DNA of 64,000 nt, taken from Nitrososphaerota archaeon. Lineage in GTDB: Archaea > Thermoproteota > Bathyarchaeia > Bathyarchaeales > Bathycorpusculaceae. Position numbers and translations under genes: made by a program. The notes beneath the pieces are model-generated. The model had not been told where the DNA came from and did no database searches. It was given only the letters and a program-made list of their open reading frames with translations. Below are positions 1 to 64,000 of the stretch, one piece after another (within the stretch, counting starts at the first letter, position 1; each line of letters opens with the position of its first letter). Location: NCBI GenBank assembly GCA_031274765.1, contig JAISPR010000035.1:12351-76350 (forward strand), given 5' to 3'.

Positions 1-522
1 AGAGAGAATAACGTATTGCTTCCACGAACCAGCCTTGATTTGTGTAAGCAGTGTTAAAACAACAAACAAAAATATGATCCCCAACTCGTTTCTCAACATA
101 TCCCAAGAGATTCGTAATGCCACAAAATATATAGTGCCTAGAAGCGCAGGCGCCAAGCTTTTAATCGGTGACCACCCCAACCCTTTATGGGCATAATAGT
201 AAATCGACAAACCCAATAACCCAAGAAGCAACACCGAAAGCACCTTAAGGGACATAATAAACGGTATACCAACGCTAACTAGTGATACAAAAAGAGCGTA
301 TAATAGCGGTGTAATCGCAAAATAATCCCAAACACCGATATCTCCGCGCAACCACGCAAGAGTAATCGGAACATAAAAACCCATAGTATCAAAACCAACA
401 ACATAGGGGCCGACCAATATTTCAGGTATGGTTCTAACTAATAGAGGCAAAAGGAAAGCCAGTAAGGGAATAAAGTATCGTTTTTTAGTAACGCACTTGG
501 TCAGGAAATCAACAACAGTCAC
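1..522 (-). CDS. polytopic membrane protein, partial (3' end runs off the window edge)
   Basis: Not in the ORF track. My minus-strand translation from GTG (522-520, preceded by TAA) gives an unbroken 174-codon frame down to position 1 (VTVVDFLTK...GFDTMGFYVPITLAWLRGDIGVW...LLLGLLGLSIYYYAHKGLGW...). It contains several hydrophobic helices. Confidence 0.45.
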   Translation of the reverse strand, partial: MTVVDFLTKCVTKKRYFIPLLAFLLPLLVRTIPEILVGPYVVGFDTMGFYVPITLAWLRGDIGVWDYFAITPLLYALFVSLVSVGIPFIMSLKVLSVLLLGLLGLSIYYYAHKGLGWSPIKSLAPALLGTIYFVALRISWDMLRNELGIIFLFVVLTLLTQIKAGSWKQYVILS

Positions 523-1160
523 TTAGATCGCCAATCAAACAACTACACCATTAACTTTATTGGCAAACCCTAAATGCCTTCCGCTCAAAAAACAAACTAT
601 CACCCCAAACAACTATAAACGCGATAAAAACAACCAAACAAAATAGTTTACAGGTTTATAATTCTAACGTAACTAATCACGTTCACACCATACAAAACAG
701 ATAACTTAAACGACTCAGACACTATTTTCTAAACAAACATATACGAATTTATTGCAATATAGTTTAACTAGCATCAACATATGAAAAAAATTCAACTGTA
801 TTGCGAAAACTATTTATTTTTACATAACTCCAACACAGCCATATTGATTAAATTGAACAAAACTTCAACCCACTCACCGTTTTACCACAGTTATGTTCCA
901 GATTGTCTACAGATATGTGCAGCCACAAAGAGGTTTTATTTGCCAGCATAACTTTTGCCAGCAAAACACAATAGACAATAACGCACAGTGAATCTCCAGC
1001 CAACATATTTAGCAAAATCAGACATACCAATGGACCCCAAAGCACAGTTCTCAATCTACAAAAATCAACCCCGCCCAAGGCATCAGTGCGATAGTAACCC
1101 AATACCGAAATTTAAATCAAAAAACTTAAAGTGTACGCTGTTAAGTGTATCGGTACTGGT

Positions 1161-1281
1161 GGCGGGGTATCCGAGCCAGGTCTAAATAGGGCCAGATAAA
1201 CCATTGCCCCTAAGATATGGAGGAGGACTTAAGATCCTCTGGCGCAGGCCTTCACGGGTTCAAGTCCCGTCCCCGCCACCA
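1161..1281 (+). tRNA. tRNA-Leu (anticodon UAA) with a ~33-nt insertion in the D-loop (putative non-canonical intron); 3' CCA encoded
   Basis: Acceptor GGCGGGG/CCCCGCC; D stem TCCG/TGGA; anticodon arm GAGGA-CTTAAGA-TCCTC; long variable arm TGGCGCAGGCCTTC; T arm ACGGG-TTCAAGT-CCCGT; discriminator A then CCA. There are 118 nt before the CCA versus ~85 expected for a class II tRNA. Confidence 0.8.
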
Positions 1282-1357
1282 CCATAAAAACACATACCTT
1301 TAGACAAATAAAGAACAAAACTAAAACACTAGCTGAATGCCTTTGAGACAAAAATAT

Positions 1358-1489
1358 GGCCTTTCGCTATTTTAGGTGGGTACACTCATTCGCCCTTCTT
1401 TAAACTTCTTATGTTCTCCCTTAGTGCTCCATACAACATTATACCGCAACAAAACTTATTGACCCCACCCACCTAATTTGACGAATAAC
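1358..1489 (+). mobile_element. Repeat family A, copy 1 (~132 bp MITE-like element)
   Basis: Near-identical to 11422-11553, 17030-17160 and 28963-29091. Internal 8-bp stem AGGTGGGT...ACCCACCT. Flanked by a 9-bp direct repeat CAAAAATAT (1349-1357 and 1490-1498). Confidence 0.8.
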
Positions 1490-1553
1490 CAAAAATATCG
1501 TTAATGCGCCAGCACAAAATAATCTTCACCAGTCACATACTTTATGCGCCATA

Positions 1554-1670
1554 CTTGAATTAAGCATAATTTTTCTCTTTAAAACTTGAAAATTTTGTCA
1601 ATTGTATGTGGCGTCAACACGAATTTGATTCAGTATCAAATTAACTATTCTAAATTGGCACACTACCAAA
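1554..1670 (-). repeat. Repeat family D, inverted copy (~115 bp)
   Basis: The reverse complement aligns at roughly 75-80 percent identity by eye to 28852-28962 (TTTGGTRGTGTGCCAATTTAGAAT...TGCTTAATT). Confidence 0.55.
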
Positions 1671-1778
1671 AAAAGATTCAAAGCCACAAATATATACATT
1701 GAAAAACTCGACCCACAACATTTTTGAACACACATACCCGTAAACAACAAAAAAGAATTTAGCTGTTAAAGAGACATT

Positions 1779-2672
1779 TTAAACAACAGCATTTTTAGAT
1801 TCGAACCCATTTAAATCCATGACATCAACAATTTTTCTTTGCAAAAATCCATTCACAACATCAACAAGAGCTTCACAAGCAAACCACCGTTCCTCTAAGG
1901 ATCCATCAGTTTCTGCGGCCTGCACTTTATTTTGGAACATGTGTAGCTGTTTCTGTATGGGTTCGCGTCTACGCTCAAACTGCTCCCAAAGCGCCCTCTG
2001 CTTTTCTTTGAAATCAAGCACAACTAACTCTAACTCTAGTTGCTTCTCATTTAGTGCCTCTATTACCACTAATTCTTGTTGTTCCCGCTCTTTTTTAGAG
2101 ACGCCCCGCCAAAACCCTGTTTTTAAACGGATAATTCTATCTTGGTCACTTTTTAACTGCACTATGAGACTATTGAGCCGTTTTATTTCATTAGCTTTTT
2201 GGGCTTTAAGAGCACCTATGGCGAGGGCATGTTGGGCATTGATTTGATTTAGAAAACTTTTACAGTAAGACAGCTTTTTTGTTTCCTGTTCAGCATTAGC
2301 TTCTTTTCGACCATACGCGTCTAGTTGTGACTCTATAGTGGTCAGTATTTCGGCACATTGGTTTTTGAACTGTTCATCCACCCCTATAGAGAAATATGTC
2401 TCAAATTCATCCAATATGGTTTTAACATTGGTGAGCCATCGGGTGAAGTGCGTGCTAAACGGGGAGGTTCCAAATTTCTGAGCACCCAAAGTATGAAGGC
2501 GTTTGAGGGTGAGCTCTATAAATTCGGCCTGTAAAACAGGGATTTTTTCTTGTTTGCCTTGTCTGCTATATTGTCTATTAGTGTTTTTTTTGTTTTTGTT
2601 TTTTTCCCGAAGTGGTTTTTTGTTTTGGTAGGCAGTGTTTCGTGAGGATTTTATTCGAGGTTGATAACCCAT
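1779..2672 (-). CDS. hypothetical coiled-coil protein with a K/R/N-rich N-terminus
   Basis: 297-aa ORF. Long heptad-like helical stretches rich in E/K/Q/L. I recognise no family. Confidence 0.6.
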   Translation of the reverse strand: MGYQPRIKSSRNTAYQNKKPLREKNKNKKNTNRQYSRQGKQEKIPVLQAEFIELTLKRLHTLGAQKFGTSPFSTHFTRWLTNVKTILDEFETYFSIGVDEQFKNQCAEILTTIESQLDAYGRKEANAEQETKKLSYCKSFLNQINAQHALAIGALKAQKANEIKRLNSLIVQLKSDQDRIIRLKTGFWRGVSKKEREQQELVVIEALNEKQLELELVVLDFKEKQRALWEQFERRREPIQKQLHMFQNKVQAAETDGSLEERWFACEALVDVVNGFLQRKIVDVMDLNGFESKNAVV

Positions 2673-2989
2673 AGAGAAAACATGGGATTCTTACAATATT
2701 AGTTTGTTCCCAATCAATGTGCATTTGAGATAGGTGATTAATTTTGGTAGGTGTTTATTTGGTGTGTGGGGATTAGCAATGTGAGCGTGGGGAAGTTGCC
2801 GATTGAGTCTAAACCCCAAGCAATCATCGTTTGAGCGTGGTACTGAACTAGCCGCTCGTTGAGGTTATCTCAGAGGCGGTCTTGAAGAGTTTCCAGAACT
2901 CAAGTTTGCATGTTGCTGTGAAGCGTGTTTCTCAATCGGCAAAATAGGGGTACGTTACATCGAATTTAATGTTTTGTGGGTGTTTTGTG

Positions 2990-3832
2990 CTAGCACTGGG
3001 GATTGTTTTTTAGTAGGTTTGTGAGTTCTTCTTTGCCTTCTTTGAGGGTGAGGGGGATTTGTTTGATTAGGCCTTGTTTTCCAAGTTCGGTAAATAGATT
3101 TGTAATGGTGGGAGGTTCTAGGCCGGATTTTTCTAGTAGGTTATTGTCTTGTAGCACTGTGCGGGTTTTGCCCTCAGTGAGTTTTAGGCCGTGGCTGATT
3201 ACGATTATGCGGTCGGCTAATTCGGGGATGGCTTCTGCGTCGTGGGTGGAGATGATGATGGTTGTGCCTGTTTTGTTGAGTTCATTTAGGGTGTCGATTA
3301 GGTTGCGTCGTGAGATTAGGTCAAGGTTTGCTGTGGGTTCGTCAAGGATTAAGAGATCTGGGTTTAGAACTAGGGCTGTTGCTAGGGCGACTTGTTTTTT
3401 TTCTCCAAAGCTGAGTCGGTGTGGGGGGCGGTTTTTTAGGTGGGTGAGGTTCATTTTTTTTAGTATCTGGGTGCTTTGGGTTTGGATGGTTTTGTTTGGG
3501 AGTTTGAGGTTTTGGGGTCCGTATTCGATGTCTTCGATTACGCTTGGGTTGAAGAGTTGGTCGTCGGGGTCTTGGAAGACTATGCCGATGCGGGGGCGTA
3601 GTTTTTGAAAGTTTTTTGAGGTGGTTTTTTCTCCAAAAACGTTGATTTCGCCTGAGTTGGGTGTTAGGAGTCCTGCGATGAGTAGAATTAGGGTGGATTT
3701 GCCTGAGCCGTTTGGTCCAAGTAGGGCCACTCGTTCGCCTGGCATCACTTTGAAGGTTATGCCGTTTAGGGCGGTGATGTTTGGGGGGTAGTTGAATGTG
3801 ATGTTATTGACAGATATGATGGGGTCAGCCAT
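2990..3832 (-). CDS. cbiO: Ni/Co ECF-type transporter ATPase (CbiO/NikO/LarO-like)
   Basis: Walker A GPNGSGKST; signature LSFGEKKQVALA; Walker B LLILDEPT. Sits in an operon with cbiQ/N/M. Confidence 0.9.
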   Translation of the reverse strand: MADPIISVNNITFNYPPNITALNGITFKVMPGERVALLGPNGSGKSTLILLIAGLLTPNSGEINVFGEKTTSKNFQKLRPRIGIVFQDPDDQLFNPSVIEDIEYGPQNLKLPNKTIQTQSTQILKKMNLTHLKNRPPHRLSFGEKKQVALATALVLNPDLLILDEPTANLDLISRRNLIDTLNELNKTGTTIIISTHDAEAIPELADRIIVISHGLKLTEGKTRTVLQDNNLLEKSGLEPPTITNLFTELGKQGLIKQIPLTLKEGKEELTNLLKNNPQC

Positions 3833-3841
3833 GTTGGAGCC

Positions 3842-4654
3842 TCATATTAGTGCAAGATAGGTAAAGGGGACTATTATTGATGTTGTGAATAGGAGGTCTT
3901 TTGTGTGGAGGGGTGGGATTTCGTATTTGGTTGTTTGGTTGATTTCAAAGCCTCTTGCTTTCATGGCTAGATACACTCGTTCGGAGCGTTCGTATGTTCG
4001 GATAAAGAGGGTGGCAAGAATTGTGCTAAATGCTTTGAGGGTTTGGAGGTTTAGGGTGTGGTTGTTGATGTAGGTGCGGGCTTCTTTTGCGATTAATATG
4101 CTTTGGGCTTCGTGGAGGGAAACAAAAAAGTATCGGTAGGTTAGGCTAAAGAGGTGGATGATTATGGGGGGGACTTTTAGGGTTGAGAGGAGTTTTAGGG
4201 TTTTGTCAAATCCTGTTGAGAGGATTAAGAGGTTAAGGGTTGCTGCGCAAAACCAGATGCGTAGGGTAAACACTAGGAATTGGTTGGCTCCTTGGAGGGT
4301 TATTGTTATGTTTAGGGTGTTGATGTTTGTGGTCCATAGGGGGGTTCCGGGGGTTATAAACAGTAGGGGGAGGGAAATTATGGCCATAAATAGGGGGATG
4401 AGTGCGGTTCGGATGAGGAGTTGTTTGGGGGTTATTTGTGAGGCTGCGGCGAAGGCTAGGGGGATGGGGCAGATTAGTAGTAGATAGGGAAGTTTGGTGA
4501 TGAATAGGGTGGAGGTTATCATGGCGGCTATGGTGATTAATTTTGTTATGGGGTTTAGGGTTTGCATTAGGCCTTTTTTGTTGCTTAGGTTTTCGATGTA
4601 GACTATGGTTTCAGCGCTTTTGGCGAGGTCTTTGAGGGATTTTGGGATTTTCAT
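3842..4654 (-). CDS. cbiQ: Ni/Co transporter transmembrane component CbiQ (EcfT-like)
   Basis: 270-aa polytopic protein with the conserved AMKARGFE motif. Lies between cbiO and cbiN/M. Confidence 0.85.
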   Translation of the reverse strand: MKIPKSLKDLAKSAETIVYIENLSNKKGLMQTLNPITKLITIAAMITSTLFITKLPYLLLICPIPLAFAAASQITPKQLLIRTALIPLFMAIISLPLLFITPGTPLWTTNINTLNITITLQGANQFLVFTLRIWFCAATLNLLILSTGFDKTLKLLSTLKVPPIIIHLFSLTYRYFFVSLHEAQSILIAKEARTYINNHTLNLQTLKAFSTILATLFIRTYERSERVYLAMKARGFEINQTTKYEIPPLHTKDLLFTTSIIVPFTYLALI

Positions 4655-4950
4655 TTGTTGGCCTTCTTTTTGTTTAGTAGTTTTGCAAGGGTAACTGTGA
4701 TTGCAAAGAGTAGAAGTGTTGTGGTTGTGCTAATTATTAGGGTGCTCCATTGGTTTTCGAGGTTTGGGAGGTTATAGTTGGGAAATGGGGGGTTATAGAT
4801 GGGTTGTTCTTTTAGTCCTAGTTCTTCTGCTTTTTTATCAAGTATTTCTTGTGTATGTGTGAGGCCAAAAACGCCTATTGTGATGAAAATTAAGGCGAGG
4901 GTTAGGCCGATTATGATTGTTGTTTGGTTTTGTTTTTTAGGTTTTGGCAT
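4651..4950 (-). CDS. cbiN: small two-TM component, CbiN-like
   Basis: Topology is TM - ~40-aa loop - TM with a basic tail. Start chosen at the internal ATG (MPKPKK); the ORF is open up to 5001. There is a 4-bp overlap with the cbiQ start. Confidence 0.55.
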   Translation of the reverse strand: MPKPKKQNQTTIIIGLTLALIFITIGVFGLTHTQEILDKKAEELGLKEQPIYNPPFPNYNLPNLENQWSTLIISTTTTLLLFAITVTLAKLLNKKKANK

Positions 4951-5641
4951 TTTTTGTTGGCTCGTTTTTTGTTTTGTTTTTGAATAGGGATAATTTGCCA
5001 AGTAGGGGGCTTTTTTCGATTACATCGGGGCGTAGTTTGAGAAGAATGGCGATTATGAGGACTGCAAAAGCGCCTTCGATGGTGCTGCTTATAGAGTGGG
5101 GTATGATCACGGCCGCTAGTGTGATGTTTAGGCCATATGGGTGTAGGGAGGATATGCCGATTTCTGCACCGGCGGCTATGGCGGCTGTTAAATCGCCAAA
5201 GAAGGCCGAGACAAATATTATGCCATATAAACTGTTGCCTATTTTGGGTTTGAAGAATTTGTTTAGGGTTATAAATAGGATGCAGGGGATAAAGACGCCA
5301 AGTATGCCCATGTTTAAGACGTTGGCGCCAAGTACTATGATGCCGCCATCGGCAAAGAGGAGGGCTTGTAGAGTTAAAATGATAGACATGGAGATTAGGC
5401 CTGCAAAGGGTCCTAAAATAAGGCCGATGACTGCGCCGCCAAGGAGATGTACGGTGACTCCGCCAAATACTGGAATGTTTAGAGACATGGCGGCAAAAAA
5501 GAGTGCTGTTAGTAGTCCCATCATGGGAACTTGTTGTTCGGTTAGTTTGATTTTTTTAGATGCTATTATCCAAAATATGAGGGTTATTATGAGTGCTGGG
5601 ACGGCTATTGTTAGTGTGAGTTGTCCGTCTTGTAGGTGCAT
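4937..5641 (-). CDS. cbiM: Ni/Co transporter substrate-capture component CbiM
   Basis: N-terminus MHLQDGQL matches the CbiM MHIxDG signature. 234 aa, multi-TM. Confidence 0.9.
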   Translation of the reverse strand: MHLQDGQLTLTIAVPALIITLIFWIIASKKIKLTEQQVPMMGLLTALFFAAMSLNIPVFGGVTVHLLGGAVIGLILGPFAGLISMSIILTLQALLFADGGIIVLGANVLNMGILGVFIPCILFITLNKFFKPKIGNSLYGIIFVSAFFGDLTAAIAAGAEIGISSLHPYGLNITLAAVIIPHSISSTIEGAFAVLIIAILLKLRPDVIEKSPLLGKLSLFKNKTKNEPTKNAKT

Positions 5642-5795
5642 ATTTGATGCTCCAGGTAATATGTTTTTTAAAAAAAGTATTACTCAATATAAGTGTTACT
5701 ATAACCTAAATTAGTAATAACATCACAGCACAACACACAAACAACAAACACCAACACACAACCAAACCACCACCCAACCACACAAATAAACAACA

Positions 5796-6584
5796 CTATC
5801 GAAACATAGCCGCACGATTCGCAATTAAAGCCGCAACAGCCCCCGCAGCCACCCCTCCATCAATATTAACAACCGCCAAACCCAAAGAACATGACTGAAG
5901 CATCGCCATCAAAGCACCCACCCCCTTTGCACCAAACCCATAACTATTAGAAGCAGGCACCCCAATCACCGGCACATCCACAAGACCCGCCACCACCGAA
6001 ACCAAAGCACCTTCCCGCCCCGCAACCACAACCACAACATCCACATCATTTTCAATAAGCCGCCTCAGAGGCTCAAACAAACGATGCATACCCGCAACCC
6101 CCACATCATAAAACGAAAACACCACCCCACCCATCTCTTCTACAATAACCCTGACTTCTTCAGCAAGCGATATATCACTTGTCCCAGCAGTCAAAATACC
6201 CACCCGACCACCCCCACCACGCCCACCCCGATAAAACCCATTTTTGAGCACCACCATCCTTGCCGGCTCATTAACCGACACAACAAAATCCGCATCCAAA
6301 CCACCCATAGCTCTAAGCGCCTCCAAATGCTCCACACTACACCGACTCACAATAACACGCCCATTATTTGCCAACATCACCCCACAAATTTGCACCACCT
6401 CCCGAGGCGATTTACCCTCAGCCAAAATAACCTCAGGCACACCTTTGCGCAACTCACGACCACCATCCAACTTTGCTAAACACCCCACCTCATCGACAAC
6501 AAACAATTTGAGCAGTTTCTCGGCTTCAACAACCGAGAGCTCCCCGCAAGAAACCTTGAATAGAATCTCTTTTAACGACTGCAT
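5796..6584 (-). CDS. larB: LarB, pyridinium-3,5-biscarboxylic acid mononucleotide synthase (PurE-like)
   Basis: Motifs GILTAGTSD, VAGMHRL, VVVAGREGAL and PVIGVPAS...G are typical of LarB/AIR-carboxylase-like proteins. Start taken at the 10th codon (ATG 6584). Confidence 0.9.
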   Translation of the reverse strand: MQSLKEILFKVSCGELSVVEAEKLLKLFVVDEVGCLAKLDGGRELRKGVPEVILAEGKSPREVVQICGVMLANNGRVIVSRCSVEHLEALRAMGGLDADFVVSVNEPARMVVLKNGFYRGGRGGGGRVGILTAGTSDISLAEEVRVIVEEMGGVVFSFYDVGVAGMHRLFEPLRRLIENDVDVVVVVAGREGALVSVVAGLVDVPVIGVPASNSYGFGAKGVGALMAMLQSCSLGLAVVNIDGGVAAGAVAALIANRAAMFR

Positions 6585-6653
6585 AGAACAACAGATACTT
6601 AGAAAAACCACAAATCATATATCTATTATGCCTACTGGTAAACAATCGCTTTT

Positions 6654-7910
6654 GTGATACCTATGAGCGAAAACAGAAAAATTCTCATTATCGACTGCGC
6701 AACATCAGGCATCGCAGGAGACATGCTACTGAGCGCATTATTAGACTTAGGCGCCAATACCAACCGGGTCATAACCGCAATAAAAACCCTAGAAAACCCC
6801 ACATATGGCTATGGACACATCAACATCACCCACAAAAAAGTTATGCGCAACCAATTCCACGCACACCAAATCGACATTACCTCCACTTACACAAAAAAAA
6901 GACACGGTAGAGAACTCATCGATATCATAGAAAAAGCCACCGCAGACATCCCCATGTCACCAAAAGCACAAAAATTCGCCTCAGAAACCATCCACACACT
7001 CATCAATACAGAAGCCAAACTCCACAATACCAATTTTGACAACACCCATCTCCATGAAGTGGCACTAGTAGATACAGTTGCAGAAATTTTGGGCTGTGCG
7101 GTCGCACTTGACGATCTGCAACTTTTTGAAGCAAAAATCTACTCAACCCCCCTGGCAGTCGGCGGCGGATTTATAGAATGCTCACATGGCATCGTTTCAG
7201 TTCCCGCACCCGCGGTACTATCAATTTTGCAGTCCAAAAACTTTCCTTTCCACGGCGGACCCATCGAACATGAATTAGCTACCCCCACAGGTGTTTCCCT
7301 GCTGGTAAATTTAGCAACAAAAACCACCCGTGTCTACCCCTCATTGACACCCCTAAGAGGAGGACAGGGTACAGGAACCAAAGAATTCCCCCAACCCACA
7401 ATTCTAAGACTCACCCTTGGAACCCACACAAAAAAAAACTCCCAAGAGACAATTGCAGTTTTAGAAACCAACCTTGATGATGTTTCAGGCGAGATCATAG
7501 GCTATACCATAGAACGATTACTTGCACAAGGCGCCAAAGATGTCAGCGTAATTCCAACAATAACCAAAAAGAACCGCCCAGGTCATCTCATCAAAGTCAT
7601 CGCCGATAAAAAAGACACCACCCGGCTTGCCGATATAGTCATAGCTGAAACCGGTACATTGGGAGTGAGAATCTACTACTGCAAACGTCATATCCTTAAC
7701 CGTGAAATACAAAAAGTAGACGTAACAATTTTGGGCAATAAAGAAACCATTCAAGTTAAAATCGCCAAAGACGCCACAGGAGAAATCATACGCATAAAAC
7801 CCGAATACGAAGACCTCAAACAACTCGCAGAAAAAACCAACCAACCACTCCAAAAACTAACCGATTTAGCAATTTCTCAAGCACAAAAAATCCAAACCAA
7901 CCATAGGTGA
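6654..7910 (+). CDS. larC: LarC, nickel-inserting cyclometallase for the NPN cofactor
   Basis: N-terminus ILIIDCATSGIAGDMLLSALLDLGAN. 418 aa. Lies between larB and larE. Confidence 0.9.
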   Translation: MIPMSENRKILIIDCATSGIAGDMLLSALLDLGANTNRVITAIKTLENPTYGYGHINITHKKVMRNQFHAHQIDITSTYTKKRHGRELIDIIEKATADIPMSPKAQKFASETIHTLINTEAKLHNTNFDNTHLHEVALVDTVAEILGCAVALDDLQLFEAKIYSTPLAVGGGFIECSHGIVSVPAPAVLSILQSKNFPFHGGPIEHELATPTGVSLLVNLATKTTRVYPSLTPLRGGQGTGTKEFPQPTILRLTLGTHTKKNSQETIAVLETNLDDVSGEIIGYTIERLLAQGAKDVSVIPTITKKNRPGHLIKVIADKKDTTRLADIVIAETGTLGVRIYYCKRHILNREIQKVDVTILGNKETIQVKIAKDATGEIIRIKPEYEDLKQLAEKTNQPLQKLTDLAISQAQKIQTNHR

Positions 7911-7914
7911 GCAT

Positions 7915-8751
7915 ATGGAACAAACCAGCACCCCTAAATTAAAAAAACTCCAAACCTACATAGCAGACAAAGGGAGAGACGGTACAGTTGTTGCATTCTC
8001 CGGAGGCGTAGACAGTACAGTCTTAGCTGCATTTTGCCACCAAATCTTGGCAGAAAAAGCCATAGCGGTCATTACCCAATCTGCCACATACACATCAGAA
8101 GAACTCCAATTCGCTAAAAAAACGGCCCAAACTATAGGCATCCCACTCTATATCATTCAAACCAATGAACTTGAAAACAAAAACTTTCAAAAAAATCCGC
8201 CCAACCGTTGCTATTACTGCAAAAAAGAACGTCTGCAAAAACTTTTTGCTTTTGCCCATTCACACAACCTCAAGACAATATTTGAAGGCACAAACCTCAC
8301 TGATCTACAAGACCATCGGCCCGGCATCCAAGCCATACAAGAAACCCCAAACGTCTATAGTCCATGGATAGCCTGTCAGTTCACCAAAACAGAAATCCGT
8401 GAAACTGCTAAAATTTTAAACTTAAACGTACAGGATAAACCATCAGCATCATGTCTGGCAACTCGGATACCTTTTAATCAGCCCATAACTATAGAGAAAC
8501 TTTATCGTATCAATCAAGCAGAACAAGACATAAAAAGTATAGTACCAATACGGCAATTGCGTGTTAGAGATCACGATGGTTTAGCCCGCATTGAAGTAGG
8601 CATAGAAGACCAACATTTATTTTTTGATAAAACAATATTAGATAAGGTGGTTTTAGCGCTCAAGCAACGAGGATTTTTGTATGTCACCTTTGATTTAGAG
8701 GGTTATCAAACAGGAAGTATGCTAAGAGCCCCACTAACCCATAATGGATAA
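7915..8751 (+). CDS. larE: LarE, ATP-dependent sulfur transferase (PP-loop)
   Basis: PP-loop AFSGGVDSTVLA; PSASCLATRIP (the L. plantarum Cys176-type site); an additional CYYC pair. Confidence 0.9.
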   Translation: MEQTSTPKLKKLQTYIADKGRDGTVVAFSGGVDSTVLAAFCHQILAEKAIAVITQSATYTSEELQFAKKTAQTIGIPLYIIQTNELENKNFQKNPPNRCYYCKKERLQKLFAFAHSHNLKTIFEGTNLTDLQDHRPGIQAIQETPNVYSPWIACQFTKTEIRETAKILNLNVQDKPSASCLATRIPFNQPITIEKLYRINQAEQDIKSIVPIRQLRVRDHDGLARIEVGIEDQHLFFDKTILDKVVLALKQRGFLYVTFDLEGYQTGSMLRAPLTHNG

Positions 8752-8866
8752 CCGATAATGTTAATCAGTATGGAGACTTTAGTGGGTTAGGTGCTTGTCA
8801 GGAAACTATTTGTTATTTAGAGCCCGATATGAACTGCAGGGACAATAGTGAGTTGCATAAAAACTT

Positions 8867-10135
8867 TTAGCGGTGGTTAGAGGAGTCTTTTTTGGGGGTA
8901 TCTTTTGGAGCGATAATTCCTGTTTTTGTTGTTTTAGTCCAGTCTCTTTTGCTTCTAAATATCAGTTTTAGAAATGCCCAGCCTGCAATAAACATCTGAA
9001 CAAGCCAATAAACATAAACACACGGTATCCAGAAGATATTTTTAGGTTTAATAGGCTTCTCGGAGGTAACTAGACCAACTCCGACAGAGACCAGTGAAAC
9101 TGCGGTTAGCGCAATGACTAGGCCAGTAAAGTTTAGAACTGGGGTGCTTTGAGAAAAAAAGAAAGCAACCAAAAACCAATTGATATAGCTTAGTAATGAT
9201 ACTACCATCATAAAGGGTCCGGCGAGTGAGATTTCTGCGTCTATGGTTCGTTTGTTGATATGTTCAAGGAGGCGGCCATATTTTAGGGCGGTTTCCATGT
9301 ATCCGCGGTACCAGCGGACTCTTTGTTTGAATAGACTTTTTAGTGCATTGGGGGTTTCTTGTCCTGAGCAGACATCAGGGGCATATTTGACGAAATGATT
9401 TTTTTCTACAAGCCGGAGGGCTAATTCGACATCTTCGGTAAGTGAGTTTTCATTCCAGCCGCCCATCTCTGTTAGTATGTTGTGTCTGATGAATTGGCAA
9501 CTTCCGTTTAGGGGGACAAACAGGTGCATTTTTTCGCGTCCGCTCATGAGCATTTGGAACCAGGCTTTCTCTTCTGAGGAGATAACTCTTGTGAGGAGGT
9601 TGTTTTTTGCGTTAATGGATGTTGTCATTCCTTGGATAGCGGTGATTTGTTTATCGGTAAAGTATGAGGCGACTTTGAGGAGAACATTTTTTTCGGGTAG
9701 GCTGTCAGCATCAAACACGCCTACTATGTCGCCTGTGGCGTATGTTAATGCAATGTTGAGGGCGGTTGGTTTTCCGTGGGTGGTTTGTTCGCGAATGACT
9801 GTTATGTTTTCGGGGTATTGTTGTTTGATTTCGTTACAGATATTAGAAGTGTTATCAGCCGAGTTGCCATCGATTACGATTATTTGTAATTTTTCTTTTG
9901 GATAATCTATGTTCATGATACCATTTAGGCAACGGTAGATTACAGTTTCTTCATTTTTTGTGGGGACAATTATTGAAAAAGTTGGAAGATCTTGGGGAGT
10001 GTTCTTTGAAATATCGATAGGTTGGATTTTGCGTTTATTTCTTATACCCACATAAATAATAGACCCGTTATACACTGACCAAAAAAGCAGCACAGAGAGT
10101 AACACAATAGAGACTGTTTCAAAAATCACTAACAT
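8867..10135 (-). CDS. membrane-bound family 2 glycosyltransferase (processive-type)
   Basis: SIIVPTKNE, DADS (DxD) and QRVRWYRG (QxxRW) motifs. One N-terminal TM and several C-terminal TMs. Confidence 0.85.
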   Translation of the reverse strand: MLVIFETVSIVLLSVLLFWSVYNGSIIYVGIRNKRKIQPIDISKNTPQDLPTFSIIVPTKNEETVIYRCLNGIMNIDYPKEKLQIIVIDGNSADNTSNICNEIKQQYPENITVIREQTTHGKPTALNIALTYATGDIVGVFDADSLPEKNVLLKVASYFTDKQITAIQGMTTSINAKNNLLTRVISSEEKAWFQMLMSGREKMHLFVPLNGSCQFIRHNILTEMGGWNENSLTEDVELALRLVEKNHFVKYAPDVCSGQETPNALKSLFKQRVRWYRGYMETALKYGRLLEHINKRTIDAEISLAGPFMMVVSLLSYINWFLVAFFFSQSTPVLNFTGLVIALTAVSLVSVGVGLVTSEKPIKPKNIFWIPCVYVYWLVQMFIAGWAFLKLIFRSKRDWTKTTKTGIIAPKDTPKKDSSNHR

Positions 10136-10836
10136 AGTTTATTCGAACCCGTTTTCGAATCCAGGAAACTATAGAATTCACAAGTCAATAGATTTTCAGT
10201 AACAAAACATTTAGCCTCAAGACTCATAGATCGTGTCTGCCACGGACAGATAAAACATGTTGTCATTACATCCACATATACCAATTGAGCTCTTTTAAGG
10301 TTTGTTTTCTTTCCCACCCACAAATTCAAAACCACCACCACCGCTATTTCTTACTTACCCTCACAATTTGAATAAAAATTTACAATGAACCAAAGCCCAG
10401 AAAAGCACCAAAAACACTACTAAAAAACAACCAAACAACCCAAACAAAAACCACAACCAAAACTAACACCCACCCACAAGTCCCCTACCATGTCATCACA
10501 AACAAACAACCAAATAACCAAACATAACTCAAACCACGCCATGACCCAATCACAAAAACATAAACTCGACACCAGACAAATACTAAACCTCAGACCGTGC
10601 AATAACGCTTTGTTCTGAGAAATTTTCTCATTTTATTGTACTTCCAATATATTCGAGATGATTTTTAACAATTTTTTCCACAATGGCACCAATACATGAA
10701 AAATCATAACAACACCCCACATGTTATTTGTTTTTTACACATTCTGCGATATAATTTTGTGGTCAAGATGCAGTTTAGGTAGTTCAATTCACCAAAAAAA
10801 GCAACGTATTTAACACGCAGAAAATATATTTACAGC

Positions 10837-11421
10837 TTGGTGAAAATACCGCAATTTCGTGATCCAATTCATGGATTTATTGCTATAAGTGAGGACGAGC
10901 AGAGAATAGTGATGCTACGCCTTTTCAACGACTTAGAAATATACGCCAGCTTGCAACTACCTATCTTGTTTATCATGGGGCAGAATACTCGTTTTGGGCA
11001 TTCATTAGGTAATGCATTTAGTCACTCGAGCATTTGACTCGGTAGTTTCCAAGTCAGAGAATTTATTCAGAAATAATTCTAAAGAAAATGCCGCTGTAAT
11101 AAAGTGGTATCGGCAAATATTGCGGTTAATTGCGCTTACACATGATTTAGGCCATACCCTTTTCACATGGAACAGAAGAACTGTTTTCTCAAAAGTATAA
11201 ACATGAAGATTATACGCGAAAACTTGTTGAAAAAACCGAAATTGCAGATTACATAAAAGAAATAGGTGAGAAATTACAAAAAGAACTCGCCGATGAACTC
11301 CAAGCTACACCTGACGAATTGGTTAAAAAGTATAAAATACAAGCCATTACGCCACAATTAATCTGGATAATATATGGTAAAAAACCCAGCATCGATAAAA
11401 TAGCTAAGGATGAATATATTT
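10837..11421 (+). pseudogene. HD-domain phosphohydrolase (SAMHD1/dGTPase-like) pseudogene, frameshifted and 3'-truncated
   Basis: Recognisable HD-family segments lie in three different frames: DPIHGFI...TRFGHSLG (frame 1), MHLVTRAF...LTHDLGH (frame 2) and PFSHGTEELF..KHEDYTRKLV (frame 0). The coding signal stops where repeat A copy 2 begins. Confidence 0.7.
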
Positions 11422-11553
11422 GGCCTTTCGCTATTTTAGGTGGGTACACCCATTCGCCCTTCTTCAAGCTTCTTATGTTCTCCCTTAGTGCTCCATACAA
11501 CATTATACCGCAACAAAACTTATTGACCCCACCCACCTGATTTGACGAATAAC
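11422..11553 (+). mobile_element. Repeat family A, copy 2
   Basis: About 95 percent identical by eye to copy 1. No matching flanking direct repeat. Confidence 0.8.
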
Positions 11554-11572
11554 CAAAGGAAAATTTGGTTAG

Positions 11573-12187
11573 CTATGGTTGACTCATAAATTCAATGAAT
11601 GCATGGAGAGTACGGGGCTGGAGAACATAGTTTGTTTTGCGTTCTGCACCAATGGTTGAAAAAGGCTTAGAACCATAATCATGTCCGGGGTAAACTTCTA
11701 CTTTATCATCTAGTTTCAGGAGTTTGTTGAAAAGACTATCATAGAGATTCTTTGCGTTACCTCCGGGCAGATCTGTTCGACCGCATTCACCCACAAATAG
11801 GGTATCACCGGTCAAGAGTTTCTGGTTGTTTATTAAGATACACATACTATCGGGTGTGTGTCCGGGGGTGTAGAGTATTCTTAGAAGTATGTCTCCGGTG
11901 TTTAATGTTTCACCATCTTCAGGTTGGAGGTCACTATCAACGTTAGATTGTTTATGAGCGATGATTTTTGCTCCAAAGATGGAACGCAACTCGGTGTTAC
12001 CAGCAATATGGTCTAAATGTCCATGGGTGTTAATTATGTATTTGAGGCTAAAGTTTTTGGCGTTAATCATTTTGATGACTGCATCAGCATTGTAACTTGA
12101 ATCAATCACCGTCGCTGTATTGGTTTTTTCATCAGCCACGATATAGGAAAAGTTGTCACCATGTTGCTGAATCTGTTTAAAGAACAA
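11573..12187 (-). CDS. MBL-fold metallo-hydrolase (glyoxalase II-like)
   Basis: THGHLDHIAG (HxHxDH), a later YTPGHTPDS motif and a C-terminal GHDY. Confidence 0.85.
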   Translation of the reverse strand: MFFKQIQQHGDNFSYIVADEKTNTATVIDSSYNADAVIKMINAKNFSLKYIINTHGHLDHIAGNTELRSIFGAKIIAHKQSNVDSDLQPEDGETLNTGDILLRILYTPGHTPDSMCILINNQKLLTGDTLFVGECGRTDLPGGNAKNLYDSLFNKLLKLDDKVEVYPGHDYGSKPFSTIGAERKTNYVLQPRTLHAFIEFMSQP

Positions 12188-13096
12188 TTGGCTCGCCTAC
12201 TTTTTTGGACAATCCTCTACTCAGCAGAGTATATAGGGGCTGCTCTGTTAGCTTATCCGCAGCATAGGGCAAACATCCACTTATTTGTTATATAGCTGTC
12301 AGAAGCCACACTACCTGCGCAATAACAAAACCACACAGCATTGTTAAATGTACGGTTATATCGGTTCTTTTTGGATTTTATGCTTGTTTTATAATTAGCC
12401 GGCATTATTTACTATATTAATCAATCAAGTTCGTTACACACCCAACATTGACAAAACAGATCAACTATCAGTTTGTTAAGATATCATTTCTACCCAACCA
12501 AAATAAACCGCAAAAAGCGCCAAATTCACATCTTCATACTCCAGAACAGAAAACATTTGCCCAGGACAAACTTATCATCAGTACATTATTAGAAATTTGT
12601 TCCACCACCAAAACTTGAGATACGACCAAACATTAGCAATATTGGGCCTAAATTTTTTTAGCGCTTCGGGTTAATGAACAAATAAAACAAGAAATGACCA
12701 GATTCATTGGAGGAAAATGACAAGTGTTTGAACCTGTGCAGGGGTTATTTGAATACATGGGATATAACAGTTGAGCAGATATCAAATTAATCCCGCCAAA
12801 TAACAATTATATTTCCAGATTTAGAATTAAAAAAATAAGTAATTGTTGTTTTTCAACAATAAACTCAAACAGAGCAGCCCCACACGATTAAACATCTGTA
12901 GATTGTGTGATTTGAAGGGTCAGGTGTTATTACACCTTTAGCGGCGGTTTTGTGAATTTTGTATTTTTATAGAGTTACACCTATATAGGCTCATGCCTTA
13001 TTTAAAAATGCAGAATGTAATCGGGAAGAAGTAAATTTCTCCAGCTAATTTGCTCTTTTCAGATAGTTCGCCAACCAAGAGGGGAGATAATGAAAA

Positions 13097-13720
13097 ATGA
13101 AGCCAAAAAAGCCAACCCTTGAAGACCAGCTTGCCTTCATCTCGGCACAGCACGACGTTTATCCAACTGAGCTTTTCGCGGCTCTTGTGCAGTCCAAAAA
13201 TGGAGGTAAACGGTCAGTGGGAGAGTTAACTGTAGAGTACCGTGGCGATGTTGCTAAACAAGCCATTTTCTTATTAACTAAAGAAGGCCGAGTCATCGCA
13301 CAGTTTAGAGTTCCTCAAGACACACTCACAAGAAGTGACATCTCATTTGACAACTCGATGGATACGGGTAGAGTACGCAGAGAAATTGCAAGGCAAAATC
13401 CAGCGCCCACCCATATAAAAATTGAAGATTTACGTGTCGGCATGAAAAAAATCAATGTAAGCGCTGAAGTAATTGAGGTAGCAGAACCCTCAAAGGTTCA
13501 CACACAATTCCGCGACAACGCGGTTGTCTCAAACGCGATAATTCAAGACGACTCGGGACAGATTCTGCTTTGTTTATGGGACCAACAGATTAACACCATC
13601 CATGCCGGCGATTGTATCGAAGTCAAAAATGCTCATGTTGCCATGTTCAAAGGTGAAAGACAACTAAGACTTGGGAAAAACGGTTCAATTAGCATCCTTG
13701 AGGAGCCTCTGGGGCACTAA
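13097..13720 (+). CDS. OB-fold nucleic-acid-binding protein (SSB/RPA-like C-terminal domain)
   Basis: The C-terminal ~100 aa (INVSAEVIEV...VVSNAIIQDDSGQILLCLWDQQ...GDCIEVKNAHVAMFKGERQLRLGKNGSI) has the typical single-OB pattern. The N-terminal half is unassigned. Confidence 0.55.
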   Translation: MKPKKPTLEDQLAFISAQHDVYPTELFAALVQSKNGGKRSVGELTVEYRGDVAKQAIFLLTKEGRVIAQFRVPQDTLTRSDISFDNSMDTGRVRREIARQNPAPTHIKIEDLRVGMKKINVSAEVIEVAEPSKVHTQFRDNAVVSNAIIQDDSGQILLCLWDQQINTIHAGDCIEVKNAHVAMFKGERQLRLGKNGSISILEEPLGH

Positions 13721-13821
13721 CTTTTTTTACGAGTTAACAAATCACACTGGATAGACACAACCCAAATATATCGTGTATATGGGACATTGTTAGAACCGGT
13801 TGCCTGAAACTATTAAACGCT

Positions 13822-13936
13822 CAGACTGCGCAAAAAGTCAAAAACAACATCTAAACACCACAGACAGCGTATAGCACTCCACCTATTGCTGTATGTAGTG
13901 GCCTTGATAAATTTTATCAGAGTTTTGCGCAGTCTG
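13822..13936. repeat. 14-bp perfect inverted repeat enclosing ~87 bp
   Basis: CAGACTGCGCAAAA (13822-13835) and TTTTGCGCAGTCTG (13923-13936), in a convergent intergenic region. Confidence 0.6.
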
Positions 13937-14109
13937 CACTCTGAAAAACAGGAAAAATAGTTTCATTCTTTCCGTTAAAATGTGAAAAATTAGTTTTCAG
14001 ATATCCTCCTTGGCAAGGGGTTTATGACCAACTATAAGGAAACACTCAAGCAATTGATTCTAAACAAAGTGGCTTCTGTGCTTGAATGTCACAACCGTGA
14101 TTTACCATA

Positions 14110-14655
14110 TTATTGGAGGGGAATTTCCCAGTAGCTTATGATGTCACCTTTAACCCATCTACCACCAAGGCTTCGCACAGTTTCGTTAATATCTTCCCAC
14201 TCAGCTTTGAGAAACGTCACAGGTTTTACGATCACACAGTTTTCTTTGATAGTAAAACTTAGAAGTTTACGTTGATCAGAGCTAAACTCATTTTCCATCT
14301 TGGCGGCATAACGACTAGGTGAATGTGGGGGTGGTTTTAGTGTTAGGGGGGCAGGTTGAGGGGGAGTATATATGGGTTTTGGTTCGATATTTTGTACAGA
14401 ACAGATAGGGTTTAGGGTTGATGAGGCGCTATTGTTAGTTATGGTGGCTGTGTTGAATTCGGGAAGGGGAAAGTTATCAGGTATGTCTTCAAAAGTGTCG
14501 CTTCTAATTATTAGGGTAATCTGTCGGCTCAGTAGTTCCATTTTTATGTCTAAGAGTTCTGTATCGTTTGGGAGATTGGAAGTAAAGGTGCAAGGTTTTC
14601 CCTGTAAAAACTCGACAAATCGCTCCACGGGAAATGTTAGGGTTCGTAGCTTCAT
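14110..14655 (-). CDS. hypothetical protein with a Pro-rich linker
   Basis: 181-aa ORF with two globular-looking halves joined by PKPIYTPPQPAPLTLKPPPHSP. No family recognised. Confidence 0.5.
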   Translation of the reverse strand: MKLRTLTFPVERFVEFLQGKPCTFTSNLPNDTELLDIKMELLSRQITLIIRSDTFEDIPDNFPLPEFNTATITNNSASSTLNPICSVQNIEPKPIYTPPQPAPLTLKPPPHSPSRYAAKMENEFSSDQRKLLSFTIKENCVIVKPVTFLKAEWEDINETVRSLGGRWVKGDIISYWEIPLQ

Positions 14656-15141
14656 ATTTGTTGCGCTCAGTTGGCTAAAGGAACAGATAACATAAAAGTA
14701 TTGTCATCAGACATTTAGAAACAGGAATCATTTGATGTAGCTACAAGGATACCTATTAGGTTAAGGAATGGCGTAGAGGAGTTTGTTTTGTGATAATTTG
14801 CTATTGCAGCAGATAATCGCTCAATTAACTCGTGGACCACGTTTGTCCATATAGAAGTGTCAAACCATTCTTGTCCTCTAAAGAGAAGGTATATAGTTAG
14901 AATGAGAAAAGGTGAGTCTGTTCCTACTCCAACGGATAGAAATACCCCAATAGGAAGGGAGAGGGTTCTCTATCCGCTTCACAGGCTCTCCTCACCAAGG
15001 GGGTGAACACTCACTGACTAATTTAAACGTTAGCACAGTCAGGGCTTAATTTGCTATCGATATATCAGATCAGCACAAACAAGCCCGCTTGAGAGAAAAT
15101 TAGGATTAATACACCCTTAGGTTGCGGGGGTTAGCGAGATA

Positions 15142-15645
15142 TCAGAAGTGTTGACTGATTAACTTTATCAAATCTATAGCTGACAAGTCGTATTTGCAAT
15201 TGGGACAGTTTTTCTGGATTTCTTGTTTAGCACCAATTTTGAGGGGTGTACCGCAGTGACAGCAAAAGTATGTGAGTAGTTGACCACGTTTACCCAATTC
15301 TTCAACAAGGTCGTCAATGGTTAGGAGCTGGGCAGGTTTTTCTTTGAATTCTTTACGTGTAGCTTCGGCTTTAGCTTTCAGTTCGGCAACAACGCTAGGA
15401 TTGGTACTAGTTGTAAAGTATTCGCATTTGGTGTTATGTACATAGGGTTCGTCGAGTTCAGTCCCGAAAAGTTCACAGTTTCCTATGTGGAAAAATACGC
15501 ATGCTAGACAACTATTTTTTCGGTATTCGGCATCTAAGGTTTTGTAACAGGTAGGGCAGACTTCGACGTTTTTGCCGTTTTTTACAGTATTTAGGGCAAT
15601 TCCGCGGTAAGTTTGGCCACAGACTTGACAGATTGGTTTTGCCAT
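15142..15645 (-). CDS. multi-zinc-ribbon protein
   Basis: CQVCG...CPTCY at the N-terminus and CCHCG...CPNCKY at the C-terminus, joined by a charged helical linker. Confidence 0.6.
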   Translation of the reverse strand: MAKPICQVCGQTYRGIALNTVKNGKNVEVCPTCYKTLDAEYRKNSCLACVFFHIGNCELFGTELDEPYVHNTKCEYFTTSTNPSVVAELKAKAEATRKEFKEKPAQLLTIDDLVEELGKRGQLLTYFCCHCGTPLKIGAKQEIQKNCPNCKYDLSAIDLIKLISQHF

Positions 15646-17029
15646 GGATTATCAAGAGGGAAATTGTGACAGGCTTATTTAATGTTCGCCAATAAAATTA
15701 AAAAGAACCCCTTTGCAGGTAACCGGTCTTTGTCCTTAAGGGATGTAAAGCTGTAGAGGGCCGGTAGGTAAAGTCCAGAGGGGGAAATATTGTGTGTGTA
15801 GGGGGAATTTTTTAGTCAAGAAACCTTGACTAAGCCTTAGTCCAGAAATCTTGACAAAAATGCTTTTACGTTCTAAAACTAAGCAGAACATGGTGAGTGA
15901 TATGCCAACAAATCATTATGTGTTAAACCATAGACACATTGTTCGGATACAGAAGAAGGGTAGCCTTCTTTGCTTAATATGTCATAAACCCATTCTTGAG
16001 GGACAAAGGGTCGCAACTCGAAAATGCACCGCGCTAAGACATGAAGAATGTTATCAAGCTTCATTTCTTTGAGCAACATCAGTGGTCTTGAAAATAAAAT
16101 ACACCCAGATCGCGAAGGCTAAATGTAGGGATCCGCAGGCATAATTGAGAGGCTGGTAGAAGCTATTGCAAAAAGATGGAATTGCGGATGCGCATTAACT
16201 TAGTGCCCTATCTATGGATGGATAAACAAAGCAAATGAATATAAAATATCAACTCTTTACATCAATAAAGGGACTATGAGCACCTCAAGTTGGCTACATT
16301 AGGGTCCAGTCTCTTATCAACCACTTTAAAGCATCGACCAGAGTAAACGGGTTATATTTTGCAAGTGTCATTTAGTTGTCAGAGATAATCAATATCGTGT
16401 GAAGACAGAAATGGTGTTTTAGGTTTATTTTTGGATGTAGGTTAGGGGGATTATATGTCAAATATTGTATTTGTGTGTGTTGCTCTCTAATTGCTTCTAT
16501 CATGACTTGTTCATAGGTTATTTTGGTCTTGGCGTTACAAGTCAATCAACAGATATTTTGTTTTCTGTAATATTGTTTGTTTTTTCGAATTTAATTTATA
16601 TTCAATATTTTGGATAAAATTGTGTTGAATTATTTATGTAATTTGTTTATGAGTGTTTTACGTCATTTGTTGTTCATTTGGCATGTTTTTTAACATTGAG
16701 TGGATAAAAATAATTTTGTTTTGTTTAAAATAACAAGGGGTTTAATTTAAAATATGTTACTTTAATCAACGGCTCTCATATTTCAGGTTCAATCAACCTT
16801 GCATTTGTAACTAAGTTGTTATCTTAAATAATAAGTTTTATCTTGTCAGATAACAAGAGAAAAGGTGGGAAGTATGGAAAATTCGAAATTTGGCAGTCAA
16901 CGTTGGCAGAAACTGACAAAATTATAAAAAATAATTTTTTACCTGCATAAAACACTCCGTGACTTAATATGAGAACGATAGGGCCCATAGGCACTGGAGC
17001 CATCTGCAGATAAAAGAGAAGTAAACAAT

Positions 17030-17160
17030 AGCCTTTTGCTATTTTAGGCGGGTACACTCATCCACCCTTCTTCAAACTTGCTATCTTCTCCCTCATGCCC
17101 CATATAACAGTATACCACAACGAAACTTATTGGCCCTACCCACCTGATTTGACGAATAAC
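17030..17160 (+). mobile_element. Repeat family A, copy 3 (most diverged)
   Basis: Aligns over its full length to copies 1, 2 and 4. Flanks AACAATA / AACAAATA resemble a degraded target duplication. Confidence 0.7.
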
Positions 17161-17301
17161 CAACAAATACTGCTGTAACAGATACATAGCAGATAACGAA
17201 CAAGTAGAGGCATCATTTTTGACAATGAAGTTGGAAGTAATAGAAGAATAGATTTGATATAAATAATAGAGAAATGAGTAATAACAGCATCCACAGTTCA
17301 T

Positions 17302-17409
17302 GGGCGAGTAGCTCAGCACGGATTGGTTGTTGTAATAGTCGGCAACCACGTAGAGAGCACCAGCCTCCTAAGTTGGGGGTCGAGGGTTCAAATCCCTCCT
17401 CGTCCGCCA
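17302..17409 (+). tRNA. tRNA-Arg (anticodon CCU) with a ~28-nt insertion in the D-loop (putative non-canonical intron); CCA encoded
   Basis: Acceptor GGGCGAG/CTCGTCC (one G-U); D stem GCTC/GAGC separated by 38 nt instead of ~9; anticodon arm CCAGC-CTCCTAA-GTTGG; T arm GAGGG-TTCAAAT-CCCTC; discriminator G then CCA. Confidence 0.8.
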
Positions 17410-17874
17410 TTCATTTTTAATACACAACCATTTCAAGTGTAATCCGCCAGGCTTCTTTTAGAACACAAATTTATGAAAGAACTGCATTTAATGATAAAAA
17501 CTTCAAGCATTTAGTTCGCGTGAGTACAACACATAAACATGCATATACAGTCAGATTTACTAACAAAATAACCTGAAAACTTAAATCCCAACTAAAGACA
17601 CAAAATACAGACACATTTCTTAATATGTATTCAGCACATCAGTGAAATACCACATTAAATCACATACCACAAATATACATATTCAATCAAGAGTGTTAAA
17701 CAAAAATAACATGAAAAACTATTCCAACGAAAACCAAGTTTTTTAAAATTTAACAAACTACACAAGCTAAACACATATCATTTTTACTAAGCGCTAAATA
17801 CACACCTAAAAATTTGCTTTGTTGCTACCATAAATAGGAGTAAATTAAAACCACAACAAATACGTGTTATTTAT

Positions 17875-18032
17875 TTACATTCAACAGTTTGGAAAAAAAT
17901 ATTTTGAATTGTTTATATTACCGGTTGTTGCGTGTTTTTGATTATTTTTACAATGACTTTCTTATTTTTTCGAATATTTTTTGAGCATGATTTAATTTTT
18001 GACTGTTTAGGTCAAACTACCGAATGCAAGTA
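17875..18032 (+). mobile_element. MITE family B, copy 1 (~160 bp)
   Basis: Aligns to 26065-26233 along its whole length. Its terminal inverted repeats are degraded relative to copy 2. Confidence 0.75.
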
Positions 18033-18182
18033 TTTAGATGTTACAACACAATGTTTTAGCGAGAGTTTTTCAAAGTTTTCTTCAGCCTCGTCTGTAAAAA
18101 CACGATCCCAACCAGCAACACCACAATCACAACCAACAAAAACACAACAACAACTCCAACCAACCTAACCCAAAAAACACCC

Positions 18183-18777
18183 CTAAACCAACAGCAGGCT
18201 GAAGCGACTCAAACGGGGGATTCTGTGAAAACAGAACTGAAGAGCCAGGCCCACTGTTGAAACACTACCTTCAGATATAGTCAAGGTCTGCGTACGACTC
18301 CACCCGCTCGACTCCCCCTCAAAAACCTCCCCCGAAAAAAAGCCCACCATAAGAAGACCCCGGCACAACATGATGAATGTAACCTATTAGTACTTGAACC
18401 TGAAAATCGACTTGTGCACCCCGCGGAAAAACCTCCGACAAACGACCTCCAGCATAGTGTAAAACTAACCCCGCCACAGAAGAATAATTACCCTCATACG
18501 AAACAACATAATAATCACCTTTTACCTCACCCAAAACATACCCACTCATTGGGGTGTAAATTTCTCTCCATTCACTCTCAAAATGTCCCTTCAAACATAT
18601 ATTGTAATGAATATTTACAGTTATGTTTGTGATTCGATTTCTATTTGAAATGGAATGAAGGGCACGCGTTTGATTTTTGACTCTATCGTTCATGATTCGA
18701 TATGTTGACTTTATGTTATGGTTTGTCCCGTGTAGGGTCTGTAGTTGATGGGGGGTTTGTGTCATAAGATGAATCAT
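18183..18777 (-). pseudogene. secreted/surface-protein-like gene broken by a frameshift at a T7 (A7 on plus) homopolymer
   Basis: ORFs 18319-18777 and 18183-18371 overlap in different frames. Removing one T at 18335-18341 joins ...YGGLF to SGEVFEGESSGWSRTQTLTISEGS. The latter segment is paralogous to 29200-29240 (SSGWSSIQIFTIPEES). Confidence 0.45.
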
Positions 18778-18968
18778 TGAGGTTGATGGTAAAATCTGGT
18801 GCCGAAGGCTTGGTATAGATGGGACAGCTTGCCACTTCCATAACTATTAAACATCAGGGTGAGTATAAGACAAAAGGAAAAAATCCAAATGCCAGTCTTG
18901 TGTCTGCTCAACATGTTGGGTTCTACTTTTATGAGTGGGATCGGAGGGTTATATTTTTTACACGACAA
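18774..18968 (-). CDS. small membrane/signal-anchor protein, translationally coupled (ATGA) to the downstream fragmented gene
   Basis: 64 aa with a hydrophobic stretch IWIFSFCLILTLMF. Its stop overlaps the next ATG. Confidence 0.35.
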   Translation of the reverse strand: MSCKKYNPPIPLIKVEPNMLSRHKTGIWIFSFCLILTLMFNSYGSGKLSHLYQAFGTRFYHQPQ

Positions 18969-19578
18969 CTCACTGATTCGTCACTAAATCTTTTGTTTCT
19001 ATTACTTCAGTGTATTTTAATTTTTTTATCAAAATAGACAATTGATTAATAATTAAATGAATAATAGTTAGCAGATTTTCATTTTACTTTGCAAACAAAA
19101 CTATTAGATTAAACAATGTCTAAGGCTCACTCGTTGGGCTAAAAATCGTTAATCACTCTTTATTTATCCCCCTCTCATTGTAAATTTTCCCATATTTTCT
19201 ACTAAGAATCCTGTTCGGCAGCTTATTTTAACAAATACCCGCATATTCAGACTGTTGTCACGACATATAATCGGCGTGCAACCCTTCGAAATCTCAAAAC
19301 CAAACACTTCACAAAATCTATTGCACCCCACAAACAGCTAACACCGTTACTTGATTTATGCTCAATCAAACAACTCGGCCACATCTCATCAGAGATATCA
19401 AACAAGAAGGAAAACAACCCATGGAACCTCACACTCTTCCAGCCTCATATGGGCTCCATTCTAATAGAAACCTACTGAACAGAAAACAACTACCAAACAA
19501 GATATTTTGAAATAGATAGTTCTATTTCAAGGCATTTTCAAAACCACTCAGAAATTCTTAGTAGAAATTAAAGGAAAA

Positions 19579-20721
19579 TCAGAATTTAACAACTCCAGAC
19601 CCATTTTTACTGTTATATAGCTTTGTTAGCTGTAGAATTGTTTCCTTGTACACAGCAATCGCTTGGAGGTATTCGTTGATTTCTATGTGTTCATCCATGG
19701 TATGGTCAAGGTGTGAATCTCCAGGGCCATATGTGACTATTGGAAGATTCATGGCTCTACCAAGAATGTTCATATCTCCTGTGCCAGTTTTGCGCAAAAG
19801 GGTAGCAGGTTTGTTTAGAACTTTACGAACTGAAGACGAGAGAACATGAACTAAAGGGGAAGATTTGTTGGCTTCAAAGGGCTCTACAGTATCGAGCACT
19901 GAAGGGGTTACATTGACTTTTGGATTAGCGTTTTGGTAGTTGGCAATTATCTTTATCATTTTGTCGTAAACCTGTGTTGTAGTGAACTGGATGGGCACAC
20001 GTACATCAAGAATTATCTCAGCCTCGAAAGGTATAATCGAGTTACCCCAACCTCCAACCATCTTGACTAGACAAACAGTTATGGAGGTGAAAGGTGTTTC
20101 CTGGGGATCCAGTGAGGGGTAGGTGCAAGCAGATTTGATTTGTGACCATAATTCGTAGGCTTTATCTAATGCGTTGTCATAGATCCAAGGCGTGGAAGCA
20201 TGCCCTGTTTCGGTTTTCACAGTGATTTTTAGTTGGATTTGTCCTTTGTAGCCCATTGTTATATTTTCAACGCCGCTGGGTTCGCCAAAAAGAGCATAAT
20301 CAGCGTTTATGCCCTGGGTGATGAGATGGCGAACACCTTTACTGGTGGCTTCTTCTTCAACAACACTTGCAATGAGGAGTTTACCTTTGAATCCGGGTTC
20401 TTTAACGGCTTGTGCAGCGGCCATAATCATAGCGGCCAGCGGTCCTTTAGCATCGACTGCCCCCCGAGCAAATATTTTGCCTTCTTCGACACGCAGGGGA
20501 ACATGTCCTGCAACGGTGTCCATATGTCCGCAGAGTAAAATGACAGGATCACCTTTGCCAACAACGCCAATGACGTTACCTATCATATCAATACCAACTT
20601 CAAAGCCCATTCGCTTCATTTCAGTGGCTAAAAATGCAGCTATGGCCTGTTCATCGCCGCTTGGACTGTAGATACCTAAGAGATTAGTTAGAAACCGTAC
20701 CGCTGCTGTTTGTTCGCTCAT
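19579..20721 (-). CDS. lysK: [LysW]-lysine/ornithine hydrolase (M20 peptidase, LysK/ArgE-like)
   Basis: LLCGHMDTV, VVEEEATSKG and a C-terminal GPGDSHLDHTMDEHI. Last gene of the lysW operon. Confidence 0.85.
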   Translation of the reverse strand: MSEQTAAVRFLTNLLGIYSPSGDEQAIAAFLATEMKRMGFEVGIDMIGNVIGVVGKGDPVILLCGHMDTVAGHVPLRVEEGKIFARGAVDAKGPLAAMIMAAAQAVKEPGFKGKLLIASVVEEEATSKGVRHLITQGINADYALFGEPSGVENITMGYKGQIQLKITVKTETGHASTPWIYDNALDKAYELWSQIKSACTYPSLDPQETPFTSITVCLVKMVGGWGNSIIPFEAEIILDVRVPIQFTTTQVYDKMIKIIANYQNANPKVNVTPSVLDTVEPFEANKSSPLVHVLSSSVRKVLNKPATLLRKTGTGDMNILGRAMNLPIVTYGPGDSHLDHTMDEHIEINEYLQAIAVYKETILQLTKLYNSKNGSGVVKF

Positions 20722-21901
20722 TTTCTTCTTCCTCCAACACTGCATCAAGAATGGTTATTACGTAATCAATTTGGGGTTTAGTTATGATTAGCGGGGGTAA
20801 TAAGCGCACTACTGTTCGGCCGGCATCCACAAGTAAGACGCCGCGTTTTAGCGCTTTTAGAAGTATCCCATAGACCTCATAGCGGAGTTCCATACCCAGC
20901 ATTAAGCCTAAGCCGCGAATTTCCTTGACGATTTTATGTTTTGCTGCTAGAACTTCAAGTTGAGTTTTGAAATATTTACCGTTAAGGGCAGCTTTATTGG
21001 CAAGTTTCTCTTCTATGAGAACATCTATTGCAGCACAGCCCGCAGCACAAACAATGGGGCTCCCGCTAAAAGTGGTTGAGTGCTCACCGGTTTTGAACAT
21101 AGACATATGGGATTCTTTGGCAACTGTTATGCCGATAGGTAAACCACCTGCAAAGGGCTTGGCCAAACACATGATATCGGGAATAACATTCCAGTTTTGG
21201 CAACCAAACAGTTTCCCAGTCCGACCAAAGCCAGTTTGGACCTCGTCAAATATTAACAAAACACCATGCTTAGCACAGATTTCTTGGACTTTTTGCAGGT
21301 ATCCATCTGGAGGTACGCGAATACCGCCTTCGCCGCGAATGGGCTCGATGAGGATGGCAGCGGTTTTGTCGGTTATCGCTTCGCGGATTTTATCAGGGTT
21401 ATCCGGGGCAACATGTTTGATGTCAGGGATAAGGGGACCAAACGGGTCGCGGTATTTTTTGTCCCAGGTCGCAGATAGGGCACCCATTGTTTTGCCATGA
21501 TAAGAACCCATTAACGCGATGATTTCGGTTTTGCTGGTGACTTTACGGGCTAATTTGATAGCACATTCAACGCTTTCGGCACCGCTATTGGAGAGAAAGG
21601 CTTTGTTTAAACCGGGGGGGGTTATGTTTATTAGTTTTTCTATGAATTCGGCACGTTTGTTGTTGTAGTAGGTGCCATGACAGTTTATGAGTTGTTCGGC
21701 CTGAGTTTTTATGGCTTTGACGATTTTGGGGTGACAGTGGCCCAGTGCAGCTACCCCGTAGCTGCTTGAGCAGTCCACATATTCTTTGCCGTTAAGGTCC
21801 CATAGCAGGGCACCTTTGCCGCTTGTAAGTACAACGGGTTTTTTGGAGAACACATTGGCTAGGTATCGGTTCTCAGTTTCTATGATTTGTTGTTCATTCA
21901 T
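20684..21901 (-). CDS. lysJ: [LysW]-aminoadipate semialdehyde/acetylornithine-type aminotransferase
   Basis: Class III PLP aminotransferase motifs LSNSGAESVE, LIFDEVQTGFGRTGKLF and TFSGSP. Confidence 0.9.
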   Translation of the reverse strand: MNEQQIIETENRYLANVFSKKPVVLTSGKGALLWDLNGKEYVDCSSSYGVAALGHCHPKIVKAIKTQAEQLINCHGTYYNNKRAEFIEKLINITPPGLNKAFLSNSGAESVECAIKLARKVTSKTEIIALMGSYHGKTMGALSATWDKKYRDPFGPLIPDIKHVAPDNPDKIREAITDKTAAILIEPIRGEGGIRVPPDGYLQKVQEICAKHGVLLIFDEVQTGFGRTGKLFGCQNWNVIPDIMCLAKPFAGGLPIGITVAKESHMSMFKTGEHSTTFSGSPIVCAAGCAAIDVLIEEKLANKAALNGKYFKTQLEVLAAKHKIVKEIRGLGLMLGMELRYEVYGILLKALKRGVLLVDAGRTVVRLLPPLIITKPQIDYVITILDAVLEEEENERTNSSGTVSN

Positions 21902-22712
21902 TTGTTATCACTGTGCCAATTTGATGATTAAGGGCAGTTGTGATGGGGTGATTAGTGGTGCCAGAGGTTATGAGAATTTCCTTGACGCCTTGGTTGAGGG
22001 CTTCAAGGCCCGCGTGGATTTTGGTGCTCATGCCGCCGCCGATTTTTGGGAGGATTTCTTTGAGTTTAGTTGTTGTGATTTTTTGGATGCATTCGCCGTT
22101 TAGTATTAAACCGTCTACATCAGTGAGTATGATGAGTTTGTCGGCTTTGAGGGCGCCTGCAACTATGGCTGCGGTGCGGTCGCCATCTATGTTGAGGGGT
22201 TCATTGTCTTGGCTTATGGCGATGGGGGTGACTACGGGGGTATAGTTTTTTTCAATTAGCAGATTTAAGAGTTCGGTGTTGACTTGTGTGATTTTTCCGG
22301 TGTAACCCCCGTCGATGACTTTTTTGCGTCCTTGTTTGTCAACTGCAATGAGTTTGAGTTTCCGTTCGGCTTTGAGGAGGGAGGCATCAAGTCCGCTGAG
22401 TCCAATGGCGGGTATGTTTTGAGTTTCGAGGGCAAGTACGATTTGTTTGTTGATTTTGCCTGCCATAACCATGGTGTAGATTTCGATTGTTTCTTTATCT
22501 GTATAGCGGCTGCGAAAACCTTCGGGGGACATTATGAATTTTTGTTCTTTGCCCAGTTTGGAGGCGATTTCGGTGACTTCAACACCGCCGCCATGCACCA
22601 GTATGATGTGGTGTTGTTTGATGACTTCTTTTAGGTCAGCTGCGAGGTTAGCTGATGTGCCATGTTTTAGAATAGAGCCTCCGAGTTTTATGACAAACAA
22701 CATATTATGCAC
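21894..22712 (-). CDS. lysZ: [LysW]-aminoadipate/glutamate kinase (amino-acid kinase family)
   Basis: VIKLGGS, ILVHGGG and GLSGLDA motifs. Confidence 0.9.
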   Translation of the reverse strand: MHNMLFVIKLGGSILKHGTSANLAADLKEVIKQHHIILVHGGGVEVTEIASKLGKEQKFIMSPEGFRSRYTDKETIEIYTMVMAGKINKQIVLALETQNIPAIGLSGLDASLLKAERKLKLIAVDKQGRKKVIDGGYTGKITQVNTELLNLLIEKNYTPVVTPIAISQDNEPLNIDGDRTAAIVAGALKADKLIILTDVDGLILNGECIQKITTTKLKEILPKIGGGMSTKIHAGLEALNQGVKEILITSGTTNHPITTALNHQIGTVITNE

Positions 22713-23762
22713 CTATAGGGGGTGGAATCCAGTGCTCTTGAGGCTTGTGGTTTCGTCGATTCCCATGAGAATGTTTAGACATTGGACGCCCTGTCCTGCA
22801 GCTCCTTTGACCATGTTATCAAGGGCGGTGAACATTATAAGACGGCCAGCGTGTTCATCTATTTCAAATCCAATGTCGCAAAAGTTTGTGCCTGTGACTA
22901 TTTTGGGGTCGGGTAATTGATAGGGGCCTTTGAGATATTTTACAAGGCGTATGAAGGGGGCATTACCATAGGTGTCACGAAGTGCCTTCCAGAGGTCTTT
23001 GTTGGTGAGGGGGTGTTTGGGAAAGGCGTGTATGGTTGCGAGTATGCCGCGAACCATGTTAACAGCATGGGGAGTAAATGAGATTTTAACGGGTCCACCT
23101 AAGGGGGTGAGTTCTTGTTCGATTTCAGCGATGTGCCGGTGTCCGACAACTTTGTAGGGGCGTACTCCGCTAAACCGCTCAGGGTGATGTGAGGTTATGG
23201 TGGGTTTACTGCCACCGCCTGAAGAGCCTACTTTTAGGTCTACTATGATTTTTTCTTTGTCAATTAAGTCGGCTTTTATTAGAGGAGCTAAGCCTAAGAT
23301 AGCAGCAGTGGCTTCGCATCCCGGGCAGGCGATAAGGGTGGCGTTTTTGATTTCGTCTCGATGTAATTCGGGTAGTCCGTAGATGGCTTTTTTTAGCAGT
23401 TCAGGGTGGGTGTGTTTGTAGCCGTAGTAGGTTTCATAGTCGGCAGGGTTTTTGAGGCGAAAATCAGCGCTCATGTCTATAACTTTGAGGCCTGTTTCGA
23501 GGAGTTGGGGCACCAAATTTTGAGAGTCCCCATGGGGTGTGGCTGTGAAGATTAGGTCACAGTTTTTTTGGAGTTCAACTATGTTTTGGGGCATAAATTT
23601 GAGTTGGGTCAGGCCTCGCAAGTTGGGGTGTATGTTAAAGATGAATTCACCGGCATTCTGGCGGGAAGTGACCATTGTTAACTCTACTTTGGGGTGCATA
23701 AGGAGGAGTCTGAGGAGTTCGCTGCCGACGTATCCTGAACCTCCGATTATTCCGATTTTCAT
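22713..23762 (-). CDS. lysY: [LysW]-aminoadipyl/glutamyl-phosphate reductase (ArgC family)
   Basis: N-terminal IGIIGGSGYVGSELLRLL and the catalytic ACPGCEATA motif. Confidence 0.9.
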   Translation of the reverse strand: MKIGIIGGSGYVGSELLRLLLMHPKVELTMVTSRQNAGEFIFNIHPNLRGLTQLKFMPQNIVELQKNCDLIFTATPHGDSQNLVPQLLETGLKVIDMSADFRLKNPADYETYYGYKHTHPELLKKAIYGLPELHRDEIKNATLIACPGCEATAAILGLAPLIKADLIDKEKIIVDLKVGSSGGGSKPTITSHHPERFSGVRPYKVVGHRHIAEIEQELTPLGGPVKISFTPHAVNMVRGILATIHAFPKHPLTNKDLWKALRDTYGNAPFIRLVKYLKGPYQLPDPKIVTGTNFCDIGFEIDEHAGRLIMFTALDNMVKGAAGQGVQCLNILMGIDETTSLKSTGFHPL

Positions 23763-23773
23763 GTTATTTCCTC

Positions 23774-24958
23774 TTATTGGTCGATTAGACTTTGTGCGCC
23801 CTTGAGTAATGGTTCGGCCACGTTGAGTCCTGTTGCAAGTCGGGTGTTTTCCCAGAATTCTGGGCAGGAATTTGCTTCATGAAACACCAGGGCGTCTTTG
23901 TTGTTTTGTAGGTTTTCTTCGATTATGTTTTTAATATTTTCGTAGGCAGAAGTGCATTTGTAAGTTTTAAACTGGTCTTCAAATTGTTTGTTCCAAGTTT
24001 GGAAATCTGTTAGGCGCGTTTCATCTTTTTTTGTGTTTTGCACAACTGACCAGGCGTCTGTTGCTAAATCTAGCTGGGATTTGAGATAGGTTTCGTTAGT
24101 ATTTTTGTTTTTTCCAACGTCTATCATAGCATCTATGGCTAGTATCCATGCATGGCTGTTTTCGGTTAGGGTTTTGCCGCATTTTACTGCTAGTTCTTGC
24201 ACGGTTTGGGGTAGTTTAGCATCAAAAACAAGGTTTCCCAGAAATGTGTTGGTGCGGAAGTCTTTGAAACCGGCACGTACCATACTGATGGGGTAGCAGA
24301 TGGGGGCTTTACCTTTTTCTTTGGAGACGATTATTCGCAGGTCATAGAACCATTTTTTAATTAATTCTTGTGCGACAACGCCGATAGGGTTAATGATTCC
24401 GGGTTTGGTTTGGTTTATGTTATTTTTTAATTCTTCGCGGTTTTTTGAAAGTAATATCATTTTGCCATGGGTTCCTGCGTCAGCTTTGATAACTATGCCT
24501 TCAGAGAGGGAAAGTTCTTGTTCAAAAAGTTCAGATATGTCTTTTGCATTATGGATTTCTTTGCCATTTTTCATGGTATCGATTGCATCGCAGGGCACAA
24601 ACACTGTTTTGGGGATAGGAAGGCCTTGTTTGTATAGATTTAACAATGTGCGTAGTTTACTGTAACAGACAAATTCGATTTGTGATGAGTTTAGGGTTTT
24701 TTTACCCAATGTTTCCATGATATAGGAGGCTTGGAGTCGTCGGTTTTTGCTTTGGGCGCGATTAAGGACAACTTTGATGTTTTGGAATGTGGGGGTGTAA
24801 TCTTTGCCTTTGGTTTTGGCGCTAAACCCGTTTTTATCGATGGCTAACGCTATTTTACGGAATGGAATATAGGTTAAATCAATACCGAGTTGCTGAGCGG
24901 TGAGTTTGATGCCGTTTTCGTCGTTCTCAGAGCGTTCATAGAGAAGGGCAATACTCAT
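23774..24958 (-). CDS. lysX: RimK/ATP-grasp LysW ligase (LysX/ArgX-like) with a large internal insertion
   Basis: ATP-grasp pattern (GIVIKADAGTHG, DLRIIV, ILAIDAM...FHEANSCPEF) plus its position between lysW and lysY. 394 aa versus ~280 for the LysX sequences I recall. Confidence 0.8.
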   Translation of the reverse strand: MSIALLYERSENDENGIKLTAQQLGIDLTYIPFRKIALAIDKNGFSAKTKGKDYTPTFQNIKVVLNRAQSKNRRLQASYIMETLGKKTLNSSQIEFVCYSKLRTLLNLYKQGLPIPKTVFVPCDAIDTMKNGKEIHNAKDISELFEQELSLSEGIVIKADAGTHGKMILLSKNREELKNNINQTKPGIINPIGVVAQELIKKWFYDLRIIVSKEKGKAPICYPISMVRAGFKDFRTNTFLGNLVFDAKLPQTVQELAVKCGKTLTENSHAWILAIDAMIDVGKNKNTNETYLKSQLDLATDAWSVVQNTKKDETRLTDFQTWNKQFEDQFKTYKCTSAYENIKNIIEENLQNNKDALVFHEANSCPEFWENTRLATGLNVAEPLLKGAQSLIDQ

Positions 24959-25032
24959 CGCTTAGTTGCTCCCATAGAAAGTTTTGTTTTAAAAAGACAG
25001 TTTAACAAGGTGGGATGGTTGGCAGATGTTAT

Positions 25033-25248
25033 TTATTCGCCCCAGTCTTCCCCTTCAATTGTGAGTTCTTGAAGGTTTATACAACCGTCTTTTACTTGTT
25101 TAACTTCAAGTTCAAGACCACATCCGGGACAACTTAGAATTTCTCCCTCTTCAACGTTTGAGGGTACATCAAGTTCTGCGTCGCAATCTGGACATTTTGA
25201 TTTATAGATAGTTGCCACCTCTTTGGGTTGGTTTATTTGTTCGATCAT
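25033..25248 (-). CDS. lysW: LysW amino-group carrier protein
   Basis: Zn-ribbon CPDC...CPGC and the C-terminal EGEDWGE carrier motif. Start set at the internal ATG (MIEQINQ); the ORF is open up to 25407. Confidence 0.85.
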   Translation of the reverse strand: MIEQINQPKEVATIYKSKCPDCDAELDVPSNVEEGEILSCPGCGLELEVKQVKDGCINLQELTIEGEDWGE

Positions 25249-25456
25249 TTTTTGTTCGTCACTTATAGTTTTGTTAAGAAACGTCATTTGGGTATTCCAA
25301 GCATCTTTTAAATGTTGTGACCTATTTGTTACAAGATAGAGTTTTAATGTTCCATTTGGTGCATGTAAATAGCGCGCTATAAACACACAAACATATCTCC
25401 TAAACAAACTAAAAGACTAAAACCGTACTAAATCACTCCGCAGAGTATGGAAAACG

Positions 25457-25471
25457 TTAAATTATTTATAC
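25457..25471 (+). promoter_or_regulatory. TATA-box-like element for the Lrp-family gene (near-leaderless)
   Basis: TTAAATTATTTATAC centred ~31 nt upstream of ATG 25496, in the lysW/lrp divergent intergenic region. Confidence 0.35.
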
Positions 25472-25495
25472 ACCAAACATCTTAAGGCAAAAAAC

Positions 25496-25906
25496 ATGGA
25501 TGAGAAAGATAAACAAATCATAAAAATCCTAAAAGATGATGCCCGTGCAGGATATGCTGACATCGGCAACAAAATCGGTCTCTCAGAAGGCGCCGTGCGT
25601 AAAAGAATCAAAATACTCACCGATGAAAACATCATCCAGAGATTCACAATTAAAGTCGGCACCACAGAGAGCGCTCAAGCCATCACCCTGCTTGCAACCA
25701 ACCCCGTTTACCCCACACAAGAAGTTTCCAAAACAATTCAAAGGCTCCCAAATGTTGAAACCATCTACGAAGTCACAGGTGAATATGACATTGTCGCAGT
25801 CATAACAGGAATGAACGTCACTGAAGTCAACGAATGCATAGAAAAAATCCGCCGCATCGAAGGTATCATGAAAACCAACACCATGATAGTTCTAAGAAAT
25901 GGGTAA
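25496..25906 (+). CDS. Lrp/AsnC-family transcriptional regulator (LysM-like position)
   Basis: HTH segment DKQIIKILKDDARAGYADIGNKIGLSEGAVRKRIKIL plus a C-terminal RAM-like domain. Divergent from lysW. Confidence 0.85.
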   Translation: MDEKDKQIIKILKDDARAGYADIGNKIGLSEGAVRKRIKILTDENIIQRFTIKVGTTESAQAITLLATNPVYPTQEVSKTIQRLPNVETIYEVTGEYDIVAVITGMNVTEVNECIEKIRRIEGIMKTNTMIVLRNG

Positions 25907-26064
25907 CAACTAACCTAAAACAGACCGACCGTTTAGGACTTAACCATCACGTAGAAAACCACACACTGGAGAAAACAAGGATACAAATAAGAACATGAAC
26001 AAATAATTACCACACAGTAGATACGACAAAACCATCAGGTTCCAATCGACGTTACACAAACGCT

Positions 26065-26233
26065 AATTACTTACATTCGGCAGTTTGGGAAAAAAATATT
26101 TTGAATTGTTTATATTACCGGTTGTTGCGTGTTTTTGATTATTTTTACAATGGTTTTCTTATTTTTTCGAATATTTTTTGAGCATGATTTAATTTTTGGC
26201 TGTTTTAGGTCAAACTGCCGAATGCAAGTAATT
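26065..26233 (+). mobile_element. MITE family B, copy 2 (best-preserved; 23-bp terminal inverted repeats)
   Basis: AATTACTTACATTCGGCAGTTTG at the left end versus the reverse complement AATTACTTGCATTCGGCAGTTTG at the right end (22/23). No ORF inside. Confidence 0.8.
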
Positions 26234-26354
26234 AAAAAGAAACCCGAAGAATTATTTTACAAAAACTAATGTTTCCAACAACTAAGAACAAATGTAAGTT
26301 CTGTAATACAAGACCTTTTATTTTAGGGAAGTATGTTCTTTATTGGGAAAAATT

Positions 26355-26534
26355 ATGTGTGAATTTAATGTTATCTTAAACGACAAAACCCAAATTAGAG
26401 ACGTAATCTACGCTAAAATGGAAGACCATAAAGTTGTAGTGAAAGACATCATGGGCAAAGCCACCGAGTTTGCAAACTGTATAATTTCTGAAGTTGATGT
26501 ACCCAACGCGCGACTCGTTCTTGTTCAAGCATAA
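26355..26534 (+). CDS. CooT-family small nickel-binding/putative RNA-binding protein
   Basis: Starts MCEFNVIL. ~60 aa, all-beta pattern ending ...VDVPNARLVLV, as in CooT-like proteins (N-terminal Met-Cys). Confidence 0.55.
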   Translation: MCEFNVILNDKTQIRDVIYAKMEDHKVVVKDIMGKATEFANCIISEVDVPNARLVLVQA

Positions 26535-26720
26535 ATTAAAACAATAAAGAACCTCTAAGTATAATGTACAGTCAACGACCTGCCAATTACATAGCACACT
26601 ATCGACAGGAATACAGATCAATAATAGATTTGATAACATAGATTTTGGGCTTTATATAGGCGAAAAAGAATAGTTAAAGTGCCATTTTAGGTCTCACCAA
26701 GGATTAAACAAGGGACAGGC

Positions 26721-27392
26721 ATGAGCAATAACCAAAAATTCGAAAGGGATCTCACGATAATTCTAAACCGACTAACCTATGGAGTCCAGCCCACAGTAGA
26801 GAATAAACTAAACATGCTCAAAGACTGGCTTGTTAAATTACAAAAAGAAAATATTGTAAAGATCAATCATTCCGTCATGGAACTGGTATGCGCCAAGTAT
26901 TTAATTGAAAAAGGCTACGACATCCAAATAGAATATCCCCTAAATGAGCTTTTAACCTGTGACCTATATTGCATAAAAGGGCTAGGCAATCTGGTTGTAG
27001 AAATAGAAACAGGTTTTATCCCCCCAGAAAACGCCCTTGCCCCCCTGACATACACCACAGCAAGATTGGCAAGCAAAATCATACGCTACAGCGGTTTCGC
27101 AGGCAAATTCGCCTTGGGTGTGCCACCACACTACACACTACCTTTTCCTAACACCTTTGCTAAACCGCCACGAAACCGTACCAAACAAGAAATCGAAGCT
27201 ATCAAAACACTCTGTGATGTCTACTACCAAAAACCACCTGTAACACTTGAGAGCATTCATAATGCCCGCATTCAAGAAATTTACATAATCGATGTGGATC
27301 ATAGCTTAGTACAAGAGATCGATCCAGAAACGTACCTAAATAGGGCAATACAAAAAGGAGTCATCTATAACTATCTAACAGCACAATGTTAG
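26721..27392 (+). CDS. hypothetical protein, possible PD-(D/E)xK-like nuclease fold
   Basis: 223-aa ORF. The segment CDLYCIKGLGNLVVEIETG is reminiscent of a D...ExE/K nuclease core. This assignment is weak. Confidence 0.45.
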   Translation: MSNNQKFERDLTIILNRLTYGVQPTVENKLNMLKDWLVKLQKENIVKINHSVMELVCAKYLIEKGYDIQIEYPLNELLTCDLYCIKGLGNLVVEIETGFIPPENALAPLTYTTARLASKIIRYSGFAGKFALGVPPHYTLPFPNTFAKPPRNRTKQEIEAIKTLCDVYYQKPPVTLESIHNARIQEIYIIDVDHSLVQEIDPETYLNRAIQKGVIYNYLTAQC

Positions 27393-27405
27393 ATAAGGCA
27401 ACAGC

Positions 27406-27660
27406 ATGTCATTTTGTGTTTATATACTACAGTGCTGTGACGGCAGCTACTACACCGGTTACACCAAAAATTTAGAGACTCGAATGCAACAGCATCAAAG
27501 CGGCAAAGGTGCCAGATATACTAAAGCGCATCGACCACAAAAAATAGCATATAGAGAACAATTTGAGACCCGTAGTGCTGCAATGAAACGGGAAAGAGAA
27601 ATTAAAAAACTAAGCCACCAGCAGAAACTTGCATTAATCGCAGAACAAGACAAAAAATAA
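27406..27660 (+). CDS. GIY-YIG nuclease superfamily protein (UPF0213-like)
   Basis: CVYILQCCDGSYYTGYTKNLETRMQQHQSGKGARYT matches the GIY-YIG core. Confidence 0.85.
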   Translation: MSFCVYILQCCDGSYYTGYTKNLETRMQQHQSGKGARYTKAHRPQKIAYREQFETRSAAMKREREIKKLSHQQKLALIAEQDKK

Positions 27661-28400
27661 CAAACGTTAACTGCACAACACTTACTGTGCAACAGTTTAA
27701 CTATGTCGAGCAAATAATATATTTGACAAGTATAACATTGTTATTTGTCTATCCTCCCCGCACATAAACAATAAAATCCCATCAAACTATTCAAAAAATA
27801 GCACGAAATCTCAAGAAAAAACAGTTTTTGCGCGTTTACACCAGATCACAAAACTTTATTTTTCAGACAGTCCCCTACCAACCACAGACAACAATCCACC
27901 CAACCACATCTACAACAGCATCAATAGTTTTTTATTTTTATCCACAAAAACAAGAGAAAATCTATTTTTACATCCAAAGATGTTTATAACACAACAATTT
28001 AGAGGTTAGACTTTATGTTGATTGCTTTGATGAATTATTTTCTATTTTGAGGTTTATGTTGGCGTAGATTTACAATCACATATTTTTAAATTATCTCCAA
28101 AGAGAGATATGTTGAAAACCTGTCATAAGTCAATTCCTTAACATAAAAAGACACCGAAGGTTTCAAGCAACACAGACAATTTTTCACTCATTGACTATTG
28201 GCAGGGAGGTGACAGAAAAATTGTCGAAATCTTACAAGAATGAAATCTATCGTTCAGACAAACAATTTGGTTATATAGAAGAGTTAGCCTCCAAAAATAT
28301 GCGAGATGATTATGTAGCAGGAGCTGGACTGGAAGCACCGACTCAAGAAGACATTGATGAGGGATGGACACAGAAAAATCAATCACCATTAGCTGGAAGA

Positions 28401-28778
28401 ATGTGTGGAACTATGGAAGAGCTTGAGCGTATTCAGAGTTCTGAGATGATGACCGTCGATGAACTTCATGAGGGCATAAAAGACTCTTTGGATTGCTATC
28501 AAATATGTACTGAAACTATTCTACGGTGTGTAACGTTAGGGGGTAAACATGCTGAGCCGGAACATATTAATTTGCTTTTAGATTGTGCGAAGATTTGTAG
28601 TGCTAATGCAGATTTTATGCTTCGAAGTTCCACCTATTATCCGCAGATCTGTGGAATATGTGCTGATATCTGTGACGAATGTGGTGACACCTGCGACAGG
28701 TTCGAGGATGTTTTTATGAAGGAGTGTGCGAGTGTGTGCAGACGTTGTGCAGAATTTTGTCGTGAGATGGCGCGTTAG
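28401..28778 (+). CDS. Cys-rich four-helix-bundle copper-binding protein (DUF326-like)
   Basis: Repeated Cx3Cx2C-type motifs: CYQICTETILRC, CAKICSANADF, CGICADICDECGDTC, CASVCRRCAEFC. The ORF is open from TTG 28191; the start is uncertain. Confidence 0.7.
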   Translation: MCGTMEELERIQSSEMMTVDELHEGIKDSLDCYQICTETILRCVTLGGKHAEPEHINLLLDCAKICSANADFMLRSSTYYPQICGICADICDECGDTCDRFEDVFMKECASVCRRCAEFCREMAR

Positions 28779-28851
28779 TCAATTGATTTTAGGATGTGTT
28801 TAGCTCTCAGTGAAAATGTGTTTGTCTTGTGTGTTTAGTTGGAATTTAAAT

Positions 28852-28962
28852 TTTGGTGGTGTGCCAATTTAGAATCGTTATTTTGGTGCACAATCAAATT
28901 CGATTGACATACAGGCTTGGCAAATTTTCCAAGGTTTGAAGAAAAAAGCTGTGCTTAATTTA
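28852..28962 (+). repeat. Repeat family D, direct copy, abutting repeat A copy 4
   Basis: Aligns to the reverse complement of 1554-1670. The ~45 nt to its left (28806-28851) also match the reverse complement of 17575-17620. Confidence 0.55.
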
Positions 28963-29091
28963 GGCCTTTCGCTATTTTAGGTGGGTGCACTCATTCTTTC
29001 TTCTTTAAACTTCTTATATTCTCCTATGTTCCATACAATATTATACCGCAACAAAACTTATTGACTCCACCCACCTGATTTGACGAATAAC
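28963..29091 (+). mobile_element. Repeat family A, copy 4
   Basis: Full-length match to copies 1-3 with a 3-bp internal deletion. Confidence 0.8.
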
Positions 29092-29483
29092 CCAAAAATT
29101 GGGCGTCCATATGATCAGGATAATCAGAGTCCAGGTAAGTTTAGTTGGGTATATTTTGTAGGGCCGCTTCAGGAGAGAAAGAAATTTTTTGATGTTGCAT
29201 CAAGCGGCTGGAGTAGTATTCAAATATTCACCATACCCGAGGAGTCTTCGTCATCATCGCCTTCACAAACAACAAACTCGCCTTCACCATCTTCAGCATC
29301 TAACAACAGTCAACAACAACACCCAGATTCTGTCTCATTCAATCAGCAGTTTTGTTGATGGTCGGTGCAATTTTTGGAGGTTCTATTGTAGCTGTGTGCT
29401 TATTTGTCGTTTTAGGAAAATCATTCAGTCAAAAGGCAAACAGTAACAGGAGCAAAAGAATTGACAATCATCACAAAATATAA
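29092..29483 (+). pseudogene. 3' remnant of a surface-protein gene (S/T-rich linker plus C-terminal TM anchor), frameshifted
   Basis: Frame 1 encodes ...SSGWSSIQIFTIPEESSSSSPSQTTNSPSPSS. The TM anchor MVGAIFGGSIVAVCLFVVLGKSF... lies in another frame (from 29358). There is no N-terminal part upstream, only repeats D and A. Confidence 0.4.
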
Positions 29484-29740
29484 CAGAACTGCTTAGTTTT
29501 ACGTTGTATTGTGGGGTTTGTTATGGCTTATGGGGCCGATTTTCGATAAGTAGTTCGGTTTACAAGGAAAAATTATGTGTATGTTAATTTAAATGTGAAA
29601 TTTTGTCAAAGGTATATGTACTTATTTTTAGAACCTTAACTGCACAAATTATAGGGTAATACAATGTTCTAGGTCTTGTTATTGTGTTCTTTTTCAAGAA
29701 ATAAAAAAAATAATATGGAGAACAGCATTAGTCATCAGAT

Positions 29741-30634
29741 TTATTTTTTGGGTAACACCTCATTTAGTTCGCAACTTGCACCGCAGACTACAGTATCTGC
29801 ACCGCCATAATACACAATGAGATGGTCATCAAGCACCACATTCCCACAGCTAAATACTACATTAGGTACGTCACCGACACATTCATAGTCTTCACAGGGC
29901 GTCAAAAAGGGTTTGTCGGTACGATAGAGTACATTTTCAGGATTATCTTTATCCAGCAAAGCAGCACCAAGCGAGTAGTGCTTGTTTGCATCTACACCAT
30001 GGTATATAAACAGATAACCCTCGTTGAGTTCTATGGGTGTTCCAGCGGCACCAATTTTTAGGCTGTCCCACATTTTGTCACGTGGTTCCATAATGGATTT
30101 GAACCCGTGCCATTTTTTGAGATCATCTGAGTAGGCAATGCATATGCTTGGTTCAATACGGTGAAACATAACATAGTTACCATCAATTTTGTTGGGAAGG
30201 ATAACAGCATCCTTGTTGCGGACACCAGGAAACGGTAAGATCCGTTCTTTCCAGTTCCAGTCGCGGTTGACAAAATCGTTGAGACTTATAGATGTTAGCG
30301 AAATTTGAAAAATTATAGGAAAATCATGATTACGAAATGCTGTGTAGGCCATATAGCATTGATCGTCAAGTATTGTTAAGCGGGGATCTTCACAACCGTC
30401 ACGTTCTGCAGGGTGAATTGGGCCAAAAATTGGGGTAGCGAATCGTTCTTTGATGGTAAACCCATCAGCTGATGTCGCTAAACCCAATCTGGAGATATTA
30501 TCTTTACCCTGTGCACGATAAACAAGGTGAACTAAGCCATCACTGTATATTGATGCAGCATTGAAAACTGAGCGTGATTCCCAATGACTATCCATTTTTG
30601 GTTTTAATATGGGATTATGTGTAAAACGTTTCAT
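29741..30634 (-). CDS. GH130-family glycoside phosphorylase/hydrolase (beta-mannoside type fold)
   Basis: FTHNPILKP...WESRSVFNAA...YRAQG...LGLATSADG...GCEDPRLT...YMAYTAF pattern. Start taken at ATG 30634. Confidence 0.75.
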   Translation of the reverse strand: MKRFTHNPILKPKMDSHWESRSVFNAASIYSDGLVHLVYRAQGKDNISRLGLATSADGFTIKERFATPIFGPIHPAERDGCEDPRLTILDDQCYMAYTAFRNHDFPIIFQISLTSISLNDFVNRDWNWKERILPFPGVRNKDAVILPNKIDGNYVMFHRIEPSICIAYSDDLKKWHGFKSIMEPRDKMWDSLKIGAAGTPIELNEGYLFIYHGVDANKHYSLGAALLDKDNPENVLYRTDKPFLTPCEDYECVGDVPNVVFSCGNVVLDDHLIVYYGGADTVVCGASCELNEVLPKK

Positions 30635-30809
30635 AAACCCTCTCCCTCTGAACACATCAACGTGTATAGGTAACATATAAATGTCACGCAAAAATATGTG
30701 CAAAATCGCCTCTGTGATTGACAATGTACAATCACATTAACTTAAAACAAGCCAAATCTTTATTTTCCGGTGTGACTTGTTGTTGGCAAAGTATATTCTA
30801 GGCACCCCT

Positions 30810-32021
30810 ATGTTAGCAGGTGTTAAAGAAGTTGCGTATGTGAGTACATTTCCGCCTCGGAAATGTGGTATAGCAACCTTCACGGCAGATTTAGTTAATT
30901 CGATAACCCGTCTAAAAAAACTCCGTGAGCAACAGGTCATTTCTATCGATGGTCGCCGTCTTTTCAAACCAACATATGAAACTGTGGAGCATAAAATCGG
31001 CAGAGATTTTCTTGAGGACTATGTTTTCATGGCTGATTTTTTAAATCAGTCACGGATTAATGTAGTAAATGTTCAGCATGAGTTTGGCATTTTTGGTGGT
31101 GAAGCGGGTGAGTACATATGTGCATTTCTCAATCGGCTAAAACGTCCTGTTGCTACAACGCTTCATACTGTTCTTCCAAATTTTGAGAATAAACCCAGAG
31201 AAGTTTTTAATAGAATTGTTGAGAAAAGTACGGCGCTTGTTGTTTTGAATGAAACCACACGTAAACTTATTTTGCAGTATGGGGTTTCTGCGAAAAAAGT
31301 GAAGCTGATTCCGCATGGTTGTCCTGATTTACCTTTGATACCCAGTGCGATAACTAAGCCTAAACTGGGGTTACAGGACAAGGTGGTGCTTTCCACGTTT
31401 GGACTGCTAAGCAAGGGTAAGGGTATTGAATATGTCATTGCTGCACTGCCCGAGCTTGTCAAGAAAGAGCCGCGGCTTGTCTATTATGTGTTAGGGGTTA
31501 CGCATCCGCAGGTTAAGAAAAATGAGGGTGAAACGTACCGTAATATGCTCCATAGCATGGTTAAGAAGCTGGGGCTTGGTGGGCATGTGCGATTTCTCAA
31601 TCGGTTTCTCTCTAAATCGGAACTCCATAATTATCTGCAGGCATCAGATGTGTATATTACGCCCTATGTTTCGCCTAATCAGGTGAGCAGTGGTGCGTTA
31701 TCTTGTGCTTTGGCGGCTGGAAAAGCCATAGTATCTACGCCATATCTACATGCACAAGAGGCGCTTGCTGAGGGGCGAGGAGTTTTTTGCAGGTTTAATG
31801 ATTCCATATCTATAGCAGAACGGATTACAGAGATTATTGAGAATCAGACACTACGGGAATCTCTTGAACAAAAAGCCTACAGGTATAGCAGGAAATTCAC
31901 TTGGCCATTGGTTGCCAGAGAATATTTGGAACTTTTTGAGGATTTAACTTGTAAATCGGAGGAGAAAAACTATTCAATTACCCCCCCTGAAAATAGATTA
32001 CATCCAAGCCTTTACGGATGA
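30810..32021 (+). CDS. family 4 (GT-B) glycosyltransferase, probably the 5' part of a frameshifted fusion gene
   Basis: GT4 pattern (VAYVSTFPPRKCGIATF, C-terminal ...YVSPNQVSSGALSCALAAGKAIVSTP). It terminates 34 nt after a C7 run (31981-31987). Confidence 0.85.
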   Translation: MLAGVKEVAYVSTFPPRKCGIATFTADLVNSITRLKKLREQQVISIDGRRLFKPTYETVEHKIGRDFLEDYVFMADFLNQSRINVVNVQHEFGIFGGEAGEYICAFLNRLKRPVATTLHTVLPNFENKPREVFNRIVEKSTALVVLNETTRKLILQYGVSAKKVKLIPHGCPDLPLIPSAITKPKLGLQDKVVLSTFGLLSKGKGIEYVIAALPELVKKEPRLVYYVLGVTHPQVKKNEGETYRNMLHSMVKKLGLGGHVRFLNRFLSKSELHNYLQASDVYITPYVSPNQVSSGALSCALAAGKAIVSTPYLHAQEALAEGRGVFCRFNDSISIAERITEIIENQTLRESLEQKAYRYSRKFTWPLVAREYLELFEDLTCKSEEKNYSITPPENRLHPSLYG

Positions 32022-32100
32022 TACGGGTATTTTTCAGCATGCCCGATATTGCATTCCCAAAAGAGGCGAAGGTTATACAACTGATGATAACGCACGGGCT

Positions 32101-33024
32101 TTGATTGTTGCCATTAAATATCAACGGTTAAAAACTAATCCTGATCTGACACCGTTGATACGGGTGTATTTGGCGTTTCTCAATCATATGCAAAAGTCTG
32201 ATGGGGGTTTCCATAATTATCTTAGCTATGAGCGTACGTATCTTGATGTGGAGGGCTCAGAGGATTCGATGGGACGCGCACTTTGGGCATGTGGGTGCAC
32301 GCTTAATTCTTCAACTCCAAGAGATATGCAGATGGTAGCTAAGGATCTCTTTGATCAGGGATTGCCAAAAGTGTGGAATGCCATTGGGATTAGGTTTCAT
32401 GCTGCGGTACTTTTGGGTCTATATGAGTACTATCAGGCCATACCGTCTGAACATATCAAAGATTGTGCGGAGAAGCTTGGCAATATACTTTTTGAGCGTT
32501 TTCAGGATCAAACTAGAGAGGATTGGCAGTGGTTTGAACCCTGTTTAACCTATGATAATGCCAGGTTGCCTCAAGCGCTTTTTGCAGCCTATAGTCTTGT
32601 GGGGGAAAAACAGTTTTTAAAAGCTGCAGAGAGAACTATGGATTTTCTGCTTAAGGTACAGATGGTGGATGGTATTTTTGTGCCCGTGGGTAATGATGGG
32701 TGGTATAAATATCGGGGTAATCGTCCTTTTTATGATCAGCAGCCCTTGGAAGCAGCAGCAATGGTTGATGCTGCAGTAGATGCTTACTATATCACCAAAG
32801 ACAAACATTACCTCGAGACTGCGGAAACAGTGTTTGAGTGGTTTTTGGGTAGAAATAGTCGTCAGGTCATGGTGTATAATTCTAAAACTGGAGGATGTTA
32901 TGATGGCATAGCCCAACAATATGTTAATATGAATCAGGGGGCAGAGTCATCTATTTCATATCTTTTAGCACGGCTCAAAATAGAAGAAGTCCGGCAGGGG
33001 TTTTGGCATCAAGAGGAGATTTAA
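32101..33024 (+). CDS. alpha/alpha-toroid-like (six-hairpin glycosidase-like) domain protein; frame open from 31948
   Basis: The ORF-track start is TTG 32101, but conserved-looking sequence (FTDDTGIFQHARYCIPKRGEGYTTDDNARALIV) precedes it in the same frame, with no ATG/GTG upstream. Confidence 0.7.
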   Translation: MIVAIKYQRLKTNPDLTPLIRVYLAFLNHMQKSDGGFHNYLSYERTYLDVEGSEDSMGRALWACGCTLNSSTPRDMQMVAKDLFDQGLPKVWNAIGIRFHAAVLLGLYEYYQAIPSEHIKDCAEKLGNILFERFQDQTREDWQWFEPCLTYDNARLPQALFAAYSLVGEKQFLKAAERTMDFLLKVQMVDGIFVPVGNDGWYKYRGNRPFYDQQPLEAAAMVDAAVDAYYITKDKHYLETAETVFEWFLGRNSRQVMVYNSKTGGCYDGIAQQYVNMNQGAESSISYLLARLKIEEVRQGFWHQEEI

Positions 33025-33282
33025 TCAATAATCAGAAAAGGCACAGGTTTTGTTTTTTGTGAAATAGGATGTATAATATTTGCTAAAAATTGAAGACATT
33101 ATGGGCATAAAAGAGATAATGGTTGTGGAGAATGGCTCAGTTCAGGAGAGACCGACTCTAATGACCAACATGCTGATTCAATATAACAATTGAAATCATA
33201 TTGATACATAACCACCATACTTAAACCAATCACAAACACAGCACGCACTTTTAGTTAACCCTACTGGAACACACACCATATA

Positions 33283-33379
33283 GGCAACCTCCGAAAACCA
33301 TATTTTTCTAAAAATCGTTTGCTAAAAACCGTGTAACTATGTTACCTGATTTTTTGAAATGGGGTTTTCGGAGGTTACC
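33283..33379 (+). mobile_element. MITE family C, copy 1 (~97 bp, 16-bp terminal inverted repeats)
   Basis: GGCAACCTCCGAAAAC ... GTTTTCGGAGGTTACC. The whole element is the reverse complement of 35488-35583. Confidence 0.8.
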
Positions 33380-33447
33380 TAGATAAGTTATCAAACAAGA
33401 TTTTGAAGATCCCTTAAAATAACATCTTATACTTTGTGTTCGGCAGG

Positions 33448-34506
33448 TTATTCGGCTTTGATTATATGGTAACCAGAAGCTTTACGCAACCGATTCATAA
33501 TAGCTAAACCTAGCCCCTCAGAGGATATACTTTCAGCGAGAATAACATCAACATTTTTAGCATCAATCTCACGCAAAAACCCAAAGAGATTCTGGGCGAT
33601 AGCGTCTAAATTGAAACGACTACCCAAAGATTTCACAACGTCAGCATGGTAAGCAAGTTGGGTTTCGTCAGTGGCTAAAATACCAACCCGCTGGCCGTTT
33701 TGTTTAAAGGATTGCGCTATTGTTGAGATTTTGGCTTGGACTGCCTGAATACTGCCCTCGACTAAAATGACTTCGGCTTTGGGCGCATAGTGTTTATGTT
33801 TCATACCCGGAGAGGAGAATTTTTCAAATATCAACTCGGTTTCTGTTTGTACAAAGGGATGGAGCTCCAAATCATCTATCACTTTCTTTAGGGCTTCATA
33901 GGGTGTGCCTCCGGGGCGCAGAAGTAATGGCGGCTCAACACTTAGATCGACCACTGTTGATTCCACGCCTATATCTGTTGCACCACTGTCTATAATAGCG
34001 TCTATACTACCGTTTAGGTCGTCTATAACATGTTGGGCAATTGTTGGGCTGGGTTTTCCAGAGAGGTTGGCGCTGGGAGCGGCTATGGGACGGTTTACTT
34101 GTTTTAGGAGAGCTTGGGCAACTTTGTGCTTGGGCACGCGAATAGCGATGGTGTCTAGGTTAGCAACTGTTTCGTTGGGTATTGTTTTTGAGTGTTTAAA
34201 GATAAGAGTCAGGGGGCCGGGCCAAAACTGTTCCATTAGTTGGCGTGTTTTTTTGGGAACGTGCATCACCAGGGGGTAAACTGCTTTGGCGTCGGCGAGG
34301 TGTATGATTGGAGGGTTGTCAAAAGGGCGTTTTTTGGCTTCAAATAAGCGTGAAATGGCTTTGGCGTTGAGTGCATCGGCACCAAGGCCATAAACAGTTT
34401 CGGTTGGAAAAGCTACTAAGCCTCCGCGGCATATGATGTTTGCGGCATATTGGATTTTTTGGTGGTCAATGTATTTTTGGTTGATCTCTAGTAGGAGAGT
34501 TTTCAT
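33448..34506 (-). CDS. sua5: L-threonylcarbamoyladenylate synthase (Sua5/TsaC, YrdC plus Sua5 domains)
   Basis: GGLVAFPTETVYGLGADA, SAPSANLSGKPSPT and a C-terminal Sua5 domain. Confidence 0.9.
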   Translation of the reverse strand: MKTLLLEINQKYIDHQKIQYAANIICRGGLVAFPTETVYGLGADALNAKAISRLFEAKKRPFDNPPIIHLADAKAVYPLVMHVPKKTRQLMEQFWPGPLTLIFKHSKTIPNETVANLDTIAIRVPKHKVAQALLKQVNRPIAAPSANLSGKPSPTIAQHVIDDLNGSIDAIIDSGATDIGVESTVVDLSVEPPLLLRPGGTPYEALKKVIDDLELHPFVQTETELIFEKFSSPGMKHKHYAPKAEVILVEGSIQAVQAKISTIAQSFKQNGQRVGILATDETQLAYHADVVKSLGSRFNLDAIAQNLFGFLREIDAKNVDVILAESISSEGLGLAIMNRLRKASGYHIIKAE

Positions 34507-34620
34507 TTGGGTTCCTTTTGTTTATTGTTTAGAGTTTATCGGTTAGGGTGGTATGTATTTGCTGACAATGTATTTGTTTGTTGTCATTACTGCATGTAGG
34601 GGGAGACTGGCTAAAAACTA

Positions 34621-34870
34621 GATTTGTTTGTGTTTTTGGCGGAAACGAGCGGAGAAAAACCGTTCTTTTCTTGTTTGTCTGGGATTTTCGCTATTTTTCG
34701 GACCGTCTGGGGGGTTTGTGGGGGATTATTTATGGCAGGTTATGGTTGGGAGACGTCTAAGAGTAGAATTTTTCGTGTTTTGGCGTAAATGGGCGGAGAA
34801 AGCTGGTTTGTCTTGTTTTTATTGGGTTTTGTTAGTTTTTGAACAGTCTGTGTGGGTGTTTGTGAGTGTT
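34621..34870. repeat. GT-rich imperfect tandem duplication (two ~100-120-bp units)
   Basis: Unit 1 is GTGTTTTTGGCGGAAACGAGCGGAGAAAAACCG...GACCGTCTGGGGGGTTTGTGGG. Unit 2 is GTGTTTTGGCGTAAATGGGCGGAGAAAGCTGG...GAACAGTCTGTGTGGGTGTTTGTGAG. Confidence 0.55.
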
Positions 34871-35028
34871 TGGGTTTTTATGTGTTTGTTTTGTTATACA
34901 TGTGTGTTTGCTGTAGTGTTATGCAGGGGTTGATTTGGGTGTTTGGTTTGCAGGTTTGGTGTAGGGTTTTATCGTGTAATTAAGGTAGGTAGATGTTTTG
35001 AGTAGTTGATGAGAGTTTGTATGAGAAG

Positions 35029-35403
35029 TCAAATTGGAATTGGTTCTTTTTGGTTGTCGGTTTTTAGCACTTTATCGATGAGGTACATAAAGATTTCTTG
35101 TGCTTGACTCTCGCTTATGTGTTGGAGATAAACTGAGACTAGTGCGATTTTGCCTTTTTTGGCCGCGGTATATTCGGCGAACATACGGGCGGAAATTACG
35201 TTTGTGTCTCCAAGGAGAACAGAAGAGCTGACTGAGCCCATAGGGTCGCGGGGTTTGGGAACTGCGATTGCCAGGGTGCCTAATTTATCTTCTTTTTCAC
35301 TTAGCATAATCATGATGCTGTTTTTTGCTTCTACATAAACTGCTAGGAAGCGGTTATCTTGGTGCTCGATTTCCTCTTTAATAATTTTAGCCCGTTCGCT
35401 CAT
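35029..35403 (-). CDS. small protein resembling proteasome assembly chaperone 4 (PAC4/PSMG4)
   Basis: 124 aa. LGTLAIAV, SSVLLGDTNV and ARMFAEYTAAKKGKIALVSVYLQ line up with my recollection of human PSMG4 (LRNLAVAM, STSLLGDTSD, AQRLARKTNKQVFVSYNLQ). Confidence 0.5.
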   Translation of the reverse strand: MSERAKIIKEEIEHQDNRFLAVYVEAKNSIMIMLSEKEDKLGTLAIAVPKPRDPMGSVSSSVLLGDTNVISARMFAEYTAAKKGKIALVSVYLQHISESQAQEIFMYLIDKVLKTDNQKEPIPI

Positions 35404-35487
35404 TTTTTCTCCCACGTGCTAAAGGGGTTGTAGCTTAAAAATACTTTCACAACAGTCAGGGCTAGCTATACATAAACTATTACTGTG

Positions 35488-35583
35488 GGCAACCTCCGAA
35501 AACTCCATTTCAGAAAACCAAACAAATTGTTGCCGGTTTTTAGCAAACGATTTTTGGAAAAATATAGGTTTTCGGAGGTCGCC
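35488..35583 (-). mobile_element. MITE family C, copy 2 (inverted relative to copy 1)
   Basis: GGCAACCTCCGAAAAC ... GTTTTCGGAGGTCGCC. Flanked by TGTG on both sides. Confidence 0.8.
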
Positions 35584-35917
35584 TGTGCTATTAGAAAATC
35601 AGAGGGATAGGTTAGTTGTATCTTTTTTGGGTATCAATTGAGGTTAACAGAGTACTGTGAAAATGGTTGCTTGGTAGTTTCATTTTGTTTGGTGTGTCGT
35701 TTATTTTTCGTAATTTTTTTGATTCAGGGTTGTTGTAGAAAACTTTGGGGTGCTTAAGTGGTGTTTTTGTGCAGTTTGAGGTTGTATTTATTGGGGAACC
35801 CGTTGAAACGGCATATGCAGGTTATGTGTTGAATTGGATTATCAAGGGTTTTGATAACGAGTTGGAAATGCTTAATTAAGGACGTGTGTCTTTTCTGGGT
35901 ACGGAAAGGAATAAACT

Positions 35918-36292
35918 TTGAGTGATGAATTATCCAAATTACCGCCCAATGTTCAAGAGAGGCTTCTTAGGTTTCAGCAGTTGCAACAGACACTTCAAAC
36001 AATTCTGGCACAAAAACAGCAGGTTGATATGGAGAAAGCAGAAATTGATCAGACCCTATCAGAGCTATCCAAAACCGCTGATGATACAGTCATCTATAAA
36101 ACGGCTGGTTCACTTTTGATTAGAACAGAAAAAAACAAAGTCAGCGAAGACCTCAATGAACGCAAAGAGCTTTTGGGCACTCGTAGCAGCGTCATCGCCC
36201 GCCAAGAAGAACGTGTAAAGGCTCAAGTTAAAGAAGCCCAAGCTAAGTTGCAAGAAGACCTCAACCCAGTCTCAGGTCAACCCTTCTCTTAA
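35918..36292 (+). CDS. pfdB: prefoldin beta subunit
   Basis: Coiled-coil / beta-hairpin / coiled-coil pattern (LLRFQQLQQTLQ...DDTVIYKTAGSLLIRTEK...LEERKELL-type). TTG start. Confidence 0.85.
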   Translation: MSDELSKLPPNVQERLLRFQQLQQTLQTILAQKQQVDMEKAEIDQTLSELSKTADDTVIYKTAGSLLIRTEKNKVSEDLNERKELLGTRSSVIARQEERVKAQVKEAQAKLQEDLNPVSGQPFS

Positions 36293-36308
36293 ATAGGATT
36301 TGATGTGA

Positions 36309-36596
36309 GTGGGTGAGCTCGGCTTTCCAGAGTTAACTGCCGAGCAAGTCGAACTTTTATGTCAAACTGCTGAGCATGCGGCACGTAAGCATATCCTAAA
36401 TCAAGTTTTAGACAAAGACATCACCCGCCTTGACATAACAGTTGAAGTTGAGGGCACCAAACCTGTCAATATCACCGTGGAAGTTGATCTGTTGCTTTCA
36501 AAACAAGTCAAAACTATTGCTGTGGAAACTTTAGTTAAAGAAGCAGTAAATAGTGCACACATAGCTTCTGAAAACTTTTTGAGAAATATACAATGA
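36309..36596 (+). CDS. small conserved archaeal protein (DUF3194-like, usual pfdB neighbour)
   Basis: 95 aa, GTG start, 4-bp overlap with the downstream DHH gene. The family assignment is from memory of gene order only. Confidence 0.5.
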   Translation: MGELGFPELTAEQVELLCQTAEHAARKHILNQVLDKDITRLDITVEVEGTKPVNITVEVDLLLSKQVKTIAVETLVKEAVNSAHIASENFLRNIQ

Positions 36597-37627
36597 GCTT
36601 CAAAGAATTATTAAATATTTTAGAGGAGAAACAGGCAGGATTTGTGCTATTGCTATGTCATCGTAGTGCAGATGCTGACTCAATTTGTTCAGCCTATGGG
36701 CTTCAGGGGTTAATCAAGCGGTTTCTACCAAACAGCGTAGTGGAAATCGGTTGTCCCGCAGGCATCAATAAACCCTCCAAAACACTCTTAGAGTACCTGC
36801 CTATAACAGTTAACCTCAACCCCAACATTGAATCCGCAGAAGTCATTGTGCTCTTAGATATGAATACCGTGGAGCAACTAGACGAATCTGCTGATACCAT
36901 CAAAAAATCTCCCGCACCAAAAATCATCATCGATCATCATGCGCCAAATCAGGAGACCATGCGCCTATGTCGCCTTTGTATAATAAACGATAAAGCCGCT
37001 GCAAACTGTGAACTCGTCTATCAACTCTTTGCAGAAACAAAAATTAAACCCAATCTAAATGAGGCAAAAGCACTATTTGTAGGCATAGCTTTTGATACCC
37101 GACATTTTGCCTTAGCAAATTCACCTACCTTTAGTATTTTGGCAGCCTTGGTCTCAGAGGGCATAGATGCACAACAAACACTATCCCAATTCGCTTTGCC
37201 TATCGATACCTCAGAACGTATTGCTAAACTTAAAGCGTGTAAACGAACAAAAATTGTCATTATAAACGAGTGGATAGTTGCGCTCTCACATGTGAGTGCC
37301 TATCAGGCTCCAGCAGCAAAGGCTCTGGTAGATTTGGGTGCACATGTGGCAGCTGTTGCAGGAAAAAAGAGTGGTAAAATCGAAATTAGTTTGCGGAGCA
37401 TTCGGCAATTTAACAAGGACACAGGTATACATCTTGGAACAGATATCGCAGCACCTCTTGGAGAATATTTACAAGGTGTCGGTGGTGGTCATGCAATGGC
37501 ATCAGGTGTGAACGGTAAAGGAGAAATTCAGGATGCGCTAAAACAATGTTTAGCACTGTTAAAACAAAAAATAACCAACCCTGAGGCAACTACACAGCCA
37601 GAAACAATACCTGCAAAGAGTCCATAG
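36593..37627 (+). CDS. DHH/DHHA1 phosphoesterase (NrnA/RecJ-like)
   Basis: CHRSADADSICSA, IIIDHH and GVGGGHAMASG motifs. Confidence 0.85.
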   Translation: MSFKELLNILEEKQAGFVLLLCHRSADADSICSAYGLQGLIKRFLPNSVVEIGCPAGINKPSKTLLEYLPITVNLNPNIESAEVIVLLDMNTVEQLDESADTIKKSPAPKIIIDHHAPNQETMRLCRLCIINDKAAANCELVYQLFAETKIKPNLNEAKALFVGIAFDTRHFALANSPTFSILAALVSEGIDAQQTLSQFALPIDTSERIAKLKACKRTKIVIINEWIVALSHVSAYQAPAAKALVDLGAHVAAVAGKKSGKIEISLRSIRQFNKDTGIHLGTDIAAPLGEYLQGVGGGHAMASGVNGKGEIQDALKQCLALLKQKITNPEATTQPETIPAKSP

Positions 37628-37755
37628 GAGTTTATGGTTGTTTAAAAATTAGGGAATTTTTAAATTATACAGGACCAATTAGGAGCAAAAGCCAAAACTG
37701 GGTAGCTACGCTTAAATGAACAAAACATCACGCTTAGCGTGAGCAGGCACAAAAT

Positions 37756-38601
37756 ATGGCACTGATAGAAATCAAAAATCTTACCTATACCTATCCGGGC
37801 GGGTCCAAACCATCCATTGATGATGTATCTTTTAAAATAGAGAAGGGAGAATTTGTTCTAATAACAGGTCCCAGTGGGTGTGGTAAAACAACATTGTGTC
37901 GATGCTTCAATGGGTTAGTGCCACATTTCTATCAGGGAGAAATTAAAGGCGAAATAGAGGTAGCAGGGATAAATACTCTTGAGCATCGTACCTGTGAGTT
38001 GGCAAAACATGTGGGATTGGTTTTCCAAAATCCTGAAAATCAGCTGTTTGCTCTCTCAATCGAAAAAGATGTGGCGTTTGGTTTAGAAAATGTCGGTCTT
38101 TCCCGGGAGGAAATGCGTAAAAAAGTTGATTGGGCACTTCATCAAACCGGAATCTATGATATCCGGGAACGTTCGCCACATGAAATCAGCGGTGGACAAC
38201 AGCAAAGGGTAGCGATTGCATCAGTTTTGGCGATGGAGCCAGATATAATTGTGTTAGATGAACCTACTTCGTTTTTGGATTCTTTGAGTGCTGAAAAAAT
38301 TTTTGAGGTTATCTATAGGCTCAATAGAGAACAGGGAATCACTGTGGTGTTAGTGGAACATCGGCTGGATTTAACGGCAAAATACGCTAACCATCTCATA
38401 GTTATGGAACAAGGAACCATACGATTGGAAGGTGAGCCTCGTGATGTTTTGTGTAACCAAGAGACGCGCCTTATTGGGGTTGGTATCCCCAAAGCAACTC
38501 TGCTCTATGAGATGCTTAAAAAAGAAGATTTTAGTTTAGGTAATAAACCGCCGTTGGACTCTGAGGAATTAGCAGATCAAATTTTGGAGGCGTTGAAATG
38601 A
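37756..38601 (+). CDS. ecfA: ECF transporter ATPase EcfA1
   Basis: GPSGCGKTT, ISGGQQQRVAIA and IIVLDEPTS. Confidence 0.9.
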   Translation: MALIEIKNLTYTYPGGSKPSIDDVSFKIEKGEFVLITGPSGCGKTTLCRCFNGLVPHFYQGEIKGEIEVAGINTLEHRTCELAKHVGLVFQNPENQLFALSIEKDVAFGLENVGLSREEMRKKVDWALHQTGIYDIRERSPHEISGGQQQRVAIASVLAMEPDIIVLDEPTSFLDSLSAEKIFEVIYRLNREQGITVVLVEHRLDLTAKYANHLIVMEQGTIRLEGEPRDVLCNQETRLIGVGIPKATLLYEMLKKEDFSLGNKPPLDSEELADQILEALK

Positions 38602-39422
38602 TTGAAGCAAAAAACGTTCACTACAGCTACCCCAGCAAAATTGAAGCCCTAAGGGGTATCTCGCTTACCATCAGAGATGGGGAATTTGTTGCCATTATGG
38701 GACAAAACGGGGCAGGTAAATCCACCTTTGTTAAGCACTTCAATGGTTTGCTTAAACCCTCCCGTGGCACCGTTAAAGTGGATGGAGTAGAAACAGGTAA
38801 ATCCAGTGTTGCTGCTCTTGCACGTAATGTGGGGTTTGTGTTTCAAAATCCAGATCATCAACTTTTTAGTGAAAGTGTTGAAGAAGAAATTGGGTTTGCA
38901 CTCAAAAACTTTGGCTTTGAAGCAAAAGTCATCGAAGACCGTATCACTTGGGCACTTGATCTGCTTTCGCTCTCACAGTATCGCAAGACCTCGCCGTTTC
39001 TGTTAAGCGGCGGAGAACGTAAACGGGTGGCTTTGGCATCAGTTTTAGCGTGGGATCCAAAAACACTAGTTTTAGATGAACCCACTATTGGACAGGATTA
39101 TGAACAAAAAGAAAAACTTCGACAGTTCATAATGCAGCTACAGACACAGGGAAAAACGGTTGTTGTCGTCACCCATGATGTAGAGTTTGTAGCAGAATGT
39201 AATCCACGTGTTGTTTTAATGAAAGATGGTAAAATAGTTGCTGATGGCCAGGGGCAGCAAATTTTAACTGATCCAGCTATGTTAGAGTTGGCTTCAATTG
39301 TGTTACCTCAAATCGCACAGGTATTTGCCAAGCTTTCGGTTTTGGGATTGCCCAAAAACATTATTGACATCCAAGAAGCCAAAACAGTTCTACTTAGAGC
39401 CAAGGAGAAACGTGGGCAATGA
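38598..39422 (+). CDS. ecfA: ECF transporter ATPase EcfA2
   Basis: GQNGAGKST, LSGGERKRVALA and LVLDEPT. 4-bp overlaps on both sides. Confidence 0.9.
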   Translation: MIEAKNVHYSYPSKIEALRGISLTIRDGEFVAIMGQNGAGKSTFVKHFNGLLKPSRGTVKVDGVETGKSSVAALARNVGFVFQNPDHQLFSESVEEEIGFALKNFGFEAKVIEDRITWALDLLSLSQYRKTSPFLLSGGERKRVALASVLAWDPKTLVLDEPTIGQDYEQKEKLRQFIMQLQTQGKTVVVVTHDVEFVAECNPRVVLMKDGKIVADGQGQQILTDPAMLELASIVLPQIAQVFAKLSVLGLPKNIIDIQEAKTVLLRAKEKRGQ

Positions 39423-40201
39423 GTGTTTTTGATGGTTTAAAATTTCGTAGGGTTAACTCGCTTATTCACAACCTTGATCCGCGTATTAAATTTGTTTATG
39501 TCATTGGGGTCTTTATTGCGACGCTTCTTTTTCTTCAGATAATTCCGCTTTTGGCATTGTTTGTGTTACAACTACCGTTTGTGTTTTTGGCTCGTGTCCA
39601 GCGTCAGTGGTTGCGTTCTTTGCGCGGGGCGGCTTTTTTAGCGTCGTTTATTTTTCTTATCAATATAGCTACAAATTTTTTTGTAGGAGGCTACACGTTA
39701 ACACCTGAGGTGGTTGAGAGCGCTGCGGCTATGACTTTGCGATTTGTGGTGTTAGTAGAGTCATTTTCAGTGTTTTTCCTAACCACTTCACCTGATCATT
39801 TGGGTTTAGCATTAGAGCAGTCTCGTGTGCCCTACGAGTTTGCATTCGCCTTTACCACGGCAGTACGTTTTGTACCAGTATTAGCTGAGGAAGCGCAAAC
39901 CATCATGGATGCTCAAAAAGCCCGTGGCTTAGAACTTGAGAAAGGCAACCTGCTAAAGCGCATTCGCAACTATATCCCTGTTTTGATTCCGCTTATTGTT
40001 AGTGCCATTCGTCGAAGCCTTGAGCTCGCCGAAGCTATGGAGTCTCGCGCTTGGGGGGCATGCAAAAGACGCACTAACCTCTATAGGCTATGTCTACACA
40101 GAGGGGATTATGTGTTACTTGGAATTACAGTTGCAATTTTGGCAGGTGCAATCTATACATACTTTTTTGTGTCGATCCCAACAATTGTAAATTTGCTATA
40201 A
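39419..40201 (+). CDS. ecfT: ECF transporter transmembrane component EcfT
   Basis: Polytopic protein with the conserved MDAQKARGLE motif. Confidence 0.85.
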   Translation: MSVFDGLKFRRVNSLIHNLDPRIKFVYVIGVFIATLLFLQIIPLLALFVLQLPFVFLARVQRQWLRSLRGAAFLASFIFLINIATNFFVGGYTLTPEVVESAAAMTLRFVVLVESFSVFFLTTSPDHLGLALEQSRVPYEFAFAFTTAVRFVPVLAEEAQTIMDAQKARGLELEKGNLLKRIRNYIPVLIPLIVSAIRRSLELAEAMESRAWGACKRRTNLYRLCLHRGDYVLLGITVAILAGAIYTYFFVSIPTIVNLL

Positions 40202-40454
40202 ATTATCAGAAAAATCAACCGCTTTCAAGAGACAGTGAGCAAAAAAATATCAAACAAAAATTAAGTCATAGTGGCGCTTTATTGACTATTGGAGGTTTGT
40301 CAAATAGGCAGAAAAGTTTGTTTGACCAAGGTTGTGTGGAACATATGCGCATGAGAGTTAGAGAAGAAAAGATATCTATAGAGCCTGAGAAGATAACATA
40401 AAAGGGAGAGCAGAAGAATATTTAAAATAGAGCCAAATAAAAAAGGTAAGGGTT

Positions 40455-41336
40455 ATGGTTGAACATACTCGTTTTGGACCCGCGGGGGTACCGCCAATGT
40501 TTCGGTTGCTAGGTGCTTCCACGGTTGACACGCCACGTCTACTTTGTGAGGAAGGTTTAGATGCCTTTGAGTATCAAGCGGTACGGTGGGGGCCAAAGCC
40601 TCAGATAAAAGAGACTGATGCCCGCCGACTTGGCGAGGAGGCTAAAAAAAATGATGTTAAACTCAGTATGCATGGTAGCTACTTTATCAACCTGGCAGGT
40701 AAACCAGAAGTAGTAGATGCCAGCAAGCGTCGTCTGATAGCCTGCGCGACAGGGGCAGAATGGTTGGGTGCAGGGGTCATGGTGTTTCATACGGGGTTTT
40801 ATGGGTTGTTTGAGAAAGATTATGCTCTTAAGAGTTGCATTGTAGCACTCAAAGAGGTAAGTGCGGAGATGAAAAGTCTGGGTTTAGAGGTAAAGTTGGG
40901 GCCCGAGACTATGGGGCGTAGATCCCAAGTGGGCAGCTTGGATGAAATTATAACTATCAATCGTGAGGTTGAGGGGACACAGTTAGTTGTTGATTGGGGC
41001 CATCTTCATGCCTTGCATCAGGGAGCCTTTAAAGCAGTGGAGGATATGCGGGAAGTAGCAGAAAAAATTGAGCGGGAATTGGGTATTCAAGTGCTGCGTA
41101 GTATGCACTGTCACTTTTCAAAAATTGAGTTCACCAGTCAAGGAGAAAAAAAGCATCACCCCCTAGACGATCAACGGTTTGGGCCTGATTTTTGTTTGTT
41201 AGCTGAGGTGATTTTGGATTTTGGGATGCATCCCACGGTGATTTGTGAGACCCCCATTCTTGATGTGGATGCAAGAAAAATGAAGGAAATTCTGCAACAG
41301 ATGCAAAGGCAAAGACAGATACAAAGTCAGGGTTAA
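40455..41336 (+). CDS. TIM-barrel AP-endonuclease 2 / endonuclease IV-like protein
   Basis: LSMHGSYFINLAG, VFHTGFY, LGPETMG and VVDWGHLHA pattern of the xylose-isomerase-like/Nfo fold. Confidence 0.7.
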   Translation: MVEHTRFGPAGVPPMFRLLGASTVDTPRLLCEEGLDAFEYQAVRWGPKPQIKETDARRLGEEAKKNDVKLSMHGSYFINLAGKPEVVDASKRRLIACATGAEWLGAGVMVFHTGFYGLFEKDYALKSCIVALKEVSAEMKSLGLEVKLGPETMGRRSQVGSLDEIITINREVEGTQLVVDWGHLHALHQGAFKAVEDMREVAEKIERELGIQVLRSMHCHFSKIEFTSQGEKKHHPLDDQRFGPDFCLLAEVILDFGMHPTVICETPILDVDARKMKEILQQMQRQRQIQSQG

Positions 41337-41364
41337 TAGTAGTTGTGCAATTTGGCTAATTAGC

Positions 41365-41515
41365 TTGTTTTATGTTTGGTAATTTGGAAAAAATATTTTG
41401 AATTATTTATATTCAGGTTATTGTAGGTTGGTTGTTTTGTAATAATTTTTATTTTTCAAATGTTTGGGGTAATTTAATTTTTGGTTGTTTTAGAGGTCAA
41501 ATTGAATGTAGGTTT
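41365..41515 (+). mobile_element. MITE family B, copy 3 (degenerate)
   Basis: The core TTTGGAAAAAATATTTTGAATTATTTATATT...TTTAATTTTTGGTTGTTTTAGAGGTCAAATTGAATG aligns to copies 1 and 2. The termini are eroded. Confidence 0.5.
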
Positions 41516-41580
41516 GCAGGTAACTTGGAGAGGGTTGTGTGAGGGTAGTGTTGTTGTTGGGTTTGGAGTGTGTTTGGAGG

Positions 41581-42420
41581 TTATTCTAAGAACGGGGATA
41601 GGTATTGGATAATTGACTCATATGCGTCTATGTCAGGTTCTTGGGGGTTGTTGGGTTTGTCTGTTCCAATTAGCTGTTCACCGTCGTTTTCAGAGACGGG
41701 TTCATTATATTTGATTCGAAACACGCATCGTATAATACGATCGTTGCAGGTTTCAAAGGTTAAGAGGGGATATTTTACGCCTGGCAAAAGCAGGTCGTAT
41801 TTTTTTTCGGTTTTGGGTTCGATGAGAAACATTTTGATGTCTGCTAATGCCAAAAGGCTCAATAGCAAAGAGCCCTGATAATCAGGAAAGCTTGTTTGCT
41901 GATTGGCTTGGGCAATTTTTGTTTTTGCCTCTTTTATTTTTGCATCTAGGTCAGTGTTGTTCCACAGCTCTGTGCCGCATTTTTGTGCTTGCGCAATGGC
42001 TTGTTTAGTAAAACATGTGGTAGCTAGAATTATTGTATGGTTGCAGACGTGGATAGTTTGGGTTTGCTTGGCAGATAAAACAATAGCATCAGTTAAGGTA
42101 TAGTTTGGAGGATAATTTCGTGCTATAACAGCGGTTTTCTCTTTGTTTTTAGAAACGATTAAGTCGACACCGTTATTAGTTAGCCATCTGCTTTGCACCT
42201 CATATTCTAGTGTTTCAAAAAGCCATTGCATAAAAAGGCCAAATTCTTTAGTTGTGAGGCATTCAACCCGATAGGTTCCTGTATTTGGTAGAGGCGGGGG
42301 CAGTTTTTCTACATAGGTTTTTATCGCGGGTTTCTTGCCGGTTTGGGAATGAGTTTTTTTTATTCTATTTGCTAACTCTTCTGCTTTGTCTGGGGGAATT
42401 TGTAACTTGTCAGCTAACAA
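41581..42420 (-). CDS. Mrr-like restriction-endonuclease-fold protein with a substituted catalytic triad plus an unknown C-terminal domain
   Basis: LTTKEFGLFMQWLFETLEYEV...NGVDLIV...TAVIARNY...IILATTCFTKQAIAQAQ parallels the Mrr_cat layout, but ARN replaces Q/E-x-K. Confidence 0.6.
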   Translation of the reverse strand: MLADKLQIPPDKAEELANRIKKTHSQTGKKPAIKTYVEKLPPPLPNTGTYRVECLTTKEFGLFMQWLFETLEYEVQSRWLTNNGVDLIVSKNKEKTAVIARNYPPNYTLTDAIVLSAKQTQTIHVCNHTIILATTCFTKQAIAQAQKCGTELWNNTDLDAKIKEAKTKIAQANQQTSFPDYQGSLLLSLLALADIKMFLIEPKTEKKYDLLLPGVKYPLLTFETCNDRIIRCVFRIKYNEPVSENDGEQLIGTDKPNNPQEPDIDAYESIIQYLSPFLE

Positions 42421-42494
42421 TCCGACTATATCGATGTCGGGGGATTGTTCGGTTATTTCTTTTAGAATACCGTTGAATTTTAGGGGGTTTATTC

Positions 42495-43841
42495 TTAGGC
42501 CTCCTTTTTAACATGTTTGGGGCATAGTTTTTTTCTAAATTCATCAGTGTGTGTGAGGTTGAGTTTGGAGAATGATTTGCCACAGATATCACAAACGTCA
42601 TAGTGGTAGATGCATACACTTGTGTTATCATGGCTGCATTTGAATTCAAGAAAACGGCTGTGACGTTTACCACAGACGGTACATATGAAACCTTTGTCGC
42701 GTTCAAAATATTCGTCTAGGGCTTCGTCGTGAGCTAGTGGTGCTTTTTTGGAGTAAATTTTTCCTGAGTCCAAAGATTGGAGGGTGCAGTCTGTGCAGAC
42801 ATAGAAGCCGTCTTCAGTTACATAGCCTTTGGAATGGGTTTTTTTGCATAGGGCACAGACGATTTCAGGAGTGTCAATGCCTATAGTGACACTGGATTGC
42901 AGGGTTGCTTTGTTGTCAAGGGTGATTTCGAATTTAACTTTTGAGGTGTTGATTATGAGGAGGTTTTGGAGTTTTACAGTTAGACTGGTTTGGTAGGATT
43001 CAGCTTCGCGCTGTAGAAGGGCTTCATAGTCGGATTGCCATTTTTGGAAGTCAAAATCATGTTTCTTTGAGATGACCCTTTCTCGGCGCTCCCGTTTTAG
43101 CCGTCGCTCAAAACTGCGCAGGCGGGTCAGTTTTTCTTTGACAAGGGGCAACTCAAAGAGCACCATTTTTGCGCCTAAAAGTTCCTTGAGTTTTTGATCC
43201 GCAACTGTTTTTAGTGCATCATAGAGTTGGGGGTTTATTTTTGATTTAGAGTCCTGAACGTTTAGAGTTGTGTTTTCCAAAGCAAGGGCTAAATTGAACT
43301 CTGCATTGATGCAGTTGGCTTTTTCGTCAAGCAGGATGAGGAGGGTTTCTTTGTTTTTTGCGCGGAGCTTGTTTTGAAAACTCACAGTGTAGTAGAACTG
43401 AAAAAACCGCACCGTTTCTTTTTTGAGAGGTTTTATGGCGGTAATTTTGCCATTGTTTATTTGGTGAAAATAGGGTTCGGATTTGGGACAAATACAGATA
43501 CCCTCTACAAACTGAGTTTTTTGGCAATCCAAGCAGGTATTTGGGGTATCTCTAAAATATGTTAAGAGGAGCTTTTCGAAACTGTCGCGGGGACTAAGAG
43601 AAATTTGGCACAGTACCCCATTGTTTATGGATTCTTTGAGCATATGCTGGAAAACAGGGCTCCCAACTGTGAGCAGGGGGATTTTTTTCTCTCGTGCAAT
43701 GTTTGGCTGATAGGTAAATTCTTGGGCGGGTTCATTTGGATAAGTAACAGTAACAGTGTCAGGGGTTTGAGGGGTAATTGTGCCGCCTTGGGATTGAATA
43801 TAGGCTTCAAAGAAATGTCTGAGTTTTTCTTCAGGACTCAA
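42495..43841 (-). CDS. multi-zinc-ribbon protein with a YqhG-like N-terminal region (SNF2 partner)
   Basis: 448 aa. N-terminus LRHFFEAYIQSQGG...LLTVGSPVFQHMLKE; a basic coiled coil; CxxC pairs at aa ~103-118 and four or more in the last 120 aa. ATGA overlap with the SNF2 gene. Confidence 0.7.
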   Translation of the reverse strand: MSPEEKLRHFFEAYIQSQGGTITPQTPDTVTVTYPNEPAQEFTYQPNIAREKKIPLLTVGSPVFQHMLKESINNGVLCQISLSPRDSFEKLLLTYFRDTPNTCLDCQKTQFVEGICICPKSEPYFHQINNGKITAIKPLKKETVRFFQFYYTVSFQNKLRAKNKETLLILLDEKANCINAEFNLALALENTTLNVQDSKSKINPQLYDALKTVADQKLKELLGAKMVLFELPLVKEKLTRLRSFERRLKRERRERVISKKHDFDFQKWQSDYEALLQREAESYQTSLTVKLQNLLIINTSKVKFEITLDNKATLQSSVTIGIDTPEIVCALCKKTHSKGYVTEDGFYVCTDCTLQSLDSGKIYSKKAPLAHDEALDEYFERDKGFICTVCGKRHSRFLEFKCSHDNTSVCIYHYDVCDICGKSFSKLNLTHTDEFRKKLCPKHVKKEA

Positions 43842-45802
43842 TCTAAAACGCCTTGTGTGAATTGTTTGGCTAATTCTTGATTTTTCTGTACCATGTTGAG
43901 ATTCTCAGCTAGTTTTTCTAGTTCTTTTGGGATGTCAAGGCGTGAATTGCTGCGTAGAAGTATTTCTCCGATGGTTTTTTGTATATCTTGGGCATCCTCT
44001 TTTAGTTCAGCTAGTATTGTTTCCATCTTGCCTACGGCCATGGTGAATAAATCGATTTTTTGGTAGAGTACATGTAGTACGTAGTCGTCGATGGTGTCTT
44101 TGACGGCTAAGTTGAAGATGGTTACGTCGCGTTCTTGTTTGTAGCGGTGGATTCGGCCGATGCGTTGTTCGATTTTCATGGGGTTCCAGTGTAGGTCATA
44201 GTTAAACATAACGCAGCAGTTTTGTAGGTTGAGGCCTTCTGCGGCGGCGTCGGTGGCGATGAGGTATTTGGTTTTGCCGTTTTTAAAGTTGGTAATCACT
44301 TTATCTCGTTCGGTTTGATTCATATCGCCTACATAAACGGCGGCTTGTCCAAACTCGGCGTCTATGAGTTCTTGTATTTTGTGTGCGGTGATTTTGCGTA
44401 GACAGAAAAGGACTGCTTGTTCACGAGGGATCTCGTTTAGGACGTTTCTTAGCAGTTCTGTTTTTGCGCCTTTGACTTTTTGTGCTAGTTCTATTAGTTT
44501 GGTGGTGTCTTGTGTTTCTATGGGGAATCGTTGTTGGCGTCTTTTGAGGGATTCAATTGCAGCATAGGGTGAGCTTGAGAAGGATTGTTGTAGGGTAATG
44601 GCTTGGAATACCAGTATGGCGTTGCTTTGGGAAGTTGTTATTTTTCTTGTGGGGTTCTCTGCAATTAGGGTTTCAATTGTTTTGTAGTGGTTGTTGCTAA
44701 CTTTGCGTAGATATGTGGTTGCTTCTTCGATGAATTCACGTTCGGGGTTGTTTGGTTTGAGTGTTCGTGATTCGACGCATCGTTTTGTGAATGGGATGCC
44801 TGTTTGTTCTCGGCGTGTGCGGCACATGACTTCTTGGATGGTGTGTTTGAGGTAGGTGGCTTCTTGTTGTTTGACTACTCGGCTTCGGGTGTCTTTTGCG
44901 AATCGGGAGATAAATGCGCGTTCGCTGCCTAAGAGTCCGGGTTGAATCAGGTCTACGATGCTGTAGAGGTCGGTTAGGCGATTGCATAGAGGGGTTGCAG
45001 TTAGCAGGAGCAGGTGGTTTTTGCGCATGTCAGCTATTGTTGCTCGGCCTTTGCTGTGGGTGTTGCGAAAGGCGTGGGCTTCATCTATTACGATTAGGTC
45101 CCAGGTTCGGTTTATGAGGGGGTGATGTTTTTTTAATAGAAGGTTATGGGAACATATCAGGCGGTTGTTGGAGGCTAAATTGGCACGTTTTCCAGCGCCA
45201 TTGGCTATGGTGAAAGATTCTCCGAATTTTTCTGCCATTTCGTTTTTCCACTGGGATAGTAGACTTTTGGGTGTAACAATTAGCACTGAGTTGACTTCTT
45301 CTCTTAATAGGAGTTCTTTCATTATTAACCCAGCTTCGATAGTTTTTCCCAAGCCTACTTCGTCAGCTAAGATGGCGTTTGAGTTCATTTCGTTTATGAC
45401 TTGTAGAGCAGTGTGTAGTTGAAAGTTGTAGGGGATCAGTTTTGTACGTATGGCATCTATTGAGAGGAGGTGGTTGATTTTGTCGGTTTGTTTGAGTTGT
45501 GAGGCTTCTATGCTTAGTTGAAAATTTTGTAAGGAGGTATAGTTGTTTGTTTGGATTTGTTTTTTTATGTTTTTGGGGTCTGAGCAGGTGATTGTGTAGC
45601 GGGAGTTGGTTTTTTTGTTGGGGAGGTTTTCGTCGTCGAGTTTGCATATGACTGTTAGGGTTTCAGTTTGGGGGGTTGGTTTTTTTGATTTAGGGTTTGG
45701 TTTGATAGCTAAGTCGGCGAGGGTAAGTGTTGGTTCTAGGTTGAGTTCTGAGTAGGTTTTGGGGTTTTGTTTTGGTGGGATTTTTGTCAAGAGTATCGAC
45801 AT
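43838..45802 (-). CDS. SNF2-family helicase/ATPase
   Basis: Motifs ILADEVGLGKT (I), VIDEAHAFRN (II), LLLTATPLCN (III) and NPMKIEQRIGRIHRYKQ (VI). The ~130-aa N-terminal region is low-complexity. Confidence 0.9.
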   Translation of the reverse strand: MSILLTKIPPKQNPKTYSELNLEPTLTLADLAIKPNPKSKKPTPQTETLTVICKLDDENLPNKKTNSRYTITCSDPKNIKKQIQTNNYTSLQNFQLSIEASQLKQTDKINHLLSIDAIRTKLIPYNFQLHTALQVINEMNSNAILADEVGLGKTIEAGLIMKELLLREEVNSVLIVTPKSLLSQWKNEMAEKFGESFTIANGAGKRANLASNNRLICSHNLLLKKHHPLINRTWDLIVIDEAHAFRNTHSKGRATIADMRKNHLLLLTATPLCNRLTDLYSIVDLIQPGLLGSERAFISRFAKDTRSRVVKQQEATYLKHTIQEVMCRTRREQTGIPFTKRCVESRTLKPNNPEREFIEEATTYLRKVSNNHYKTIETLIAENPTRKITTSQSNAILVFQAITLQQSFSSSPYAAIESLKRRQQRFPIETQDTTKLIELAQKVKGAKTELLRNVLNEIPREQAVLFCLRKITAHKIQELIDAEFGQAAVYVGDMNQTERDKVITNFKNGKTKYLIATDAAAEGLNLQNCCVMFNYDLHWNPMKIEQRIGRIHRYKQERDVTIFNLAVKDTIDDYVLHVLYQKIDLFTMAVGKMETILAELKEDAQDIQKTIGEILLRSNSRLDIPKELEKLAENLNMVQKNQELAKQFTQGVLD

Positions 45803-46189
45803 CTACTGGCCATTTGGGTATAAAAACCTAAAATGCATCTGGGAGGGGTTTGTGTGTGCTTTTTTTTGGGTGTAGAGGGGAATTTTCTCTGCGATGGATT
45901 ATTAATTTGGGAAAATTTTTCAATTGAATTTGACAAAGGTGTTTAGCCATTGATTGGGGCTTTGTTTTGGGGATTGTTGGAAAGTGTTTGAGAGTGATTT
46001 AACATATTATTGTTAAAATTGTACAGGGAAAAGAACATATAGAAAAATACCCAATTAAGCACTCGATTTCAAGCCTATTTTCGCTATAGCTCCAAAATTC
46101 AAGTTATTTTACCAGTTGAAGCACACACTTTAGTTTTTAGCAAATTTTAAATACAAATTAAAGTCATTATTACTTTCGAGGTTACCAGC

Positions 46190-46240
46190 ATGGCCAAGGC
46201 AGCAAAAAAAGAAACAAAAAAAGCTAAAAAGAAAAAATAA
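46190..46240 (+). CDS. 16-aa Lys-rich micro-ORF (MAKAAKKETKKAKKKK)
   Basis: ATG preceded by GAGGT 8 nt upstream and an AT-rich TATA-like tract (TTTTAAATACAAATTAAAG) ~35 nt upstream. Too short for coding statistics. Confidence 0.25.
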   Translation: MAKAAKKETKKAKKKK

Positions 46241-46323
46241 AGCCGCAAACAAGCCTACCCCACCCTCATTTTTCTTTCACCCTCAACACCACACAACCAA
46301 ATACAAACCCAACACATCAATTA

Positions 46324-46341
46324 AAAAAGATTTATCTTATC
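46324..46341 (+). promoter_or_regulatory. TATA-box-like element upstream of pyrD
   Basis: AAAAAGATTTATCTTATC centred ~29 nt upstream of GTG 46362. Confidence 0.3.
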
Positions 46342-46361
46342 AACCCCGCCTATACTAAACG

Positions 46362-47288
46362 GTGAATTATGTGGAAAAAAGCCCGTTAAACATAAACCTG
46401 GCCAGCCTACAATTACCCAACCCCACCATGCTAGCATCAGGCATCATGGGATATTCCGCCGAATCCTTCACACAAATAGCTAAAGGCGGCGCAGGCGCAA
46501 TTGTTACCAAATCAGTGAGCACCACCCCCCGAACGGGCTATACAAACCCAATTGTAGTACAAACAAACACAGGCCTACTAAATGCTGTAGGCCTACCAAA
46601 CCCAGGCATCGACAGTTTCACACAAGAAATCAAATACACAAAAACACTCATACACATACCTCTAATTGTCAGCATCTTTGGCTATACTGCAAAAGATTAC
46701 TCAACAACAGCCAAAAAAGCAACAGAGGCAGGTGCAGACGCAATAGAACTCAACGTCTCATGCCCCCACGTAAAACAAACTGGCGCTGAAATCGGACAAA
46801 ACCCCAAACTACTCACCGAAATAATACAACAAGTTAGAACCACCACCAAAAAACCGCTCATCGTCAAACTATCACCCAATGTCACAAACATAACAACCCT
46901 TGCACAAACCGCAGTAGACGCAGGCGCAGACGCACTCACCGCCATCAACACACTAAAAGCATTAGCAATTGACAGCGAAACACAATTACCCATATTGAGC
47001 AATATAAAAGGCGGCCTATCAGGCCCAGCAATAAAACCCGTGGCACTACGGTGCGTCTACGATATTGCTGAAACAATCAAAATTCCAATAATAGGCTGTG
47101 GAGGCATCTCAAACTGGCAAGACGCGATTGAATTTTTCCTGGCAGGAGCAACAGCGATACAAATTGGAACTGCAGTAGCCAATGACATGAACGTCTTCCA
47201 AACTATAACTAAGGGTGTGGACACATATTTGAGACAAAAACATTATAGGAGCATAGAAGAAATTGTTGGACTCGCACATCGCAAATAA
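46362..47288 (+). CDS. pyrD: dihydroorotate dehydrogenase 1B, catalytic subunit
   Basis: NAVGLPNPG, ELNVSCPH and GGISNWQDAIEF motifs. GTG start. Confidence 0.9.
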   Translation: MNYVEKSPLNINLASLQLPNPTMLASGIMGYSAESFTQIAKGGAGAIVTKSVSTTPRTGYTNPIVVQTNTGLLNAVGLPNPGIDSFTQEIKYTKTLIHIPLIVSIFGYTAKDYSTTAKKATEAGADAIELNVSCPHVKQTGAEIGQNPKLLTEIIQQVRTTTKKPLIVKLSPNVTNITTLAQTAVDAGADALTAINTLKALAIDSETQLPILSNIKGGLSGPAIKPVALRCVYDIAETIKIPIIGCGGISNWQDAIEFFLAGATAIQIGTAVANDMNVFQTITKGVDTYLRQKHYRSIEEIVGLAHRK

Positions 47289-48081
47289 CACCCTGAGAAC
47301 CACACAAATAATAAACATACAAATTGAAAGCCCAACTGTTAAAACATACACTTTTATGGATAAACTATGCAGTAAAGCAAGGCCAGGTCAGTTTTTGATG
47401 CTATGGATCCCGGGTATAGACGAGATACCCCTAAGCATCATGAATGCCTCGGATGATTTAGTTTCAGTTTCAGTTAAAGCCATCGGAGACGCAACACGTC
47501 ATCTGCACACTTTTGAGGCGGGCGCAACGGTAGGCATACGTGGGCCATTTGGCAATGGCTTCACTGAGAACCAAGGCAGGAGTCTTTTGATCAGCGGCGG
47601 AACAGGAACGGCACCTTTGCTGTTTTTAGCAAAGCGACTAATACCAAAAGCCAAACACCTCACCTTTGTAGAGGGTGCTAAAACTAAAACTGAATTGCTC
47701 TTTATCAATGAACTTAACAAAGTATGTCAAGAAAAAAACATTCTAACCACCACTGAAGACGGCACTGCAGGTCTGCAATGCCTTGTTACACGACCACTAA
47801 TAGATTTGCTTGATAGAGAACCCTATGATATGATCTATACTTGTGGGCCAGAGATTATGGTTAAAAAAATTTTTGAACTAACAGAGCAATATAAACTGCC
47901 CATGGAAGCAAGTTTGGAACGATTAATGCGATGCGGCATCGGTTTATGTGGAAGTTGCATGATTGGCAAGTACCGAGTTTGCCGTGACGGTCCAGTATTT
48001 ACGACAACTCAACTACGAGAAGTTAAGGATGAATTGGGAATTTCAAAGATGGGATTTGATGGGGCGCGCATACCGATATAG
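47263..48081 (+). CDS. pyrK: dihydroorotate dehydrogenase electron-transfer subunit
   Basis: FAD/NAD-binding pattern GGTGTAPL and the C-terminal 2Fe-2S motif CGIGLCGSCMIGKYRVCRDGPVF. TTG start overlapping the pyrD end. Confidence 0.85.
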   Translation: MLDSHIANNTLRTTQIINIQIESPTVKTYTFMDKLCSKARPGQFLMLWIPGIDEIPLSIMNASDDLVSVSVKAIGDATRHLHTFEAGATVGIRGPFGNGFTENQGRSLLISGGTGTAPLLFLAKRLIPKAKHLTFVEGAKTKTELLFINELNKVCQEKNILTTTEDGTAGLQCLVTRPLIDLLDREPYDMIYTCGPEIMVKKIFELTEQYKLPMEASLERLMRCGIGLCGSCMIGKYRVCRDGPVFTTTQLREVKDELGISKMGFDGARIPI

Positions 48082-48663
48082 CAATCCAATTGTTAGGTGA
48101 CATCAAAAATTGTATGTGCCATAACCATATAACCCGGTGAAATCAACATCATTATTTTTATAAAGATTACAGGGTCAATTAAAAATAGATAGGGTTGATA
48201 AGAGGAATTATGGGGAAGATTGGGTAGTTAGGTTTAGGCAGTATGAGTGATGGGCGCTATTTAGAGGAGGAAAGGTAATTTTGGGTTTTTATGATGGATG
48301 CTTATAGGAGGGGAAAGTCTGGCTTGTTAGCAGATTTTGTTGCGGAAACTCTTTATATGGGCGTATAAAAAATTACATAGCGTTGAAAAAATTTACAGGG
48401 TAAGGGAATTGGAGAGACCTATCAACAAAGCAAATTGTGCCTATGGCGATATTTGCCGCATTATTCCATACCGTCACTCAATTGTTACACCGCTATTTCA
48501 GGGGTTAGAAAAGATAGGGGTTTCTGTAGCGAATATAATAGCCTTACCAGGGGTGATACAAATTATAGTCTTGCAACTAGTTCGTCACAGGGGGTTAAAA
48601 CAAGATACTCAGAGCAATCTGTTGGTAGCTATAGAGCAAGGTTGTAGCACCCAACCATTTAAT

Positions 48664-48678
48664 GTAAAATATTAAACG
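48664..48678 (+). promoter_or_regulatory. TATA-box-like element upstream of folE (leaderless-type spacing)
   Basis: GTAAAATATTAAACG centred ~23 nt upstream of ATG 48694. Confidence 0.3.
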
Positions 48679-48693
48679 ATAAAGTGTGTACAG

Positions 48694-49248
48694 ATGATCG
48701 ATAAAAAAAGAATCGAAAATGCAATAAAAGAGATCTTGTATGCGATTGGTGAGAACCCTGAACGGGAAGGGCTAATTGAAACACCTGCGAGAGTAGCTGA
48801 CATGTATGCAGAAATATTTGCCGGTTTAGATGCCAATCCAAAAGGTTGCACCAAAATTTTTTATGAACCGGAAAACAGTGGTCTTGTTATTGTAAAAGAT
48901 ATACCGTTTCAATCTATATGTGAGCACCATTTGATACCGTTTATAGGAAAAGCATGTATAGCCTATAGGCCTGACAGTGGACGAATATTGGGTCTTAGTA
49001 AAATAGCGCGGATAATTGACATTCTATCAGGAAGACCGCAACTACAAGAAAGACTTACTGCACAAATAGCTGAAACAATAATGGAAATTGTTGATCCTAA
49101 AGGCGTGTATGTCTATGTTGAAGCTGAACACTTATGTATGACAATGAGAGGGGTAAAAAAACCTGGAGCTAAAACCGTTACCACTTGCACAAAGGGGGAT
49201 ATCAACGAGATTGATATAGCTACCGTGAGGGGCGGTAATTATAGTTAG
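48694..49248 (+). CDS. folE: GTP cyclohydrolase I (FolE type)
   Basis: [32 protein letters not shown] and [11 protein letters not shown]. Confidence 0.9.
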
Positions 49249-49255
49249 CACTAGA

Positions 49256-50506
49256 TTGGTTTATCCAAAAAATATAGATGATGCAATAAAAGAAATATGT
49301 AAAATAGAAACCGATGTTAGCATTATACGGGGTATTGCTTCTAGAGCGGTTTATCTTTGTATTCATATAGAGGATGTTCCATATTATGTTACAAGTATGC
49401 TTAAGCAAGAAATGGCAAATTGTGGTGGTGAAGTGATTGTTCAGAAAGATTTACTTATGGATTCGTTGGAAAATACAAATGCGTTCATTATGGGTAATTT
49501 GGCTCAGATTAATGAAATGCTTGCAAGACTTGGGTCACATTCAGAAGTGTCATCAGAGATAATTTCCAAAATACAACTGGTCATACAGAGTGTTGATGAG
49601 AAAAAAACAACGTATTATTGTTGCAGAGGACATAAATTTGAAATTGGTAAAAAAACATATCTTATGGGTATTTTGAACATTACAGCTGATTCATTTTCTG
49701 GCGATGGGCTTTTATCAGGAGGACCAAGTGCTCCATTTAAAGAAACAATCAACCAACAAGTCAGGGGGATAAATATTGGTGATAGCGAGGCAATTATTGA
49801 AGCGGCATGTCGTAGAGCTGAGACAATGGTTGCCAATGGTGCAGATATAATTGATGTGGGGGGCGAATCTACAAGGCCAGGATATAGGGTCATAGATGAT
49901 AGAGAAGAATTAGACAGAATTTTGAGTGTTGTTGAAAGATTGGTTAAAACGCTTAATGTGCCAATTTCGGTTGATACTTCAAAATTGTATGTTGTAGAAA
50001 ATGTGCTCAGCGCAGGGGCTCATATTATTAATGATGTCAGTGGATTGATAAAAGAACCTCAAATTGCCAAATTGGCGGCTTCATATGGGGCTGGAGTTAT
50101 TGCCATGCACAATCCAGACCGGTCTATTGAGGGGGATCTTTTGGGTCAGATTATTAAGACTTTGAGAAAAAGTGTTGATATAGCCATAAGTGCAGGGTTA
50201 AAACAGGAGAATATTATTTTAGATCCAGGTATAGGGTTTGGGGTAACTTTGGAGCAAAATTTAGAGATTGTACGTAGACTTGATGAGCTTAAATGTCTTG
50301 GATACCCGGTTTTGTTGGGGACTTCAAGAAAGTCCATGATAGGTAAGGTTCTTGGGCTTCCGGTAAATGAGCGTGTTGAGGGTACTGCGGCTACTGTTGC
50401 GCTTGGAATTGCTAAGGGGGTTGATTTTGTGAGGGTGCATGATGTTGGTGAAATGTATAGGGTTGTAAAGATGAGTGATGCCATAGTTAGGGATAGGTAT
50501 GGGTGA
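49256..50506 (+). CDS. folP: dihydropteroate synthase with a ~130-aa unassigned N-terminal domain
   Basis: The pterin-binding domain begins at YLMGILNITADSFSGDG, followed by IIDVGGESTRPG and GTSRKSMIG. TTG start. Confidence 0.85.
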   Translation: MVYPKNIDDAIKEICKIETDVSIIRGIASRAVYLCIHIEDVPYYVTSMLKQEMANCGGEVIVQKDLLMDSLENTNAFIMGNLAQINEMLARLGSHSEVSSEIISKIQLVIQSVDEKKTTYYCCRGHKFEIGKKTYLMGILNITADSFSGDGLLSGGPSAPFKETINQQVRGINIGDSEAIIEAACRRAETMVANGADIIDVGGESTRPGYRVIDDREELDRILSVVERLVKTLNVPISVDTSKLYVVENVLSAGAHIINDVSGLIKEPQIAKLAASYGAGVIAMHNPDRSIEGDLLGQIIKTLRKSVDIAISAGLKQENIILDPGIGFGVTLEQNLEIVRRLDELKCLGYPVLLGTSRKSMIGKVLGLPVNERVEGTAATVALGIAKGVDFVRVHDVGEMYRVVKMSDAIVRDRYG

Positions 50507-51456
50507 TGGTGTGTATGGATAAGATATTAGTTGTAGGTGTAAAAGCTTGGGGAAAGCATGGGGTTTTGGGGTTTGAGAAGGAATATGCTCAGGCTTTTAC
50601 GGTTGATGTGGAGATAGGGGCAGATATTTCGAAGTCTTGTTTGAGTGATGATTTAGAAGACACTATTAATTATGCGGGTGTTTATGACATAATAAGGTCG
50701 GTTATTGAGGCTCAGAGTTTTGCACTTGTTGAACGACTTTCTTATGTAATTATAGAGAAAATTTTTGCATTTGATTCACGTATACAGAGAATTAAAATCC
50801 GGATTATTAAAAATAAGGCGCCCTTAGAGGGTCAAATAGATGGTGTGGGGGTAGAAATTGAAAAAAACAGAACGCCAGATTGGATACAGCCCCTGGCGGC
50901 AAAAACAGATAGCACCCCAAGCAGTAGCCCCAAAATGGGTTTGCAAACAGAAAAAAAGGGCAGGTATAAAACGGTACTATCTTTGGGTTCAAACATCGGT
51001 GACAAAAAACAAAACATCCAAACCGCAATAGAAATGTTAACCGAATCAGAGAACATAATTGTATTGAATAAATCCAAATTATATGAAACCGAACCTGTGG
51101 GCTATATTGAACAGGAAAATTTTTATAATGCCGCAATTCTTGTTGAAACAGTTTTGAATCCTTTTGAATTGTACAATAAAATCAAAGATATTGAAAATAA
51201 TTTAGGTCGAAAAAAAACTTTTAAATGGGGGCCAAGACCCATAGATATTGACATAATAGCATATGAAGGTTGCATAATTAATACAAAAGGATTGACTGTA
51301 CCACATAAAGAATACATGCAAAGAGCATTTGTCCTAAAACCCATCTCAGATATGCCCGACGCCATAGAAATAACAGGCCTAAACATGACACTTATAGAAA
51401 AAATGACCTGCTGCGCAAATGATTATCAAGGCATAAAATACATCGGCCCACTATAA
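50503..51456 (+). CDS. folK: fused dihydroneopterin aldolase (FolB) / HPPK (FolK)
   Basis: N-terminal FolB-like ILVVGVKAWGKHGVLGFEKEYAQAF. C-terminal HPPK pattern LSLGSNIGDK...LYETEPVGY...WGPRPIDIDII. Confidence 0.85.
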   Translation: MMVCMDKILVVGVKAWGKHGVLGFEKEYAQAFTVDVEIGADISKSCLSDDLEDTINYAGVYDIIRSVIEAQSFALVERLSYVIIEKIFAFDSRIQRIKIRIIKNKAPLEGQIDGVGVEIEKNRTPDWIQPLAAKTDSTPSSSPKMGLQTEKKGRYKTVLSLGSNIGDKKQNIQTAIEMLTESENIIVLNKSKLYETEPVGYIEQENFYNAAILVETVLNPFELYNKIKDIENNLGRKKTFKWGPRPIDIDIIAYEGCIINTKGLTVPHKEYMQRAFVLKPISDMPDAIEITGLNMTLIEKMTCCANDYQGIKYIGPL

Positions 51457-51558
51457 CCACAAACCAACCAAACCCATAAAAATTCACCACCAACATCAAC
51501 ACCTAAAAACCACAAAAACACAAAAACACACATAAAACAAACCGACAAACACCACACA

Positions 51559-53118
51559 TTAAAATAAAACACCATCCTGAACATAACCCTTAGCAGTTTT
51601 TAACGCTATCTCAGCTTTTGTCAACTCTTTGCCAAGATAAGCAGCATGCTCTAAACTTGATACCAACCCCAACTCTAAAATTTTTGCATAAACCACACTA
51701 GCCGTTCTACCCTTAATAATATTAACAGGCTCAGATAAATCAAAAACAGAATAATGAACAGCAACTAACAAACGCCTATCAGAATCTATAAAAATCCTAA
51801 AAACCCCCAAACAATCAAGGGTAACAGACTCAACTTTTTCAGAGACAACAACAAGATCCTTAACATCCAACTCTATAGCCTCATCATAGGGTTCCCCATA
51901 AACGCGCTTATCTTTAAAAATCAAAAGGTCAACACCAAGATCTTTGGGAACAGACCCACGATATTTAGCCAAAAACATCATTTTCGCCGCAACAACCTCT
52001 TCAAAAACAGTACCTTTAGCCTTAACACTCTTCTCAGTTGCCAAAAGAATACACCCACCCACTTCAGCAGAAAGACGAGTCAACACAGCATTTAACCCCA
52101 CAGAATCAGCATCAAATAACTCAGTCACATTAGAAACACCCACAAACAAAGGCACCTCAGGATTTCGCAACGCAAACTCTTTGAAAGCTATAAAAGAATT
52201 AAGAATTTCCTGTGGATCTAAAATCAAGTCAGCTATGAGACGATTCACACCAAGACCGCGCGCTTTAACAATAATTTCCTCAAGAAACCGCACACGTTCC
52301 AAAACAGTTTTTGGAAAATAACCCAAGCGCTGGTTTGTGGGTATGACAACAACTGCAACATTTTTGACATAGGGCGCTATGGCTTCGATATTACCGGCAT
52401 CAGCACTCAAAACCAGTTGTACACCTGCTTGCACCGCCGCTTTAATCTCTTCAGGATCAAGTGTATCAATACTTACTGACAAATCAGTGACTTCTCTAAC
52501 CCATTGTACCAACTGAGTTACTTTTTCAGGCCAAGATTCTCCTGCAACCATACCTATATCAATAAAATCGGCACCGTCTAATGCAAAACGTTGAGCGATT
52601 TTTTGAATAGATTTCTTGTCCATTAATGCGGCATCTACGATTTCAGCAAGCACCCGTATGGGGAAATCTTTGCCGATGGCAACCTCGCCCACTAACATAT
52701 TGCCAGGTCTTTGGAGCAAAATATTGCGTTTATTTTCGATTTTTTCTATATCTGCTAAAGCCTTCTGGGTCAGTTTTTCCTGTAACAATTCGTCTGCGGG
52801 TATAGTAGTTGAGAGTTCTATTTCGCAGAGCATATCAAGCACTATTGGAAGGTCAGCAGCATACCGAGGGCCTTTAAAGGCAGGAACACCAACGGCTTGA
52901 GTAATATCAGCGGTGTTACCTCGGAGTAATCCAGGAGTCAAAATATGGGTAAAATCAGAGAGGGTTTTGTCTTTTAAACCGTTGATGATTGATTGGGGTG
53001 TTAAAAATGCCGCAACGGCAGTTTTTAGGGGAATAATTTCTGTTTTAACTTGACTTTGTTTAGCGTATGTAGCAAGGGCTTCTGATGCTAGCTGTCCAGT
53101 GACCAAGAGCACCTTCAT
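51559..53118 (-). CDS. archaeal dihydropteroate-synthase-related protein (methanopterin-type, MJ0301-like) with a C-terminal extension
   Basis: 519 aa. Central pterin-binding-like TIM segment (GADFIDIGMVAGE...SIDTLDPEE...). Adjacent to RFAP synthase. Confidence 0.75.
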   Translation of the reverse strand: MKVLLVTGQLASEALATYAKQSQVKTEIIPLKTAVAAFLTPQSIINGLKDKTLSDFTHILTPGLLRGNTADITQAVGVPAFKGPRYAADLPIVLDMLCEIELSTTIPADELLQEKLTQKALADIEKIENKRNILLQRPGNMLVGEVAIGKDFPIRVLAEIVDAALMDKKSIQKIAQRFALDGADFIDIGMVAGESWPEKVTQLVQWVREVTDLSVSIDTLDPEEIKAAVQAGVQLVLSADAGNIEAIAPYVKNVAVVVIPTNQRLGYFPKTVLERVRFLEEIIVKARGLGVNRLIADLILDPQEILNSFIAFKEFALRNPEVPLFVGVSNVTELFDADSVGLNAVLTRLSAEVGGCILLATEKSVKAKGTVFEEVVAAKMMFLAKYRGSVPKDLGVDLLIFKDKRVYGEPYDEAIELDVKDLVVVSEKVESVTLDCLGVFRIFIDSDRRLLVAVHYSVFDLSEPVNIIKGRTASVVYAKILELGLVSSLEHAAYLGKELTKAEIALKTAKGYVQDGVLF

Positions 53119-53120
53119 GA

Positions 53121-54092
53121 CTATACCTCAACTTTGATTACTGCACCTTGGTTGTTAGCTTTGGCGATAAAGGCTTCTCCACCGGCGCCATTTTTGAGGT
53201 GTGTTTTGACTTTAGCCAAAAATGTATTGGCGTCATTTTGTTTTACAATAGCATATAGTGCGGGCCCCCAAGAGCTTTGCCCCACTCCATATGCTCCAGT
53301 TTGTGTCATGAATTTGATACACTCTGTAGCAATTGAGCTAGCATAAATTCCACCCTGGGCTGCAGCGAGGTGATTTCCTGTTAAAATTTGGATTTTTGTG
53401 AGTGCATCCCCAAAGCTTTCGATATCATGTTCGGTTAATGCAGGTAATAGTTTGAGCATAATTAATCGGCAAATCTGACCTACATTTTGGGCGGGCATGA
53501 TTGTGAGTTTATCAAAAGCATACTGTTCTTCAGCGTTTGCTAACCCTTTGGGTTGGTTTGGGGAAGCAACAATAAAGCGCCATGTTTCAGGGAAGGGGTG
53601 ATGGAAAATTAACGGTGGAGCGGTTGTTGGAGTTTTCTGGTTTTTGCCGCCGTCTACAACAAACCCGCCATATTGGAAGATACTTGTGCCAACACTTGTC
53701 CGCTTTGCGCGTCCAACGATTTCTGCAAGTTCGGGCACAGAAGCATTGATGTGGGAGATTTTTGCGAGTGCCACTGCAATAGATAGGGCAAACTGGGTTC
53801 CTGAACCTAACCCGGTATGGCAGGGAATCGTCTCAATAATATCGAGATGTACCTTGGGAGAGATATTGTTGTATTTTGTGAAAAACCGTTCAGTTACTGC
53901 TTTGGCAAGAGAGGTTTTTTTGCCGGTAATTTTGAGGCTGTCAGCAGTTTGGGCTTTGATTATGACATTTGGGTGATCTATACCAACGCCTAAACCACCA
54001 AATAAACGCCCCATTTCACCGTTCATGTCGATTAGGCCCAGGTGGAGTCTTGCAGGAGTTTTGATATAGATGTTTATGGTTTTTGCCTCCAC
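53121..54092 (-). CDS. beta-ribofuranosylaminobenzene 5'-phosphate (RFAP) synthase, GHMP-kinase fold
   Basis: PARLHLGLIDMNGEMGRLFGGLGVGI and HTGLGSGTQFALS motifs. Confidence 0.85.
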   Translation of the reverse strand: MEAKTINIYIKTPARLHLGLIDMNGEMGRLFGGLGVGIDHPNVIIKAQTADSLKITGKKTSLAKAVTERFFTKYNNISPKVHLDIIETIPCHTGLGSGTQFALSIAVALAKISHINASVPELAEIVGRAKRTSVGTSIFQYGGFVVDGGKNQKTPTTAPPLIFHHPFPETWRFIVASPNQPKGLANAEEQYAFDKLTIMPAQNVGQICRLIMLKLLPALTEHDIESFGDALTKIQILTGNHLAAAQGGIYASSIATECIKFMTQTGAYGVGQSSWGPALYAIVKQNDANTFLAKVKTHLKNGAGGEAFIAKANNQGAVIKVEV

Positions 54093-54751
54093 AAAGTGAT
54101 TTGTTTTTGTAGGTCAGATAGTATTGTGGTGTAGATACTGTTTGGCGCCACACGTTCCACAACATCTGTGCAATCGTGAATTTTTTCCATTAACTGGATG
54201 ATTTCTGTTTGTTTTTGGGGTTTGTTGAGGTAGGTTTCTATGCGGGTGCCATGTATAACTGCTTCAAGTGTTAGTGTAGCTGCACGGCTGTAGAGTTGTG
54301 GATGCATTGACTGTGAAGTGGTGTGTTCTATTTTGCAGGTAACTTTTGTTTTTTCAGTGTCTAATGGTTTGAAATCTATAACTGAAACTTCAAGGGTGAG
54401 ATTTGCAACTCGGAGCTTTGGGGCTTCTACAAATTCGGCTTGAACAAACCAGTGGGCCATATTTTTGTTTGGGAGTTTTGTTTTTTTAAAGGCGGATTTG
54501 TAAAAGATTTCTATGTCATCAGTAAAATTTATAACGGCACATTTTTGGGTTTTCAAATTCTGCAACGTTGTTGAGGAGTTAAAGATAGTCAGATTCAAGT
54601 ATTTGTCATCTATCAGTTTTATACCCATAGGTGCCGCGTTTGGTGTTTTGTCAGGATTTGAGGTTGAGACAATGGATTCATAGATGACAGCTTTTTTGAA
54701 CCCGAACTCGGATAGTTTTTCTTTTACATCAGCCTGGAACCGCGCAGTCAT
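54074..54751 (-). CDS. DUF447-family (split-barrel flavin-binding-like) protein
   Basis: YESIVSTSNPDKTPNAAPMG pattern. 19-nt overlap with the RFAP synthase start. Start taken at ATG 54751. Confidence 0.7.
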   Translation of the reverse strand: MTARFQADVKEKLSEFGFKKAVIYESIVSTSNPDKTPNAAPMGIKLIDDKYLNLTIFNSSTTLQNLKTQKCAVINFTDDIEIFYKSAFKKTKLPNKNMAHWFVQAEFVEAPKLRVANLTLEVSVIDFKPLDTEKTKVTCKIEHTTSQSMHPQLYSRAATLTLEAVIHGTRIETYLNKPQKQTEIIQLMEKIHDCTDVVERVAPNSIYTTILSDLQKQITLWRQKP

Positions 54752-55076
54752 GAATAGCCCCTTTAAACGAATGTAAAATTTTATAATTAAATAATAAAAG
54801 TTTTGCCACATAACCCCCAGACTATCCGAAAACTATCTAAAAATTTGAGCAGATAAGAGAGAATCAGAGACCCATAAAAAGATGTACTCTTAATCCATCA
54901 TAATTTATATAAAAACATGATCACAACCACATAAGCAAACAATCAAAATCAATCATTCACAACTATCAGACAGCACATTTTCAGGTATACTTTTTATACC
55001 AGCACACAATCGCACCCAAATGGGGCGATTCATAAAAAATAAACTATTTCGCCACCATAATTTCTGATACATTCTA

Positions 55077-57743
<2,667 letters not shown>

Positions 57744-58601
57744 TACGGTCGGGGCGTCTAATTCGTACCAGTTAATGTGATCCTGTTTTCTGTTTTCTAT
57801 ATTATTTCAACCCTTCTATACTTAACTCAATATACATTTGAAGCGCCCACAAATGGAAATTATTTTTTATAAACTGTGCTATATATCGGCTTTCCCCCAC
57901 ATACACAATTATTTCCATAATTTATAACCGATATCTTGGGTCCTCTTTCAAAACAACTTCTTTAGCATTAAAGGGACAAGCAATATCGCCATTTATACTG
58001 GGTAAGAGCATTAATTATGACGGGAGCATTTTATTATTTTCCAACATACCCATATAAGTTTTTCGTTATTTTTCTTTTAATATCACAAACATATAAAAAC
58101 CACAGGTATGTTGTGTGAAACTGTTTGTTTTTACACAACCCACATCATTTATTTGAGAGTGAACATTCAAGATACAAAACAACAATTAAGCACGCTACAA
58201 AGTTTTTGGCAAAAACCCTTAATTTGCAGGCCAGCACAACCAAATATTCAAACAAGAAACACACTATTTGAAAAGACAAAATTCAGAAACATTGTGTTTA
58301 ACGATTATGATTTGGCGGTTAAAGTAAACCGTAGCCCTAAAAGACAAATACTATGCGTCAATACTAAATCCATACAATGAGAAAAACGAGATACACTTGT
58401 CTAAATGAGAAAAACTCAGCACCTTCGACTAAACCATATAGATGAATAGACCTTAGGCGTTATTAGTGTTTAGTGGTAGAGCGCGTATTTTGTTGGCAAG
58501 TTATTGTGACATTTATGTTTTAAGTGTATGTTTTTTGAATAATTTGGATAACGCACACTTGTTTTAGAATCGACAAATAATAACACCTAAGGTCTAATTA
58601 A

Positions 58602-59672
58602 CTATGCCTGTTGTTCAACTAAATGGTTTAGTTGCATCAGAGCCTTACCAGAACTTAATGCTTCACGTGCCCGTTCCATACCATCTTTATATGAAGTGCT
58701 TGTGCCAGATACATACAGAGCTGCCGCTGCATTCATGCAAAACAAGTCCGCTAGGGGAGATGCATATTTTCCAGAAAGCACCTGTTTGATTGCCACTGCA
58801 TTATCGTATGCTTTGTTAAATGAAGCCACATCAAAAGCATCATGGGTTTTTATACCAAAATCTTCTGGTTGCACAGTATATGTTTGAATTTTATTATTTT
58901 TTAGTTCAACAACTCTTGTTGGGCCACACGGTGAAAACTCATCAATTCCCATGGTGACATCGACGCCATTGACCATGCCATATGGAGCTACAGCACGATT
59001 AAGCCCAATTTCCTTTAAAATGGCGACAAGTTGATCACATACTTGAGGGGCATAAGCGCCAATTACCATACAAGTTGTATTTTCACAAGGCATTGTCAAG
59101 GGACCCACGATATTAAACGCTGAGGTAAACCGCATATATTGAATTAGTCGGGCCCAGCCAGATTTTAAGAAGGCTTCACCGGGCATATAACAGATATTGT
59201 ATTTTTCTAAGCTCTGTTTGGTCTTACTCATAGGGCTTGATAGATTTACACCAAGTATCTCAAAAATTTCAGAAGCCCCTGAAACGCCCGTTACTTTTTT
59301 TGCGCCCTTTTTAGCAATCGGAACATCACAGGCTGAAGCGATGAGTGCAGCGGGTGAAGAGGCATTTACTGTTTTCATAGCATCTGAACCCGTGCCAACT
59401 ATATCACAGGCATTATTTTTGATATCAGCACGAAATTTTTCTGTGTCATACTTATCTAATGCATCCCAAACACCCGATAATTCCTCAGTGGTTGGTTTAC
59501 GGGCAATATGTGCCGCCAAAAAAGCGCCTTGTTGAAGCTCCGGTTGTTCGTTTAGGATAATTTTTCGATAAGCTTCACAAGATTCTTCTCGGGTCATTGT
59601 TTTGCCAGCAATGATTCTACATATTAGTTGGCCAAATGTTCTCAGGTTTTCTTCAGTTGCCAAGGGTATCAC
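58602..59672 (-). CDS. anthranilate phosphoribosyltransferase (TrpD/GT3) family paralog with altered motifs
   Basis: TrpD-like layout but GTGSD (versus GTGGD), KKGAK (versus KHGNR) and SGASE (versus SGSAD). No other trp genes are nearby. Confidence 0.7.
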   Translation of the reverse strand: MIPLATEENLRTFGQLICRIIAGKTMTREESCEAYRKIILNEQPELQQGAFLAAHIARKPTTEELSGVWDALDKYDTEKFRADIKNNACDIVGTGSDAMKTVNASSPAALIASACDVPIAKKGAKKVTGVSGASEIFEILGVNLSSPMSKTKQSLEKYNICYMPGEAFLKSGWARLIQYMRFTSAFNIVGPLTMPCENTTCMVIGAYAPQVCDQLVAILKEIGLNRAVAPYGMVNGVDVTMGIDEFSPCGPTRVVELKNNKIQTYTVQPEDFGIKTHDAFDVASFNKAYDNAVAIKQVLSGKYASPLADLFCMNAAAALYVSGTSTSYKDGMERAREALSSGKALMQLNHLVEQQA

Positions 59673-60645
59673 TCAGATTTTGTAGGTCTACAACATACTT
59701 TAGGGTTTGGCCATGTAGAATTTCGGGCAGCACTAAGGGGACGTCATCGAGGGTTATTATTTTGTGGATTAGCAGACTAATTGTTTGAATGTTATTTTTT
59801 AAAATGTTTAAGGCTATGCGCATTTGTCGTTTTGTGCTTCCATATGCGCCAACTAGAGTTAATTGTCTATAGTGGACTTCGTTTAACAAATTAATGGGGA
59901 TTTCAATGTTTTTTGTGAATCCGCTAAAAAGACAATATTTGCCGCCAGAGTTTAATTTTGAGATACCCTCTATTAGGGTGTCTGGGTCAGGGGCGGCATT
60001 TATAACAACATCAAAAGTGTCAGAACCGGCAGTATCAGAAAAGTTGATTTTTGTTTTTTTACAAAATGGTGTGTCTTGTTTGAGTTTTTCAGAGTTTTTT
60101 TCAACAATTAAGGGTTTTGCGCTGAAATATTTACAAGCTAACCCAAGCATGAGCCCGGCAGGGCCTCCGCCAAAGATTAGAACGGTTTGGTTTTTCTGGA
60201 GGTTTACTTGTTCAATTGCGTTTATTGCAGAGGACAATAATTCGGTCATGCAGGCAATTTCAGGGGGAATATTTTTAGGGACTTTTATGAGGCTTTGTTT
60301 GGGTACTTTTAGGTATTGAGCAAAGCCGCCATCGCGGTGAAAACCGATAACTTGGATGTTGCTGCAGAGGTTTTCTACACCATTCTTGCAGTTATGACAA
60401 GTATTGCATGTACTTGCTGGCCAAACGATAAATTTTTCAGTTGAATCAAGTTTTTGCCCGCAGATTTCGTGGCCTAATATGCGGGGTAAAATTAGATCTC
60501 TTTGACCTTGAAACCACATTTTTGCGTCAGAGCGACATATTGAACAATGAGTCACTTTTAGGAGCGTTTCAGTATTGTTACAGTCGGGGATTTTGATGGT
60601 GGTCAGATGTATTTCTTTTATTTTTTCAAGGATAAGTGCTTTCAT
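59653..60645 (-). CDS. Zn-dependent medium-chain alcohol/threonine dehydrogenase family protein
   Basis: CSICRSD...GHEICG catalytic Zn site and CNTCHNCKNGVENLC structural Zn site. GGGPAG Rossmann motif. Confidence 0.85.
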   Translation of the reverse strand: MKALILEKIKEIHLTTIKIPDCNNTETLLKVTHCSICRSDAKMWFQGQRDLILPRILGHEICGQKLDSTEKFIVWPASTCNTCHNCKNGVENLCSNIQVIGFHRDGGFAQYLKVPKQSLIKVPKNIPPEIACMTELLSSAINAIEQVNLQKNQTVLIFGGGPAGLMLGLACKYFSAKPLIVEKNSEKLKQDTPFCKKTKINFSDTAGSDTFDVVINAAPDPDTLIEGISKLNSGGKYCLFSGFTKNIEIPINLLNEVHYRQLTLVGAYGSTKRQMRIALNILKNNIQTISLLIHKIITLDDVPLVLPEILHGQTLKYVVDLQNLSDTLGN

Positions 60646-60758
60646 TATGTCGGCCTACAGGATTGATGAATTTGTGTTTTGCATTTAAGATTATTCATCA
60701 GTAATACATGGTAATACGGTGTCTTTAATGTAGGGGATATCATAAAAGAAAAGGGTGA

Positions 60759-61670
60759 TTATTGGGTTGCGGTGTGCATCCGTTTAGCTAAAGCGTAGAC
60801 AATTGGAACCAAAACGAGCGCCAGCGCGATTGCAAAGCCCCAAGCAATTGTGCTGATTATACCAGTTACGCCACTAAAGGTTGAAAAGATTGCGCCTGTA
60901 CCGATGAGCAGGAAAATAGTATAGAGAATAAATTTCGCATAACCAGCAATTGGTAGAAACTCGGCGTGTTCATCAGTTATTGATTTAATTAAACCGTCAG
61001 TTAAGATTATGCCCACACCTATTATGACAAAGCCAATAATGAGTGAGTATATCAGACCGCCGGAAGTGAACAGTAACAGATCGAACGCAATGTTTAGAAC
61101 TATGGCAATAAGACCGATGAACAGGAGATTTTTGAGCATGTCCGCGATTTCGACTTTATTTGGTCCAAACATAGGTCGAATAACACGACCTACTAGCTGA
61201 GCCAAGAAATCTACGAGTACAATACCCAGCACTATGACAAGAATGCCGCCTATGAGCCGAGGGAGATATGAAGCGATTTGTGTAATGAAATCACCAGTAG
61301 CGCCAGGGATATTTAGCAAACCAACGGCTATAGTTATGGCTAAAACGACAATAAAAGCAAAGAGGAGACCGCCGACAAAGTTGGATAAGTCAAATCCAGA
61401 GCTTCTCAGTGTGCGACCTATTTCGCTCCGGTCAAAGTTACGCTCTACAGTCCGGTTAATTACCCTGTTAACTATTTTACCCACGAACCAACCTACAACG
61501 ATTCCGATAGCAACTATGATGATTGCGCCAATTATACCGGGCAATGCTGTTGCGATTGTATTGAAAAAGTTGTTGAAAATTTCCTGCAATGTTAACATTA
61601 CCACTACTAAAGAGAGCATCAGAGACACCGGTTCATAAACTACTATCGGGGTCAATAAAAACTTTTCCAA
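60759..61670 (-). CDS. polytopic membrane protein (repeated TM-helix architecture)
   Basis: 303 aa with about 8 hydrophobic helices and a repeated G/I/V-rich pattern. Function unknown. Confidence 0.6.
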   Translation of the reverse strand: MEKFLLTPIVVYEPVSLMLSLVVVMLTLQEIFNNFFNTIATALPGIIGAIIIVAIGIVVGWFVGKIVNRVINRTVERNFDRSEIGRTLRSSGFDLSNFVGGLLFAFIVVLAITIAVGLLNIPGATGDFITQIASYLPRLIGGILVIVLGIVLVDFLAQLVGRVIRPMFGPNKVEIADMLKNLLFIGLIAIVLNIAFDLLLFTSGGLIYSLIIGFVIIGVGIILTDGLIKSITDEHAEFLPIAGYAKFILYTIFLLIGTGAIFSTFSGVTGIISTIAWGFAIALALVLVPIVYALAKRMHTATQ

Positions 61671-61970
61671 GCGCTAACAAGCGGTTCTAACTAAAAACAG
61701 ATGCTTCTAGAGATATTTCAATGACGCAGATGAGTAGCTTTGGGACAGATATATCATAAATTCCCAGAAAAATACACACGCATAAAATTTCGAATTTTTA
61801 TACAAAATAAAATATATGTGCTTTAAAAGAAACAAAACACATAATTGAAAAACACAAAATCGCTGTCCACGGACTCAACAAAAACCCTCCACCCAAATAG
61901 TTTCACACACACTTTTTGGGTGTTTGATTCTTAACTTATGTCGCTACCTACGTGAAGGCTTAGAGTTTAG

Positions 61971-63317
61971 CTATTTGTTGTTTTTATCACTGTTTACTGC
62001 CCAATGTCCACCTTTTGTTGAGCCTACACGTTTAATTAATCCTAACTTTTTTAGCGTTGAAATACGAGTCTGTACATTGCGTGGAGCAATTCCTATTTCT
62101 TTAGCTAACATTTTTGCCGTAATTTTCGGATTATCCCGCATCAACTCAAGAACTCTACCCTGCAAAACCGTTACAACATTATTTTCTTGCGATGGTTCTT
62201 GCGATGGTTCTTGCGATGCTGTATTGGTGTTAAAACCAATCATTACCTCATTTGGTCGTACACGATAGAACGGTTCAGGCATGTTTTGTTCTTTACAGGC
62301 CTCAAGTATCTTTTCAATACCGCGTCCCCAAGCCTCAATCTGTCCAGAGCGGAAAAAAGTGTTTGCAATCAAGGGATTATACGGTTTTGAGGTATGAGAT
62401 GTAAACAAGTCCTCGATGGTCCAGTTTTCTGGTAATTTGCCATCATTGTAAATTAGTACCTTGTCTTTGTAGATGTGTATGTGAATTGGATTGCCTGTGC
62501 TGTAATCTTTGTGAACAATCGCGTTTAACACTGCCTCACGAAACGCTGAACGTGGCACAGGGTATGTTTCTATTCGGTGAATGCCTTTGTAGCTGATGGT
62601 TCCTTTGAAGTATTTGAGGTACACTAAATCAACGACTTTATCGGCCATTGTTATCAGTGGACCGCGGATTTCGTCTTGATAACTCAAATCAGCCGTGGTC
62701 TTGAAATAGCCAATTTTAACTGAGGTGCCCATTACCCATTGTTCGGGGTTTTGGTGAAACAGCATAATTGCAGCTCGCTTAAGGTAATCGGGTTCGGTTA
62801 GATTCAGATTGTCCAAAAGCATTTTATCACTTATGCGGAGATCAGCTTCGATCATTCGGTTGCTGCCGATGGCCATTTTTCGAAATGCTTTGAATGCGTC
62901 GCTTTCGAAATCTTCAAATTTGACATGAGGTACAGGGACGCCGTCCCAAGTTTTACCCAGAGTCTTGAGCATGAATGTGTCGAGTTGGGTGCCGTTAAGT
63001 TCTTGGGTTGTTGTTCCTGAGCGGATATAATATTTGCCATTACAGCTTACTGGAAAAGTGTATTTTTGAACGGTTATAACGAGGTACTGTTTACCGTTTA
63101 GTTGTCGTAATTCAATAGTTGGTATTATGCCCATGGCACTTCGGGTTTTGTTTGGCAGGTCTTCTAAGAGTTTTTTTGGGTTAGAAACTCCGATGACTTC
63201 TCCGTTTTTCTGACGGCCAATCTCTAGTACGCCGCCGTCTGCGTTTGCAAAACCGCAAATTGTGTTTAGATATTCATCATGCCAAGTTTGTTTCCATTCA
63301 AGATTATGTGTTTCCAT
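61971..63317 (-). CDS. AlbA_2 (Schlafen-like divergent AAA) / HATPase_c_4 / wHTH protein
   Basis: N-terminus ETHNLEWKQTW...ICGFANADGGVLEIG; central VLNAIVHKDY; C-terminal wHTH ITAKMLAKEIGIAPRNVQTRISTLKKLGLIKRVG. Confidence 0.8.
   Translation of the reverse strand: METHNLEWKQTWHDEYLNTICGFANADGGVLEIGRQKNGEVIGVSNPKKLLEDLPNKTRSAMGIIPTIELRQLNGKQYLVITVQKYTFPVSCNGKYYIRSGTTTQELNGTQLDTFMLKTLGKTWDGVPVPHVKFEDFESDAFKAFRKMAIGSNRMIEADLRISDKMLLDNLNLTEPDYLKRAAIMLFHQNPEQWVMGTSVKIGYFKTTADLSYQDEIRGPLITMADKVVDLVYLKYFKGTISYKGIHRIETYPVPRSAFREAVLNAIVHKDYSTGNPIHIHIYKDKVLIYNDGKLPENWTIEDLFTSHTSKPYNPLIANTFFRSGQIEAWGRGIEKILEACKEQNMPEPFYRVRPNEVMIGFNTNTASQEPSQEPSQENNVVTVLQGRVLELMRDNPKITAKMLAKEIGIAPRNVQTRISTLKKLGLIKRVGSTKGGHWAVNSDKNNK
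62185..62218. repeat. 12-bp tandem repeat (2.8 copies) inside the AlbA_2 gene
   Basis: TCTTGCGATGGT x2.8, encoding SQEPSQEPSQE in the linker before the wHTH. Confidence 0.8.
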
Positions 63318-64000
63318 CGTTACACCTCCCGTCGTTATTTGAGTAATGTTAAATGCATCAGTTCACCGTTTAATCAATATATTTTTTTCTCAATAGCCTC
63401 CTATACATTTGGTATCTTGTGGGTTAAATTCTGTGTAAAAGTGTAGAATTATTGTTTGTTTTGTTTTCGCCTTAGTCACGGTAGGGAATTATTACGGTGA
63501 TTCTTTGAATTTGTAAGAACGTATTTGTGTTAGACAGGTTTTGGAGGTTTTAAATACTTCTATGATTAGTAGGGTGCTTCCTTTGTGGAACTCTTGTCTG
63601 TTGACTGCTGGCCAGCATTAAGGCATAATTAACATCCATGGGAAAACCCCATTTTTCTTCTCAGTGCAAACTCTACTTGTTGAATCGAGTAGGAGACCAC
63701 TCATTAGTTGAGTGATCGTCCCCCCACACCACCGTACGCACCGTTCGATATACACGGTTCAACGACACAAGCACAACTTCCCATAACAAACCAAAATACC
63801 ATCATAACCCAACTCCACCAACACCCTATTCGACAAAAAAAGACAAAATCAAACTACCAGCAACACACCAATACCCCGCACAAGAATTAACCCACCACCA
63901 CACCAGAACCCAAGAAACACCAAACCCGACAAGAACCACAAAACGCGCCCTACTACACTTCCACTACCCCCACAAATACATCCGCAGCCAACAACCAATC

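What the first reader, a model, noticed from the sequence alone, without database searches (positions are those of the whole stretch)
41581..45802. Uncharacterised three-gene module: SNF2 helicase, multi-Zn-ribbon YqhG-like partner, and a Mrr-fold protein with a substituted catalytic triad
Three co-directional minus-strand genes are tightly packed: an ATGA overlap at 43838-43841, then a 74-bp gap.
1. A 654-aa SNF2 ATPase with all core motifs, behind a ~130-aa K/P/T-rich low-complexity N-terminus.
2. A 448-aa protein in three parts. Its N-terminus (LRHFFEAYIQSQGG...LLTVGSPVFQHMLKE) resembles, from memory, the YqhG family that partners the Bacillus SNF2 protein YqhH. It continues with a basic coiled coil (RLRSFERRLKRERRER). 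The last 120 aa hold at least four CxxC pairs (CALC..CTDC, CTVC, CDIC).
3. A 279-aa protein laid out like the Mrr restriction-endonuclease catalytic domain, but with ARN where Mrr has Q/E-x-K. It also has an unassigned ~100-aa C-terminal domain.
A translocase plus a Zn-ribbon adaptor plus a nuclease-fold (possibly sensor-only) subunit looks like a DNA-surveillance or defence module. It is flanked by a MITE copy and a 560-bp spacer. I cannot match it to the gene sets of DISARM, BREX, Zorya, Druantia or Hachiman.
Basis: partly seen in the sequence, partly recalled or inferred. Interest (0 to 1): 0.75.

Follow-up and report, generated by a model that had tools for sequence, protein, structure and literature searches.

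The report
Split RapA-like SNF2 three-gene module
Three tightly linked genes in this Bathyarchaeia genome encode a DNA motor, a zinc-binding partner and a restriction-nuclease-like protein without the catalytic motif; they look like a bacterial YqhH/YqhG (RapA-type) machine fixed in one archaeal lineage, not an anti-virus defence system.

Summary
The three minus-strand genes are real, and they travel together. All 59 species-level genomes recovered, almost all Bathy-6 / Ca. Bathycorpusculum, carry SNF2, then the partner, then the Mrr-like gene, in that order. Bacterial relatives (Clostridia-like and high-GC contigs) keep the module, sometimes with genes 2 and 3 fused.

Gene 1 is an intact SNF2 ATPase of the YqhH/HepA clade. 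Gene 2 matches no Pfam family. Its N-terminus is homologous to YqhG, the usual partner of YqhH. Its model matches only E. coli RapA in the PDB, so genes 1 and 2 resemble a RapA-type ATPase split in two, with added zinc modules. Gene 3 has an Mrr fold, but none of 57 archaeal copies keeps the D…(Q/E)xK motif.

Neighbours are housekeeping genes. The SNF2 is as conserved as PyrD/PyrK. No defence model calls the trio and no viral contig carries it.

- The overlap is TTGA, not ATGA.
- The "74-bp gap" encodes the conserved N-terminus of gene 3, which lacks a canonical start codon here.
- The substituted triad is I-A-R, not A-R-N.

Most likely this is a non-cutting remodelling motor. By analogy it clears RNA polymerase or other proteins from DNA. 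It is a new variant of a poorly characterised known kind.

The parts
43838..45802 (-). Gene 1: SNF2 ATPase, 654 aa, YqhH/HepA-like clade
   Evidence: It hits Pfam SNF2-rel_dom (115.7 bits) and Helicase_C (91.6 bits). Motifs I, II, III and VI are intact. It is 33% identical, end to end, to a YqhH-type SNF2 that sits next to a PF11079 YqhG gene. It is 43% identical to the bacterial module orthologue. It aligns colinearly with RapA residues 151-632 at 25% identity.
45593..45802 (-). Gene 1 residues 1-70: K/P/T-rich extension specific to this lineage
   Evidence: K+P+T make up 41% of these residues. The stretch is not matched in most related loci or in bacterial orthologues.
44045..45448 (-). Gene 1 residues 119-586: ATPase core (two RecA-like lobes plus SNF2 inserts)
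   Evidence: BLASTP aligns it to RapA 151-632. The NCBIfam RapA model matches in one contiguous stretch, residues 81-609. The subfamily signature NYDLHWNPMKIEQRIGR is present.
43838..43841 (-). TTGA overlap: TTG start of gene 2 and TGA stop of gene 1
   Evidence: Read directly from the sequence. The same junction occurs in 48 of 52 related loci. Translational coupling is an inference.
42495..43841 (-). Gene 2: partner protein, 448 aa, with a YqhG-like/RapA-C-like N-domain and zinc modules
   Evidence: No Pfam, NCBIfam or PADLOC family matches. A search of 5.8 billion proteins gave 187 homologues; the named ones are Bathyarchaeia or Nitrososphaerota MAGs. A profile search of 1.84 billion representatives gave 49 hits.
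42882..43841 (-). Gene 2 residues 1-320: N-domain (alpha/beta head, long beta-hairpins, 54-residue helix)
   Evidence: The AF2 model has mean pLDDT 75.8. The top four Foldseek PDB hits are all E. coli RapA (E 1e-6 to 6e-6, about 322 aligned columns); the next hit has E 0.07. The N-terminal 38 residues align to YqhG (hhalign E 6.6e-6).
43464..43535 (-). Gene 2 residues 103-126: internal Cys/His cluster (C103, C106, C118, C124, H126)
   Evidence: C103, C106, C118 and H126 are invariant in 25 homologues; C124 is nearly invariant. This stretch has low confidence in the model.
42786..42857 (-). Gene 2 residues 329-352: CxxC...CxxC zinc ribbon
   Evidence: C329, C332, C349 and C352 are invariant. 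There are weak matches to TFIIB/Rrn7-type ribbons and to the TRIM21 RING.
42513..42683 (-). Gene 2 residues 387-443: further Cys/His zinc modules
   Evidence: C387, C390, C402, C410, H413, C417, C420, C440 and H443 are invariant. Bacterial relatives expand this region into long CxxC arrays.
41581..42492 (-). Gene 3, extended: Mrr-fold protein, most likely 303 aa; the canonical start is missing (ATA at 42490-42492)
   Evidence: Homologues are mostly 296-319 aa, and their N-terminus is encoded in frame in the supposed gap. ATG occurs at this position in most relatives. The closest relative shares the ATA but has an upstream ATG, which a TAA closes off in this window.
41905..42264 (-). Gene 3 residues 77-196: Mrr-type PD-(D/E)xK fold without the canonical motif
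   Evidence: It passes Pfam Mrr_cat. Foldseek matches AspBHI, MspJI and AF1548. hhalign to E. coli Mrr gives E 6e-7, with D aligned to D and Q-A-K aligned to I-A-R at 42118-42126. None of 57 family members has D...(Q/E)xK.
41584..41904 (-). Gene 3 residues 197-303: conserved C-terminal domain specific to this lineage, fold unassigned
   Evidence: It is the most conserved region of the protein (mean column conservation 0.68, against 0.58 for the Mrr fold). The model shows a helix, five strands and a C-terminal helix. It has no counterpart in bacterial orthologues.
45803..46361 (.). 559-bp divergent spacer between gene 1 and pyrD; contains AT-rich TATA-like elements 17-35 nt upstream of the gene 1 ATG
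   Evidence: Read from the sequence. Promoter function is an inference and was not tested.
41370..41530 (.). Degenerate copy of a MITE-like repeat downstream of gene 3; probably not part of the module
   Evidence: It aligns with the intact copies at 17888-18036 and 26085-26234.

Best explanation
The trio encodes one ATP-driven DNA translocase complex that most likely does not cut DNA. It is a derived branch of the bacterial YqhH/YqhG module, which is itself a RapA/HepA-type SNF2 ATPase split into two polypeptides.

- **Gene 1** is the motor.
- **Gene 2** supplies in trans the scaffold that RapA carries as its fused C-terminal Spacer/CTD region. The TTGA overlap would couple its translation to that of gene 1. 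Its three or four zinc modules serve as a protein- or nucleic-acid-binding adaptor.
- **Gene 3** binds gene 2; the two are one polypeptide in some bacteria. It contributes a catalytically dead Mrr-fold domain that holds DNA rather than cleaving it, plus a lineage-specific C-terminal domain.

Anchored in this way, the motor pulls on duplex DNA to dislodge a bound protein. By analogy with RapA, the most likely target is stalled or post-termination RNA polymerase.

The module reached the Bathy-6 lineage from bacteria and became a fixed chromosomal gene set.

**Shown:** gene content, co-inheritance, folds, loss of the catalytic motif, genomic context.
**Inferred:** physical assembly of the three proteins, which part of RapA is matched, the target, and the direction of transfer.
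For: **Co-conservation**
- The order SNF2, partner, Mrr-like is kept in all 59 species-level loci.
- Pairwise identities of the three proteins correlate (r = 0.81-0.92 over 43 loci).
- The module is also kept in Clostridia-like contigs (L067, L068), in L071, and in high-GC bacteria. In the high-GC bacteria genes 2 and 3 are fused (L069, L066). P0082 is a fusion within Bathyarchaeia.

**YqhH/YqhG link**
- Of 40 related short SNF2 loci, 35 have a long ORF starting just downstream.
- Six of these partners are PF11079 YqhG.
- An iterated HMM of the first 100 residues of gene 2 hits the partner in 12 of the 40 loci (E 1e-9 to 1e-17).
- hhalign of gene 2 against YqhG gives E 6.6e-6.
- The SNF2 is 33% identical, end to end, to a YqhH-type protein.
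- L101 is a natural fusion of the SNF2 with this N-domain.

**RapA link**
- The only significant PDB fold matches of gene 2 are four RapA entries. One is an N-terminally truncated RapA, and each aligns over about 322 columns.
- In RapA, the RapA_C domain spans residues 605-965.
- The best local profile match falls at RapA 814-859.
- The SNF2 aligns colinearly with RapA 151-632.
- YqhH is called HepA/RapA in the B. subtilis literature (PMC7385302).

**No canonical nuclease site**
- None of 57 copies has D...(Q/E)xK.

**Housekeeping character**
- Flanking genes are Sua5, ECF transporter, AP-endonuclease-2, PyrD/K and FolE/P/B/K.
- Within the genus the locus stays in the same position, and SNF2 identity (78-83%) equals that of PyrD/PyrK (78-85%).
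- The bacterial copy lies between accDA and thrS.
- No fourth conserved gene accompanies the trio.
- No viral contig or viral fold match was found.
- The partner has no PADLOC hit.
Against: - Sequence methods do not link gene 2 to RapA_C. hhalign is non-significant; the real score lies about 2.8 SD above shuffled sequences, and the best shuffle exceeded it.
- Foldseek gave no residue ranges and low TM-scores (0.2), so matching to RapA's C-terminal half is inferred, not shown.
- The RapA N-terminal Tudor domains, which contact RNA polymerase, are absent.
- The NCBIfam RapA score is far below its cut-off (172 against 576). By score the SNF2 is closer to DrmD and DpdE models than to RapA.
- One related lineage (L071) keeps a canonical D...QAK Mrr motif, so the ancestral module may have cut DNA. 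In addition, 13 of 57 archaeal copies have D...QxR.
- The distribution across domains is rare and patchy (49 hits in 1.84 billion representatives). That pattern is typical of accessory genes.
- No direct evidence ties the module to RNA polymerase. A TFB-like gene lies nearby in only 11 loci.
- YqhH and YqhG are themselves barely characterised.
Confidence: 0.5

Rival explanations
1. It is an anti-virus or anti-plasmid defence module. The Mrr-fold subunit senses foreign or modified DNA. The SNF2 motor then translocates on that DNA and blocks its replication or transcription, or recruits a host nuclease. This would be a split, nuclease-dead relative of ZorD or of Type IV restriction enzymes.
For: - The Mrr fold is typical of modification-dependent restriction enzymes (AspBHI, MspJI).
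- Gene 3 weakly matches the ZorD C-terminus (E 3e-4).
- Homologues match NA-iREase1, a sensor-type inactive nuclease domain of conflict systems.
- The SNF2 scores best against defence-system helicase models (DrmD, BrxH, HmaA).
- One lineage keeps an intact D...QxK motif.
- The module is rare and occurs in both domains, which implies horizontal transfer.
Against: - All defence-model scores are far below their cut-offs (DrmD 238 against 950; ZorD 75 against 1500). PADLOC has nothing for gene 2.
- No methyltransferase, ZorABC, PLD or other companion gene lies nearby.
- Flanks are housekeeping genes in both archaea and bacteria.
- The trio was present in every one of the 59 species-level genomes recovered. 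Its position within the genus is stable, and its conservation matches housekeeping genes.
- It is absent from viral contigs.
- The parent YqhH/YqhG family is not known as a defence system.
Confidence: 0.2
2. It is a DNA-repair or replication-fork remodelling motor. The dead nuclease fold recognises branched or damaged DNA, as the degenerate nuclease domains of FANCM or ERCC1 do. The zinc modules recruit partners, as in ZRANB3, HLTF or Rad5. The SNF2 motor then remodels the structure or clears a lesion-stalled polymerase.
For: - Deleting yqhH in B. thuringiensis lowers UV survival (PMC10054049).
- Combining a motor, zinc fingers and a nuclease-like domain recurs in eukaryotic fork remodellers (established knowledge).
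- An AP-endonuclease-2 family gene lies convergent to gene 3 in this genus.
- The conservation and context are housekeeping-like.
Against: - The neighbouring AP-endonuclease gene is conserved only within the genus.
- No repair genes co-occur across the 59 loci.
- No structural match to fork-remodelling accessory domains was found.
- This rival overlaps the best explanation if the target is RNA polymerase stalled at a lesion.
Confidence: 0.15

Closest known systems
Bacillus YqhH (HepA) / YqhG gene pair (YqhG is Pfam PF11079)
   Same: - Both have a short SNF2 ATPase of about 550-650 aa followed directly by a partner gene, often with a small overlap.
- The window SNF2 is 33% identical, end to end, to a YqhH-type protein next to a true YqhG.
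- The partner N-termini are homologous.
   Different: - Gene 2 does not pass PF11079.
- Gene 2 carries about 130 extra residues of zinc modules.
- A third, Mrr-fold gene is present.
- The host is an archaeon.
E. coli RapA (HepA), the RNA-polymerase recycling Swi2/Snf2 ATPase
   Same: - The ATPase cores align colinearly.
- RapA is the only significant structural match of gene 2.
- The combined length of genes 1 and 2 approximates that of a RapA-type protein.
   Different: - The protein is split into two polypeptides.
- There are no N-terminal Tudor domains.
- Pfam RapA_C is not detected.
- The NCBIfam score is 172 against a cut-off of 576.
- Zinc modules and an Mrr-fold subunit are added.
ZorD of type I Zorya (SNF2 helicase fused to an Mrr-like nuclease)
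   Same: An SNF2 motor is combined with an Mrr-type fold. Gene 3 weakly matches the ZorD C-terminus.
   Different: - The nuclease motif is lost here.
- The domains are on separate proteins with a partner between them.
- No zorABC genes are present.
- The ZorD model scores 74.6 against a cut-off of 1500.
E. coli Mrr, MspJI and AspBHI (Type IV restriction endonucleases)
   Same: Gene 3 shares the catalytic-domain fold.
   Different: - Q-x-K is replaced by I-A-R.
- The N-terminal DNA-recognition domains of those enzymes are not detected.
- Gene 3 has its own conserved C-terminal domain.
DISARM DrmD and Dpd DpdE SNF2-like helicases
   Same: They give the best-scoring named models for the ATPase core.
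   Different: - Matches are partial, in two stretches, at about a quarter to two-fifths of the cut-off.
- None of the companion genes is present.

Membership tests
SNF2 family ATPase | Pfam SNF2-rel_dom plus Helicase_C above cut-off, with intact motifs I, II, III and VI | tested here: met
   Scores are 115.7 and 91.6 bits. GLGKT, DEAH, TATP and QRIGR are found at residues 150, 240, 268 and 546.
YqhH/YqhG module | The SNF2 belongs to the clade whose members are followed directly by a YqhG gene | tested here: met
   The SNF2 is 33% identical over residues 88-645 to the L091 SNF2, whose neighbour scores 300.9 bits on PF11079. In 35 of 40 related short SNF2 loci a long ORF starts just downstream. 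Six of those partners were confirmed as PF11079 YqhG.
YqhH/YqhG module | The partner passes Pfam PF11079 (YqhG) | tested here: not met
   PF11079 gave no hit in 25 archaeal members at E up to 10, nor in 10 distant members. Only the N-terminal 38 residues align significantly (hhalign E 6.6e-6, probability 85%).
RapA / HepA (NCBIfam NF003426) | Equivalog score at or above 576 bits | tested here: not met
   The score is 172.2 bits, in one stretch from residue 81 to 609.
RapA / HepA | N-terminal Tudor-like domains (PF18339, PF18337) | tested here: not met
   They are present in E. coli RapA and absent from gene 1.
RapA / HepA | A RapA_C (Spacer plus CTD) module | tested here: inconclusive
   PF12137 gave no hit. 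At fold level, however, the four RapA entries are the only significant PDB matches of gene 2 (E 1e-6). Which RapA residues are matched was not reported.
Mrr-type restriction endonuclease (PF04471) | Domain model above cut-off, with the fold confirmed | tested here: met
   The score is 26.2 bits against a cut-off of 21. Foldseek matches AspBHI, MspJI and AF1548.
Mrr-type restriction endonuclease (PF04471) | Catalytic D...(Q/E)-x-K residues | tested here: not met
   The window copy has D...I-A-R. None of 57 family members is canonical. The L071 relative is canonical.
Zorya type I (ZorD) | ZorD equivalog score and neighbouring zorA/B/C genes | tested here: not met
   The score is 74.6 against 1500. 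Neighbouring genes are housekeeping, and there is no fourth conserved gene.
DISARM (DrmD) | DrmD equivalog score and drmA/B/C plus a methyltransferase nearby | tested here: not met
   Scores are 238 against 950 and 226 against 610. No companion genes are present.
Any PADLOC v2 defence system | All components match models of one system | tested here: not met
   Gene 2 matches no family. Gene 3 has only a weak ZorD tail match. Gene 1 gives generic partial SNF2 matches. DefenseFinder was not available.

The most novel reading that the evidence does not exclude
A bacterial YqhH/YqhG-type (RapA-like) RNA-polymerase-clearing motor was captured by the Bathy-6 archaea and retargeted to their Pol II-like RNA polymerase. 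The zinc-ribbon array would replace RapA's Tudor domains as the polymerase-binding element, and a dead Mrr nuclease would serve as the DNA anchor. This would be the first RapA-type polymerase recycling factor in Archaea. It would also imply that YqhG-family proteins in general are the detached C-terminal half of RapA.
Probability: 0.2. Interest if true: 0.75.

Novelty: new variant of a known kind. Interest (0 to 1): 0.5.

Why it matters
- **YqhG.** YqhG has long had no assigned function. The fold match to RapA, the conserved gene order and a natural SNF2 fusion give it a testable role: the detached C-terminal scaffold of a RapA/HepA-type ATPase.
- **A compact remodeller.** The branch described here adds zinc modules and a nuclease fold that has lost its active site. 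That gives a self-contained three-protein remodeller in which each part can be expressed and tested.
- **Archaeal biology.** SNF2 motors are rare in archaea. One fixed across a whole abundant but uncultured lineage suggests a need that other archaea meet differently, possibly clearing RNA polymerase from DNA.
- **Annotation practice.** A helicase next to a restriction-nuclease fold should not be called a defence system without checking genomic context and active-site residues.

Tried and rejected
- **Sequence link from gene 2 to RapA.** hhalign of the gene 2 alignment against E. coli RapA was not significant. This held for the 25-sequence alignment and for the broadened 33- and 54-sequence N-domain sets. 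A profile search of PDB sequences returned only weak RING/B-box zinc-finger hits.
- **hhalign of YqhG against RapA.** Nothing was found.
- **Pfam, NCBIfam and PADLOC on gene 2.** Nothing beyond marginal zinc-finger models.
- **Viral origin.** A scan of viral contigs and a BFVD fold search were both negative.
- **Metagenome scan with the L071-type partner (P0238).** No relatives were found, so the taxon of the lineage with the intact nuclease motif remains unknown.
- **A fourth conserved gene.** None exists. The best candidates (a TFB-like gene, a creatininase and ABC ATPases) occur in about 10-11 loci each.
- **Long SNF2 relatives (about 960 aa) as true RapA.** Rejected for the one tested: L124 has neither RapA_C nor Tudor domains.
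- **Literature searches.** Searches on archaeal SNF2 with Mrr and zinc ribbon, on Bathyarchaeia SNF2, and on SNF2 with an inactive restriction endonuclease found nothing on this module. The Bathy-6 genome paper does not mention it.
- **Rfam and tRNA scans of the window.** Both were empty.

Full report
**1. What is in the window**

- Gene 1 passes Pfam SNF2-rel_dom and Helicase_C. Motifs I, II, III and VI are intact.
- Gene 2 matches no Pfam, NCBIfam or PADLOC family.
- Gene 3 passes Pfam Mrr_cat (26.2 bits, cut-off 21).

Homologues of gene 2 identify the window as a Bathyarchaeia genome. Its closest relative is Candidatus Bathycorpusculum termitum.

**2. Corrections to the observation**

- The gene 1/gene 2 junction reads gaT TGA, so the overlap is TTGA (TTG start, TGA stop), not ATGA. 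The same junction occurs in 48 of 52 related loci.
- The "74-bp gap" before gene 3 is coding.
  - It encodes in frame the 24 N-terminal residues that all homologues share.
  - 53 of 59 relatives start with ATG, and 45 of the 59 start at the position that is ATA here (42492-42490).
  - The closest relative shares the ATA but has an upstream in-frame ATG. In this window a TAA closes off that ATG.
  - Gene 3 is therefore most likely 303 aa, and how it is initiated is unresolved.
- The low-complexity tract of gene 1 covers residues 1-70 only.
- The "MITE copy" is a degenerate third copy of a repeat whose intact copies lie at 17888 and 26085.

**3. The three genes are one unit**

- A scan of one genome per species found 59 loci. 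Almost all are from the Bathy-6 / Bathycorpusculum lineage, in termite guts, soils and bogs.
- Every locus carries SNF2, then the partner, then the Mrr-like gene, in that order. Identities to the window are 66-83%, 48-76% and 35-66% respectively.
- Pairwise identities of the three proteins correlate (r = 0.81-0.92).
- No fourth gene is conserved alongside them.
- A profile search of 1.84 billion representative proteins found only 49 relatives of gene 2. Some of the distant ones lie in bacterial contigs that keep the module:
  - a Clostridia-like contig with SNF2 614 aa, partner 665 aa and Mrr_cat 340 aa;
  - L071 with 588, 709 and 305 aa;
  - two high-GC bacterial contigs in which genes 2 and 3 are a single protein.
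- The SNF2 proteins of these five sub-lineages are 40-50% identical over their full length. They share the signature NYDLHWNPM(K/R)(I/L)EQRIGR.

**4. Where the module comes from**

A metagenome scan with that SNF2 alignment returned 80 loci.

- Forty carry short SNF2 genes (about 550-800 aa). In 35 of these a long ORF starts just downstream, often with a 4-nt overlap.
- Six of those partners are true Pfam PF11079 YqhG proteins.
- The window SNF2 is 33% identical, end to end, to one of these YqhH-type proteins.
- An iterated HMM built from the first 100 residues of gene 2 finds the partner in 12 of the 40 loci (E 1e-9 to 1e-17).
- hhalign of the gene 2 N-domain against a YqhG alignment gives E 6.6e-6 over the first 38 residues. 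The alignment stays colinear beyond that at relaxed settings.
- In one locus (L101) this N-domain follows the SNF2 core in the same polypeptide.

Gene 2 itself does not pass the Pfam model.

**5. The RapA connection**

- The AlphaFold model of gene 2 (mean pLDDT 75.8) has four significant PDB matches. All four are E. coli RapA, one of them an N-terminally truncated form. E-values are 1e-6 to 6e-6 over about 322 aligned columns, and the next hit has E 0.07.
- RapA's only non-ATPase region of that size is RapA_C, residues 605-965. It comprises the Spacer and CTD domains (PMC8501970).
- I infer, but could not show, that this is the region matched. The tool gives no residue ranges, and sequence profiles are not significant. 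The best local match falls at RapA 814-859, about 2.8 SD above shuffled sequences.
- The SNF2 aligns colinearly with RapA 151-632.
- B. subtilis YqhH is referred to as HepA/RapA and described as poorly characterised (PMC7385302).

Together these results suggest that YqhH plus YqhG, and genes 1 plus 2 here, form a RapA-type ATPase split in two.

**6. Gene 3**

- The model (mean pLDDT 83.4) matches the nuclease domains of AspBHI and MspJI, and AF1548.
- None of 57 family members has the D...(Q/E)xK motif. The aspartate is kept in 40 of 57, and 13 of 57 have D...QxR.
- The Clostridia-like and high-GC orthologues are also degenerate. The L071 orthologue has a canonical GVD...VIQAKRY motif. The nuclease was therefore probably active in an ancestor and lost repeatedly.
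- The C-terminal domain (residues 197-303) is, with the N-terminal helices, the most conserved part in archaea (mean column conservation 0.68 and 0.66, against 0.58 for the Mrr fold). It has no counterpart in the bacterial proteins.

**7. Defence or housekeeping**

Evidence against defence:
- In the window the flanking genes are Sua5, a DHH phosphoesterase, an ECF transporter, an AP-endonuclease-2 family protein, PyrD, PyrK, FolE, FolP and FolB-FolK.
- Four relatives keep the trio between pyrDK and the ECF genes. In them the SNF2 is as conserved (78-83%) as PyrD/PyrK (78-85%).
- A bacterial copy lies between accDA and thrS.
- No viral contig carries the module.
- All named defence helicase models score far below their cut-offs.

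Evidence that favours an accessory or defence origin:
- The module is rare and occurs in both domains.
- The Mrr fold is typical of restriction enzymes.
- One lineage keeps an intact motif.

On balance I read the archaeal trio as a fixed, non-cutting remodelling motor (confidence 0.5). The most likely target is RNA polymerase, by analogy with RapA. RapA removes post-termination complexes, and its Spacer domain contacts the polymerase. The rivals are defence (0.2) and a repair or fork-remodelling role (0.15). The repair reading draws on the UV phenotype of a B. thuringiensis yqhH knockout.

**8. Limits**

- The genome scan used two short peptide patterns, so the distribution is a lower bound.
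- I did not count Bathy-6 genomes that lack the trio.
- Physical assembly of the three proteins is inferred only from fusions, gene order and co-inheritance.
- No structure-prediction jobs remained for YqhG or for a multimer.

**9. Verdict**

The module is real and tightly co-conserved. It is a new variant (zinc modules, a degenerate Mrr subunit, an archaeal host) of the known but barely studied YqhH/YqhG kind. Interest is moderate.

Noticed in passing
window 42490-42524: Gene 3 has no canonical start codon for its conserved N-terminus. The usual ATG is ATA here. An upstream in-frame ATG (inside the ...CPKH codons of gene 2) is followed by TAA after five codons. The closest relative shares the ATA but keeps that upstream frame open. 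Possible explanations are a near-cognate start, re-initiation after the gene 2 stop codon, a frameshift fusion, or an assembly error.
   Followed up: partly
window 17888-18036, 26085-26234, about 41370-41530: A MITE-like repeat of about 150 nt has perfect terminal inverted repeats (CATTCGGCAGTTTG / CAAACTGCCGAATG) in two copies. A decayed third copy lies downstream of gene 3.
   Followed up: partly
window 1354-1493, 11418-11557, 17025-17164, 28959-29098: A second repeat family of 140 nt is present. Two copies are 96% identical and two are about 61% identical. A 52-nt inverted pair lies at 1620-1671 and 28851-28902.
   Followed up: no
window 5741-5801, 10407-10587, 18109-18179, 46284-46328, 51439-51565 and others: Many intergenic stretches are strongly C/A-rich on one strand and G/T-rich on the other (for example 41530-41580). 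GC and AT skew switch with gene orientation across the window.
   Followed up: no
window 46190-46240 (+): A tiny lysine-rich ORF (MAKAAKKETKKAKKKK) lies in the 559-bp spacer upstream of pyrD. It may be chance and was not checked in relatives.
   Followed up: no
L012, L016, L050, L030, L027, L033, L022, L047, L028, L036, L058: A highly conserved TFB/TFIIB-like gene (82-99% identical among these loci) lies within a few kb of the trio in 11 soil Bathy-6 genomes. Its side and orientation vary. This could be lineage synteny or a weak hint of a link to transcription.
   Followed up: partly
P0211, P0016, P0043, P0069; loci L021, L027, L033, L058: Some Bathy-6 genomes have a gene 2 of 577-581 aa. The extra length is further CxxC modules and a small C-terminal domain that resembles the tail of the bacterial partners. 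The 448-aa form in the window looks like a shortened version.
   Followed up: partly
L101:5242-12033: A 2263-aa open reading frame in a metagenome contig fuses the SNF2 core (residues 268-679) to the YqhG/gene-2-like N-domain (residues 808-901). About 1300 further residues have no Pfam match.
   Followed up: partly
L014:8306-12637 and six other loci: A helicase of 1276-1443 aa with AAA_11/AAA_12 (Upf1/Dna2-like superfamily 1) domains lies convergent just downstream of the trio in 7 Bathy-6 genomes.
   Followed up: partly
L038 (Methanocella sp. MAG) and L063 (Aminicenantes MAG): Two of the 59 genome hits are labelled as non-Bathyarchaeia, yet their proteins are 54-61% identical to the window's. 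This more likely reflects binning contamination than transfer.
   Followed up: no
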